Origin: Neophaeotheca triangularis
Lineage: Eukaryota
Reading direction: 5' to 3'
Assembly: GCA_054600435.1 (NCBI GenBank)
Contig: BAAIJX010000015.1
Span: forward strand, 1-64,000
Length of the DNA stretch: 64,000 bases
Shown here: positions 1-64,000 of the stretch, piece by piece
How positions within the stretch are numbered: the stretch's first letter is position 1
Layout of the letters: each line of letters opens with the position of its first letter
Notes under the pieces: generated by a model
What the model was told of the DNA's origin: nothing
The model's input: the letters and a program-made list of their open reading frames with translations, nothing else
Database searches by the model: none
Position numbers and translations under genes: made by a program

Positions 1-159
<159 letters not shown>

Positions 160-1342
160 TCTTTATTTTCCTTTTCTCTTTTTTCCGGGTTGAGGTGTGT
201 AAAAGTTTTGACATCAAGTTCTCGTTTGCTGACTAGCTGTCTGTGCTTTCTCCAGTGCTCTCGCAAGCCATGCAAGAGGAATTTAGGGGTTTCTCGTACT
301 CTGCCGATTTCGTCTGAAGTCATCCGAGCAGATGACGTTGATGGCTCTGTCGAGTGTGTGTGTGTGTGCTCTCTCTATCTCAAGGCACGGCTCGAAGCTC
401 GAGTGGATGGGTGGATGGTGGTGTTTTCGCAATGGAAGCTGAAACGCGGCGGATTCTGAACCACCGAGCGTGCATCCGAGGTGGTCGAATAGCGGGTATT
501 CCTGGGGTAAGAGGGGAGTCAGTGGGTTTGCGGCACGTTCTTTGAGATACCCCATGCGAAATGCTGTTTTGGAGAAGATGATGTGAGAAATCAGAGGGGA
601 GGGGGCGGGAGGGGAAAAGGCAGCTAGGTAGAGGGCAGGAGGAACGAGTGCAACGTGGGTAAATTTTGTGGGCACTTTTGTTCTGCGTACCAGAGCGGCC
701 GCCGAGGGAAAAGCGTAGATGATAGGGATCTTGGGAGTTTTTGGGGTGTCAACCGCCTACTTTATACTGGCTTCGCGGAAGAGAAGGGGGGCGGGGTGTT
801 CCTTTTTTTTTTTTTTTTTCGGTGTTCTTGTTTCTTCACGCCGAGTCAATGTGAACAATGTCATGGATGTTGGACGAGTTGAGGATTTAAGGGGTGTGCT
901 TTCTTCTCTTACTTTGTAGAGGAAGTGGGAGGTCTCAAGTGGCCAGACACATTTGGTGCGACCGGTGCTCTGTCTATCTATTCATTGATGGTTCTTTTGC
1001 TCTCAACTCTCCGACCGTCCTGCGATACTGCATGTTGCTGTGCTTGCACTCTTTGCAGAGCTCTCATCGCATCGCTTGAAACTGCAATTCCCCCCTCCCC
1101 TCCTCTCCCAACTAGCAGTTAAAATATGTACACCCGACAGACAAAGCTCTCGACACACCGGCACGATAGGTCGAGGCGTCATTAAAATCTCTTTCGTGGC
1201 TATGTACTCTAGACATTATCATCACGCTTGAGCTCTCTCCGGGCAATTGTCAAAAACGAACGCCTCCCGAATGCTTGCATACGTAGCGGGCGTACAGCTC
1301 TGTGGCTCGTCCGCTCGCAAAATCCCATCCACCACGGTGCCT

Positions 1343-1374
1343 TGCTCATGCTCATGCTCATGCTCATGCTCATG
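1343..1374. repeat. (GCTCAT)n hexamer microsatellite at the SVF1 stop codon/3'UTR
   Basis: About 5 tandem GCTCAT units; this is the source of the spurious MSMSMSMS in the unspliced ORF. Confidence 0.85.
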
Positions 1375-2630
1375 AGATGAACGTGGCCTCTGTGAAGACC
1401 TGTCCTGCCTCCTCCTTGGTCTCGCCGTCGATGGTGATCTTGAGCGTCATCTTGGGGGTGTACTAAACGTCCAGGGTCAGCAAACACATCCTTCTTCGAA
1501 TCGGCGTTTGGGGGGCGGAAACTCACCTGGTAAATATACGGCTTCGTCCCGGCGGCACCAGCGACGATCTGCTTGACGAACTTCGGCACCTCGGCCATGA
1601 CATCCACCTTATCCGTTCGCGGTCCCAAGTTCCCTCCCAACTCCGCCTTGAAACTCTTGCCCTCCTTTGTCGTGCCCTCCCAACTCCACTGTACCGCGCT
1701 CGGCTCGGGCCATTCATTTTCCGCATCCTTCTTGATCTCCGTGTGCTCGGCCTTGATCTGAGGGCCTCCAGATGCAAAAATGACTTTTCCGTCCTCCAAA
1801 ATGCCGCCCACGGCAACGCTGCTCGTGCCGTACGACGGCGGCGTCGTGTAATCCATGAGCACTGCCGAGTAGCTGGGGCTTTGGAAATTGCAAAAGTTCC
1901 ACTTAGCCGCGGCGTGGTGGGGCTTCATGCCTTGCAGAGCGTGTGCGAAGAAGCCGCGGCCATTGAAGTCCACGGCGCCGTCTTTGGTGAGCATGTTGCC
2001 CTCAACTTTGCAGCGCGGCCAGAAGGCGTGGCGCATTTTGCCCCAAGGCTTTGTCGGGTCGGTGCCGAAGGTGCTGGTGCCGTTCTTACCCACCACGAAG
2101 CCGGGAGCTTGTTTGGTGACTTTCAGGTCCACGATGCATTTCTGGCTGGTCGAAGAGCGGAGAGTGTAGCTCTCGCCATCGTCGGAGAGAATGAAGCTAC
2201 AGTTGTCGGCGTGGAAGTTGTATTTGTCTTCGCTGAAGCGAAAGTTGGTGAGGGGGTCGCTAGACCACAGGTGCGGTTTCGATGAGTCTTTGGAGAAGAT
2301 TTTGGCGTTAAATTGCGATGTCGTGCGGATGCCCATGACGTTGGAGTAGATAATCTGCGCCATGCCAATTGTGCCTTCGTTGGAGGTGAAGTAAAAGGTC
2401 TGCGTCTCGACGTTGGTACTGTCCATGACTTCCCATTTCAGGTCGGTTTTTTCGAGCTCGGTGTAGGGATTTTCTTTGGTTTGTTCGGCGACGGATTGCA
2501 GGGCGCTGGGGCCGTAGATGGGTTCGGTGATGCCGACTCTGTATGGGTAAGAAGGATAGTTAGTCAAGCGCTCAATGTAGGCGTCTGGCGAGAGGGGTTG
2601 ACCATACGCATTCTTTGCCCAGTTGAGCAT
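1370..2630 (-). CDS. SVF1: Survival factor 1 (Svf1) family protein, 3 exons
   Basis: Motifs MLNWAK...EPIYG, TNVETQTFY, HALQGMKPHHAAAKWNF, DVMAEVP...KPYIYQY and C-terminal EATFIS*. Introns 2539-2607 (in-frame, GTATGG..CTAAC..CAG) and 1463-1526. Confidence 0.93.
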
Positions 2631-2887
2631 GATGGCGGTGTCTTTGAAGGACTGCGCTGTTTGCGGTGATCAATATGAGCTGCTTGGGTGACGGGGTAGG
2701 ATTGAAGGTACGAAAGTGGTACAAGATTTGAGTATCGAGGTGTAAAGGACGTTGGAGGGGTGAGATTGATATTGAGATGTTATGTCTTTTATCAGTCAGC
2801 GGGAGGCTTCCATATTCGGCAGGATGAGGTCGCTGCAAGCTCGCACTACAAGATGTGAGGTCCCGTCGCTCGCGTTTCCCTCCAAAC

Positions 2888-2937
2888 ACGCGACGTCACC
2901 CCACATCTTCACTTTTATCGCCTTATCGCCTTATCGC
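2888..2937. promoter_or_regulatory. Candidate elements in the SVF1/H4-variant divergent promoter: ACGCG-ACGTCA (MCB/CRE-like) and 3 tandem TTATCGC (GCGATAA)
   Basis: acacgcgacgtca at ~2886-2898; TTATCGC at 2915, 2923 and 2931 with an 8-bp period. Confidence 0.4.
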
Positions 2938-3126
2938 ACTGTCGCCTTGGCTTGTGGGGGCTCTCACCTAGGAGGTAGGTGGTAGGCAACAACACCGCGA
3001 CCCCTTCCAAGGTTCACTCACTGCATGTGAACTTCACTGGAGCGCTTGAGGGCAGCGAGGAACCGAACCTCGCCTTTCTTTCTCGAACCACATTGCTACG
3101 CCAACAATCACCTCACATCGCCCACC

Positions 3127-3756
3127 ATGCCAAATATGCGTGGCATGGGTCAATCCCAAACTTCCTCGGGCGCGCCAGCTTCCAGTGCCCGTCCCTTTAA
3201 GACTTTCGCTCCATCTTCGAGGCCCGGCGCGTCAGGCGTAGGAGGGAAAGGCCTAGGGCTGGGCAAGTCAAAGACAGCCAAGCGCCATCGGTAAGCATTC
3301 GAATCGTTGGGTCAATCCATCATATTCAGCTTTGCTTCACTAAGTTCTTCGCTAACACGATGCATCATAGCAAGATCCTGCGCGACAACATCCAAGGCGT
3401 TACTCGCGGCGACATCAGACGCATGGCGCGTCGCGGCGGTGTCAAGCGTATCTCCGGCATGATCTACGGAGGTATGTCCTCAACCTCACCCACTCTCCCC
3501 ACTCAACAAACCATCCACTAACTATGCAATTTAGATATCCGCCAAGCCCTGAAGGAGCGCCTCGAACTCCTACTCAAAGACATCTGCGCCGTTGTCGAAA
3601 GCGCCAACCGCAAGACCGTCTGCACCACCGACGTCATCTTCACCCTTCGTCGTCTCGGAAACCCCATCTATGTAAGTGCAAGACGGCTCTCGAGTGTCTT
3701 TTATGGTTGCTAACGTGCCCTAGGGTTTCGGCGACGCGAACGATAAGAAGCGTTGA
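3127..3756 (+). CDS. Divergent histone H4 variant (H4v/H4E-like), 144 aa, 4 exons
   Basis: Exons 3127-3290, 3371-3471, 3535-3671 and 3724-3756 splice to ...[106 protein letters not shown]. All introns are GT-AG with a CTAAC branch point. Confidence 0.92.
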
Positions 3757-4153
3757 GCTTGCTCTGCTTCGATCGCATGCTTTTGCGTGTACATCACCAT
3801 CGTTCAGGTACGCGCAGACGTCGCCGGTGTCGAATGGCACCGACATCGGAACAGCGCCTGCGATGGCATGAAGGCGTTTGAAGGGTTTTATGGTAACGAT
3901 TGCTTTCGTTAGGTCGAGATACCCAGGCTCCGCTTCTTGCGGATGGCGTTTATTATTCGGGTCTCTGTAGCACAAGTACAGCGTTGAAACGAACATACGC
4001 TTGTAGCGTAGCGTGTGTACATCACCAAAGATCTCGCAACCGCTTGTTCTCCTATTGCATCTCAAGCTTCAGCGACATACCTCAGTGACTCTCTAGGATG
4101 ACAGATGGTTTGCGACCCTACCGGCGAGCCATGCCATTGTCTATCCAGGCCTC

Positions 4154-5506
4154 TCAGTCTCCCACCCAATGACCCTCCCAATTAAACTTCAAGCACTCAT
4201 CACCCCAACTACACCACCCAGCAACAGCGTACCTCGCAAAAACCTCCAACACCCTAACCCCTTCGCCCTCGTCACCCCCAACCAACCCCTCCAACAACCC
4301 CTTAAGACAAGGCTTCCTCGAATGCAAATCCGGCACCGCAAACAGCACTCTCCGCCTCACACTCCCACCGCTCCCCCTCCTCCCCCCAACAAGCAAAACC
4401 TCCCACGGCAGCTTCCAGCCCCCATCCACTGCGCCCACCAACTCCCCACTCTCCGTAACCTTGCCCCAGACCCACTCCTCCCTCAACTCGACCCCAAGAC
4501 TGGGGAAGAAGTCCTCCAGCACCACCTCCCTCGCGGCAAGCTTGTTCGTGACCCACACGCCCACGACCGCGTCCTCGCCGCTCTCCGCCCGGGGGAGCAA
4601 GCTCTGGAGTTGTAGGTCTAGGAGCATGTCGCGGGTTTTGGCGATTGTGGGCATGGTGGCGTAGGTGGATCCGGGGGTTTTGTGGGAGCGTTTTACGGAG
4701 CGGGAGGGCCAGGGGGGGTCGAGGAGGATAAGCTTGAAGGGTTCAGGGGCGGGGGTGGCGGTGTTGAGGGCTTGGAGGGCGAGGGAGCGGTGGAAGTGGA
4801 TTGGGGAAGTGGTGTCGCTTAGGTGGAGGGAGGAGCGGGGTGGGAGGTGGTGAGTGTATTGTTTGGGAGTGGGGTCCGTGGTGGCTGCTGCGCTAGGAGC
4901 GGTGATGGTAAGGGTCGCTGATCGGGGGAAAGGGTTTGTGATGAGGTCGTATGGTCTGAATGTAGCTAGAAACTCGGGGCTCTCTGGGTCAGTTGAGTGG
5001 AGGTGGATCTGGTAGTTTTCAGCTGCTTTGTCGTTCCTGGCGGTGGCCAGGGTGTGGAGCATTTCGTCTGGAGGCGGATGGTTCGACTTCTCCCCCACAA
5101 TCGTCGAACTGTCGGCCTCAGTAGATACTGGAGACTCTTGAGTATCGTCTTGGTTGAGTTTACGCTTCTTTGATGACCGGTGCGGGCTTCCTTCGGCGTG
5201 TTTCCTGGGAAGGCAAAAGCTACCCTGATGCTCACTCAAGACCTTCTCGAGCGCACCTTTCACCAAATTCCCGTACTCCTCACGCAAACGCAACTCCGTT
5301 GAACTGACATTTCCCATAACTTTGGCTCTCGCTTTGGCCGTCTTAGGCTCGTTTGAAGGGTAGGGCCTGGCGAGAGGCTCCGAAGAGAATATTGTTCGCT
5401 TCGAAGGACATTCTGGAATTCCCTGCGCTGCGGCAATGGATCTGGGAATGTCGATGAGAGTCACTGACTTGTCTTCAGATTGGTAGAGTATTGGCGAGTC
5501 GTCCAT
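4154..5506 (-). CDS. MT-A70 family N6-adenine methyltransferase, METTL4-like, intronless
   Basis: LILLDPPW catalytic motif, VGVWVTNK, EEWVWGKVT..GE, HSRKP, LEVFAR and GWCSWGDECLKFN. Confidence 0.88.
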   Translation of the reverse strand: MDDSPILYQSEDKSVTLIDIPRSIAAAQGIPECPSKRTIFSSEPLARPYPSNEPKTAKARAKVMGNVSSTELRLREEYGNLVKGALEKVLSEHQGSFCLPRKHAEGSPHRSSKKRKLNQDDTQESPVSTEADSSTIVGEKSNHPPPDEMLHTLATARNDKAAENYQIHLHSTDPESPEFLATFRPYDLITNPFPRSATLTITAPSAAATTDPTPKQYTHHLPPRSSLHLSDTTSPIHFHRSLALQALNTATPAPEPFKLILLDPPWPSRSVKRSHKTPGSTYATMPTIAKTRDMLLDLQLQSLLPRAESGEDAVVGVWVTNKLAAREVVLEDFFPSLGVELREEWVWGKVTESGELVGAVDGGWKLPWEVLLVGGRRGSGGSVRRRVLFAVPDLHSRKPCLKGLLEGLVGGDEGEGVRVLEVFARYAVAGWCSWGDECLKFNWEGHWVGD

Positions 5507-7154
5507 GGCTGAGGGAACGTCCTGGCTTGGGGGCTAAATTCTGGTATCGATGTCCAGTGAGCTGCGCAAGTCGTTGTCTGCAGAGATGGGTCATGTGCAT
5601 GTTAGATGGACTGGTGGAGAGCGATGTTCCGTAGTAGACGATTCGGCGTCTCTTGTTGGAATGGTTCAAATGCAGCGCCCACGTTGGTTGGTTGTTGGAG
5701 TGTAAGGTGTAGAGGGGTGGGACTTGACGAAAACGAAAACTTTACATGAGAGTGACCTATCTTCGTTCAATGGCTGTTGAGTGATCTCATATACCTACCA
5801 TGACTTGGAACGACCTTCACTCTCGAAAGCCGAATGTAGCACAGTGGCAATAGGTCGCCAACGACAATGTGAAAGAACTATTGTGACGATGGGAGATGGG
5901 AGCGTGCCTACAAGGGTCAGAGTTTGGGCGTCCTGGGCAAAATGGCCACGGGTGATGCCCCCTGACCCTACCTAGAGCTACCTGTTAGCTCTACTTCCGT
6001 ACGCTGTCACGACGCAGCTAGTAGTGCAAGAATGCCCTTCAAAGTTTCAATTAATGCTCGGTTCCAATAGAGGCGAATCATCACATGCTCCGATGGCCAG
6101 TGAAGATGGCCCAGGCCGATACCTTAACCGCAACCGAAGCTCTCATCGAGCCAACCATCTATCACGCCTCTCCTAGTAACCATTACAAGGGAAATACCAA
6201 AGCCAGAACCCAACGACATCCAATTTGTCGCTCCTTGAACATTCTATGGACTAAGGTCGACGAGTCCCCCTCGACAAGTAAAAGCACTCACACGAAGAGA
6301 AAGGGAAAGAAGAGCACCTGATGAGAGATCGAGATGCCTTGCAGAACCGACCCCACACCCCAACACGGTCCACCATTATTACCCACCTCACCTACCTACT
6401 GTACTCTCGAGATCGAACGCACGCACAGCCCTCACCGGCAAGTCTCATTGGCTGCATACCTTCCCGAAAAGGACAAGCCGCTGCTGGCAAGTTAATAATG
6501 TGGTGGAGTAATACTAGTGCCCAAGAAGGAGACGAGTCAAAAAGGTCGGCAATCGCTTCTTTCCATTAGACGTAGTGCCTCTTGTTATTAATTGTAGGGA
6601 CTCGTCTAGCACGCTACCTGGTTATCTGCAGTAGTTAGTCTAGGGGGGAAAGGAAAGGAAACGAAAGGGAAGGAAAAGAAACGCAAGCCGCTATAGGCGC
6701 CTACTTGATAGCGTGGTCGGATCGTTGGATGGCTTGCGGCCTTTTTTGTCTTAAACTTCCAACTTAACACTACTCTCTTTCACCACTTCACTTCGTCGAT
6801 AGTCGCATTTCGTTTAATCCCTTTGTGCTTCTGCATACGTTCTGACTACTAGACAGCCCGACCGACTAACCTGCCGCCCGTACTTTTGCCAGACCACTGC
6901 GTAGCCAAGCCCAAAAGCAGTCGTTGAACCCATCACTACTGTGACTCTCTGTCGTCGTGAAGACTACCACTTGTACTCCCAGAGCGACAACCACCAACTG
7001 CCAAAGCGACCATCACTCCCCTCGGGAAATCCCCAAAAGCGACAGACCTCGACCTGCAAAAGCATCCATCCTCACGACCCTACCCAAAAGCAACCCAGCC
7101 AAGCCAAAGCCCACAAGCAACAGCCACCAGCTCCACGCCATTACGACAGCCACA

Positions 7155-7475
7155 ATGCCTACGACAACCCCCACCACGCCATCCCCGTCCTCCAGCCCCT
7201 CCTCCTCCTCCTCCTCTTCCACCACTCCGCAACAAGCCCCAGCCCCCCGCCGCATCAGCAACGGCTGGTACAGCCCACCAGAGCAACAACCCACGCTGGA
7301 AGACTTCGCGGCTCAAGCGCAAACGAGTTTCAAACGCTTCGAGCGGTATCGGACGCAGTGCGCGCAGAATTTTGTCATGGCGCTGATGAGGCCGACTCCC
7401 TTGGTGGTGTTTTTGTTTAATCCTATCGCTTTGATTTGTTGGTTTTTGTTGGGGGTTGCTTGGCTGCTTGGGTGA
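7155..7475 (+). CDS. Small hypothetical protein (106 aa), S/T/P-rich N-terminus and C-terminal hydrophobic segment
   Basis: ATG in CACAATG context at 7155; ends PLVVFLFNPIALICWFLLGVAWLLG*. A possible 5'UTR intron ends at ~6892 (GACTAAC..TTTTGCCAG). Confidence 0.5.
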   Translation: MPTTTPTTPSPSSSPSSSSSSSTTPQQAPAPRRISNGWYSPPEQQPTLEDFAAQAQTSFKRFERYRTQCAQNFVMALMRPTPLVVFLFNPIALICWFLLGVAWLLG

Positions 7476-7610
7476 ATGGAGAGGGGGGAACAGGGGGTAG
7501 AGGGAGGTATGTTTTGAGATGGGAGAGGGCGTCGTGCTGGGAGTGCGAGCATTGGGTGAGGGGGCAAGAGTGGGTTGGTTTGATATATTGGGGAATAGGT
7601 GCGGGCGGCT

Positions 7611-8950
7611 TCATCGTGAGGAGAAGAAGAAGGCGTTGCCCTGCTGGTCTACCCTCGGCCCTTTGGTGTAATCGCGCGCTGGATCGAAGTTTTCCCAGAT
7701 GCTCGCGGGGTAGATGTGTTTGTTGCGGTTGTACCAGCGACTGTCGACGACTTTGGTCAGTCTTGGGTCGTCCGTGTAGCCTTCGAGCTCTGTCTCTGGC
7801 ATTGTCGAAGCGGCTATGGTGGCCTTTTGCTGCTTGAGATCGGACGCGGTCGTGAGATTGCTCGCTAGGTCTGAGGATGGCTTCGGCTCTGGAGTTGCGG
7901 CTTCGTCGGACACGGGCTGGTTGAGGAGCTCCTTTGGCGTCGCTTCGGTGGGTTCCGAGCTGAGTGGGAAGACGGGCTTCTCGTTGTAGCCAACGGTCTT
8001 GTTGATGATGAAATAGTGGAAGTCAAAGTGCTACGTCCAAAACCGAATTAGCATGCCGTTCCATCACGTTCATCCCCTTCCCTCTCCGGACGCAACTCAC
8101 ATGCGGTATAATCAGATCCCCCTTCACAAGCATCAAATCATCCACCCCAATCCTCGCCCAGTCCTTCCTCGTTCTATCCGTCGTCTGCGCCTTACTCGCC
8201 ATGTCCGCACCCATCTTCCTCGCCCTGTCCAGAAACAACCACACGAAATCCCCCTTCTTCATCCTACAAACCCCGCCCGGTGTATTGCTGCCATCGTAAA
8301 AGACAAACGGAATCGAAAACTCCGTCTGCTTGACCGCCTCCTGCGTGCGTAAAAACTCCTGCTTCAGCTGCTCTTTCAACTGCGTTTCCTTGGCCATAGC
8401 TGCTTTCGTCAACGCTTTGGCGTGGAAGGGCGCATTGGAGTTCGGTCTGAGGCGTTTCTTGACGAAAGGGGTGGAAGTGGATTCGCTGTCTTCGCCATCC
8501 GTAGCTGGCGCAGAAGAGACATATTTGGTCGCGGGCGTGTTCGAGCCTGGTGTCTGCGTCACTTCGCGCTCCTCCTGTTGCTGCTGCTGCTGGCCCTCGT
8601 CTTCATCATCGTTGAAGGAAAGCCCGCCGCCTTTCTTCACGCTCTTTTTCTTCTTCTTGAACACTGGTTTCGAGCTTGCCTCACTGTACTTTGGCAATTA
8701 GCACTCGTCGCGTCGTTTCCGCTGATTTGCCTCCTCCCTACCGTCCATCTGGGGTGTTTGCGCCTGTTCCTGCTGGACTGCTTTCACCAGTGGTTTGCTC
8801 GAGTGCTTCGGCGCGTCTTTTGCGGAAATCGCTAAGGTGGACCAGGCCGACGGTGTTGCCTTTGAGCACGTCTTCGGCGTCGAGCGACTGCGCCGCAAAG
8901 CGTTGATTGGGTGTTGAATCGCCCGACGGGGTTTGCGACTGGTCTGCCAT
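7611..8950 (-). CDS. XAP5: FAM50/XAP5 family nuclear protein, 3 exons
   Basis: TVGLVHLSDFRKRR, IPFVFYDG, DDLMLVKGDLIIPH|HFDFHYFI and TKVVDSRWYNRNKHIYPASIWE. Introns 8684-8741 and 8031-8100. Confidence 0.9.
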
Positions 8951-9605
8951 GGTTGTGTGGTGGTTGCACTGTGCGCCAGTGAAGTGGTTCAAGTTCGTGT
9001 TGCGACACGGTTTGCGATTTTGGTTTTAGTATATAGATTGCAAAATCGACCACGTGACTTAGCTGTAACGGCCTTAGTGGAATCCCCCCACACCCGTCGT
9101 CCGCCCTGTCCCAATCGAGCATCAGCGTGCCTAGTTCGAACTCGGTGGTGGTCGCCCACTCGTCACGGTAACGGATGATTGCTGCGTGTGGCCTTAAGCT
9201 TCTAGAGTAACCTTCAGCCGAGCAATCGGGCAGAGAACTTTAGACCATGGAGTGGCGGCACTAGATTACACGTGTTGCTCGCGGGCGGAACGATGGGATT
9301 TATGGGGTGTGGTAACACTTTTTGCCCTTTTTTTGTTCGATTTACGGCGATTTTTTGAGTGATGGCTTGTGCTCGAAGAGGTACTATCACTTTTTGCCCC
9401 AGACATGTGTACAACGACTCTCCTTCCTGGACAGTCAGCTACCTTGGATTGTGAGCACTGTTATAAAACTTTGACAAGCTTTGGTTGATCATTGAACGTT
9501 TCGCAGGTCACAATGGTATCTCAGAAATGCAGAAGCAGTCCGTCCACACACTCTCAGGTCTATCCTCGTCCACGCCTTAAACACCTTTCCAGTCGCTTCT
9601 ACCAT

Positions 9606-10790
9606 CTATATCCCAAACCACAGCTTGGCCCTTTCGTAAACATAGAAGCTCGTAGCCACCATGGGCACGACCTTCACGTACCCAATCCCCAGCCCAGTGT
9701 AGAATCCCCTCCACCCCTTTTCTCTGACGACATTCCTCCCCACCTCTACTATCCCCAGGCGATGCCCATCTCCGACCACTCCACCGACCTGCATCCTCCG
9801 TCTTATAACCTCAAGGGGATAGCTGATGGTCTGACTTATCAGCCCAGCAAAAGCACCTGTCGTCAACTCGGCCCATGCGCGCAGAGGTGCTGGCTTGTTA
9901 GGCGCTAGCTGCTTCTGCGAGCGCTCCGACATTGGTAGCACGGTGTAAGGCGCGAGTCGCGGGTGCCGCATCAGGTCGCCTCCGGCATCGTGGGCCAGAA
10001 ATGAAGAGCCTGCGTAGGGTATCATGCCCCAGAGCGTGGGCGTGAAACCGCGGAAAAAGTTCGCTAGCCCAGATCGCGGCGTTACTGCGTTTACTGCTGA
10101 GCTTGTTGCCGCGACTGTAGCGGCTGCTGGGCGAGGAAGGCTGCTTTCTAGATTCGTCGGGGCGGGCTTAACTGGGGGTGGTTGCTCGTTATAAATGGTT
10201 TTACAGATTTCGTTGAAGGAGATTCGTTTATCGGACTTTGTCTCGAAAGCCAACCGTACTCGTATCACCTCCAACGGGTAAGTAGCGAAAACACTCATGC
10301 AGCCTGCCACGCTGCCTGTTAGAAACCGCCGTACTGATGTCTCTTGCTCTTTATTCGCTATCACAACTGTGCGCACTTGCTCGTAGGCAAGGAATTTGAT
10401 GCCGCCGTAGGGGAAGATTCTCAAGAGTGTTGCGGAGTGCCCGCGGAAGAGGCCGGCTATGCCATTAGCGCCGTAGATATCCCCCATTGCCCGCAAAGCT
10501 CCTGTCCATGATCCCGTATACTTTGCGAACTGCGGATTGCTCGCCTGAAAGAGGATCTTAACCCGGTCCAGGGGGGCTACGACCGTCTTCGCGGCCGACG
10601 CGGCAATTCCCCCCGCGACACCTGACCGTAAAGCATACTCCCAGCTCTGACGGGGGATCTGGCGCTGCGGACTCTCCTGCTTTCGTTTCTCGCTGTTCTC
10701 CGAAGTCGCGATTGTGTGGCCTAGGCTCGGCTCCGAGGGCGAGACAGTGTGCGGATTCCCCGCCGAGGAGGGGTTAGGTACGGCGGTCAT
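9606..10790 (-). CDS. LEU5: Mitochondrial carrier, CoA transporter Leu5-like
   Basis: Three Px[DE]xx[KR] carrier repeats (PLDRVK, PLEVIR x2); KILFQASNPQFAKYTGSW and RGHSATLLRIFPY are typical of Leu5/SLC25A16. Confidence 0.88.
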   Translation of the reverse strand: MTAVPNPSSAGNPHTVSPSEPSLGHTIATSENSEKRKQESPQRQIPRQSWEYALRSGVAGGIAASAAKTVVAPLDRVKILFQASNPQFAKYTGSWTGALRAMGDIYGANGIAGLFRGHSATLLRIFPYGGIKFLAYEQVRTVVIANKEQETSVRRFLTGSVAGCMSVFATYPLEVIRVRLAFETKSDKRISFNEICKTIYNEQPPPVKPAPTNLESSLPRPAAATVAATSSAVNAVTPRSGLANFFRGFTPTLWGMIPYAGSSFLAHDAGGDLMRHPRLAPYTVLPMSERSQKQLAPNKPAPLRAWAELTTGAFAGLISQTISYPLEVIRRRMQVGGVVGDGHRLGIVEVGRNVVREKGWRGFYTGLGIGYVKVVPMVATSFYVYERAKLWFGI

Positions 10791-11573
10791 CTCATGTGGT
10801 TCGTGTGAATGGATGTGCGCGGGAACATGACTGATTGCCAGCTTAGCAACAAAACAAAGTGCAAGCGAGGGCTCTTGATCTTCTTGTAGTTACTGCAATA
10901 GCTGGTACATGGAAAGTACGCAAGTTGCTCGATTGGCAGTTGACGGTAAAGGAATGGTCCAGCTGTGAGGCTCGTTTGTTTGTTGATAGTAGGAAGCTCA
11001 AGGGATGCCACTGTAGGCCTGCCTGGTGGGAGTGGAGAGTGCGATGTGAAAAAATGTATGTATGAACCAAGGTAAGCATGAAAGAATGCTTGAGAGTGTC
11101 GGCAGTATGGATGTTGTAGCACTTCGTCCCTCGGCTCTGACGTTTGAGATCGGACTTCGTTCGGCCGCGAACAGCCGCATCAACAATAGGTGCTTACCTA
11201 GACTTCACCTCCTTTTTTCTGGTCTCCGTCTTCATTCATGTCGGATTACCATCAGCCTCCTCGCTGGTTCATTTCGATCTTGCAAGACTCTGGAAGAAAC
11301 TCCAGGATGATCGTCTCGGAATTACGGCCAGAGTGGCCCACATGCGGTCGGCATCCTGCGCCAACGCATCTACAGGTATCAAGTACAACATGTCGCTCTT
11401 AGAAACCAATAAGTGACAATAAGGCTGGAGTGCAGCGAGGCTGAAGCGCTGCACTCGAGCAGGTGCAACAATATGACATGGTCTCTACTTCTCGCTCTCG
11501 CAAATTTTCTTTTTGTTCAAGTGCATTCCCCTATCCATATCACTCCTAGCAGGAGACGGGAGCCGTTACCACC

Positions 11574-12863
11574 AAGGCAGAGTTCGCCGGTGCGAGCTCG
11601 GCAACTGGCCCCAGATCGCTCGGGATCACGGCTCGCAACGGACTGGTCACCTACTGCCGGGCCTGGAAAGACTGTTCCAAGGACACGAGTACTCTGGAGC
11701 TTCGTACGCGAAGTGTGGCCGACATCTTGGGAATACTCAGCAGCATCCTGAGGCATTCGAAGCTTGCTGGACGCCCGGCTTTGCAAACGGCTTAGAAGAC
11801 ATGGCAGTGCCATGTGGAAAGGCTCTTGCGGCGCTGCAGTAATTCTGCAATAACCGTCGCTTTTGCTTCTACCAACCAGCTTCGTCGCGCAAAGTATCCA
11901 TTTCAGAAGCCGGCGTTAAAGTCTCTCGAATTCAATTTGGACAATTCGCAAAGCGTCTTGAAGCTGGCGTTGATGACGCTTTAAATGTGAGCACAAAGAG
12001 TTCTGTAGAGTCATAGGTTTCACACTTGACTACCTACTAACTTATACAGGGATCTCTCTGAGCTCGTGTTGGAGCGAACTGAGAATCTTGATGTTCACCT
12101 CGCATTGGGTTTCTCTGGACTCAGCACTCGCGTGGACGCGATGCACGTACAGAGTATCGAGCCCCTACCAGTTCCGACGACTAAATGGGAGCCCCCCGAA
12201 GTTACATGAAGCTGATGACGACTGTTTATTGCTTGCCGCGACTGGTCCTCAATCCCTTCCTGAACGAAAAGTGCCAGAAACTACATTGAATATAGATAGA
12301 CCAGGGAGAGCGAATTCCAGGCTCTGTAGCTGTCGTCGTCAAGAGATGATCAGTCGAATATGGATCGCTCCCTGTTTCGACATCACCTTCCTGAGCTCGA
12401 GTCAGCACTCTCCAGGTTCTCGATATCATTCGACCGCAATCACAAGCAATACACTAGGCGTAACCGCACAGTTCCCGATCGGCTACCTCAACAGGCAAAT
12501 CGATCATGTATGCCTAGACACGGAATGCTGCTGGCTCGGTCTTGGACCGCAAGTTGGTCTATCGTAGGACCGTGGAGAACGCGCCTCGGGTATCCGCGTC
12601 CAAGCAAGCTCAAATGGAATCATATTCGTTCTCGGGGAATCAGGGGCCCCCGCGGAAGAAGATGCTTGACCTCCTCGGCAAAGGAGCATTGTGCCCTGGA
12701 GATGTCCATTCTCAGGGCTGCACCGCCATTCACGTATATTTCTCCCTTGCCTACGCGCCTAACAACCTCAACAGACTTGCTTACCCTTGCTTGCTTCGAT
12801 GCAAGTGCAATTATTCGCGTAGCAATTATTCCGTAGTGACGTTTGGCTAATCTTACCCCTCAG
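11574..12863 (+). pseudogene. Degenerate gene with a fungal HeLo-like/STAND N-terminal domain (ankyrin-associated family)
   Basis: Frame from 11574 reads (K)AEFAGASSATGPRSLGITARNGLVTYCRAWKDCSKD...RRAKYPFQKPALKSLEFNLDNSQSVLKLALMTL*. Later fragments: CSCRR..HSPGSRYH, TRNAAGSVLDRKLVYRRTV, LLGKGALCPGDVHSQGCTAIH. Multiple stops and frameshifts; a relic intron starts at 11987. Confidence 0.6.
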
Positions 12864-13443
12864 TAGGTACTCTACCGAGCGAACAATAATACGCTTTGCA
12901 GAAGAACTTTCAGGCCGAGGAACCATGTTTATTGCAAGACTGAAGCAGCAGCTCTCTCTGGCTCTCCGGGCTCACCCAAGCAGGCAGGCATAGATATTAA
13001 CGAGGTTTCGAACTCTGCGAGGTAAGGCATCCTTCGAGTGTGCATGCTGCTAACATACTCAGTAGAATACCGTTGGACCAAGTAATTTGTGACAGATGCG
13101 CCCTACTTTTTGGCGGGGATAAATGCTCAGCTCAGAAACGCCAGTAGAGCATTCACACGATTGCCAGAAGCGCAGAAGACGTCAGAGAGCATGCGCCAAG
13201 CGATGCATTGTTTACCAGTCAAGGAAGGCCTGGTCGAGTCGTAAATGGGGTCGGTTGAGGTATAATTCTCGCTCGATGAGATACTTGTACTTGAGATAGA
13301 ATCACGAGACACCACACTCATGGTGTTGTGGAACAGACACTGATCAAGGACAAAAGACATTTGCATTTGCATTTCATTCATACGTACATACATGAAGCAT
13401 CGTCCGCAGTAGCATACTGACTCCCAACACACGCTCTCGATTT

Positions 13444-15175
13444 TTAACCGAAGAGCGCATCGCCCAGCCTGATGCTGACGGTCTTGGTCTGTGGAAATGT
13501 CAGCAACAACTCCAATGATAGTCCAAGGAAAAGAGCGGGTAGTACTCACGTTGGTGTAGTTAGCAAGAGCGTCCTCACCCAACTCACGGCCGAGACCAGA
13601 CTCCTTGTAACCGCCAAACGGCAGCTGGTGGTGCAGGGTGTTGTAAGTGTTGACCCAGACGGTACCGGCCTTGAGGGCGTTGGAGACCTCGATGGCGGTG
13701 TTGAGGTTCTTGGTGTGCACGGCGGCGGCCAGGCCGTAGGTGGTGGCGTTGCCGACGCGGATGGCCTCCTCCTTGGTCTTGAACTTAGAGATGCTGCAGA
13801 CGGGGCCGAAAATCTCCTCTTGCACAATCTTCATGTCTTCGGTCACGTTGGAGAAGATGGTTGGCTCGATGAAGTAGCCGACGTCGCCCTTGCGCTTGCC
13901 GCCGGTTTCGACGGTCGCGCCGGCATCCTTGCCGTCTTGGATGTAGCTAGGAAGTGTGTCAGAGCGATTTCTCCGGGGCTATGAGGGGGATAGATTGGGC
14001 TTACTTCATGATACGGTCGAACTGCACCTGGGAGACCTGGGGGCCCTGGAAAGTGTCGGCCGCGAATGGGTCGCCAACAACGTTCTTCTGTGCCCTCTCC
14101 TTGAACCTCTGGACGAACTTGTCGTAGACACCCTCCTGCACGTAGACACGGCTGCCAGCGCAGCAGCACTGGCCGTGGTTGAAGAAGATACCAAAGTTGA
14201 CCCAGGAGATAGCGTTGTCGATGTCGGCGTCGTCGAAGACGATGTTGGGCGACTTGCCGCCCAATTCCAGTGTAACTTTTTTCTGTGGGAGTTGTCAGTC
14301 GTACCGCCCTAGCTTCCACACATAATGGTACAACTTACGAGGTTGGAGCCGGCAGCGGCCTTCATGATCTGCCTGCCGACAACGGTCGAACCAGTGAAGG
14401 CGACCTTGTCAACATCCATGTGGGCGGAGATGGCGGCACCGGCGACCTTGCCGAAACCAGAGATGACGTTGACGACACCAGGAGGGAAACCGGCCTCCTT
14501 GACAAGGCTGGCGGCCATCAAGGCACCGAGGGGGGTCTGCTCAGCAGACTTGAGGACGACAGTGTTACCGCAGGCGATGGCGGGACCGATCTTCCACGCC
14601 CACATAAGGAGGGGGAAGTTCCAAGGAATGATCTGACCGCAAACACCAATGGGCTCCTTCTTGATGTAGTTGAAGGTGTCGGGAGTAGTGTCGACAGTCT
14701 TGCCCTCGATCTTGTCGGCCCAGCCGCCGTAGTAGCGCAGGCAGCCCGCTGCCATGCCAATGTCAACCTTGGCCATGGAGACGGCCTTGCCGTTGTCGAG
14801 GGCCTCGACGCCGGCGAGGAGGTCAATGTTCTTCTCAAAGAGCTCCGAGAGCTTCACGAGCAGTCTGCCGCGGTTCTCGGGTGTCTCCTTCCGCCACGGG
14901 CCCTCGAAGGCCTTGCGGGCGGCGGATACTGCAATGTCGACATCCTTCTCGGTAGCCTCGTGGACGGAGCAAATGACCTTTTCGTTGGATGGGTTGATAA
15001 CCTCGAAGGTCTTGCCGTCTACTCCTTTGACGAACTCATTGTTGATGAAACTGCAGGCATACTGTCAGTCTCGCAGTCCTTGGAGGTGGGAGAAGACATT
15101 GGAGGGGATGGCTTACAGGCCCGTCTGCTGCTCGTACTTGCCGGTGTGCGGCGTCTCAATAGATACAGTGCTCAT
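13444..15175 (-). CDS. aldA: NAD-dependent aldehyde dehydrogenase (AldA/Cla h 10-like), multi-exon
   Basis: [46 protein letters not shown], catalytic [15 protein letters not shown] and C-terminal [12 protein letters not shown]. Confidence 0.95.
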
Positions 15176-16971
15176 GATGTCTGGTTTTTCTGGTTTTTGT
15201 GTGTTTTGGGGGGTATCTCAAAAGTGGAATGGAAAGTAGGAAAGACGAAAGTAACGGCAGAGACGAGGTCGGTAAAGGGTTAAAGAAGTAGCATGGGCTC
15301 GGCAATGAACCAAGTGGGGTTATGATTATGAAGTAAGACCCCTCCCTCCCTCCCCAAGCCGTAACTTACTACTAGTACTGCCTCTTAGCCTCTGCCGTGT
15401 GCTGAGACGATTCCACAATTTAATAATAATTCCCATCTTGTCTCAGGCATCCACCATCCATGCTCGGGTCAAAGCCATGAGATGATGGTGCACCTGTGGT
15501 AACGTTAGTGCTATTTAGCTCCGTTACGCTCTCATCTACATGAGTAGACGGCGTAAGCTGGGTGAGGCTTGCGGTCTTCCCTTTGCCCATGGCATGACCA
15601 GATTCTCTTCCACCTCGCGCCACTACAAAATCTCCGCTCGTCCATGATGATGAGACGACGACCATTGGACAGACCTCAACGTCTCATCTCGAGCGAGCTC
15701 TGCCTCCTCCTTCTTCCTAGCAGTAAGTAGTTCGGGGATTGGTCCTCGGTGTTGCGGTTGGCGTTTGGTGGGGGGGAAATTGTTGGAGCTCCACACTGCG
15801 GGGAGAGCTGTTGCCGTGGATTCTGTGATTGTACCTCCTTTTTGCCCCCTGGTCCGTGGAGCAGGGCACGAATGCTCTGCGTCTGGAACGAAGCCACATC
15901 ATCGAGTAAGTGTCGGCCCACAGTATACCTTAGGTGCTACTGCTGAACAAACAGCTGGGAGGTCGCCTGAAGTTCGCCACTAACTTAAAAACTTCCTTCC
16001 TTCATTCAAGTTACACCGACTGTCCACATGCTCCGGGTCAATGTTAGGCCTCCCGTCGCTCGCGCTCGCGAGAAACAGCGAGGGCGAGGTCAGCAATGAC
16101 GCCAGCCTCGGTGTCTTTTCGCGCGAGCTTTGTGGACTGCGCCCAGCCGCCTAGCGCGGGCTTCCAGAGCACAGCGTACATATCTTTATGCAGCAGGCTT
16201 TCTGACCTTAAGCTTTCCGTCTTCCTGGGCTCTCTGCTAGATGCAGCTCGAGCGGCCAGGATCGGCGTAGCGGATGTGGTAGACAGGGACCTGGTAGGAC
16301 CATGTTAAGGTAGGAGTAGTGGTAGGATTCTTGAGGGGTATATCTTTGACCATCCTAGCTCGGGGAAAGCCTATTGCTGAGCTATGAGCTGCTGCCGTGC
16401 TCCTCTCAGAGCATGAACGGTCACGGGCTGCAGCTCGGGGCGGAGGGCAAGAGGGGCAGAAGCAAGTAATTACAAATAAAGCACCTGGAGGGCCTGAGAT
16501 GGAAATCGCTAACCTGATGAAAAGTATCAGGGCGCCTGATATGGCCGGCAGAAACTTGAGGATGCGAAAGAAAGGTTGAGCCCGGGATGACAATCAAAAA
16601 GGGCACCGAAGAGGGTTGGCAAGATTGGTGAGTCGAGTACAGTAAATTGAAGATTTTCATTCATATCAAAGCAAGCAGAAATAGCAACTATATATAGCGG
16701 TCTAAGTGTTGCTCCAAGGAAATAAAACCCAAGGTGATGTGAGACTGAGATGGAAGAATGTTAGCACTGTTCAGGAAAGACTGTTATCGTTCATTGCTCG
16801 ATAGCTATGATTAAGAGCTCGTGGAAACTCATACTCAGAACCGTATCCCCCCCAACGCCGTCGCTCCCCACTGAGATGTTGATGGTATCGCGAGTCGAAA
16901 GTAGGCCGTCGGACAGTCAAGTCAATGGCCTGTGATCGAGCTCAGATGGTTGTTGGTTGTTGGTCAACGGT

Positions 16972-18650
16972 TTAGGACGCAATGTCCATCTCGCCGCCGC
17001 CGTTGGTGGAGGTGGTGGCTCCGTTGGTGACACCGTTGCCGTTCTCCGCACCACCCGCCTGGTAGTCCAACATCTCCTGATCCAACTCCTCGATGGTCTT
17101 GGGCTTGGGACGTCCGGCGCGACCAGACCTGCCTTTCTTGCCCTCGGCCTTCTTCTTCTCGTCACCCTTGGCGGCACCCTTGCGGGCACCGGCCTTGCCA
17201 GCGGCGCTGGTCTTGGGGGCACTGAGGTGGTTGTTAGCTTGACCTCATTTTCGTTGCGGAACGAGGGTGTTGACTTACACGATGCGGTCGGCGAGCGACT
17301 TGGCAGCTTCGGCCTGGAGAGTGTTGGCGTCGACGAGAGCTTCGATCTGCCCAAATGTTAGCAAGCGATCGCAAATACCGAAACGGCGCCAAACTTAAGC
17401 GTACCTTGAGGAGGCGGCCGTCAATCTTAGTGCCGGCGATGTTGTCCATAGCCTTCTGAGCGCCCTCCTGGTCCTTGAAGGTGACAGTGGCGGAACCACG
17501 CGACTTGCCGTTGGGTCCGTAGGCGAGTTCGATCCTCTTGACGGAGCCAGCAGTTCTGTTGATGTAGGCCTGATAAATAGGATTGTTAGTAAGTCAGTCG
17601 CACATCGGTTGTATGCGTTCGGAATCGTGTGATGCAGTGCGCGAAAGACAAGGAGTCAGTACAGAGCAGCAGTACAGTGTTGGCGCGGCGCAGCGGTCAA
17701 GCAAGAGGTCAGCGAGCGAGCGAGCGAGAGGCCACGAGGGTACGAGAAGCCGAAATGCGCACAAAAGCACCATCGATGCCGCGTTCCCAATTCCAGTTCC
17801 TCGTCGGAGAGTCGAGTTCAAGAGCAGAGATAAGGCTTCAAGGCGCCAGAGCGCTACTGTAATTCCCGCCAGTAGCCAGGCACTGATAGGTAGCGCGCCA
17901 ATCGACTCTTGCAGCCAGAGTACCCAAGGTCGTACGTAGGTGGCAGTCTCGATACCAAATTGCTCTGCTCTTGATGGGCGCTCTGCCACTGCTCGCTGAC
18001 CTCCAACGTTGTTGGATGCCATATTCCTATGAGTCACGGTCTGCTTGCCCATGCAGCCATATGTGCTCTCATCAACCTTCAGTCTGCTTTCCCATGCAGC
18101 TGAAAGAATGATTTGAAGTTCTTGGTCTGATTGCCCATACCACCGGGAGTTCTGTCAAATATATTCTCCCTCAGATCCAAGACTTCCGGAGCTCAGAGCG
18201 ATGCAGGTTGTCCGCGCGTCGGAAATGCGATCTACTCATCGTAGCCCCTTGCTGGCACCGACGCCAGCACTGATACTGACACTGCAGTACCCATGTGCAA
18301 ATGAAAAGGCTTGATGGAATGGTATCCGAGCAAGCCCCTTCCGCGAAATCCAAAGTGTGCGACTATGGTTGTGCGTGGAATCGTTCCGCTGAACGTACCT
18401 CGATATCTTTGGCGGCGACGTCAGTCGGGAAGCCGGACATCATGACCTTCGAGCCAGCGGCGCGAGTCGAAGAAGATGGGCCAGTGGGCACCTTAGCGGT
18501 AGGCTTCCTGGCGCTGGACTTCTTCGCGACACCTCCAGCTGGTCCGGCAGGAGCAGCACGAGTGGCACGACCGGGGCGGCTGCGGCGCTGAGTGCGCGGA
18601 GCACCCTTGGGGCGCGATGAGGCGATGATGGCGTCGAGAGATTGATCCAT
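16972..18650 (-). CDS. YRA1: mRNA export adaptor Yra1/ALYREF (REF-N, RRM, REF-C), 4 exons
   Basis: MDQSLDAII (REF-N), RRM AYGPNGKSRGSATVTF, C-terminal PKTIEELDQEMLDY. First intron 17570-18398 (829 nt) with TACTAAC. Confidence 0.92.
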
Positions 18651-19203
18651 TGTGATGGTGGATGAAGTGTTGATGTTGATGTGAGTTGTTGGTGGTTTGG
18701 AGGGATTCGTTGGTCGAGAGATGAGTGTGTTGTCGCGAAAGAAGGTCGATAGTTGGTGAGTTGTGGTGGAGAAAGTGTTATGGTGAGGTTCGGATGGCTT
18801 GGAAAGAGTGATTGCCTAAGCAAGTTCACTCAAAAGGAGGGCTGAAGTCGCGATTGCGCGCGTGAAGTGCGCAAGACTCAAGTGTCGGCGCGGTTGAAAG
18901 GTACCTTGGCTGGTGACCGTGGCGAACGGAAGGGATGGACTTGAAGTGAAGTGAAGGAATTGGCTGTCTTCCGACTGTGGTATGGGTGTGTCGGTTGTTG
19001 AAGGGGCAGAAGGAGAGGGAGACGCGGGAACGTGAGAGCAAGCAAGCAATGGAACTTGGAAGACGGCAACGTGGCTCGTGCCTCGTGACTGACTTGCAAA
19101 AGTCATGGGACAGTGCGTCACGTGTTGGACCAAGCACATTCACGGATGTCTACATAAACACTTCACAGTGGGATTCCTTACATTCTCAACTTCTGCCAGC
19201 AAA

Positions 19204-20139
19204 ATGGCAAGAGACGAAGACAGTTCAGATGACGAACAGTCCTTCAAGTCGTTCAGTGATGAGGATGCGACCCCCGACGCAACGTCTCAGGGAAGAAGCG
19301 AGGACAGCGAAACAATCAAACAACGCGATATCACCTCGAAAACGGGATCTTCTCGAGTAGAGATCCCTCGCTTCTTTCCAGAGGAGGAAACATCCCTCTT
19401 GCAAAGCTCAAACGAGCAGAAAGCCTCGGCCAACGCTCTGTTCGGCACCGGCAGTTACGAAAACGCCATCCAGACCTACGACCGTGCCCTCGCGTCTTGT
19501 CCAAACTACTTGGACTACGAGCTCGCTGTGCTGCGATCTAACATCGCCGCATGCCATCTCAAGCTTGAGGTATGGAAGGAGGCCATTGAGGCTGCCACCA
19601 AGGGGTTGGAATGCCTCGAACGACTGGAGCCGTTGCCGACGCCCAAGGTCAAGGGGCAGAAGGAAGGAGCTAATGGGGTGCTGGCTGAGCACGAAGATGA
19701 GCATAACGGCATCGAAGAAGTCGATGATGAGGCGGAGGAGAGGATTGAGCGGTTGAAGAAGAGTGGGAAGACACTGGACGAGGTGCGGAAGTTGCAGGTG
19801 AAAGTGCTCATGCGGAGGGCAAAGGCGAAGATGGAGAAGGGAGGGTGGGCTGAGCTGCAAGGCGCCGACGAAGACTACAGGGTGCTGCTTGAGCCTTCGA
19901 TGGCGCGTGTCTTGTCTGCTGCTGACAGAAGAACAATCACTGAATCTGCTAGGAAGCTGGCGCCGAGATTGAATGAGGCGAAAGACAAGGAGATGGCTGA
20001 GATGATGGGTAAGCTCAAGGGGCTAGGAAACAGCATCTTGAGTCCGTTTGGCTTGAGCACGGACAACTTCCAGTTCGTCCAGGACGAGAAGACGGGTGGC
20101 TATAGTATGAACTTCAACCAAGGGCCGACGAAGAAGTGA
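19204..20139 (+). CDS. Tetratricopeptide repeat protein 1 (TTC1-like)
   Basis: TPR helices (ANALFGTGSYENAIQTYDRAL, LRSNIAACHLKL) and the TTC1 C-terminus EMMGKLKGLGNSILSPFGLSTDNFQFVQDEKTGGYSMNF. ATG in AAAATGG context. Confidence 0.88.
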   Translation: MARDEDSSDDEQSFKSFSDEDATPDATSQGRSEDSETIKQRDITSKTGSSRVEIPRFFPEEETSLLQSSNEQKASANALFGTGSYENAIQTYDRALASCPNYLDYELAVLRSNIAACHLKLEVWKEAIEAATKGLECLERLEPLPTPKVKGQKEGANGVLAEHEDEHNGIEEVDDEAEERIERLKKSGKTLDEVRKLQVKVLMRRAKAKMEKGGWAELQGADEDYRVLLEPSMARVLSAADRRTITESARKLAPRLNEAKDKEMAEMMGKLKGLGNSILSPFGLSTDNFQFVQDEKTGGYSMNFNQGPTKK

Positions 20140-22122
20140 GCGACCCGGTACACATCGAGACTTCTTTACAATCACGGGCTAGGCTAGGCTACTTAGGTCG
20201 GATTGTGAAAAGCGGCATGGGATACATATGCGGCTACATGTGTATGGCCCGTACCAGTATTCGGTCCAATGTCCGCATACACAGTCGCGTGCGACAAGGC
20301 GGTCAACAGCGGTACCGCAGCACGCCTCCTGATACATCCCACGGCGCGGGAACCGAGCGTTGCACAGGAGACATTCCAACTTCATAAGTTGAAGCGGACC
20401 ATCGTAGCTTCTGAGCAGATCGATGGTTTCTAATGATACATAACGAGAGAGCAGCAACGTGGAACGACGCTTCATCGAGTAGCCAAATGCGGTTGAACGC
20501 TGCATCCTTCCCTCTGCATGAACGTCTCAAGATCAACAATCATGCTGACGTCCCGTACTCGATTCGTTGAATCGTGAATAGTAGAGGTGCACAGCCTCGA
20601 AGCGGACTCAGAATGGTCTTGGGGTGCGTACGTACCTACCACGAATCATTACCTACCCATTGTCCCTTTTCTAGTTTTCGTATGCATTTCTGTATTGCGA
20701 AGGAAGATGAATAAATGTCGAGCCTGGAGCTCACGCACGAGGGCCCACGACGTAGTTGGCGCGCCACCCGATGTCGCTTGGAGAGGGCTAGAACTTCTTG
20801 GGTCGGCGGTCTGGTGCTCTATCAAAAGGATGTCGCCACCAACAGTACACACAAATGTACGCGCATCATGGAGCTCCAGTCCAACGGTAAACTGCCAGCT
20901 AGGCAGTAGGATAAGGTATGCGTATGGTAAATGTTGTGCGAAAGCGACAGCTCGCGAACACTGAGCAAGGTACTCTAGAGTAAGTTACTGAAGCCGCGTC
21001 ACAGCATACCTATTGATAGCAGTGGGAGGATGAGGTTGATGCGACTCATCACTTAGTACTAGGTAAGGTTCACATTTCACACGATGGATGCCTCCGGATG
21101 CTCTTGTGCTCTCGACTCTGGAGCCTGCGGGTGGCCGTGAACCACAACTCGGCTGTTTCGGCAGACGCTCGTGACGCCGCCCACGCCGCCGCCTTCCAGA
21201 AGAACGAGGCGAGCTGTCACCCCGCGATCAACGGAAGCCACAGGGTCTTGGTGAGGCTCCTCCAAGGATCCATGGATCGGTCGTTCCTTTGCGATCAGCG
21301 CATTGCAGTGCCGATGAGAGTAAGCCCGGTAGTACAGTACTTACCTACCTACGCTACGGCAGGTAAATATCAATGGTATTTTCCGAACACCTCCAACAGT
21401 ATCCCACTGGTGCTGCGATTGTTATGACTGCGAAATTTCTGCAACACCTTCGATGCCCGTCGCACCAGCGATCGAAGGTGTTGCAGGAGAGAGACGTGGA
21501 CCTTCTCGGGCAGTGCTCGGGTAACGCAAAGTAGTTTCCACGGCGATGTTCGGCGATGCAGTTTCTGCCGGCTTGCAGACAAGCAACGACAGCACGGCCA
21601 ATGACAGTAGGTAAAGGTACTGTAGGTTCAGCTTCTTGGAGACGGCGCAGGTGACAAGATTCTCGGGGATGCGGTGCCGTTGACTTATTACCCTACGGCC
21701 TTCGCGTCGGGCTTCCCTCGCTCTCCGATCACCGCATTTCGACCTTGGCCATTTTTGCGCGTCACCCAGACACTCGTCACTTTTCGTGTGCGTTTGCGTG
21801 TGTTTGTGGAGGCGCGGCGGGCGCACCGCCGCTCGCACGTGGTTGGCTTTGTTTGGTTCTCTTAATACTAATGTAGCTTGTGATCCCTCGTCTCTACTCC
21901 TTTGGCGACCTTGCGGGTTTCGGTTTCAGAGCTGTTTCTATCTGGCACACCACCACCTTCGCCTACCTATCCGACTTCACCTTGCTACAGAAGAGCTCAC
22001 GTATCTCACGCGAACCTCTCCGACTCACGACCAAATCAACCACCGCATCACTCCCAAGCCCACAAGCTCGATCAACATACACACCGGCCCCCATATACAA
22101 TTCCTCCTTCAAATCCACCAAC

Positions 22123-22380
22123 ATGACGACTTCCAAATTCGTTGAAATCCTCGACACCTCCGACACGCCTTACTCGTTGGACAATGTGTCGCTCGAGGAC
22201 GTTCTAGCTGAAACCCGCCAACGCTCCGCCTCGGCCAGCAGTACAAACAGCACGGCGTCTTCGTCGACGAGATCCGAATGCACATCCCCGATCAGGAGCC
22301 CGACGGAATCAACGACGAACGTCCCTCAGCCCGTAAAGACGAGGTTGCGCGCTTTCTCGCTCAAGAGGAACAAGAGCTGA
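22123..22380 (+). CDS. Small Ser-rich hypothetical protein (85 aa)
   Basis: ATG in CAACATG context after a C/A-rich leader; MTTSKFVEILD...VSLEDVLAE...RLRAFSLKRNKS. Confidence 0.7.
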   Translation: MTTSKFVEILDTSDTPYSLDNVSLEDVLAETRQRSASASSTNSTASSSTRSECTSPIRSPTESTTNVPQPVKTRLRAFSLKRNKS

Positions 22381-23223
22381 AATACTGTCGGGGCAGTATA
22401 GGAATCACGATCCGACGAACCGACGAGATGTTTTACGATAGCTAGGAAGAATTACCGAGGGCCATGAACGAGGCTATGGGCATGGATGAACGATCATCGC
22501 CTCGTGGGCGAAGTTGGAAGCGACAGATCAACGTCCACCATGCGATCACCATGACAGCGAAGCAACTACCGGCGGGCGGCATTGAGGCACACGATAGATT
22601 CCAAACCGAAGGATCTTTAGCTGGATAGCATGGCAACAACGCGGACTGCTTCCGAGAAGTATGTCGGGCGCTGGGGTGGACGAGCATCACTGAGCGGCAT
22701 AGTGAGGTTTTGGTGCGACAGCCTTCTGCCCAGTCACGGTTTGCGTGGGCGCGAAAGAAGGTCAAGCGGACTTGTAGCACTGGGTCAAACTGAAGACGAG
22801 GAGGGTAGGGAACGAATGGTATCAAGACATGGGTTTGAAGTCGAATGTATTCAGAAAATGCAGTGACTCATTCATTCATGCTATTTACCCATTTACGTGA
22901 TCCGGATATTCAATTCAATCATGTCGCTTTAGTAGTGAAACTATGTTGCTCTAGCTTCTACATAGCAACATCACCTCTTGCAAACAGAATTCACAAAGAG
23001 CGTGAACAAACCTTTACATATGACCAATTTGAACAGACAGGGCCAAGTGATTTTCATCATGCTCTCGGAGTAATAAACAAACAGCTCCGATAACGGAAGC
23101 TAAACCAAACACTAGCCCTAACCAAGCTCGACTTCCCAAAGGGGATGATGCGCCGCCACACCCATCTCGACTTCCTCGACTTCAGCAAAGAGAGTCAAAC
23201 AGATCGAGCAGCAGTGCAATGAG

Positions 23224-23686
23224 ATGAGACCCTCCGGCGCGCTGTTCGCGCGTTCTGTGTGGAAAGGTAAGACCAGTCAGCAAAGTCAACTCGATGAATA
23301 TCACTAACAATGCCTACAGGACCACACATCGTCCCGTACGCCCACCACCACCCAGCCTTCCCACTAACACGCTCCGAAGCCCCAACTGACACGCCACAGT
23401 CTCCCAATCGTCCGACCAAAACCCGGCCAAAAACCTCCTCCCATCAAGACGCAAGCGAGAAGCGCGACTATTCTTCCCAACTTCGTGGGCTTGGTTTTCC
23501 AAGTCCATAACGGCAAGATCTACAACGATGTCGTTATCACTGAGGATATGGTGGGCCATAAGCTTGGAGAGTTTTCATCGTGAGTTGTGATGGTGAGGCT
23601 GCGTGCGAGTGGGAATTCTGTGGCTGATACTGGAGGGTTTCAGGACGAGGAAGCGCTTCTCGTATAAGATGACGAAGAACAAGTAG
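23224..23686 (+). CDS. RSM19: Mitochondrial ribosomal protein uS19m, 4 exons
   Basis: Spliced: [26 protein letters not shown]...[58 protein letters not shown]. Confidence 0.93.
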
Positions 23687-24499
23687 TTGTGGTGTTGTTT
23701 ATCTGTCGCTGCGTGGCGCCTTGAAACGACGCAGACGCTTGCAAGATCGAATTAAGATGGAGGCGAAATTGCTTGCTCATCGAGACGCTGGAAAGCAAAG
23801 CGGCGCAAGGTGCTCGATCTCGAAGAGCCCTAGAGTGCAGCATGGAGGGAGCCAAGAGTCGGGAGCTGAGATACCCTTGGAGAGAACAGTCAATATAGAC
23901 TCGAATGCAAGATACGCGAAGACTTCCAAGGTTGACACCAAGCTCGATTCAGGTACACTTAGGTTGCAAGTACCTGGGCAGCACCTGGAAATATTTCGTA
24001 CACTATTTCTCTGGCGCAGTACTGCGTTCCTGCCAACGGTTCTTCGGGCCCACAAATGCTCCTGCAACCACTCTACTACCTTGCTCTTGCGAAGAACAAT
24101 GGCTGCTCCTGCAATCACGAACAGGGGGCTGTGCAAACAGCTACAGTGCAGTGGGTAAGGTATGTCAACTTCCGTTTTCTCACAACAGTCTTCCTCGGAC
24201 AACAACACCATTCTCGTCGCCCACACATTCGCTTGCAATCACTGCAGTCTCGCTCTTCACATTTCCACCCACGAGCCATTGTCAACTCTTTCTACACTCT
24301 TTTGCTCGTTCCTTTTCTTCTGCCGTCGTGACCAATCCAACTCGCCTCAGAGAACGGTCGAGTGAAGCAGTAAGTCTCACCCTTCATCTCACGTCATTAT
24401 ATTATGCTAACAAGCAACCAGACCGATCGAAACCCCTCGAACCTCCCCATCGCGAAATAATACAACGGAGCCTGCACTACCCCCTCCGTCGACCGGTCG

Positions 24500-27400
24500 A
24501 TGATTCCGCAGAAATCGGAGCGCCGAGTTTACTCGGCCGAACTCCTCAATCGCCTCCGAGCAACCGTTTCTCAGCCGAAGCTGAGCGAAGCCATCGAACA
24601 GTATGGTGGTGAAGATGCAGAGCTTTTGAAAGGTATGCCGTTCCAAGTGCATCCTGTACCGCTGCACAACAACACATCAGCTCCTATCGATGCCCTCTTA
24701 CCGTCTGTCAGTTACTTTTAGGCGTACTCGCTGCCCCCTTGCCCAGTTGTTGCTTATTACACACAATCTGCCACTATCATGAGATGCACCTTCCATCAGT
24801 GCATGTCTCAGCTTGCTCTACACCGGAACTCCCAGAAAATCTAACAGGTGTCTATCAACAGAGCACGTTCTACGGGGCTCGAAGTCTTTTACAGCTCGCT
24901 CGTTCCGCTCTCGCGTCTCAACCAACAAAAGTCTCCGCGTCCCATCCAACAACGAGAATCGTTCAGTCTCCGAGGCTTTGCGCGGCTCAACTTCCACAGA
25001 GTCCACCAACGGCACGTCTATCCCGCTTGGCGAAATCAATTCGAATGCTCAACAGGTCCCTCGCGGCATCAACGGCCCATGGCGCCTTCGCCCTTCGCCT
25101 ACTCCCTCGATGAAGAGGAAGAAAGCCGAGGCCATTCTTAAAGCTCACGGCTCACCACCTCATGTCCGCGTCACAGCTGGTGGCCGCATCGTCCCCTCTG
25201 AGCAGAGCCCGCTTTGTCATCCTCGGTATGGCTACAGTGCGGTACAGCTCAATGGAGGCCTCATCAAATTCGCACCCAACCACCCGGCGGGCAAGGCTCA
25301 ATGGATGCAAGCGACTCAGAACGGCTTCGTCGCCCAGGACGTCAACGGTCGACTTTGCCAGATCGTTGATGGCTTCATTCTGCCACTCAACGAGGTTGAC
25401 GGCGCCCTTCGCTTGTTCATGCATGCCCCCAACCTTAACGTTCAGAGCAACTCGCTGCCTTTCGCACAACCGCCTGCCCATGTTCGTAGCAACACTTCGA
25501 GCAACCAGGGTGTCAATCACGGCGAGCGTCCGAAAGCTCATGGTGCCAGTCTCACCGCTCCTCCGGAGCCTTCAATCGCCTCCCAAATCAGCGCTCTCGA
25601 CCTCGAGTATTCCAAGCGCGAGCATGAGCTAAAGGACCTCAACAAGTCTGAAGTGCTCCACAGCCGCGACATGTCGAAAGTTGCCAGAGACGCACTTGTC
25701 GGCAAACGCCGCGAGCTCATCACCACGCTGGACCACATTCGCAGAGCTATCAAGGGCCTCAAAGAAGACACTCAAGGTCCGCCCGCGCATGCACCAACTT
25801 CACCACGCGCGATGCAAGACGACTGTCGCTCCACGTCGCCAAGAGGTCGCCTGCCTACATTCTTGCAGCAGCGTGCTCAGCAGAACAATGGATTCACCTA
25901 CCAAGCACCGCCACAGCAGTCTGCCTTCGAGGCACCCGCTTTCGGTATGATTCCTCATTCGCAGGAGATTTACCCAGCGCCGTACCCATTTGCAGCCATG
26001 CAGCAGTCAAGCACCATGTCGTGCACGGGAGGATCCTTTTCTGCTCCCCCTCCGGCCATGTTCAACCCGCCTCCCCCTTTCTTCGACGGCTCAAATTCTG
26101 CACTCATCGCTCCTTTCTCGGATGGCATGAAAACCTCAGCAGCCCAACCACAGCAGGCGACCGAGCTCGCATCAGGGTTCGACCAACAGACATCTTCGGC
26201 TCCGACCCAGAACGACGGCGCTCGTTCTCATCCAGATCTCAAGATTCCCTCGCAAGGCGGGTCGCACGCCCTGCCCATTAGAGCACCGGAAGCCAGCCAG
26301 AGCAGGGGCGCCAAGTCCGCGCTGAACCCAATGAGCCCTGTTTATACACCTGGCAAAGGACTTCAGACGCATGGCACCGTCTCTGTCAGGGATAGAGCAC
26401 CAACGCCCATGTCGCCGCTCCACAACAGCGCCAAGCAGACTAATACCAAGGGCCCTTCCAGCTACTCTGGAACACCTGTGACCGTTCACAGCCCCAGCAA
26501 GAGTCTTCGGCAGCAGTCGAGCGCAGCGAGCTTCCAGACTGTCGACTTCTTCCCACGCAACACTCGCGAGTACTCGACCCGCAAGGACGCGTATCCGATT
26601 GCATTAGAAGCCTCCGAGGACAAGGAGAATGTCTGCTCTCAGCCCGCTGTCTCTTTCGACGAGAACTCACCCTACACGCCCGACAAACCCTATATCTTCA
26701 AGCCGCAGACGACAGGCAATCGCAAAAACCCATCGGCCCCACCGGCTACTCCTGTGGATAGTAGCGCCCGCGCAAGTCAAGTGCCGTTGCCGCATACCAT
26801 CGACAACACTGACTGGCGCCGCCAGATGAACGCCACAGACCCGGCCGGTCACCGTGAAAAGCACAACCTCAGTCCAAAGTCCAAGCGACAGGACTGGCTC
26901 TTCGTCAGTGAAAGCCCTTCCAAAGTCGCCCATTACCCTTCGTCCTCGCCCGCCGAGCTCCACCAATGCCAGGAGGAGCTTTGTGTTACCGCTAGCCCGA
27001 GCGAGCAGATTGATTTCTCCGACAAGTCTCGCGAATATATTGAAGGCTTCCAAGCCGGTATTACGCGCCAGTCAGTGGGTCCTGAGAAGTACGGTCAGTT
27101 CCTTCTTGGATACTGTGCTGGTATTCTGAGGACGAAACCCGCCGACACGGCGGGACCTTCCAAAGGTAGCCGAGTCAAGCCCGCCGCTCGCCGTACAAGC
27201 CCTGTGCCAATGAACTCCGAGGCGTTTGACCGTCTAACATCGGACCACCAACGCCATGCTACGGGTCAAGCTGACCGTCCACCTTTCGAGCTCAACCTGG
27301 ATTCTTCAACAAACACCTTCAAGCAGGCGATCCTGGCCCCGCAAAACGAGAATGCCGTTCTTACCCCTGGCCCAGATGGGCCACGTGTTGGCGACCAACC

Positions 27401-28415
27401 CCTCAACCTGGGCGCCTGGGCAAAAGCTCGTGAGATCACCGACGGTCCCAGCGCGACCGAGAACTTGGCGGCAGCGCCAAAAGGCCGCGGTGAAGGTGCT
27501 GCCGAGTTCCCCTTCCCCTACCGCCAAACGTCTTCCCAGCGAAAAGACAGCGTGCAGTCCGGCCAAGCCACGAGCTTCGGGTCCACGGGCAAAAGCGCCG
27601 TACTGCCCCAAGATCACATCCGCAACAGTCTCGACGGCAAAGTCCTCGGACCCACCCCCGTCTTCTCAAACAAAACCGGCAACCAACTTCCCGACTCCCG
27701 CGTCACTTCCACGGGCTCCAAAAGCCCGAATCCCGCCATGGCCTCGATGACCCGCATCGACAGCATCACAAGCACCGACTCCCAACTCCACCGCCAATAC
27801 GCCGGCCACCGCATCATCAGCCCAAACCTCGACTGGAAATCCACCTCGTCCATCGCGCAAGCCACAGGCCTGGCCGCGGGCTTCTTCGCGCACGCGCAAA
27901 TTGACGGTACGGTCGAAGACCCTCTTCCTTGCCACACTGACGGCGCGGCCGAGCTGACGACGCCCGCAGGCTCCGCGTCGGCGATGCACCAGGCTCCCGG
28001 CAACACTGCCGCGGCTGCGATTCCAGCGGCGCCCGCGACCGCGCACCCGCGCAGCCGCTTCCGTGAAAATTCCATCGACGGCACTTCCCCCGTTTGCAGC
28101 CCGCCACTGTCACCAACTCTCTCCCCGCTCTCCCTGTCCCGGGCTTCGAGCCCCACGAAACACGAGCGCCTCCCCGTTGGTAGGAAGGAAAAGGAGAGTC
28201 CCAGCAAACACGGCACTGGCGGATCGCCCGCGCGTGCCAAGTTCGAGTCGATTGCCGGCAAGGTTGGGATCAAAGTTGCCGTGGCCGGCGGGAAGCAGGA
28301 AGAGCAGGCTGGGGTTGAGAGTGTCAGCGCGAGTCCGCAGGGTAAGAGGCGTTGGAGGGATGTGTGGAAGGGTGGGAATGGGAAGAAGGAGGGGAGTAAA
28401 GAGGAGGTTGTTTGA
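24500..28415 (+). CDS. Large, mostly disordered hypothetical protein (~1228 aa), 2 exons
   Basis: Exon 24500-24632 plus 24862-28415 (GTATGC..CTAAC..CAG) gives a continuous frame. Contains HGSPPHVRVTAGGRIVP, a coiled-coil segment and S/P-rich regions. Confidence 0.82.
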
Positions 28416-29045
28416 GTGAGCTGGCGGGAGAGTTGGCGTGGCTTAGTGATGAGGGTTTTTTTGTTGGTGGTGGAGGTGGCGATTTTGGACAGTGGTGGTA
28501 ACGCAGGTGGTTTTGGGGGCTGCTCAGGATACGGGATGCTTCTTTTTTGGTTTGCATGGCTTTTCTCTTTCTTGGACTTGTGATGGAGTTGAGGAGGGTT
28601 CTTTTGGGGTTTCTGACACGACTTATGCGGTACTGCTATCTGGACGACGCGATGAATTGGTTAAGGGAGGTGTGGTTGAGTGGTCTCGACTCGGTAATGG
28701 TGCTGTTGGTTGAGCTATCGGACTCGAGGTATATTTGCTTGGCATTTGGCTACATACGGATAACTTGGTAGCATAGTGTGACCGCAATTAAAGACTTTTC
28801 TTGCAACGATGTCTTCTGCCTTCCCGTCTGCATTCGGCCATGACTCATTGGTTTGCTCGTACTGAATTCCCCGAGGGAAAGATGCACGCGAGCGTTGGAG
28901 AAGCTGTTCCGTCGTCAATGCCCGCAGGGAGGTGCCTGGTGAACGACATGTGACATTCCACGGCTGCCCACTGCCTGCCACTATACTTGATCTAGACTTC
29001 AGACTCCAACCCAACGACGCACGACGTTTTCCTCCTCCTGCAAGC

Positions 29046-30335
29046 TCAACGCACATTCAGGCTGCCGTAACGATTCTGGTGAGGCAATTGATGTTCGCTG
29101 CGCCCAAATGGCCCACTCTGCTGACGACCTGCCTTGTAACCAGCACTCATGCCACCGTTGCCATTTGACTGGATGTTGGCGTCTAGGTTGCTGAGGGGCC
29201 CGCGGTGAGGTGTACCTCGACGGCTATGGTCGCCGCCGAGCTGGTTGACCCCCATCTGAGAGCTCTGCATCGGCACGCCGCCCTGCTGCATAGACATGTG
29301 CTGGCGGGCTGGTGTGGGTATGTGTTGGGGTGCGAAGGTGCCTGCTTGTGTTAGTAGTTGCATAGGACACCGAGCAAAACTGTGTTGAGCTGTGTGCGTA
29401 CCGTTGTGACTATTTGGCTGCGGGTTCTGATATGCGTTAGGGTTGATGCGATTGACACCACTGATTCCGCTGCCAGTACGGCCGTGTGTTTGCTGCAAAC
29501 CGCGAGGACGGCGAGGATCTTCCGCGTGCTGATGGCCAGAGTCGTGAAGGGCCTGCTCTGTAGCCAGGCTGGCGGCGCCAGCAATGTCACCGAGCAACGC
29601 CTTCTGTTTCAAGCTCTCATACATCTTCTTATACTTGACGTGATGTCGGTTTTTTTCTTTGAATTGCTCTTCTACCACTTTGCACTTCTCTTGGAGCTGA
29701 TGATTTTGAATTGTCATGGCTGTATCCGACGATCAGTACCCTACAAGGGAATAGCAGGTGACCATGCGAGCCTACCAGAAATTTGGTCCGTCAACTTCTC
29801 GACCTTACTGTTGGCTTTGAGAATCGTTGCCTCGTATTCGTCATCGAGCTTGCGGTATTGGTCGCGCATGCATTTGTAGAGATACTCCTGGTAGACACTG
29901 CTATTATCAGCCAGGGCGTCGTGTGTAGATGACTTGCATAATACTTACATCTCCTGCGTGGCTTGGTAGTTGAAAAAGGCCAGACCACGGCTAGCGCATT
30001 CTGTAATGACCCCGGGGTTAAGTCCACTCAGTACGCTGGTCTTGTAGTCTTCGCTAGGGTTGAGCTGCGCGACGACGGCATCGTCTTGGTTGTTGAGTGG
30101 ACTTTTACACGCCGGACAGACTCGACCGCCACTTTCAGCATTCGCAAGGCCGAGCTTTTGTGCGCAGCCAATGCAGAAGATGTGACTACAGTACGAAGCG
30201 TGAGGTTAGTCAGGCAGCCAGCCAGCAGATTGAGTTGGTGCATAGTACGCACCTGCAAGTAGTGACGACTGCTTCCTGGCGGAGTTCCTGGCGGCATGGG
30301 AGCGAGTTGCACCTCAAGGTGAATTCGTTGTCCAT
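29046..30335 (-). CDS. HEI10: Meiotic RING E3 ligase HEI10/CCNB1IP1, multi-exon (3' end uncertain)
   Basis: MDNEFTLRCNSLPCRQELRQEAVVTTC|SHIFCIGC...CPACKS, LNPSEDYKTSVLSGLNP..ECASRGLAFFNYQ, followed by a coiled coil. Confidence 0.9.
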
Positions 30336-30756
30336 GGCCGACAGCTATGAGCAAGCTTGAGCGTTGAGCAACGGGAGGGGACGGTGGCGGTGAGGGCGGT
30401 GAGGGCGGCGGCGGCGGCGGCGGTGGTGGTGATAGCGGTGGTCAAGGAGACATTGGGTTGAAAGGAGTAGAGGTGTTGTTCTTAACGCATCTCGACGCCG
30501 AAAGCGGATCAGCTAACCAGAGCAAAGGGGGGCCGAAAGCGGATGAAGAAGGAGCTCTGTTGCCAAAGGCAGGCAGGTACGTCCCCGTTGTTGTCACATT
30601 TATTTACGTCCCCCACCGAGCAAGCAGCTCCTAGGTGTCTATGATACACGAGACTCGTCTCATCTCAACGGCAAATCAGTAAACACAGCGCCACTATTCT
30701 TGGGTATCAGCTTTTGTCACAAATCGCACAATTTCCACAACACCGAAAAAAAGTCT

Positions 30757-32139
30757 CTACGAAACATCACGCCTGAGCATGTCGAGGATGCTGTTCCCGT
30801 CCGGCACCTCCACTTCGCCTTCCTCCATCTCGTCACCAGCATCGGGAACCTCTTCAATCAGTTTGCGCAACTCTTTGTCTTCTTCCTTGCGGGATTTCAA
30901 ATACTCCTTCTCTAGCAGGAAACCCTCTGGGAGGGAGTCGGGTTGGTTGGGCAGCACGTATAATATCGGGAAGCCTCGAACTATTCGGCCTCGGAGAAGT
31001 TGGGTCAAGGATAGGCTCTTTTTCACGGGAGCCAGAACTCGGACTGATGCGGCTGTACCAGGTCGGAGCAGATAAATGTTCGTATCCCGATCTTCAGCGG
31101 CTTTCTGCTTCAGCGCGCTGCTGGGTTCAATACCAGGCTCGGTCTCGCTGTCATTTCCGCCTTTGTGTGGTGATCCTGGAGTGGCAGTCTTGGTTGCGTC
31201 CAGGACAGCCACTCGATCATCGCAGATTCCACTCGACATCTCACTGCCTGATGCGGGGTCGGTTCCTGAGGTCGCGGGTGCCTTTGTCATGCGAGGAGCA
31301 TTCCACTGGGTGGCATGATCGTGGGAACCCGGAGAAGGGTTCGGATTGGCGACATGCGAGGTCTTTCTTATTTTCGAACCCCTGCCGGATTCGGCCTCTA
31401 GATCCAGTCCTTCAAGCCGTTTTGCCTCTTTGCGTGCCTGGCTTTGTGAATGTAAGCCATGACCGTCTAGTTCGCGTTTCACCGCATTGCGCTTCTCAGC
31501 CAACCTTCTGCTGAACAGCTCGCCGATGGGAACGTCATCTGTGAAATTATCGCTGATTTCAGACTTGCCACTCGAATCCACCCATTCGATAGTCCAGGCC
31601 ACCCTTTTGCTCCTTGAAACGATAATATTAGCGATGCTCATGTAGCGAGGAGTCAGTAAATACTTACTTGGTGAGTCTTGTCTTGTTCTGCAGGTCTCTG
31701 GCCATTCCCTTGGGCGGATGCTCCACTGTAATGTCGTTCTCTCTCAGATAAACGTCCAGCATGGAGCCCTTTTGCCGACCACGGGCGACTGCTTTCATGA
31801 CATCGCCCTGATCGGGATTTACGTCCTCGCTGGCTCGGTCAATCGTTCGCTCCAGCCCTTTCAAGTAGTTGTAGTCGTGGTCGATGCCGGATGGAGTGGC
31901 CAATTCCGATTTTTTCTTATACTTGGAAGGGTCCCGCTTGCCGTTGCAGACTGCTCTCTGTTGGTGCTTTTTGTAGCATGGAAGCGAGCACGTTGCTGTC
32001 ATGCATCTTGGGCACTTGTATTTTGGAGGTTGCTCGTAGCTTTTCTTTAATGTCAGTATGGTTGCAAGGGTGAAGGAGAAATATCGTCAACGATGGCTTA
32101 CCAGATGCTGCACAGCTTTGTAAGGTCTGAGTCTGCCAT
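30757..32139 (-). CDS. BCD1: Box C/D snoRNP assembly factor Bcd1 (zf-HIT), 3 exons
   Basis: LCSIC|YEQPPKYKCPRCMTATCSLPCYKKHQQRAVCNGKRDP, DHDYNYL, WTIEW and GFPILYV. Confidence 0.85.
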
Positions 32140-32524
32140 TATGCCTGTGGTCTTATCTACTCTCGCATTGTCGTTTAATCAGACTTTGCAATTATCGCGT
32201 TGCGAGGATTCTAACAAGTTATACATGCCCGCAGGTGAACATCCAAGGAAGGTCGCTCCCCTCAGGCTAGACAGCGTCGCCGAACTTTAAAGACAGAGTC
32301 TTGGCACAGCTCTTGGTGGGGCCAAATGGGATTGGTGGCTCTACGTAACCTCACCCGGCCTGGAGCTCGCCAGGCGCCCATTCACCACCACTACTAACTT
32401 AACGACAGCCCCCTGCCTTTTGCCTTTTATCTTTGCAAGGTGATGCGATAGGTACTCGAGCGATTGCTGAGGTCCTCCAATACTACAACCGACTTCTCAG
32501 GCCCCTGCGGCAACCAACTCCATC

Positions 32525-34029
32525 ATGGCCAACAACACCCCAGCCGTTGTCATGGACAAGTGCGTACCCTGCATACCTGGCCCAGTCACCATCGACGAAC
32601 CGTACTAACAAAACACAGCGGTACGGGCTACTCCAAGCTTGGTTTTGCCGGCAACGATTCTCCTTCCTTCGTCTTCCCGACCGCAATCGCGACCAAAGGG
32701 CCAACAGGCGGCGCGGGCGGGTCTGGGTCTGGCCGACCGGCTGTCGCCAACAAACCTACTTTCTTGACCGGAGGTGCTGGAGGGGGAGGCCACCTGTCTA
32801 TGAAGAGAGGGACGGAGGATTTGGACTTCTTCATTGGTGATGAGGCGCTCGCTGCTGCCGGTGGACCCGGTACGTTGGAGAACAAGATGTTTCGCAAAGG
32901 AAACAGGCGGGCGAGGATGAGAGGCTGACAAGACTTAGGCTACGGACTTCATTACCCTATCAGACATGGACAGGTAGAAAATTGGGTAAGGACAACTATT
33001 CAGCTTGGATAATGGGTTCCCGCTGACAGAAGGCAGGACCACATGGAACGCTACTGGTCAAACAGCATCTTCAAATACCTGCGAGTCGAGCCGGAAGACC
33101 ACCATTTCCTTCTAACTGAGCCGCCTCTTAACCCACCGGAGAACAGAGAAAACACGGCCGAGATCATGTTCGAATCGTTCAACTGTGCTGGTCTCTACAT
33201 TGCCGTGCAGGCCGTACTGGCTCTTGCTGCATCCTGGACGAGCTCAAAGGTGCAGGACCGAAGTCTAACGGGTACTGTCATCGACTCTGGTGAGGGTGTC
33301 ACGCACGTCATTCCGGTAGCAGAAGGTTACGTGATTGGCAGCAGCATCAAAAGCATACCAATCGCTGGTCGGGACATCACCTACTTTGTACAATCCCTCC
33401 TACGCGACAGAGGCGAGCCAGACAGCAGCTTGAAGACCGCGGAGCGTATCAAGGAGGAGTTCTGCTACGTCTGTCCCGACATTGTGAAGGAGTTTTCGCG
33501 CTTCGACCGGGAACCCGAGGACAGATTCAAGAAGTACGACGTGCGTTACCCCAACGGCCGAACAACTTCGGTCGACGTTGGTTACGAGCGCTTCTTGGCT
33601 CCAGAGATATTTTTCAACCCCGAAATCTACAGCTCCGACTTCCTGACACCCTTGCCAAACATTGTCGACAACGTCATTCAGACCTCGCCCATTGACGTGC
33701 GAAGAGGCCTATACAAGAACATTGTTCTTTCCGGTGGTAGCACGCTGTACAAGGACTTTGGCCGCAGATTACAGCGAGACATCCGACACCTGGTCGATGC
33801 TCGTATAAAAGCATCCGAGACGCGCGCGGGCAACGCGGCCAAGTCGGGAGGTCTCGATGTTCAGGTCATTACGCACAAGAGGCAAAGGCACGGCCCTTGG
33901 TTCGGTGGCTCACTGCTTGGGCAGACTCCGGAGTTCCGTAGCTACTGTCACACCAAGGCTGAGTACGAGGAGTATGGACCGAGCATTGTGAGGAGGTTCG
34001 CTTTGCTCGGTGGTCCAGGGAGCACCTAA
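32525..34029 (+). CDS. ARP3: Actin-related protein 3 (Arp2/3 complex), 4 exons
   Basis: [56 protein letters not shown] and [17 protein letters not shown]. Confidence 0.96.
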
Positions 34030-34990
34030 TGTAGGCGAGGGTGTGATGGCGCTTGTTCAGGAAGCCGCGATCAGTGTCATGCAAGGAACCGCAACGGTAC
34101 AGACAAGATGGCAACGTAGCCAAGGGCCGAGTTGGAGCGGCTTCGTCGTGAGCAGGACGTTCTCATGAGGCTTGAAAGTATGTATACATAGCTTGGGGAG
34201 CGTCCAAAAGCATACCAAAACCCGTGGCGATTTCCAACAACACCGAGCAGTTTTTTCATACCTTTCTTCAAGCAATGAATGCTTGGCAGTGTTTGCTCTG
34301 TTGGGTACTTCAACCACGGAGTACCCCTCGAACTGGCATTAAGTACTACCTAGGTACCTTACCAAATAGTCTCTTGGGTTACAGCAGCCTGCAGCATGGG
34401 CACGTGGTGATGCGATGCGACTCGCCAGGTTCGCAGCGACCGCCCTTCAAGCGCCGCACGTGCTCGATGCAGATGCAGCTCGAAAGGAAATGAGCCCGTG
34501 ATGAACCCTTAAGTTAGCCTCCGCAATCGATGTCACGATTCGAACGCGGACGAGTGCAATTGGATGTTTTGTCATTATTCTTCTTCTTCTTCTTAGTGGC
34601 TCACCCGCAGTGCTTCCATCTCGGCTACTGCGAGGAGGAGGAGGGGACACCGGAAATCCGGCTTTTCGGTTCGGTTGGCCTGATGCAGGGCTGGAGGGGG
34701 GGGGCATAGATCATAGATCACAGATGCCACGCTTTTCCCCCGTGCCGCAGTGAATTAATTTAATTAATCGTCTAAGGTTGAGTACCTTGTGTACCTCATG
34801 CACCTTGCTACTGTATGTACTGGATATCAAGTAACGTTGTGGCCAGGAACGCGTTCAGTAAGTCGGCTCGGGCGTGTGCTACCTTTGCCTGCATTAAAGC
34901 TGCATCTCAACTGGCTACATACTTCCGCCGCCACGACCGACCGACTTGTTGTTTGCCAGGACTTGGATCTTGGATCTTGCAAAGCGCTTT

Positions 34991-35014
34991 GATCTTGATC
35001 TTGATCTTGATCTT
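34991..35014. repeat. (GATCTT)4 microsatellite upstream of the Zn-cluster TF
   Basis: Direct tandem repeat. Confidence 0.85.
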
Positions 35015-35528
35015 GATTCATCTCAGGCTACCTAGGCAATTCCGGGTCATCCAGCCCAACCAACCCAACATCAACGGTCCTCGGTGTTTGCCGCATTCAA
35101 CCCCTCTTGTTGTTCTGCAAGCTCCAACGTGTGCAAGCGAGTCGACGTTTCGTTTCGGACCGACCGATTCCTCTCCACCACTTCCCCGAACTCCCCCGCC
35201 AAGAGCCCCGAGGCCGACCTCAGATGCTCACTACCTCGCGCCTGCACCGCCCGTGACCCCCCTCTCCTCCTCTTCCCTCCTCGTCTTGCAAGCAAGCGAT
35301 CTCGCAGGCGCCGCATTCTCTTAATCGTCTCCTCTCGTCCCAACCATACCGCTCTCGTTGCCCATCGTGGAGCAAGATCCCCTTCGTCAAGCAGACTCTC
35401 TGCTCCAAACTCTCTCGGCTCCCGAGCCCGAGCTCGGTGCTGTAGCGACCGCCGCCAACCACACCACAGCATCTGGTCCCTCATATGACCCTGCTGCCGG
35501 GCCTTCGCCCAGGCAACCGCAAGGTCGA

Positions 35529-38500
35529 ATGCGCTCGCAAATCGCGTGCGAACGCTGCCGTCGCTCCAAAATAAAATGCGTCAACAACGGCCCCGGGACG
35601 ACATGTCGGTCTTGCGAAAACAGTGGGAGGACGTGTAACTACCCTTCCCCCGGCAGTGGCGGTGGTAGGCGCAAAGAGGGGAGCATATCGGGAGCACGAC
35701 CCGACGGCTACGAGTACGGCGAGAAGCGCGTAAAGGTTAGGAAGACTGCGCATGCTGCGCCGACGAGCCATGCCGCTCAAAGGGAGAGTCCACGCCCGCT
35801 CACGGATGCTCTGGACGCGACTCTACTCACACCCTCGGTTTGGATGCAGCTGTTTGACATCTTCCAGCTGCACTACTCGGCGGATCTACCCTTCCTCCAC
35901 CGGCCGACGTTCCTGAAACCGCTCCAGCAGTCGACGATGCAACCGCCGCCGGGATTGATGGCTTCGCAAGCGCCGATCGGTGCTACACGACCACCGGCCT
36001 CCCCGGAGTTCCTTCTCGCATTTCTAGCACTGACAGCTCGCTTCCACCCTGTCCTTGTGGAGCAACATTCACCACCGACAGCAACGCGCGCAAGCAACCC
36101 CCTAATAGCGGCCGAATACTATGCAGTAGCAGCACACGAGCATGTCGCGTCTGCATGGACTGGCAATGACAGTGGTCTCCATATTGAGAAGATCCAAGCA
36201 GCTTTGATGCTGGGACTCCACGAATGGGGCATGTGTCGGGGCGCCAAAGCGTGGTTGATAGTAGGTGGCGCCATACGGTCGGCGCAAGCCATGGGTCTCC
36301 AGTATGATCAAGACCTCGACGATGAACCCATGTCGAGATCGCTGGCTCTGGAAGGAGAGCTGGAGAAGCTTGGGCTGCCTACGGGCCAGAGTGGCAAAAG
36401 CTCTGCTATGGGCCAGGGTGACGAGGAATGGGCTTTCATCAATCAAGAGGTTCGGAGACGGACGTTTTGGAGCTGCTTCATCATGGATCGCTATCTCAGC
36501 AGTGGTAAGTACAGACCGCAGATGTTGCATGCTAGGGAGTTGCGGATACAGCTGCCCGCAAGCGAGCGGTCGTTTACTTTTGCCGAGAAGGTGCGTACGC
36601 TTATGCTGGGTGAGGAGGAGCGCGATGTGGCCAGCAGAGACCAGGTGCAGAACAATCGCCAGGAGTCTGTCCGACATGGGACGGGCGAAGAGCCTGGCTT
36701 TGCTCGCAATCACTCTATTAACGGTGTTTTGGCGCATGACAACGACGAGGGATTGCTTGAAATTGGGGATGATGAAGGTTTGGTCAGCCGATACATCAAG
36801 ATACTGGAGATTTACGGCAAGGTCATAAGATGGTCCTGTGCCGGAGGCCGGAGGTACGCTACTCCTCCCATCATGTTTAATGGGACTTTACTAATATCGA
36901 GCAGGGTCGAACAGTATCCCCCATGGGATTCCCGATGCGAATGGTTCAAGCTTCGCCGACTCTGTACTGAGTTCAAAGCAAGTCTCCCACGACAGCACGT
37001 CTTGACAGCACGGAACACCCAAGCGCACATTGATCAAAAAACCTCTCCACCTTACACACTTGTGCATACACTGCTAGCGCTTTGCTTGATCATGCTTCAC
37101 AGAGAGTACGTCCCATTCATACCGATCCGATGTCCCAAACCCCAAGGACCTCTGGACCCGCCGTTGTTTCCAAAAGACCGATTCGACGTCCCCGAAGGCT
37201 TCTGGGAGGAAAGCGCGCGCGAGTGCTTCAAGGCCGCTCGCGAGATGATGGACCTCGTGCAGACTTGCCAGCAATGGAACGCTCTGGTCGAAACGCCGAT
37301 AGTAGGCTTCGCCATCTACACGGTGGCTTTTGTGGGCGTTTATTGCATCAACTTCCCCAACATGGATCCCGACGGCTTCATGTGTACACAGCCTTCCTCG
37401 AAACCGTCTGGCCCATCGGCTGGTGAGAGCGAGGGCTTCAAAGCCGCTCGCAAAGCGCTAGAAACTGTGGGCCAGATGCGACCGAGACTCTACATGGCAG
37501 ATGGTTGGTTCAAGACGATCAACCGCATGCACAAGTACTTTAGGCGGATGAAGAGTGACTACAAGAAGAATGTTAACAGCAACGCTTCCGGTAGCGATGA
37601 CAGTCCAATCGCCGGTTCCCATACCAGCGTGCGTGAGGGTGGCATTGGTGGCGGTCTAGATGAATACACACGCCTCGAACGTGTGCTCAAGGACTTTGGC
37701 AATTTGGAGGATGAAGAAGTCGAGATAAAGGATATTTCCGAGAGACATAGTTCGAGACCGCTCGATGCTGTTTACGATGACAGCCCTGACAATACGACAG
37801 TGAAGAGTGAGGAGGCGGACAATCGACACGCTTCTTCGGAGACAAGTCGACAACAACAAGACGGGCCATGGAAGGCGGTCAATACAATCCCAGGTGCCGA
37901 CGTATCCCGGCAGCCGAGCATGTCTGCTCCTGCTAATGGCCCATTTCGGAGTTACGACTCCTACCACCCCCAGCCGACTCAAAGCCAGCCGCCGCAGCAG
38001 ACTCAACAGCAAGCTCAATCAGCATACACTCCCCTTCATCTCAACAACTTCCGACCAGCATATTCCAGCGAAACGCCCGTCCCACCAGGAGGTGCACCCC
38101 CAAGTCTGACATCTCCGGCCTCTCATTCCGCCACCACCGCCTCCCAACCCTCTCCCCCCTTCGATCGAGGCAACCCAATGTACGCCGGCTGGACTCCTCA
38201 TAACGCCGCCTACACGCCAAAAACCCCACAACACCACTCGCAGCAACAACAACCCTACTCCAACGCACCAACGCATCAACAGCAATTCCAACAGCAGCAA
38301 CAACAACAACAACACCACCACCTCCAACAATCCCCCACGCATCAAATGCACCACCAACCCTACGCAACCTACCCAGCTTACCCCTCGCCCTCGCAACAAC
38401 CCACCCAGCAGCAGCAACAGCAAGCGCAACACATCCCCTCGCACCTCCCCCCACAACCACAAATGTCCGACCCCGTGCCCCCACCCCGCCCAGCTCCCGT

Positions 38501-38711
38501 GTGGGATCCCATGGTCGAAGAAGCCTGGTTCAAGAGCTTGGACACGCGCTTCGGCGGCGACGACATTGCGTGCTTTGTCGATGGCGGGGAAGTTAGCGAA
38601 TGGGCGGGCAAGTCGCTTTCGAGGCAGTACGGGGGCGAGTGGTTGGGGAATGTGTGGGCTAATGGCGGTGGAGGTGGCTTTTCCGGCGATAGGGGCGGGG
38701 GGGCTGTTTGA
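35529..38711 (+). CDS. Zn(II)2Cys6 transcription factor with fungal-specific TF domain and Q/P-rich C-terminus (start may be GUG at 35367)
   Basis: ACERCRRSKIKC..CRSCENSGRTCNY, LPFLHRPTF and EVRRRTFWSCFIMDRYLSSG. In-frame intron at ~36853-36904. Confidence 0.9.
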   Translation: MRSQIACERCRRSKIKCVNNGPGTTCRSCENSGRTCNYPSPGSGGGRRKEGSISGARPDGYEYGEKRVKVRKTAHAAPTSHAAQRESPRPLTDALDATLLTPSVWMQLFDIFQLHYSADLPFLHRPTFLKPLQQSTMQPPPGLMASQAPIGATRPPASPEFLLAFLALTARFHPVLVEQHSPPTATRASNPLIAAEYYAVAAHEHVASAWTGNDSGLHIEKIQAALMLGLHEWGMCRGAKAWLIVGGAIRSAQAMGLQYDQDLDDEPMSRSLALEGELEKLGLPTGQSGKSSAMGQGDEEWAFINQEVRRRTFWSCFIMDRYLSSGKYRPQMLHARELRIQLPASERSFTFAEKVRTLMLGEEERDVASRDQVQNNRQESVRHGTGEEPGFARNHSINGVLAHDNDEGLLEIGDDEGLVSRYIKILEIYGKVIRWSCAGGRRYATPPIMFNGTLLISSRVEQYPPWDSRCEWFKLRRLCTEFKASLPRQHVLTARNTQAHIDQKTSPPYTLVHTLLALCLIMLHREYVPFIPIRCPKPQGPLDPPLFPKDRFDVPEGFWEESARECFKAAREMMDLVQTCQQWNALVETPIVGFAIYTVAFVGVYCINFPNMDPDGFMCTQPSSKPSGPSAGESEGFKAARKALETVGQMRPRLYMADGWFKTINRMHKYFRRMKSDYKKNVNSNASGSDDSPIAGSHTSVREGGIGGGLDEYTRLERVLKDFGNLEDEEVEIKDISERHSSRPLDAVYDDSPDNTTVKSEEADNRHASSETSRQQQDGPWKAVNTIPGADVSRQPSMSAPANGPFRSYDSYHPQPTQSQPPQQTQQQAQSAYTPLHLNNFRPAYSSETPVPPGGAPPSLTSPASHSATTASQPSPPFDRGNPMYAGWTPHNAAYTPKTPQHHSQQQQPYSNAPTHQQQFQQQQQQQQHHHLQQSPTHQMHHQPYATYPAYPSPSQQPTQQQQQQAQHIPSHLPPQPQMSDPVPPPRPAPVWDPMVEEAWFKSLDTRFGGDDIACFVDGGEVSEWAGKSLSRQYGGEWLGNVWANGGGGGFSGDRGGGAV

Positions 38712-39336
38712 GAAATCTTCTACGCTGGAGTGTTGAGGGTTTCATATCGTTGAATTGGGCAGTGAGCTGGGTTTTGTGGGAGCTGTAAAGGGGGTTTTGC
38801 TTGGTGGGTGGGAGGGTGATGATGGTCGTGTGTGGCGGGGGAGGCCGGGGATCGGATGTTTTGATGGTTTGATGTTTTTGGGGACTTTTTACGGGCATGA
38901 CTTGGGGTTTTATACCATGGACTTTTGGGTGGTCATGAGGGATCTGGGGTTCAAATCGGAGGCTCATTTTTCAGTATGGGTACTGCTGCTGCCAGCTATT
39001 GAGAGAGCTTTACCTTTTTGGTGCCATGGCTAAAGCAAGGGATGAGGATGAAGCTGGTTCGGCTATGATTCTTGTATGTCTATAACAAAGTGAATGAGTT
39101 TCGGATGAAACATTGATCGAGCAATTTTCTTAGGGGGTCTGGATATTTAATCTCTCAGTCTACCTAGTACCTGTTTCTCGGTGATCTCGGATCTGTCTTG
39201 CGACTTTGATGGTACCTTGCATGTGTCTGCCCCGCATCCACACACTATATAGCTTTCTTCACATCTCTCAGATAAACTTCAACTCCGACAACACCCACGG
39301 CACCTCTACCTCCTACTTCACTCAAACCAAATCAAC

Positions 39337-40375
39337 ATGGCCTCCTCCCCTCCCAAGTAAGCCACACACACACCCTACCCAGCTCCACCCACAAAGATGC
39401 TCACGCTGATTATCCAGCCAGACCCCCAGCAATCCGGGCCTGTCTCTTCGACATGGACGGCCTGCTAATCGACAGCGAAGACCTCTACACCATCTGCACA
39501 AACGCCGTCCTCCATAAATACGGCAAACCCGACTTGCCATGGAACATCAAAGCGCAAATGCAAGGTCGACCGGGTCCAGAAGTAAGAGAAAAACACCACC
39601 ACCACCACCACCACCACCAAGATCAAACCCAGTCTAACCCCCCTCTCCCCTCCCCCACAAATAGGCCGGCAACATCCTCTTCAACTGGGCCCAACTCCCC
39701 ATCCCACGCGACCAATACCAAGCCGAAATCGCCGCGCTCCAAAAACAGCACTTCCCCAGCACCCAAACCCTGCCGGGCGTCCCCACGCTGCTGCAAACCC
39801 TCGCCCACCACACTTCGCCCCCAATCCACCTGGCCCTGGCCACGAGCTCCCACGCCGCCAATTTCCGCCTCAAAACCGCGCACCTCGAGCCCGACTTCGC
39901 CGTCTTTGCACCCGAGCAGCGCGTCTTGGGCGACGATAAGCGTATCGGTAAAGGCAGGGGCAAGCCGGCGCCGGATATTTACTTGGTGGCTTTGGAGACT
40001 GTGAATGCGAGGGTCAGGGCCGAGGGGGGCAGGGAGGTACGGCCCGAGGAGTGTTTGGTTTTTGAGGATAGTGTGCCTGGGGTTGAGAGCGGGAGGAGGG
40101 CCGGGATGCAGGTGCTTTGGTGTCCGCATGTTGGGTTGTTGGGGGAGTATAGGGGGCGGGAGGAGTTGGTTTTGGCTGGGTTGATGGGGGAGTTGGGGGA
40201 GGAGGGGGAGGGGCGGAATGAAGAGTTGGGGGTTGTGAGGGGGGATGGGAGTGGGAGGGTCAAGGGCCCGCCCGGGGAGGTGGGCGATGGGTGGGGCAGG
40301 TTGGTGCGCAGTTTGGAGCGGTTTCCTTATCACGAGTATGGGATTCTGGTGGAAGAGGGGGAAGGGAAGTTGTAG
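39337..40375 (+). CDS. HAD-superfamily hydrolase (HDHD1/pseudouridine-5'-phosphatase-like), 3 exons
   Basis: IRACLFDMDGLLIDSEDLY, LATSS, GRGKPAPDIYL and CLVFEDSVPGVESGRRAGM. Confidence 0.88.
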
Positions 40376-40454
40376 GGGTGAGTTATGGAAGAAGCGTTTG
40401 ATTGAGGGGGGGCTTGTGTGGAATATGGAGGCACCGTAGATAGGGCGTGTTCTT

Positions 40455-42907
40455 CTACATCAGACAGCCGTTTTTGCGGCTCGAGTGCAGTTCCGACATG
40501 CCCAGCTTGCGTCTCCTCCCGCTTGCTGTCTCTTCGTAGACTTGGACGATCCATTCATACCACACCTTGCGATCGTCCGTCTGCCGCCACATTGAAACCT
40601 CCATGGCGGCATTGTCGGGAACGTAGAGCGGTGTCTGCATGAAAAGTCAGCATGGCCCCATCGACTAAAAGCTCTCCAAACATACCTTCAACGGGAAAAA
40701 TATAGGGAACCAACTAATCATATCCTTGCTCTTGCGCTCCATGGTCACGGGATTCGTCGACAGCTCGACCCTCCCGCCATCCACACCCTGATACAGCACC
40801 GTCTCAAACCAGCCCGCCAGCCCATGACAAACCCCGCGGTACTGGCACGAGAACCGCGCCTTGCAAGCGCGCGAGTTGTGCTCATTACTGCCGTCGCCGC
40901 CCACGGCGCCCCCGGCTCCACCCGCTTCGGCGCCGCCGCCCGCTCTCGCCTTTGCTTGCTCGAGACCGGCGTCGGCCGCGGGATGCGCAAACGCCCAGGC
41001 CTCTTTCACCCCCGGCTCCGTCTCGTCCGGCGTGTCCGAGGCCAGGCAGAGGTAGTCGGTCTGGTGCAGCATGACGACGTAGGGGATTTCCCACTTCTCG
41101 GGCATGGCGCGGGAGACGAGGTCGGCGTGGATGCGGGGCGCGGCTATGGGGGACAGGTGCGCGCTGTAGCTCTGCGGGATGGAGATGCCGTGACGAGGGT
41201 GCAGGACGTGCTGGACGCCGTCGAGGCATTCGGGGGACAGCTCGTTGTCGGCGAAGCTGCCGAGGAGTTCCGACACGATCATGTCGAGTTTTTGCACGCG
41301 GTTGTTGACGCTGGGGCCGGCCCAGGCGCGCATGTCGGTTTTGACCACGCTGACTTGCTTGTTCCAGAGGGGGTCGGTGGCGTTGCGGTTTTGGAGCAGG
41401 ACGTGGGCGTTGGGGTTCTTTTCCACCGCCCAGCAGCGGACTTTGATGCCCGTGCTGAGGCTGGCTTTGAGGACGCGCGTGACGAGGGGGCCGCGTCCGG
41501 AGCCCACGACGGCTACGAGGATTTCCCGGTTTTGTTGGTCGTTGGTGAGTTTGGTGTTGAGGTCTTTGAGCGCGGCCGCTACGGCGCGCTCGTACCATTC
41601 GTATTTGATGGGGTCTTTTTCAAACACTTCGTAGGTGATGCTTTCGAGGTTGTCGGTTAGGGGTTGCAGGGGGGATTGTAAGTAGTCTTGGTAGCCTTGA
41701 CCGAAGCGTTCGAGAATGGAGCGCGGGGGTTGGTTATCTTGCAGATGGCGAAGGTAGCGAAGGTGTGGGATCGGGTCGGCTGGTTGTTCGCGAGACTTGC
41801 TGGCGGACTCAGCGGGTGTGGGTTCCGATGTGGTGGTTCCTGCTGGTGCGTTGGGGTCTGGGATGGGTCCGACGTCGCTGAGCAGGATCCATGGTGGGAA
41901 GCGTAGACGGATGAAGCGAGAGAGTAGCGCTTGCTGGGGTTTCGAGAGGACGGGGTAGCCCTTTTGGTTTCGGAGAAAGCATGTTCGAGGCAAGACTAGG
42001 AGACGGATTGACTCAGAGTGCCAACGGGATTGAAGCGGTTCGTGGGGTAATTGTCGAGGGACTTCGAGTACTGTGGGAAAGGTGGTGAGTTAGTTTTTAC
42101 TCACCTTTACTCGATGGACATATCCCGGTCTCGGCAGCAGTATGAGCAGTCGAGGATCAAGCAAGGATTGAATGTAGGAACGGGAGTCTCATAATTTTTC
42201 ATACCTATCGAAAGTCTAGCGTGGTAGTCGCAAAAAGTTCGGATCTCATTCCACGTATCCCACGAACTGTAACGATCGTCTATTTCCTCATCGGCTTCTT
42301 GTTCTTCTCCGGCATACTGCGGCCTGGCGAGCTCGGCGAGATGATCATCACAATCGGTATCAGTCTCGCGCTCTCCGTACATTGGCAATAGCACGTGTAG
42401 AGAAAGGTATGGGCCTGCTCCTAGAGCTTCTAACACGGCTCGCGAGAATTGCATGGTTCCTGTGTTGGATTGGGGTCCGGGGACGATGACATTGTTGCAG
42501 CCGCAGAAGGCAGCGTAGGCCACTTCCTGGTTGAAGACTTGTCGGCTGACGTGCGCAATGAGCGGGTCCGACGATCCCAGGTCTATCCAAGGGCTGGTCA
42601 CGGCGAGGATGGCAGAGTTGCTGTCCTCTGGTGCTAGAGCAGTGTCTTCCGGTGTAAAGGGGGATATAAGTGGTAGTGGCAGGTCGCTGGGAGTTGGAGC
42701 CTTGGAGCTGCTCTCAATGTATTCCTGGACTTTGGCCAAGACTCTGGTTTTGAAGTGGGAGTTGGTCACTGGACATGTGAGGAGATCGTAACCAGCGTTT
42801 TGAGCGTGTGCGAGAAGTTCGCCGGGTGCTATATCTGCCTGGCGATGGGACTCATGCTGGCCGATCCAAAACATGGTGGCAGGCTCTTCTGGCAAAGCAG
42901 CGGCCAT
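40455..42907 (-). CDS. PRMT5: Protein arginine N-methyltransferase 5 (Hsl7/Skb1), 3 exons
   Basis: YQDYLQSPLQPLTDNLESITYEVFEKDPIKY, VVGSGRGPLV, VSELLGSFADNELSPECLDG, SWFPIFFPLK and KVWYEW. Confidence 0.95.
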
Positions 42908-44972
42908 GTTGCCGGATGAATGTAGAGATTCTTCCTAGATTTTCTAACCCGGACAGTCAATACTAATTGTTGTCGGCCGAATCTACTATCAGTAGAAAAG
43001 CCTCTCTTTCCGGTCCTTTGACATTAGCAGAAGAAATGGTTAGGGTTGTCCAGCAAGTCTCAACTTCGAGTAATGGAAGTTTCGGCGATTTCTGACTTGA
43101 TGGCCCGTGCACTACGATTGCACCGCGACAGCACACCTAACCCCCAATAGGCATGCCATCTTTCGTCGTCTCTGAGATAACACCAGACAGACACTCAAAC
43201 ACACAAAAGCTAGACTGTTTTCAATCGAAATGCTGAACAAGGACTGCTGACTGCTCTCAGTAGTCTTTGACTTCCACTTGATAAATCGGCACAACATGCT
43301 CATTCGATCTAACTAACAGAATCCTAGGAATCACTTGCTTATGGGACGCAGTAGTCGTGATTTCTGCGGCCAAGTTTCTCGACGAGTCTTTGCGGTCGAC
43401 GCTCGACTATTGACGATCAAGCGACGAGAGGGTGCTACGTGCTCAGGTGCCGGAGGAGTGTCGACGTCCATTTACCTTGCACGGTGCTCGGTTCAATCTT
43501 GCCCCAACTTTACTGTGTAGGAGATGGCTGAAGGAGACTTTGCTTTACACATTACGCTACTTAGGAAGGGTATTTGTGGGATCGTGAGGGTTCTTGTCAA
43601 GACCGTTTGAGATGCTGGATTCGACGTGGATTTACCGCGTCTCGTGGTCCCGGTGATACTCGTCAGCAGGATCGGGTTCGATAAGCACGAATGGAGTGAG
43701 CGATGGCGCGGTTTCCGGGGGACGACGTTCGTTCCCGTCTCTCTCAAGACCAGCGCCGTTCAAATTCTCGACGCCTGTCGCGGAACATGGGGAACCACAC
43801 GTTCGCGCCGCTACGCGTTGAACCGCTTCTACCTAGAGGATACATACCAAACCCCTCGTCACGCTCCCGTTTAATGCTAGGCCTATCGCTGCGCACGCTT
43901 CTTTGGTGGATAGGGTAGCACACGGGTCCGCGCCGACTCACCCACATTTCCCATCCCCCACACGCAGCGAGGCTGTAGAACAGTGGCATGCGGTTTTCCC
44001 CTGTCCTTCCGGACGACGTCGGGAAAGGCCAGACGGCTTGCATTAACAGCAGCTACCCGGGTCTAGGACCCGTAGAGCCCCTGAATCGTTGGGTTGGCAC
44101 GGTCGCACAGAAGAGCAGCATTGCGTGCTCAGTGGGAGCGGCTGACGGCTAAAGAGTTTGTGACAGACGCGAGATTCCGTGGGCTGGTTTCTTTGTGTAG
44201 CTGCTGTAACCTGTTTTATGTCATGTTTGGTCGGGAGGGCTTTCAGCTGTAGTGCGAAGCTAGGTACCTTGCTATGGTGGGGACGGATACGACATGGCAC
44301 GTTCGGAGGCGGATGTGAGAAGCCGAGTTTGGAAATACTTGCGCTGGGGAAACTGCTGGTCCGGTCGAGGGGTAGAAGGCTGGAAGCCTGAAAGGGCTTT
44401 TTTGTCTGGTCGGGACTTGTGCTACGGAATGCGAGACAAGGGTTGCCTCGCTGCGGTGCAATCCACGCGCAGGGAGCGCGGATGCCGGTGAGAAGGGTCC
44501 GGAACGTGCAAAAGACGATGTTGGCAGCTGGGATAACGACAATATAGTAGTATCATGTCCATTCGGCCAAGGTTGATCCTGTTGCGGCGATGGGATGAAT
44601 GAATTGTGATGTGACTACACGGCAGCAGGGCGTAGCCAGGACAACGGCCACGGCTGTTGCGTTGTCCAAAGGTCTACAAAGCAGAGCTTGACCCTGTAAG
44701 GTGTAAGGTATGTACGAGTCGCTTGGGTAGAGATGCATCTCTTGCAGCGAATGGAAAAGTTAGTGTGAGATGGAGATTTTCTCATGGCGAATCATGCCGG
44801 TGGCACTTCTCGGGGGCCTCGTGCTTTCCGCTTTTAGCGGCGTGGAGGGCATGCAATAGAGCTCGCTAAAACTGGATAGGTATTTTCTAGTCGGTGAGGC
44901 ATAAATACATATGTAGATACTGTATACAAACAAGAAGCGAGGTGAGAGTGTGAGAGTGAGAGTAAGACATGG

Positions 44973-45035
<63 letters not shown>
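44973..45035. repeat. (TAC)21 microsatellite
   Basis: Perfect tandem TAC repeat. Confidence 0.95.
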
Positions 45036-45037
<2 letters not shown>

Positions 45038-45382
45038 AGTACCTAGTAAAACGTCGAGTGTGCTCAGGTTGTGAAAGCGCATGTAGCCGTGGTGTAATTG
45101 GATAAAAGAAGCATCCATGTGGGAGTGCAGTAGGCTATAGCAGTTCATGCAGGCTACAATAAGTAAATACCTGGATAGGTACAGTAGGTACTCGTACTAG
45201 TACAATACCTATAATGACAAGTCGCCTAGAGAGTTATTAAATAATACTCGTTGTGTAACGCCGTGGATGTGATGAGAAGAGACGGGGATTAATGCGAGTA
45301 CCAGTCAGTGCCGGCATAACTACAGTACAAGTACAAATAGTAGTAGAGCTGGAGTCTTCTGACTACAGATATATAATCTTAC

Positions 45383-45423
45383 GATTGCTATTGATATTGC
45401 TATTGCTATTGCTATTGCTATTG
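45383..45423. repeat. Imperfect (CTATTG)n microsatellite
   Basis: gattgctattgatattgctattgctattgctattgctattg. Confidence 0.8.
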
Positions 45424-46219
45424 GTCTTGGACGACGCCTTACAATACCATTTTCGGGCCGCCATACAGGGCAGCTAGCTCATCTGCGTGAGGTGGTAGTC
45501 GCAGTGGTAGTGGCAGCAGGCAAACACTCGACGCTGCTGATTGCCAGGAGCACCTCCTCATCCTCCTTCCTATACCACTCTCAAACCTCACCGCCGAATA
45601 CGATACCTATTTGATTAAAAGGGACCAATTCTTAGTCAACTCTTGGTCAATTATTACCTACCAGGGGCCAGGTTGAGTGAGACTTGAGACTTGTCTGTGC
45701 GCCGAGCGTGTCCAATTTGCTTTTGCCTCCATCCGGACCATCCCTGTCCCCGCGAAAGCCACAGAGAGTACTGTAGTCAGTAATCAGTCCCCCGTTGAGG
45801 CCAACGACTAGCGCGCGCAACTGCCAACCACCACCACCACCACTACCAACAACGACCGCTTCTACTCTCTCCCTCTCTCCCTCTCCCTCCTCCCGTCTTC
45901 TTCCTCTCCACCTTTCCAAAGGACATCCATCCGGACCCATCATCACTACCTGACCAAACAAACAACCAACCTCTACCACCACTCAGACTCTACGAGATTC
46001 CACCCCGGATCTCGTACTGATTTGCATTCACGCAAATCACAACAAACCTACCAAATGTACCCTTCGACACAGAGCCGACAATCCTCTTCCTCTGCTCCCC
46101 CGTTGCCGAATAGTCGACCTCACCGTCCAATATAAAGACCATTGCCGAGACTCGGACTTTGAGGACAGATTTGACCGCTCCTTCTTGACGGCGCGTCTGG
46201 ACGCCCACGTCGCTTCGCG

Positions 46220-47467
46220 ATGTTCCAGACTCAGTACGCGGTGCCCCCGCCCTATTACATGCCTCACGACTACCGCACGCCGCCTGCGACACCCCCAGCG
46301 ACGGGCCCTCATGCGTACTACTCGCCTAGGCACTATGCTTACACCTCGACTCCTGCAAAAGGGCACACTCGACGAGCCACGGGCGACGCGACCTTCACCT
46401 ACACCTACACAACCCCACAAAAGACCTCATACTACACACCCCAAGACTACTATTCGCCCAGCTACCGGAAGACTGCGCAGCCAACTTCCCAGCGAAAGCC
46501 TGATTATGTAAGTGACTCTGATCGCTACTACGAGGGAACCCGACATGAACGGGTACCCGCGTACGGCGGCAGCGGGAACAAGCAGCGAAGAACCTCGAGC
46601 AGCAAGTACTACAGCACTCGTTGGGCGCAATCCGTCTACGACGACTACGCCGATTATGCCTATGAGTCACTGCCACGCTACGAGAAGTATCCTCCTCGCC
46701 CGCCGCCGTACGAGCGACACCAGAGTTACCACCACCGCCACGTGCCACGTACTGATCGTCACTACTATGATCAGGTGCCAATCTATACATCTGCAGCCGA
46801 ACCAACCACCACTCGTCCCCGACCACGTCGTTCTTCTCACACACAACACGAAGGCACGCTGCCACGTCGGCCAAGGCCGAGCACCACAGCCCCGCAACAA
46901 GCGCCTCCCAAGGCGACGGAAGAGGACGCGCGACGTGCAGGCATACCCGCAGGCTACTCCTACAAAAACTGGGACCCGACAGAGGAGCCAATCCTCCTCC
47001 TTGGCAGCGTCTTCGATGCCAACTCGCTAGGAAAGTGGATCTATGACTGGACAGTCTTCTTCTACGGCCCAGCAACACCCATGTCTGAAGTCGCCGGAGA
47101 GCTCTGGCTCTTGCTGATCCAACTCGCCGGCAAAGTCAAGCGCGCAGAAGAAGTCATGTCCCGGATCCGCCAATCTGCAAACCGCGACCTTGTCGATGAC
47201 TTCCTCGAGTCCGGCGAGCGGCTCTGGCAGCGTTTCAACAAGTTGTTGAAAGTGTGTGAGAACTACATGTGGAAGGCTGCAAAGAGGGAGAATGGGAACG
47301 CCAAGAACGTCACCATGGGCAAAAACAGCGGATGCGAGTTTGTGGACTCGATCTTTGGTCGCGATCGCGAGCTGGAGAAGACGGAGAAGCTGATGACTGG
47401 CATGCGGCTGTGGTCGATGCGTTTTGACGCGAATTGCGAGGAGATTATTCGCAATCCTGCCGTCTAG
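46220..47467 (+). CDS. Conserved fungal hypothetical protein with Y/P-rich N-terminus and helical C-terminal domain
   Basis: 415-aa ORF with IPAGYSYKNWDPTEEPILLLGSVFDANSLGKWIYDWTV and TEKLMTGMRLWSMRFDANCEEI. Confidence 0.85.
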   Translation: MFQTQYAVPPPYYMPHDYRTPPATPPATGPHAYYSPRHYAYTSTPAKGHTRRATGDATFTYTYTTPQKTSYYTPQDYYSPSYRKTAQPTSQRKPDYVSDSDRYYEGTRHERVPAYGGSGNKQRRTSSSKYYSTRWAQSVYDDYADYAYESLPRYEKYPPRPPPYERHQSYHHRHVPRTDRHYYDQVPIYTSAAEPTTTRPRPRRSSHTQHEGTLPRRPRPSTTAPQQAPPKATEEDARRAGIPAGYSYKNWDPTEEPILLLGSVFDANSLGKWIYDWTVFFYGPATPMSEVAGELWLLLIQLAGKVKRAEEVMSRIRQSANRDLVDDFLESGERLWQRFNKLLKVCENYMWKAAKRENGNAKNVTMGKNSGCEFVDSIFGRDRELEKTEKLMTGMRLWSMRFDANCEEIIRNPAV

Positions 47468-48615
47468 GTGGCGAATCCGAGCGCGGCGAACATGGTCACG
47501 CTCTGCTTCCTTGCTCAGCCACACGCAAACTACTCCCTTTCGAGTCACGAAATCCTTGGCACTGGTCTCGAGAGCACCTCTACCAACCACCTACACACCG
47601 AAACCACATCGTTCAAGGAAGAAGCCGACGGTTGCAACCAACCGCGAGCCCACCTCCCTCCCACACTAACCACGTCCCCAAACACCCACCCTCCTTCGAG
47701 CGCGCAAATTTGTTCTTCAAGCGACACAGCATTCCTGGCTACTCTTCGGGCGGACAAAGCGACAGCAACAAAAGTACCTTCAGCCATATACCCCCTTTTT
47801 TGCAAGTTTAACTGTTCTTCTGCTTTTGCTATCTTTTGATTTAGAGGGAGACTGCTAGTTGCATTTGCACGCGTTGGAGGCGAAACAGGATTTTTTTGCT
47901 ACGCTATTACTGATTTTCCCTCACTGCCGAACGCGCGGGAAGATTAGAGGTTGTGCTTGCTACATTTAGATCGATTGGTATTATTATTGATTGACTCATT
48001 GCTTGAGACCGACATTGCTGTCTTTGCTCTTTGCACACTACCGCCCTTCACTACCGCCACGGGGCGCTCTCCTATCGTCAGTCACCGCCTTGTCGGGCAG
48101 TACTGCATCAAAATGCCCTGCCGACACGTCAGCCAATAAGGGCGGGGAGGATTCCTAAGACCCACGGTTGCTAATAAAGTACCCAAGGTACGTACATACA
48201 TCCACATCACCCCTCCCTCCCTACATTACATCTGCGATCAGACCGGCGCTCGTTGAGCGCCAGACGGTAGTAGATAGAGCCAGTCATCCCGACGCGGCTG
48301 CTGCTGCTGCGAACCGCGATCAGCGATCAGCGAGCGCTCCGCTTGTCTGTCTACAGATGACTTGTATCGAGCCATCCGCCGCTTCACCTGCCCTCTCCCG
48401 CGCTCACGTCTTTACGTACCGTAGCTTTCTCCTCTTGTAACTACACCAACGGCAGGGGATAAACACCGCGTGCCGAGCTCTCTTTACCAACCCAACTGAA
48501 GCAGTCCGCGAAGCCGCTGGGCGGGGGAAAAAAAGAAAGTCCTGCGAGGGGACGAATCATACCTACCTCATCTCTTCAAAAAATACGATTAGAACAAGGT
48601 GAAAACAAGATACCT

Positions 48616-48650
48616 GATAGATAGATAGATAGACAGATAGACAGATAGAC
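48616..48650. repeat. (GATA/GACA)n tetranucleotide microsatellite
   Basis: gatagatagatagatagacagatagacagatagac. Confidence 0.85.
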
Positions 48651-49111
48651 ATGTCTCGGACCCTTGCGCAATCATCATATACGAGCCTCACTCTTCTCTC
48701 TCTCTCTCTCTCCCCCCCCACCTATCTATCCGCTTTCTTTTGTAAAGCCCGAGCGAGCCTCACGTGCGAAAGAGTCGCGGACTTCTGCTGCGAGGGAGGT
48801 TTCTGGAAGCCTTGGGTAGGTAGGCTGCTGCGGTACGGTATCTACTGAGCTATGTGGTTATTGGTGGCCAGTCTCGCAAAGCTTGGGGGGGTAAGGGTCA
48901 TGCGCGTCGTGGGCTGCTGGCGCCGACGCTTGGTGATTATTGCGGTGATTGGTGTGACGAGAGAGAGAGAGAGACGTTTGTGGTGGCTGGAGGCTCTGTG
49001 ATTGGAAGAGAGAGCTGGCGAATCGTGCGCTTTCTGGCAGGTCCTGTCACTCGCTCCATCACCGGGGTTTAATTCGCTTCGGAAACCGCCGACTTGACAG
49101 TTTTAAGGCGG

Positions 49112-50147
49112 TCACTCTTGCCGCTTCAACGCCTCAACCACGTGCGTGCTGTTGGCTCTGAAGCCGTTGAGGTCCGCGTTGTATCTCACCATCTGCTCGG
49201 CATACCAGGGACTGACGGTCGCGGCGCAGTCCTCGACGTAGACGGTGTCGAAGCCTTTGTAGTAGGCATCGATCAAAGTGCCCCAGACGCATTGATCGCT
49301 GTTGACGCCGCCGAAGAAGAGCGTCGTCAAGCCGTTCTCCTGCAGCCAGAGGCCGAGCGGCGTCTGCGAACCCCAGAGCCCGGACAAACGGTCTGCGGCA
49401 ATGAATGCCGTCAGCCTAGGTCGCAGGTCCCGCTTGGACACGGTTTGAGGTGAAGGGGAAAAAGGAGAGGCGAAACTCACTTTTGTCGAAATGGAGATCC
49501 GTCCCCTTGTCCAGACCCTCAACCATAGCCGGCCACAATTCACCCCAGGGCCTGGCATTCCACGCGCCCCGGGTCAACTTCCGGCCCATTTGCACCTCGG
49601 TGCCGTCGTCCTCGGTCAAAACCCCCATGTCGGTGCCAAAAGTCGTGTCCATGGACCCATCGCTCGCAAACCCCTCGAGAAAACTCGGCGGGATGGTGAC
49701 AAGGTCGTAGTCAGTCAGGCCCCAATTGAGCCACAAGACTTTCATCCCGTTGGCGCGGAAAGCGCGGATCATGTCCAGGGTGGGCCCGACTGCTGCGCGG
49801 CCCAGCTGGGCGTTGGGCCGGAGCTGCGGGTGCAGGAAGTAGTTCTGCATGTCTACGATGACGAGCGCGGTGCGTTGCGGTTCTATGACCGCCTTTTCGC
49901 GCTTTCCGAGCATGGGGATGGTTTTGGGGGTGCTGGTGGGCATGCGGTTCGAGCGGGTTAGGTCGTAGAGGGTTCCGTTGGCGGTGGTGTGTTTTTGCCA
50001 GTGGTTGTAGTAGTTGCCGAGGGTGGCGGGGTTGGTGGTGTTGAGGGTTCCGACCAGGGCTGTGTCGAAGTTGGCGGTGTCGTAGAGTTGGGAGAGCGCT
50101 GTGGGTGCTAGGCCTGAGAGGCACGGCAGGAGGTGGAGGAGATGCAT
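49112..50147 (-). CDS. Isochorismatase/cysteine hydrolase family protein with putative signal peptide, 2 exons
   Basis: TALVIVDMQNYF, FDK|NRLSGLWG and GGVNSDQCVWGTLIDAY (D-K-C triad). Hydrophobic N-terminus MHLLHLLPCLSGLAPTALS. Confidence 0.88.
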
Positions 50148-50965
50148 TGCAAGGCGGTTGATTGAGACGGCCTTCAACGGCGAGGGGGGAAGATATGAGG
50201 CTGCTGAAGTAGAGAAATTCGAGATGTTTAACATTTTGAGCAAGTGGGAATGCTTTTCCAAGAGGCCATATCAAGATAAGGATGGGAAGGGACATGATAA
50301 AGCAGGCACGCAAGTAGTATGACGCCCAAGATGATATGCATACCTTACCAACTGCCCGAATAGGAAGGCATCTTGAAGCTCATGTGGATTAGATTGAGAG
50401 CTGCTTCTTCCGGAAATGGAGGTCGGCCCTCCCGGCAGCTCTTCCACTCTTGCATCTTGATCCGCAGAGATGCTGATCAGTCGCTTGCCCCCTCAACTCA
50501 ACACAATCGGATCGTGGTAAGCAAACATCGTGCTTAGACGCTGTGGACTGCTTTACTATAATTCGGCGGGCTGATGCTGTAGTAGTGTCGACAGTGATGC
50601 CTGCAGTGATTAATTCTAAGCCATAGGGTTAGTCTTTGAGTAGTCCTGGCACCCTTGAATACCGACACGACCGCGAGGTCGAGACGAAGAATTTCTTTGC
50701 GAATCTCGACAACGAGCGCTTGAGGCGAAACTTACTGCTTATAATATTGCAGCGGAGCTGGTCTTGCTCAGGGACACGCAAGCCCTTCGTTACCGCCAGA
50801 GGCATCGGTACAGATGCGTGAGAACTGCCATTCAGCTCATGACCCCTCTGAGCATGAAGCCACGAGCATGGTTTCAGCACCCAGTCGACTGAGATCGCCA
50901 CAACTTGCATAAAACTGCTGATCACTCTATTCGTTCATCTATCGACCAACCCAACTACATGTACA

Positions 50966-52502
50966 TCACCCAAGCAAACCACCCAACAGCCCCTTGCTCG
51001 GCGGCTTATACCCCTTATACTGCTGCGTAAACCCAGGGAACTGCTCGAACTGCTTCATATCCACCTCCGTCAACTGCGGACAGCCCAAAATCCCCGTCGC
51101 ATCGCCAAAAGCCTTGTTAATCATATCAGTCGCGGGCTTGATAGTCGTATACAGCCCGGCCAAAATATCCGGCGTCATCTGTAGCGCAAACTGCATCCCG
51201 TAGCAGAAGAGATTGTTCCCCTCAAGCAGGTTGTCAAAGGAGTAGACGCTGCTCGTCAAGTTGTCCGGGCTGATCCCTACGAAAGAGTTGGTCTTGCCAG
51301 TGTTGCCGCCGAAATTCGCGAATTGCAGGTTCTGCACCGTCATGAGGTTGCTGTCGGCCGCAATGTAAGGGAGCGTGTACTGGTCCAGGACGTTGCGGGT
51401 ATACCAGTTTTCTGGGATGCGCTCGTGGCCTGGTGTGTAGGTGAAATCGCCATCGTCGCCCGTGATGGCGTAGAAGCTCTTGAGGTTGAAGCCGTCGAGG
51501 CGGCCTTCGGGGTATTCGGAGGATTTGTTGGCCATGAAGCGGTAGACGAAGGCCCAGGCCGCTGGTTGTGCGATGAAGCCGCTGAAGGGCGCATTGAAGA
51601 AGTAGGGGTTGTTGTCGATGCCTTCTTGGAAGCGCTCGACGCGGTATCTGATGAGGAGTGGGAGGTCGTAATTGTCCTCCGCTGTTTGTGCGAGGGTTAG
51701 CCGAGAGGTTTTTCGAGGTTGAAGGAGTGATCAAGGTGGAACCTACCTTTACCCAGGTCGTACAAACGCTGGAATTGATTCAATTGCAACTCATAAGCGT
51801 TGCCGTACTGGTATAAGTCGCCCCTCGTCGGCGAACCATCGCCTTCGTACTTGTTGTGCGAACCGCTAATGCCTTGGGGTGTCCCAAGAAGGCTGAGAAG
51901 CCCACCAACACGGCCATCGGGGCCGCCAATTGACCACTTTGTGAGATCGCCGTCGAAGACCGCACCGTAGATGGCGAGGAAGGCACCGAGATCTGGCCCC
52001 ATGCCGAAGACTGCGGAGATGCCAATCAGCTTCCACTTCTGCCATTTCGAGGGGAGAGGGACCGACCTTTGTTGGTACCAGTGACGAATTGATCAATCGT
52101 TGCGATACCATTGTGCGGAAGGTAGCCGTGGTTTGCCATTGCCTAAACAACACTGTCAGCTCTGGTCAACGACCCGATTGGCCCTTTTGATACTAACGTT
52201 CAAACCTGGCAAAAGCCATCAGCAAATGTGTACGTCGTCCGAGATTCACCATGATAGAACTTACCAGGGCAAGGCCCACGCTGATCGTTGGGTCCTGGAG
52301 GCACAAACGCATGCTCCCCAGTGACATCGACAAGCTGTGATTCCGCATCGAAAGGGACGATTTTGTTTGCAATTGGCACGGTGGGCTCGATTTGCCGCCG
52401 AGGCAGGGTCTCCTTACCCTCAGTGGTAGACTGCTCCATCATGGCAGGAAATGCCGCTGCCACGCTCGACAGGGCGATATGAAGGGCGATAGACGACTTC
52501 AT
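50966..52502 (-). CDS. Secreted heme-thiolate peroxidase / unspecific peroxygenase (long-type, EGD motif), 5 exons
   Basis: Signal peptide, DQRGPCP|GLN|AMANHGYLPHNG, SHNKYEGDGSPTRGD and GHERIPENWY. Introns 52206-52264, 52143-52197, 52011-52066 and 51682-51746. Confidence 0.92.
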
Positions 52503-53887
52503 AATTACAGATGTGGTGAGTGTAGCTGGGTAAATTAAATTCCACTTGGCGGCCAAAATTAGAAGAGGGAGTTCGACCTTTACATACGACTGCTCCTACC
52601 GTTCTTGTTAAAGGTCTTGTACGAATGTGGCTGCGGGCTCAAGGCCGTCCATTGCGGGGGAAGAATGCGCTACCGCTGGACTACTGTAGGCCATTGAGTT
52701 GCAGCAGTTAATAGCTGCATGCGGATGTGAAAGGCGAAGTCAAAACCTGCCAAGGTTTCGAGAGAGCACAAGATGGGAGGGAGGTAGAGGACCAAGCCAC
52801 TGACAGTAGTAAAATCAACCCAGCTTCCGGCTGACAGCTTACGCAGTGGTAGATAGTAATGCCAAGAACTGGGTTGATTTTACTGTCAGTGGCTTGAGGA
52901 CCAACCAGCAAGTGAAGCTACCTACCTACAAGATCGGCAAAGTCGTCGACAACACTGGGAGAGTATGCACCAAGTTAGTCTACACAACAGTGCTACCTAC
53001 ACCGCCACGACTGCTGGAATGGCACCTGCGAGTGGGGTAGAGCAAGGCTGATGTAATTGGGTACTCTCCCGTCGGAGATAGTGTCAAAAAGGCCATGAAG
53101 TATCACAAAGGCCATGAAGTGTTATTTCTTGAGCCGTGCCGATAATTGCTTGTGACATAGTTCTTCGTTCGAAGAGTCTAGGACATCCTTGATTGATAAC
53201 TACAGGTTTCTTGTGCCAGTCTTCGTGATGATGTCGATGCTCCTGGCTCTGGTGAGGGAGGCTCGACCGTGGTCTTGAACTTCGTTCTGCTGTACAAGTC
53301 GCACAATGGAAGTCGGAGCGCCCATTAATCAATGGCGTAAACTAGGCGGATGGGCTTTGTCACGCCACGCCTGCTAGGATGCTTCGTTTGTCGAAAACGA
53401 CTCAGCCGGCAATAAGGAGACAAGCTTGGAAGTCAGATGATGAGGTGGAGGCATGTGGAGGCGTCGCAGTCGATATAGAGTTTTACCAAAAAGCCACTCT
53501 TGGTGATGATCGGCATTCGAGCTATCAAGCTTTTCAAGCTTAACAATAATAACAGGGCACTGGAGCAGCCCCACAAAGCCCCAGGGTCCACCTTTTGCAG
53601 TGGGGTAAGGTTGATGACAGGGAGTGGAGTCTCAACCTCGGTGCCAGTGGAGTGTTTTGTCCGTAGCTCGATGCTCCAGCGCCGTGGAAACAAGTGGAAC
53701 GAATAGCAAGTTTTCAAATTGTCAGACCAAACATGACACTTCACACCGATCTTGAGCCGACGTTCGGTGTTTGATGGCTGGTTGCGGCGCCTTAGCCGAC
53801 CTCGAACAGAGCACGGTCAAAGCATTATTCTCATCTCGACCACTCTGATGTGGATCTGTGGCATTCGGGTGCACGGAAGTTCTGGGA

Positions 53888-55679
53888 TCAGTCCACTTTC
53901 TTGTAGTGGATGTCGTAAAGCCATCGTTCCCCGTCTGCCAAACCGCCTTGCTGCGACGACGCTGACCACTTCTCGATGGACCAGCCCAAGGAAGGCAGAG
54001 CCACGACGCGCTCACAAGTTTCCTCGGAAGCTAGTGTCCGAGTCTGGACTAGAGCGGGTAAAGTGAAGCGTAACTTGCCAGGCGCCCTGCGCAAAGAGCG
54101 TTTGAGCTTCTCCATCGAAGCGCGTGGTAGCTCTTCGTGAAGACTTGCCAGGTCTGTGGGGACGAGAAATCGTACCAAAACGCTTCCAACTTGCTGGCCT
54201 TCTGGCCGTCGTGGAGGTTGAACCCGGATCCAGAAGCGGCCGTCCCAGAGTCGCCAGTCTGTCCATCGACGTTCAGAGGTTGTTGTATCATGAGGTGTCG
54301 AATCGAGCATTGTTTCGGCGCTGCGCTGTTTGTCAAGTGCTGTCGGTGGGACTCGCGATAGCGTGTATGATGTCTGGCATTCATGTTTGTGTACATTGAT
54401 GTCTCGTGCTATGACAACGCCTGCAACTGAAGGTCCTATCAGCTGCGGCTGTTGTCGTTGAGTGCTGTCAGAAACATGCGCCTCTCCAAGCAAGAACTCG
54501 ACCTGAGGCAGCAGATCCTGCAGCGGCTGCGACTCTGCCGGAGAGACCAGCCTGGCAAGCCGTCGAAGCACCAAAGCTACCAGCCCACGAGTCGCTGATG
54601 CATCTGAGGGCAACTCCAGTGCCTCTAGATGGAATGTGAATGTTGCCTTCCCGATGCGTGGATCCAGAGAAACGCTCAGTTTTTCGACAACCTGCTGCGC
54701 GTCAGTCTCTCTTTGTCGCTCTCTATTGTCGACGCAGGAAGCTAGCTGCAACAGCCTCGAAGTGCGTAGAGCGCTAGGCAGCTGATCGCTCTGCTGCAGG
54801 TACCGTACAGTGTTCCTTAAAGTCAGCGTCCGATCAGCGTTCGTGTGATCCTCGAACCACCGTACTCTGTTCTCAACACAGGTCGCAACAAGCGCTGCTT
54901 TGGTGTACTGAAGGAGCGGCCGGTGCATGGCAATGCCCCCATGTTCCGTCTGCAGTCCACCTACAGGCCGCGTGAAGTGAGTGGGCTGACTTGCGAATGC
55001 GTTGCGTGGCCGTCCAGACTCGAACAGCCCGTAGAAGCCATTGCATTCGGGCAATACGGCCTCTGCTCTCATGCCGCGGAGGCCGGTCCCGAGGTACTTG
55101 CTGAGCATTCGCACCATCACAGTCTCAGCTTGGTCGTCCGCGTGATGCGCCACCAGCAGTGAATCCACGTCGGCATCAACACACGCCGTCCCTATGGCGC
55201 GGTATCGGAGGTTGCGAGCCACGGATTCGAAGTTGGAGAGAGCAGCAGGGTCGCCGTGACCTCGCCAGCCCAGCTTCAAAACGCGGGCACCCAGACCTGC
55301 AACTGGTAAGCGCGCATTCGTGAAAGAGCAAGCGGAAATGGCGATTTAGTACGTAGTCTACGAAGCTCTCGCGCAACCTCTTCCGCCTCACTGCTGCTGT
55401 TGTCGCGAAGGCCGTGGTCCACGATGAAACCAATGACTTCAGGCCGAGGCCATGTGCTTGATTTCCACGAAGCACACAGGCTGGCCAACGCCATCGAGTC
55501 TACACCACCGCTGATGGCAAGGCCTAGCAATAAGTCAGCATTGACGATCGCGCCGCGAATAGAGCTGACCTACCAATTGCGCGGCCTCGTGAGCGCCGCC
55601 ATATCCGATCGAGGCTCTCGCGGAAGGCACTCAATCTGATACTGCTACCCTGTAGAGGCTGCAGGGGTCCTGGCGACAT
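53888..55679 (-). CDS. PP-loop ATPase, tRNA(Ile)-lysidine synthetase (TilS)-like, 3 exons
   Basis: GLAISGGVDSMAL, VDHGLRDNSSSEA, ESVARNLRY, AHHADDQAETV, RPLL and EDHTN..TLRNTVR. Confidence 0.88.
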
Positions 55680-56171
55680 GCAAGAATGATTATTGTTGTG
55701 TAGTACGTAAGGTACAGTAGTTGCGTGTAACTAGTTGGAGAAGTCGTTTGTAAGCCAAGCAGAAGCATCGCTCGGGCTGGCTGGGACTTTGCCGACGAAA
55801 GCATCAAAATTCGAGGTAAAACATCTCTAAATGAACGGTTCGAAGCTCAACCTTCATGTGAGGTAAAACTGGGTGCAAAATCAGAAAACATAGCAAATAT
55901 TCCGATGCTATCTACATAACTCACGATGAGAAAAAGAAAGGAGCTAATGCTGAAGACACAAGGCAAACATGGTAAATGGCAATGCTTCGCATTTTACACT
56001 GCAGAATCTAAGCGGTAGTAAGAATCTATTTGGTTCCATCTATAATCCTGCCAATAAATCCTCCCAATCCATCGACTTCCATCGATCTCTCATTCTTGCG
56101 ACCAGGTCAAAAGATCATGATAGTTTCTGACAACGTGGGAGAAAATTTCCGAGAAAATTATCTACATCACT

Positions 56172-57434
56172 CTAGGTCAAAGGGATAGGGCAACCCAAGT
56201 TGGAGAAGTCCGTGCCGGAAAGCTTGGTAGTGATGAAAGAAAGCGCATCAACAGTAGGAGTGATAATGCTGTTGGCATAGCCGGGAATCTGGCCGAAGGC
56301 GAGCTGGTAGAGCAGGCAAACGGAGTCCTGGGGGTCAACGCTCGGTGAGATGACGCCGTTCTGGATGAGGTTGTACGAGCCAATGGCGTTGAAAGTACCG
56401 TCGTCGGTGTTGCCACCGAACTGGACGGGGTTCTCAAGGTACATGGTCAAGATCTCCCTGGTCACATCGTTGTTGGAGTAGGGAGTAGCACGAGTGGTCC
56501 AGTCGTCAGGGATGCGCTCGCCAATGAATTGCCAGTTGCCGTTCGCATCCTTTTCAGTGCCGAAGAAGGCTGAAATGTCCTGAAGGACGGGCTCGTAGTT
56601 TCGGGTACCGGAAGGCATCAGCTCGTAAAGGAAAGAAGCAGCTCCGTACAACAGCAGTGTAAGAGGGCCAAAGAAGAAGTTGGGATTTTCAGCTTGCGAC
56701 TGCATCCAACGCTGCTCGCGGTACTTCGACAAGTTCTCGCGGTTGAAGTAGCTGTCACAAGTCTCGTCCATCATGCCGAACAGGGTGCCGTTGAAGCTGA
56801 AGTTGTCACCGTCGTTGGTGAAAAAGTCGTTACGGGTCAATGATGAGTCGGCCTCGAACTTATTGTGACCGTTGAGGCCGGGCTCGCTGCCGGTGAGGGC
56901 AGGGCTGAAGGAAGTCCTAGACGTAGCATCACATCCGATGGACAACTTTTCGGTGACAATGTCACCGTCGGTCAGAGTCAAACCAAGAAGGGCCAGAAGG
57001 ATGGACAAGTCGTAGTCGACGTTGTAAACGTTTTGCTGAGCGTCGACAAGCTCGTTGAAGGTCGTGATACCGTCGTGGGCCAAAAAGTTGTGGTTGGCTG
57101 CGGCGTTCAAGCCAGGGCAAGGACCACGAATGTCAGTGTCCGGGTTGGCCGGAACGTACTGATGGGCCTCATCGTTCGGGTCAGGGACGAGGATGCCACC
57201 CTGACGATTGCCGGGCAGACCGTTCTTAGCATTGTTGTAGGGAAACTCGTCTGTAACCGGGGCAGCAGGCTGGTGATTGGCGTTGAATGGGCACTTGGCG
57301 GGGTCAGCGGCGGTGCCGCTGCCGCCAGGCTGTTGCCTTCGATGGAGGGAATTGTCAACGCCCCTTTGCTTTGCAACATAGGGAAAGGCACTAACGCCAG
57401 AGGCGAGCAGGGATAGTGCGACAACGTTTTTCAT
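56172..57434 (-). CDS. Second secreted heme-thiolate peroxidase / peroxygenase (EAD motif), intronless
   Basis: Signal peptide MKNVVALSLLASGVSA, DIRGPCPGLNAAANHNFL, HNKFEADSSLTRND and GERIPDDW. Confidence 0.93.
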   Translation of the reverse strand: MKNVVALSLLASGVSAFPYVAKQRGVDNSLHRRQQPGGSGTAADPAKCPFNANHQPAAPVTDEFPYNNAKNGLPGNRQGGILVPDPNDEAHQYVPANPDTDIRGPCPGLNAAANHNFLAHDGITTFNELVDAQQNVYNVDYDLSILLALLGLTLTDGDIVTEKLSIGCDATSRTSFSPALTGSEPGLNGHNKFEADSSLTRNDFFTNDGDNFSFNGTLFGMMDETCDSYFNRENLSKYREQRWMQSQAENPNFFFGPLTLLLYGAASFLYELMPSGTRNYEPVLQDISAFFGTEKDANGNWQFIGERIPDDWTTRATPYSNNDVTREILTMYLENPVQFGGNTDDGTFNAIGSYNLIQNGVISPSVDPQDSVCLLYQLAFGQIPGYANSIITPTVDALSFITTKLSGTDFSNLGCPIPLT

Positions 57435-59650
57435 GTTTGCGAAATTATAGTTGATATGAGAGTGGAAAATGTGCTTGGAGCTGGAATCTATTGGGTCGTG
57501 GCATAGCGGGAGGGGATCTCCTTATTATAATCATTCGAAAGTACAATGGTCGTTTCAACCTTCCAAATCGAATCGATTATTTGCCCCGAGGCAAAACGCT
57601 CTGAATCCAATATCTCCGCAGTCATGGTGATCGTAATTATTGACACTCTCCACTGTATACTTCTAGCAGCGACTGTATGAGGGGTCATGGAGAAAGTTTC
57701 TCGCCCCTTGCAGGTGCTGTTGGTTGCTTGACGTTACATCGGTGGCCCGATGACCGCGAATCGCATGGCTGCTGATTGGGACGGCACATCGACCGTAGCG
57801 TAGGCTTGAAGCTTGTTGTGCTAATTTCCGCCTCTGCGCAAACCTGTGGTGGAAACCGTGATGAGTGATGACCTATTGGGCTTTCCTGAGGGGGGAGCCT
57901 CGGTGATTTCGGACCCAAAGATGGGGTAACTGATGATCGACAGCAGGACCAAGCCACTAAACCAAGCTTGTCGTGGAAGTAGGTGCGGTTGGCGAATCAA
58001 GGTTTGCGGGCTGATCGACGCTCGGTCTCCACAAACTACCCTACTGCCCTGGTGGAAGACGTTTCGCCGCCCCCAACTTGGACCATGTACTGTCATGCCA
58101 TCAGTGCTTCTCCGGTTTACAGGGGCTCGCCAACTACCAGATACCGTCGGAATCGTTATTCCCGATATCAAATGACCATGTATTGATATAGAAGGAGTTC
58201 TCTAAACGTTAGTCGTTCCCGGTGTGTTTCACGCGCGTGCTATGCTCAGCATTTTATCGAAGTTTCCATGAGTACTTTCTTCTAGTAGTTGCTAGGTAAT
58301 GCTGGTCTCCAGCGGGCACTGCGACGTTGCTCTTGACATACGCACATGGGCCTTCTCGAGGTTGTCTTCGCCAATGATCGCGACGAACATTATTGTACCC
58401 TGTTGCTGCAAAAGCGCCCGGGGACGGTGGCGTATCTCGGCGAAAACACTGGCGTTGGCCAAGAAACCTGGAGAATGTGCACTGACACCTGGGCGCACGG
58501 CGCCTTCCGTAATGTGGACTGCGGAGGCAGAAACACATCGATAGGGGTCTGTTCGGCAGAACACGCATTGCGTAAAGCAGGTCGATGTACTTTCAGAGGC
58601 AGCCGTGGGCAGCCAGCCAGAGAGCGCGAACAGTTTGTCGAACCGAGGCCACAGTCGAAGAAAATCAGGTATTTGCACCATTGTGAACTTACAGACCCCA
58701 GTTGGGACAGGAGATTCCCGGATGACGACGATGAAACTTGCGGGGAGCTTGCAGTTCCGCCGTCGAGGAGGTCCGAATAGTACACAGTACGGTAGTACCG
58801 CATGGGACCGGGTGGGCAAGCCGCAAGAAAGATGTCATATCGTAACGTTGTCACATAGGCTCAGAAGCTGAGAAACGTGCCGCAGTACTCATCGTCCTCG
58901 TGGCCGGCGATCGTAAAACCAACCAGGGCCTCGTGTCAAGGGATCAGTAAGCACAATTGCACGCAGTGTGACTGGTGAAAATCAACGACATGTCTTGGTT
59001 GCCAGTGTTGGAGCTCGAAAGGATCAGCGATTCGCGACTTTGATCCGTAGTGGGCTCTTTCAATCCCAATACGACATGCAGCACTATTGCATGACAAGTA
59101 CGATGCTTCTGTAGCGCTAATGGAAGCGGAACCTCACTGCTCAATGTCGGGGGAGAGCAGTTGAAGTAAACCAGACGAAGCCGATGTTAGAATTTGAGAA
59201 GCGTTGCGCGATGACACGTTACTCAAGCGTACCTTTCTCCTGGCTCGTCGAGACACTACTACTGTAAGATCTTGGATCGCAGTTTGCAAGCCGAGGCTCA
59301 CCGTCAGCACAAAATTCCGCAGTCGAACGAGCAGATGGGAAAGCCGACGAGCCTCGAGCCTTCGCAGCGAACACACTCCAAGCAATGTGGGGAACTTTTA
59401 GACCGCGAAGTGCTTTTGGCCGAGAACCGTGAGTCTGTGATACCAAATAGCATCTGACGCGATGGGACTATTATGTTTCGATGGCACGGAAGATACATCG
59501 TCGACTCTACCGGCTTAGTGGTAGTTTCTGTCCATGAAGCAAGACGTAAACGACCCCTTTCCCCCTACAGTTGTTTCGAGAGAAAGTTCTCGGAATTCAC
59601 CAGCGAGGCATCACAAGCTACAGCGACCAAGGGTAGGCGATCTGACTGGC

Positions 59651-61807
59651 TCAACACCTTTCGAACACTCGGTATAAGCCCTTTAGGTTGGCGACCTCGA
59701 TCGTCCCTCGCAGCAGACTTTGAGTAGCAACGAGTCTCGACTTGACCGCTGGGAACAGCACGTCTTCGACTACACGGTGCAGATGCCTCTTCCGCTCAAG
59801 TGTCTCAGAAGCATCCTCGGTGCTGGCTTCATCCGCGTGTGATGTCGCTTCCGGCACATGAAAGTTAGCCAACTCGGTGAGAAAACTCTGAAAGCAGGCC
59901 TTCTCATCTTGCCAATCCACATGCGGGCCTAGGCGCAATAAAAAGTTTGGCAGTTTGGCCATGGAAGGCATGTACCCTTTCATCATCAGAGGCATGCCAA
60001 GCAGGTCACCTTCCTCGGACAGCTCCAGGGAGAAGTATTCGGCCAACATGTCCCGACGTTCGAGCAGCTGAGCTTCTACACTTTGCACCACCTCAGTCCA
60101 GTCGGCCTCCATCATTTCAGGCTCAAGAGACTTGATCTGTGATGCACCCACTTCCAAGAGACGACTGAGGGATAAAGGTGGATTGAATCGGATGGTCCCG
60201 AAATTGCCAAAATCTGTCAGGCCAAGCTGGTAGAAGTGCTCGGCAGCAAGCATGCCGTAATCTACAAGGAACAGTTTCACGCCACCTTGTATGGCGGCGA
60301 TACGCTTGCGATAATCGACAATGCCAATGAATGCATGGTTGGCGAATACATCATTTAGTTCGTTATGCATGTTCTCACGCACTTGGGCGCGTAGCTCCTT
60401 GATTGTGGTAAGCCGACAGACGGTGGCTTCCTTGTCGGTATGTTCGTATTGCAGCTCGCCAGCGGCAGGTCCTCGCGACGGCGATGACGCGCGTTGAGCT
60501 TGCGGTAGCATGGTTGTGATCTTGCGGGTCTTCGCATCGGTGCGAACAAGACTGTTCTCATATGGCTTCTGTATGACCGTCCTCTGAGCGCTTTGCGTTG
60601 GGTGGTGCGCTGCTGGACTGTCCTCGGTCGTGGATCCTTCCTTGGAGATTGTCAGGACCTTCCCTCCACCAATAAGGCTTTGCGTCATGAAGGTCCTGCT
60701 AGTATCAACCTTACCCAACTGAGTGCGGATAGACTCGCAGATGGACTCGACAATCTCTTCTTCATTCAGGAAGTTGACCTCACGCTTGGTAGGATGAACA
60801 TTGACATCGACCCGGGACGGATCAATCTCGAGGCTCAGGTACACAAATGGTTTACCTCCTTTTGGGAGGAAGGTCGAGTACGTCTGTTCGATAGAGCGCT
60901 TGATTGCAGACGAGTCGACAGATCGGTGGTTGATGAAGAGCAGCAAGGTGGTCTTCTTCCCGTTGTAGTTGGCGTTGCTCACGAGACCGTCAGCCCTGAG
61001 CCCATATTGCTGGTTCGTAACGTCGAGATCCAGTAATTCGTTGGAGATGGCACTGCTGTGCACCATGCGGATACGATCTCGTACTGTAGCGTTGGCAGGG
61101 ACTGCAACACCGGCGCCGGCCTCGCCGTGCTTTTTACAGGAGAAAGCAACGCCTTTGCAATGCACGGCATAGCGGCCAACTTGGTCTGCGATCTTGGCGT
61201 ACTCTTCGCTCGCGCTCCGAAACGCCCTTCTTCTGGTTGGCACGTTGTAGAATAGGTCTTCCACAGCGATTTGAGTACCTTGCCGGCCGGCACACGCCTT
61301 GGGATCAGGACTCTGGCCAGGTTTTGCAGGTGCAAGCTTTCCTCCCGCATAGTGAGCTTTCCAGGCGCAACTCGACTCGGCGGTCTTGGTTGTCACGGCA
61401 AGGTGCGCAATATGACTGATGCTGGCCAAGGCCTCGCCACGAAATCCATATGACTGTATCGATGTCAAGTCCTCAAAGGCCTTCAATTTGGAAGTTGTGA
61501 ACCGTTCACATAGGATGGGTAGGTCATCTTTGTCGATGCCGCATCCGTTGTCCGTAATTTGCAGGAGTTTGAGGCCGCCGTCTTTGACCAGGATCTCGAG
61601 GCTTGTAGCGCCTGCATCAACAGCGTTTTCGATGAGTTCCTTGAGGGCATGCACAGGTGCGACAATAATCTCGCCAGCTGCAATCTTGTTGACGACGTCT
61701 TCGTGCAATGCACGTATGCGACGCGGTGCCTCTATCTGATCGGCTTTCCGCTTGGTGCCCCGTGGTGGCGATGAGGACTCCATTGAGTTGTCCGAGTCGC
61801 TTCCCAT
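59651..61807 (-). CDS. MLH1: DNA mismatch repair protein Mlh1
   Basis: VVNKIAAGEII, ALKELIENAVDA, TTSKL, YGFRGEALASIS, DVNVHPTKREV and C-terminal LYRVFERC*. Confidence 0.97.
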   Translation of the reverse strand: MGSDSDNSMESSSPPRGTKRKADQIEAPRRIRALHEDVVNKIAAGEIIVAPVHALKELIENAVDAGATSLEILVKDGGLKLLQITDNGCGIDKDDLPILCERFTTSKLKAFEDLTSIQSYGFRGEALASISHIAHLAVTTKTAESSCAWKAHYAGGKLAPAKPGQSPDPKACAGRQGTQIAVEDLFYNVPTRRRAFRSASEEYAKIADQVGRYAVHCKGVAFSCKKHGEAGAGVAVPANATVRDRIRMVHSSAISNELLDLDVTNQQYGLRADGLVSNANYNGKKTTLLLFINHRSVDSSAIKRSIEQTYSTFLPKGGKPFVYLSLEIDPSRVDVNVHPTKREVNFLNEEEIVESICESIRTQLGKVDTSRTFMTQSLIGGGKVLTISKEGSTTEDSPAAHHPTQSAQRTVIQKPYENSLVRTDAKTRKITTMLPQAQRASSPSRGPAAGELQYEHTDKEATVCRLTTIKELRAQVRENMHNELNDVFANHAFIGIVDYRKRIAAIQGGVKLFLVDYGMLAAEHFYQLGLTDFGNFGTIRFNPPLSLSRLLEVGASQIKSLEPEMMEADWTEVVQSVEAQLLERRDMLAEYFSLELSEEGDLLGMPLMMKGYMPSMAKLPNFLLRLGPHVDWQDEKACFQSFLTELANFHVPEATSHADEASTEDASETLERKRHLHRVVEDVLFPAVKSRLVATQSLLRGTIEVANLKGLYRVFERC

Positions 61808-62509
61808 GCCGGACTATCAGCGAGAGGGAACGGCCGTCAATGCAAGTCTTTGTACTGGTTGCTTGGTGATAGGTATGAGGCAAGGTACAATAATTGGGAA
61901 GTGCATGGTCACTCTAGGTGTGCCAGGTCGTGGTAGGTGGAAGGCAACCGCGTCGCGCTAGTCCCATTCTGGACGTTATAACTTACATTAAGTGCATCAA
62001 ACCTTCGTGAGCTACATGAAAGCATATATACATAATGATAGTTGCATGCTTGACACAACAGAAAACAAGGTCTTTTAGAGGTTTTCAATGTGTAACCAGC
62101 AGTAATGTGTCGGTCAGATTATTAGTGCACCAACCGTGAAGCCTTACCACTAGGTATATCAATCACTTCGGGGACTACTGTGGAACGCCTTGAGCCGTCT
62201 TTTTCACTACAAATCATATTTCGCCCATAGAGTTACATCTGTCTAGGCTACAGGATGCGTAGGACCCGAGCAAAGATAGACAACTCAATGTTCCCTCCGA
62301 GTTTTATCTGTAGGAGTTGAGCCTTGAAAAGGGTGATGTTGTTTTCTCTACATTTCTGAAGCATGTGTCGTCGTAAACCTTGGGTATCGTAAACCACCGT
62401 GACCTCTGTGAAAACGCCGTATCCGGATACCTTTCCTTCCCAGGAACCGTTCCGCATGCCTCTCCAGCTCCAGAATGCATGCGAGCCGTCAATTATTCCT
62501 CGCCCTCGC

Positions 62510-62962
62510 TCAGTTGGCCTTGTCTTTCGACTGGCAAGCCACAATTTTGACTCGCTCAGCATCCACCGTGTTGTTGTTCTCGAGCTTGAACTTGACATCC
62601 TTGATAATAAACGTCCAAACTTCGTCACAGAATCGGTAGGTGTCAAGATGCCCCTGCGAACAAGTCAGCGCCCGAGCAATAGCCATCTGTGCCTCAAGAA
62701 GTAACGCACCTTGAACGACATTCTTGCTTTGACCTTGTCACCCAGTACCGACGCTATGGACTGGTCAAAATTGGCCATGATTCGCATTGCAAGTTGGGGC
62801 TCGATTCGGCGGCTAGAGATGAGGTCGTCCAGTGTGTCGGCGAGGGCGAGACCGATGCTAAAAGCGAAAGTCAGGCTGAGTAGAAGGTGGGCGAGTGACA
62901 AACCTTGCAACTCACGATGTGCCTCTGTAGAGCTCATAGGAGCCCTGCGCTTGAGACGCCAT
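62510..62962 (-). CDS. TOA2: TFIIA small (gamma) subunit, 3 exons
   Basis: [28 protein letters not shown] and [26 protein letters not shown]. Confidence 0.94.
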
Positions 62963-63281
62963 CTTCACCACTCACTGAACGTGCTAGTACCAAGCAAGCT
63001 CCGTAGCTGACTTTGTGTTCCGTTTTAACAAAGAGTAGATGACCGTGACTGCAAGCGCAAGTGTTCAATTTCTTGTAGAGGTGTGGTAGTAGTACTTAGG
63101 TAGTAGTTCTCTGGCTCCGACTGTCTGATGTCGAGGGTGAGTGAACGACTTAGTGGCTCGTGCACGCGGGAGGAGCCGCAAGCTGCGACTGCGGCAGTGA
63201 TGAACCACCTCGCAGCATCACTGCCCTAGAGGTACCTCTGCGTCCACAACCACAGAACCCATCCTTGATACAACACCGACC

Positions 63282-64000
63282 ATGGGAGGACTCGCATACA
63301 GCAGCTATGGTGCTGGCACAGCTCTCACAGTCATCGGGCTTTGTAAGATCCCACCGCGCCTGGAGGAAGGGCATGTAGAGCTAACTGGGAACAGACATGC
63401 TCCTGAACGGCGAGGGTGAAGCATTCAACGTACGCATCATATACCAGATGGTTGTGTTGGGCATAATGCTGATTATGACAAGGTCGGAGCCTTCCTCGAG
63501 TCGATATCGCCCGTCGCCTGGGCCTCCACCGGCATTGGTCTCTGCATCGGTCTCTCGGTAGTGGGAGCAGCATGGTCAGTACAAAAGCTGGGATGTTCAT
63601 GGGATATAAAAGGCTGATTCCAGGCTCAGGGGAATCTTCATCACTGGTACCTCCATCCTGGGAGGTGGTGTCAAGGCCCCCAGGATCCGAACCAAGAACT
63701 TGATCTCCATTATCTTCTGCGAAGTCGTGGCAATTTACGGCGTCATCATGTCCATCATCTTCTCCTCCAAGCTCAACAACATCACGGGAGATGCGCTACA
63801 CAGCGGCAGCAACTACTATACAGGATACGCGATCTTCTGGAGTGGGCTTTTGAGCGGCATGTGTAACCTGATATGTGGTGTCAGTGTCGGCATCAACGGT
63901 AGTAGTGCAGCGCTGGCCGATGCTGCGGACCCTAGCTTGTGAGTTGGCCACTCACATCACTAAGCCCGCGAGTAAGCATGCTAACTCAATTCAAGGTTTG
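63282..64000 (+). CDS. VMA16: V-ATPase V0 proteolipid subunit c'' (truncated by the window end)
   Basis: [76 protein letters not shown] and [11 protein letters not shown]. Confidence 0.93.

Follow-up and report, generated by a model that had tools for sequence, protein, structure and literature searches.

The window, a 64,000-nt stretch of the Neophaeotheca triangularis genome, contains an intact four-exon gene for a fungal histone H4 variant of the H4E/H4v type (forward strand, positions 3127-3756; Table 1). Synteny with svf1, intron sites, tree position and residue pattern all indicate that this is almost certainly the Neophaeotheca orthologue of the Pezizomycotina H4E/H4v genes. H4E is the product of hheA (AN12228) of Aspergillus nidulans and has orthologues across Pezizomycotina (Flipphi et al. 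2024, PMC10878826); H4v (hH4v) is NCU04338 of Neurospora crassa (Carlier et al., bioRxiv 10.64898/2026.08.11.744009). By these accounts, an earlier description of such variants, in a sequence-only reading of the window, as poorly characterised no longer applies: H4E has been described across the subphylum and a function has been reported for Neurospora H4v.

Table 1. The H4 variant gene and its neighbourhood (window coordinates)
Feature	Position	Strand	Description
svf1 orthologue	1209..2630	-	Pfam Svf1 and Svf1_C
svf1/H4E intergenic region	2631..3126		496 bp, divergent; four HGATAR sites, three of them in an 8-bp tandem repeat
Exon 1	3127..3290	+	Start codon, 51-aa N-tail (in translation G/S/A/P-rich, GGKGLG motif at K41), K16-H18 equivalents
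Intron 1	3291..3370	+	80 nt, phase 2 in the R19 codon; site also in metagenome locus L025
Exon 2	3371..3471	+	K20 to G52 equivalents (end of basic patch, helix 1, loop 1); in the alignment, P32G/A33D, a signature of the H4E/H4v family
Intron 2	3472..3534	+	63 nt, phase 1 in codon 53; in-frame TAA inside
Exon 3	3535..3671	+	Residues 53-98 (helix 2, loop 2, helix 3); F61R, Y72V, H75S, K77N, Y88F, K91R and T96P relative to canonical H4 of the same genome
Intron 3	3672..3723	+	52 nt, phase 0 after Y98; RNA contig joins 3671 to 3724
Exon 4	3724..3756	+	G99, 6-aa C-terminal extension, stop
MT-A70 family methyltransferase gene	4154..5533	-	Single long frame, Pfam E 6e-23; convergent, downstream

Splicing of the window sequence joins the exons into 435 nt that encode 144 amino acids and a stop codon, as the sequence-only reading proposed. 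All three introns are of the GT..AG type, with the donors GTAAGC, GTATGT and GTAAGT, in this order, and the distance from the CTAAC branch site to the acceptor is 19, 17 and 14 nt, respectively; removal of intron 2 makes the alignment to H4 gap-free again. When a spliced aligner was run with a profile built from 101 other variant rows plus canonical H4, leaving the window protein out, it returned the same three introns and no others. Letter for letter, the product equals an NCBI entry, P0001, annotated as "hypothetical protein" in N. triangularis (Dothideomycetes); that entry was probably generated from the assembly to which the window belongs and so represents a second prediction rather than independent proof. 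The gene is hidden, as had been claimed, from the open reading frame track but is present, though unnamed, in the NCBI annotation. The codon bias of the core is close to that of canonical H4 (GC3 of 0.74 vs 0.71), and the gene contains neither a premature stop nor a RIP signature.

Two marine metatranscriptome runs (X1 and X2) contain small shares of the gene region. A contig in X2 (depth 3.1), placed at 85% likeness, connects exons 3 and 4 at GT..AG with 33 letters on the short side, and a contig in X1 begins exactly with the first letter of exon 4. Relative to the window, these contigs show 2 differences in 144 letters and 5 in 260 (about 98% identity) and therefore come from a near relative rather than from the window organism. 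Joint 3 is accordingly supported in a near-relative contig, and joints 1 and 2, which were also put forward for verification by RNA, lie outside the RNA cover, which reached one joint of the three. RNA contigs on exon 2 were rejected as a sign of expression because their sequence continues into canonical H4 of other organisms.

Canonical H4 is a near-invariant 102-aa protein whose gene is paired with that of H3. The N. triangularis genome encodes at least one (G000:C79:39672-40118; best candidates scored), paired with an H3 gene, compared to two canonical H4 genes as a rule in fungi (PMC10878826). Residues 16-102 of the variant align without gaps to this protein at an offset of 36. K16 is preceded by 51 residues, as opposed to 16 (with Met) in canonical H4, in agreement with the N-terminal extension of about 35 aa noted previously, and G102 is followed by six residues. 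This alignment also bears out the other residue assignments of the sequence-only reading, namely, the retention of K16, K20 and K79, with the entire K16-D24 segment unchanged, and the replacement of Y72, H75, K77, Y88 and K91 (Table 1). The identity to canonical H4 amounts to 83% over residues 17-51, 38% over residues 52-98 and 57% over the core; with this level of core identity and a gene unlinked to H3, the variant falls outside the near-invariant canonical class. It shares the DNA-contact residues with the canonical H4 of the same genome, whereas the gene of the latter is divergent from H3 and that of the variant has a long N-tail and other intron sites. A PDB search started with the variant returns histone H4 exclusively among the best 60 of 95 matches. 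Pfam detects only CENP-T_C, below threshold, and a CENP-T/S identity was rejected in view of these PDB matches. The H3-H4 and H4-H2B interactions are textbook pairs, and a monomeric AlphaFold2 model (58-row alignment; mean pLDDT 70, pTM 0.42) was set aside as uninformative because it represents a lone H4 without its partner; the model is not a histone fold, with residues 67-111 predicted to merge into one helix and an N-tail predicted to be unstructured (pLDDT 49-56).

A degenerate H4E motif retrieved 17 metagenome loci, most of them short. Of the three introns of the window gene, two sit at sites also used by H4E-type genes; the genome's own canonical H4, with introns in codons R3 and M49 (both in phase 1), has none of the three sites in common with it. 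The R19 phase-2 intron is common to the window gene and L025, and the intron after Y98 to the window gene, L020, L022 and L025, of which L020 and L022 read alike. This comparison was made without L021, L023 and L027, with a partial L012, and ignoring poorly scoring upstream introns in L015, L024 and L026. The site of intron 2 is found in none of the comparison loci, and the window gene lacks the usual intron after codon 64 that is present in ten solved metagenome loci, three of which also have the intron after Y98; both observations count against the preferred explanation. L025 has 136 nt between its R19 and codon-64 introns, which equals 32+16+88 of the published model (PMC10878826), so that, by exon-length arithmetic, the R19 intron is identified as the H4E intron i1. 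The first and last introns of the window gene are 238 nt apart, and the exon lengths given in the same article add up to 238 (32+16+88+63+21+18) in its text and to 232-235 in its legend; intron 3 is likely to be the last H4E intron (i7), with an arithmetic match that is not exact.

Several metagenome loci show features of their own. L012, L020 and L022 are H4E-type genes that, judged by eye, contain an intron immediately after the K8-equivalent codon, outside the mapped sites of the published model. L014-L017, L019, L021, L023, L024, L026 and L027 encode a set of H4 variants unlike those of Dothideomycetes: they have GDIRR and the codon-64 intron, and their basic patch is degenerate. L013 and L018 come from AT-rich (23% GC) contigs and encode a divergent H4 with GDIRR, in which TAA occurs in frame as under a ciliate-type code; in these two loci, the GDIRR motif is probably convergent.

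In Eurotiomycetes and Dothideomycetes, H4E is reported to sit between nudA and svf1 (PMC10878826). In the window, svf1 is indeed adjacent, head to head with the variant gene, 496 bp upstream. On the downstream side, nudA (dynein heavy chain) is replaced by the MT-A70 gene, and the sole DHC_N1 match in the genome is on contig C19; the nudA flank, however, belongs to the reported context of H4E and is not a property of the gene itself. Among the 17 metagenome loci, svf1 is found beside the H4E-type gene in one (L012), in tandem there vs divergently in the window, and none of the 17, most of which are short, has a match to MT-A70 or dynein. The intergenic region contains candidate GATA-factor (HGATAR) sites, three at 2915-2936 and one at 2789. 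Given that 42 of 1270 sampled windows of 496 bp contain at least four such sites, the cluster is not rare and not clearly above background. The A. nidulans hheA gene is reported to go up under nitrogen starvation (PMC10878826).

The best 120 of 1601 database matches, together with one from another search, yield 121 rows: 102 variants (less than 80% core identity to canonical H4), 16 canonical-like sequences and 3 partial ones. Removal of 12 duplicate-core rows and one mis-spliced row from the variants leaves 89, and a search of 50% representatives adds no further named rows. Among the matches listed, the core of the window protein is 72-77% identical to those of the ten closest fungal variants vs 54-58% for canonical H4s, and the Neophaeotheca variant ranks as the 13th most divergent of the 89. 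In a midpoint-rooted tree of these 89 variants and 7 canonical rows (96 rows, 86 columns), in which many forks are open, the window protein is the sister of the Saxophila and Extremus variants (support 96/82) within a 37-row group of mostly Capnodiales-type fungi (97/87), and the 7 canonical rows form a branch of their own (100/97). The sample favours sequences related to the query and does not include the reference proteins of A. nidulans and N. crassa; the class labels of the named species are our own assignments. Pseudocercospora eumusae has two distinct H4 variants (P0035 and P0095) that are far apart in the tree. Taken with the svf1 synteny and the two shared intron sites, the grouping with Capnodiales-type variants upholds the original assignment of the protein to the same kind as Neurospora hH4v.

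The Neophaeotheca variant combines a conserved H4 core with longer, divergent N- and C-tails, which is the pattern of H4E/H4v, and differs in detail from both described members. According to PMC10878826, it has in common with A. nidulans H4E the adjacent svf1, non-canonical intron sites and the conserved fold core with the basic patch. Unlike A. nidulans H4E, it retains K16 and is free of the Eurotiomycete core insertion; its N-tail is longer than the canonical one by about 35 aa as opposed to 5 aa, and its C-tail by 6 aa as opposed to 7 aa. The H4E model has seven introns and an adjacent nudA, whereas the Neophaeotheca gene has three introns, one of them at an unshared site, and no nudA. According to the preprint (bioRxiv 10.64898/2026.08.11.744009), Neurospora H4v has a long N-extension as well, and its K8- and K16-equivalent lysines correspond to K41 (within the GGKGLG motif) and K52 of the Neophaeotheca protein; its early RG dipeptide has a counterpart at R5, with no RGG motif in Neophaeotheca. 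The divergence from canonical H4 is comparable, with 57% identity over residues 20-100 in Neophaeotheca and a reported 62% for Neurospora H4v. The two proteins differ at the C-terminus, where the Neurospora protein has a unique 35-aa part, predicted to be a new element, compared to 6 aa in Neophaeotheca. Among the 89 variants from the matches listed, the median C-tail is 6 aa, and 13 of the 14 named Sordariomycete variants have 11-25 aa.

The substitutions of exon 3 affect the surface that faces H2B, as the sequence-only reading held. H4 Y72, E74, H75 and R92 are placed against H2B, and D68, D85 and Y88 belong to the same helix2-loop2-helix3 surface (PMC9659345); H75 bonds to H2B (PMC6698655), and K91 forms a salt bridge with H2B E71 (PMC8025322). 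The altered interface is, however, not a peculiarity of this gene: among the 88 other variants in the matches listed, 57 change all four of Y72, H75, Y88 and K91, 25 change three, 5 two and 1 one, so that 82 of the 88 change three or four. Conversely, D68, E74, D85 and R92 are retained in 72, 72, 81 and 77, respectively, of the 81 named variants in the matches listed, and the Neophaeotheca protein keeps all of these as well as Y98. The residues R35, R36, R39, R45, K79 and T80, which we take to be the DNA-contact set, are intact here and in 78-81 of the 81. Thus, half of the H2B surface is rebuilt family-wide and the Neophaeotheca variant is typical in this respect. Y72 varies with lineage: it is lost in Neophaeotheca and in all 58 named Pleosporales, Aureobasidium and Capnodiales-type rows, where V or I is the most frequent residue, in contrast to its retention in 13 of the 14 named Sordariomycete variants (matches listed). 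A Pfam Histone search of the genome (11 matches) reveals a single H2B and no compensating H2B variant; the H4-facing residues of this H2B, which we located by human numbering, look canonical. Term searches of PMC10878826 and bioRxiv 10.64898/2026.08.11.744009 brought up no passage on the H4-H2B surface, though their alignments or supplements may already show the changes.

With regard to function, the gene may, with somewhat better than even probability, encode the H4 used by a surveillance and silencing pathway that ATRX drives, a reading that follows from the Neurospora H4v data and the presence of partner genes in this genome. According to the preprint, Neurospora H4v associates with H3 and ASF1 in a complex, is found inside MNase-resistant particles, yet at MNase-sensitive regions, and depends on SAD-6/ATRX for all of its chromatin enrichment; it is required for the H3K9me3 silencing of a perturbed array and boosts DIM-2-dependent RIP (bioRxiv 10.64898/2026.08.11.744009). 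Binding to H3 and ASF1 and presence in nucleosomes hold for A. nidulans H4E as well (PMC10878826). In N. triangularis, one SNF2 protein among 30 genome loci inspected has an ATRX-type motif I; against the PDB it scores best with human ATRX (E 1e-80 vs 1e-55 for Rad54), and several of its relatives are named ATRX. Genes for ASF1 and DIM-5 were found in this genome, along with three cytosine DNA methyltransferases, one of which matches PDB 9bap/9baq (E 1e-131), presumably DIM-2, and another of which we take to be RID-like. Genes for ATRX, ASF1 and DIM-5 are to be expected in the majority of such fungi, and they lend the pathway little weight. Within the 64,000-nt stretch, 0 of 127 1-kb windows are positive for RIP.

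Under the ATRX-pathway reading, H4E/H4v would be scarce and independent of replication, would pair with canonical H3, would be carried by ASF1, and would be placed by SAD-6, an ATRX-like remodeller, at dynamic or perturbed chromatin, such as telomeres, rDNA, tRNA genes, repeats and foreign DNA, where it would help to start DIM-5 H3K9me3 silencing and DIM-2-type RIP. We infer that the pathway would work in the same way in Neophaeotheca as in Neurospora, and that the changed helix2-loop2-helix3 surface would loosen H2A-H2B binding. The earlier suggestion of specialised nucleosomes draws support from orthology, while the instability also suggested would be conjectural: Neurospora H4v occurs in MNase-resistant particles, though at MNase-sensitive regions. 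Against the pathway count its functional basis, which is one preprint on one Sordariomycete, the lack of an A. nidulans phenotype, the C-tail of 6 aa vs 35 aa in Neurospora and the lack of a RIP signature in the 127 windows of this stretch. A further extension, possible but doubtful, is that the distinctiveness of H4E/H4v resides in the core rather than in the tails, with a dimer-labile core carrying the ATRX-pathway signal. The aromatic and hydrogen-bonding H2B contacts (H75, Y88 and K91, and in Dothideomycetes also Y72) would be removed and the charged and DNA contacts kept, particles would readily shed H2A-H2B and be prone to form hexasomes or tetrasomes, and F61R, T96P and L97I could be marks that are read by SAD-6/ATRX or by an unknown DAXX-like chaperone.

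Another reading takes the protein to descend from H4E while working, for the most part, away from complete nucleosomes or serving some other purpose in Dothideomycetes, and contributing little to genome defence; for example, an H3-H4E dimer or tetramer on ASF1 could buffer or mark histones in nitrogen starvation. The four altered H2B-facing residues, the absence of the long Neurospora C-terminal part and the four upstream HGATAR sites fit such a role, as does A. nidulans H4E, which is scarce, goes up in nitrogen starvation and gives no phenotype on deletion or overexpression (PMC10878826). We consider this unlikely, though far from negligible: D68, E74, D85, R92 and Y98 are intact, as are the six DNA-contact residues, Neurospora H4v occurs in MNase-resistant particles, and the HGATAR cluster is matched in 42 of 1270 sampled windows.

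Two explanations that dispense with orthology or with function are both very improbable. The gene could have arisen as a separate H4 duplicate within its lineage and come to resemble H4E by convergence, in line with the unshared intron site, the displaced nudA, the divergent rather than tandem svf1 relative to L012, the reported instability of H4 trees (PMC10878826) and the absence of reference H4E sequences from the tree rows; yet svf1 is adjacent, two intron sites are shared, the core is closer to the ten nearest variants than to canonical H4s (matches listed), and the tree follows fungal groups. Equally improbable is a decaying or relaxed H4 copy, a near-pseudogene without function. Its low core identity to canonical H4, its rank in divergence among the 89 (matches listed), the weak RNA signal and the loss of the family in several lineages (PMC10878826) point in that direction, but the frame is intact, the three introns are good, a near relative has spliced RNA, GC3 is high without RIP, and the changes follow the family consensus rather than being scattered.

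A literature search for Neophaeotheca and histone found no paper. The gene adds one member to the described H4E/H4v family, and its own significance is small, the family having been described and the protein already deposited, unnamed, in NCBI. The gain is comparative: among the matches listed, no other part of the fold has changed as much across the family as the H2B-facing surface, and most Dothideomycete members lack the Neurospora C-terminal element. Together, the changed surface and the missing element indicate residues that may govern histone choice by ATRX in fungi that have neither H3.3 nor DAXX, and, if the core does carry the signal, the short-tailed Dothideomycete form would be a natural test of whether the Neurospora C-terminal element is dispensable.
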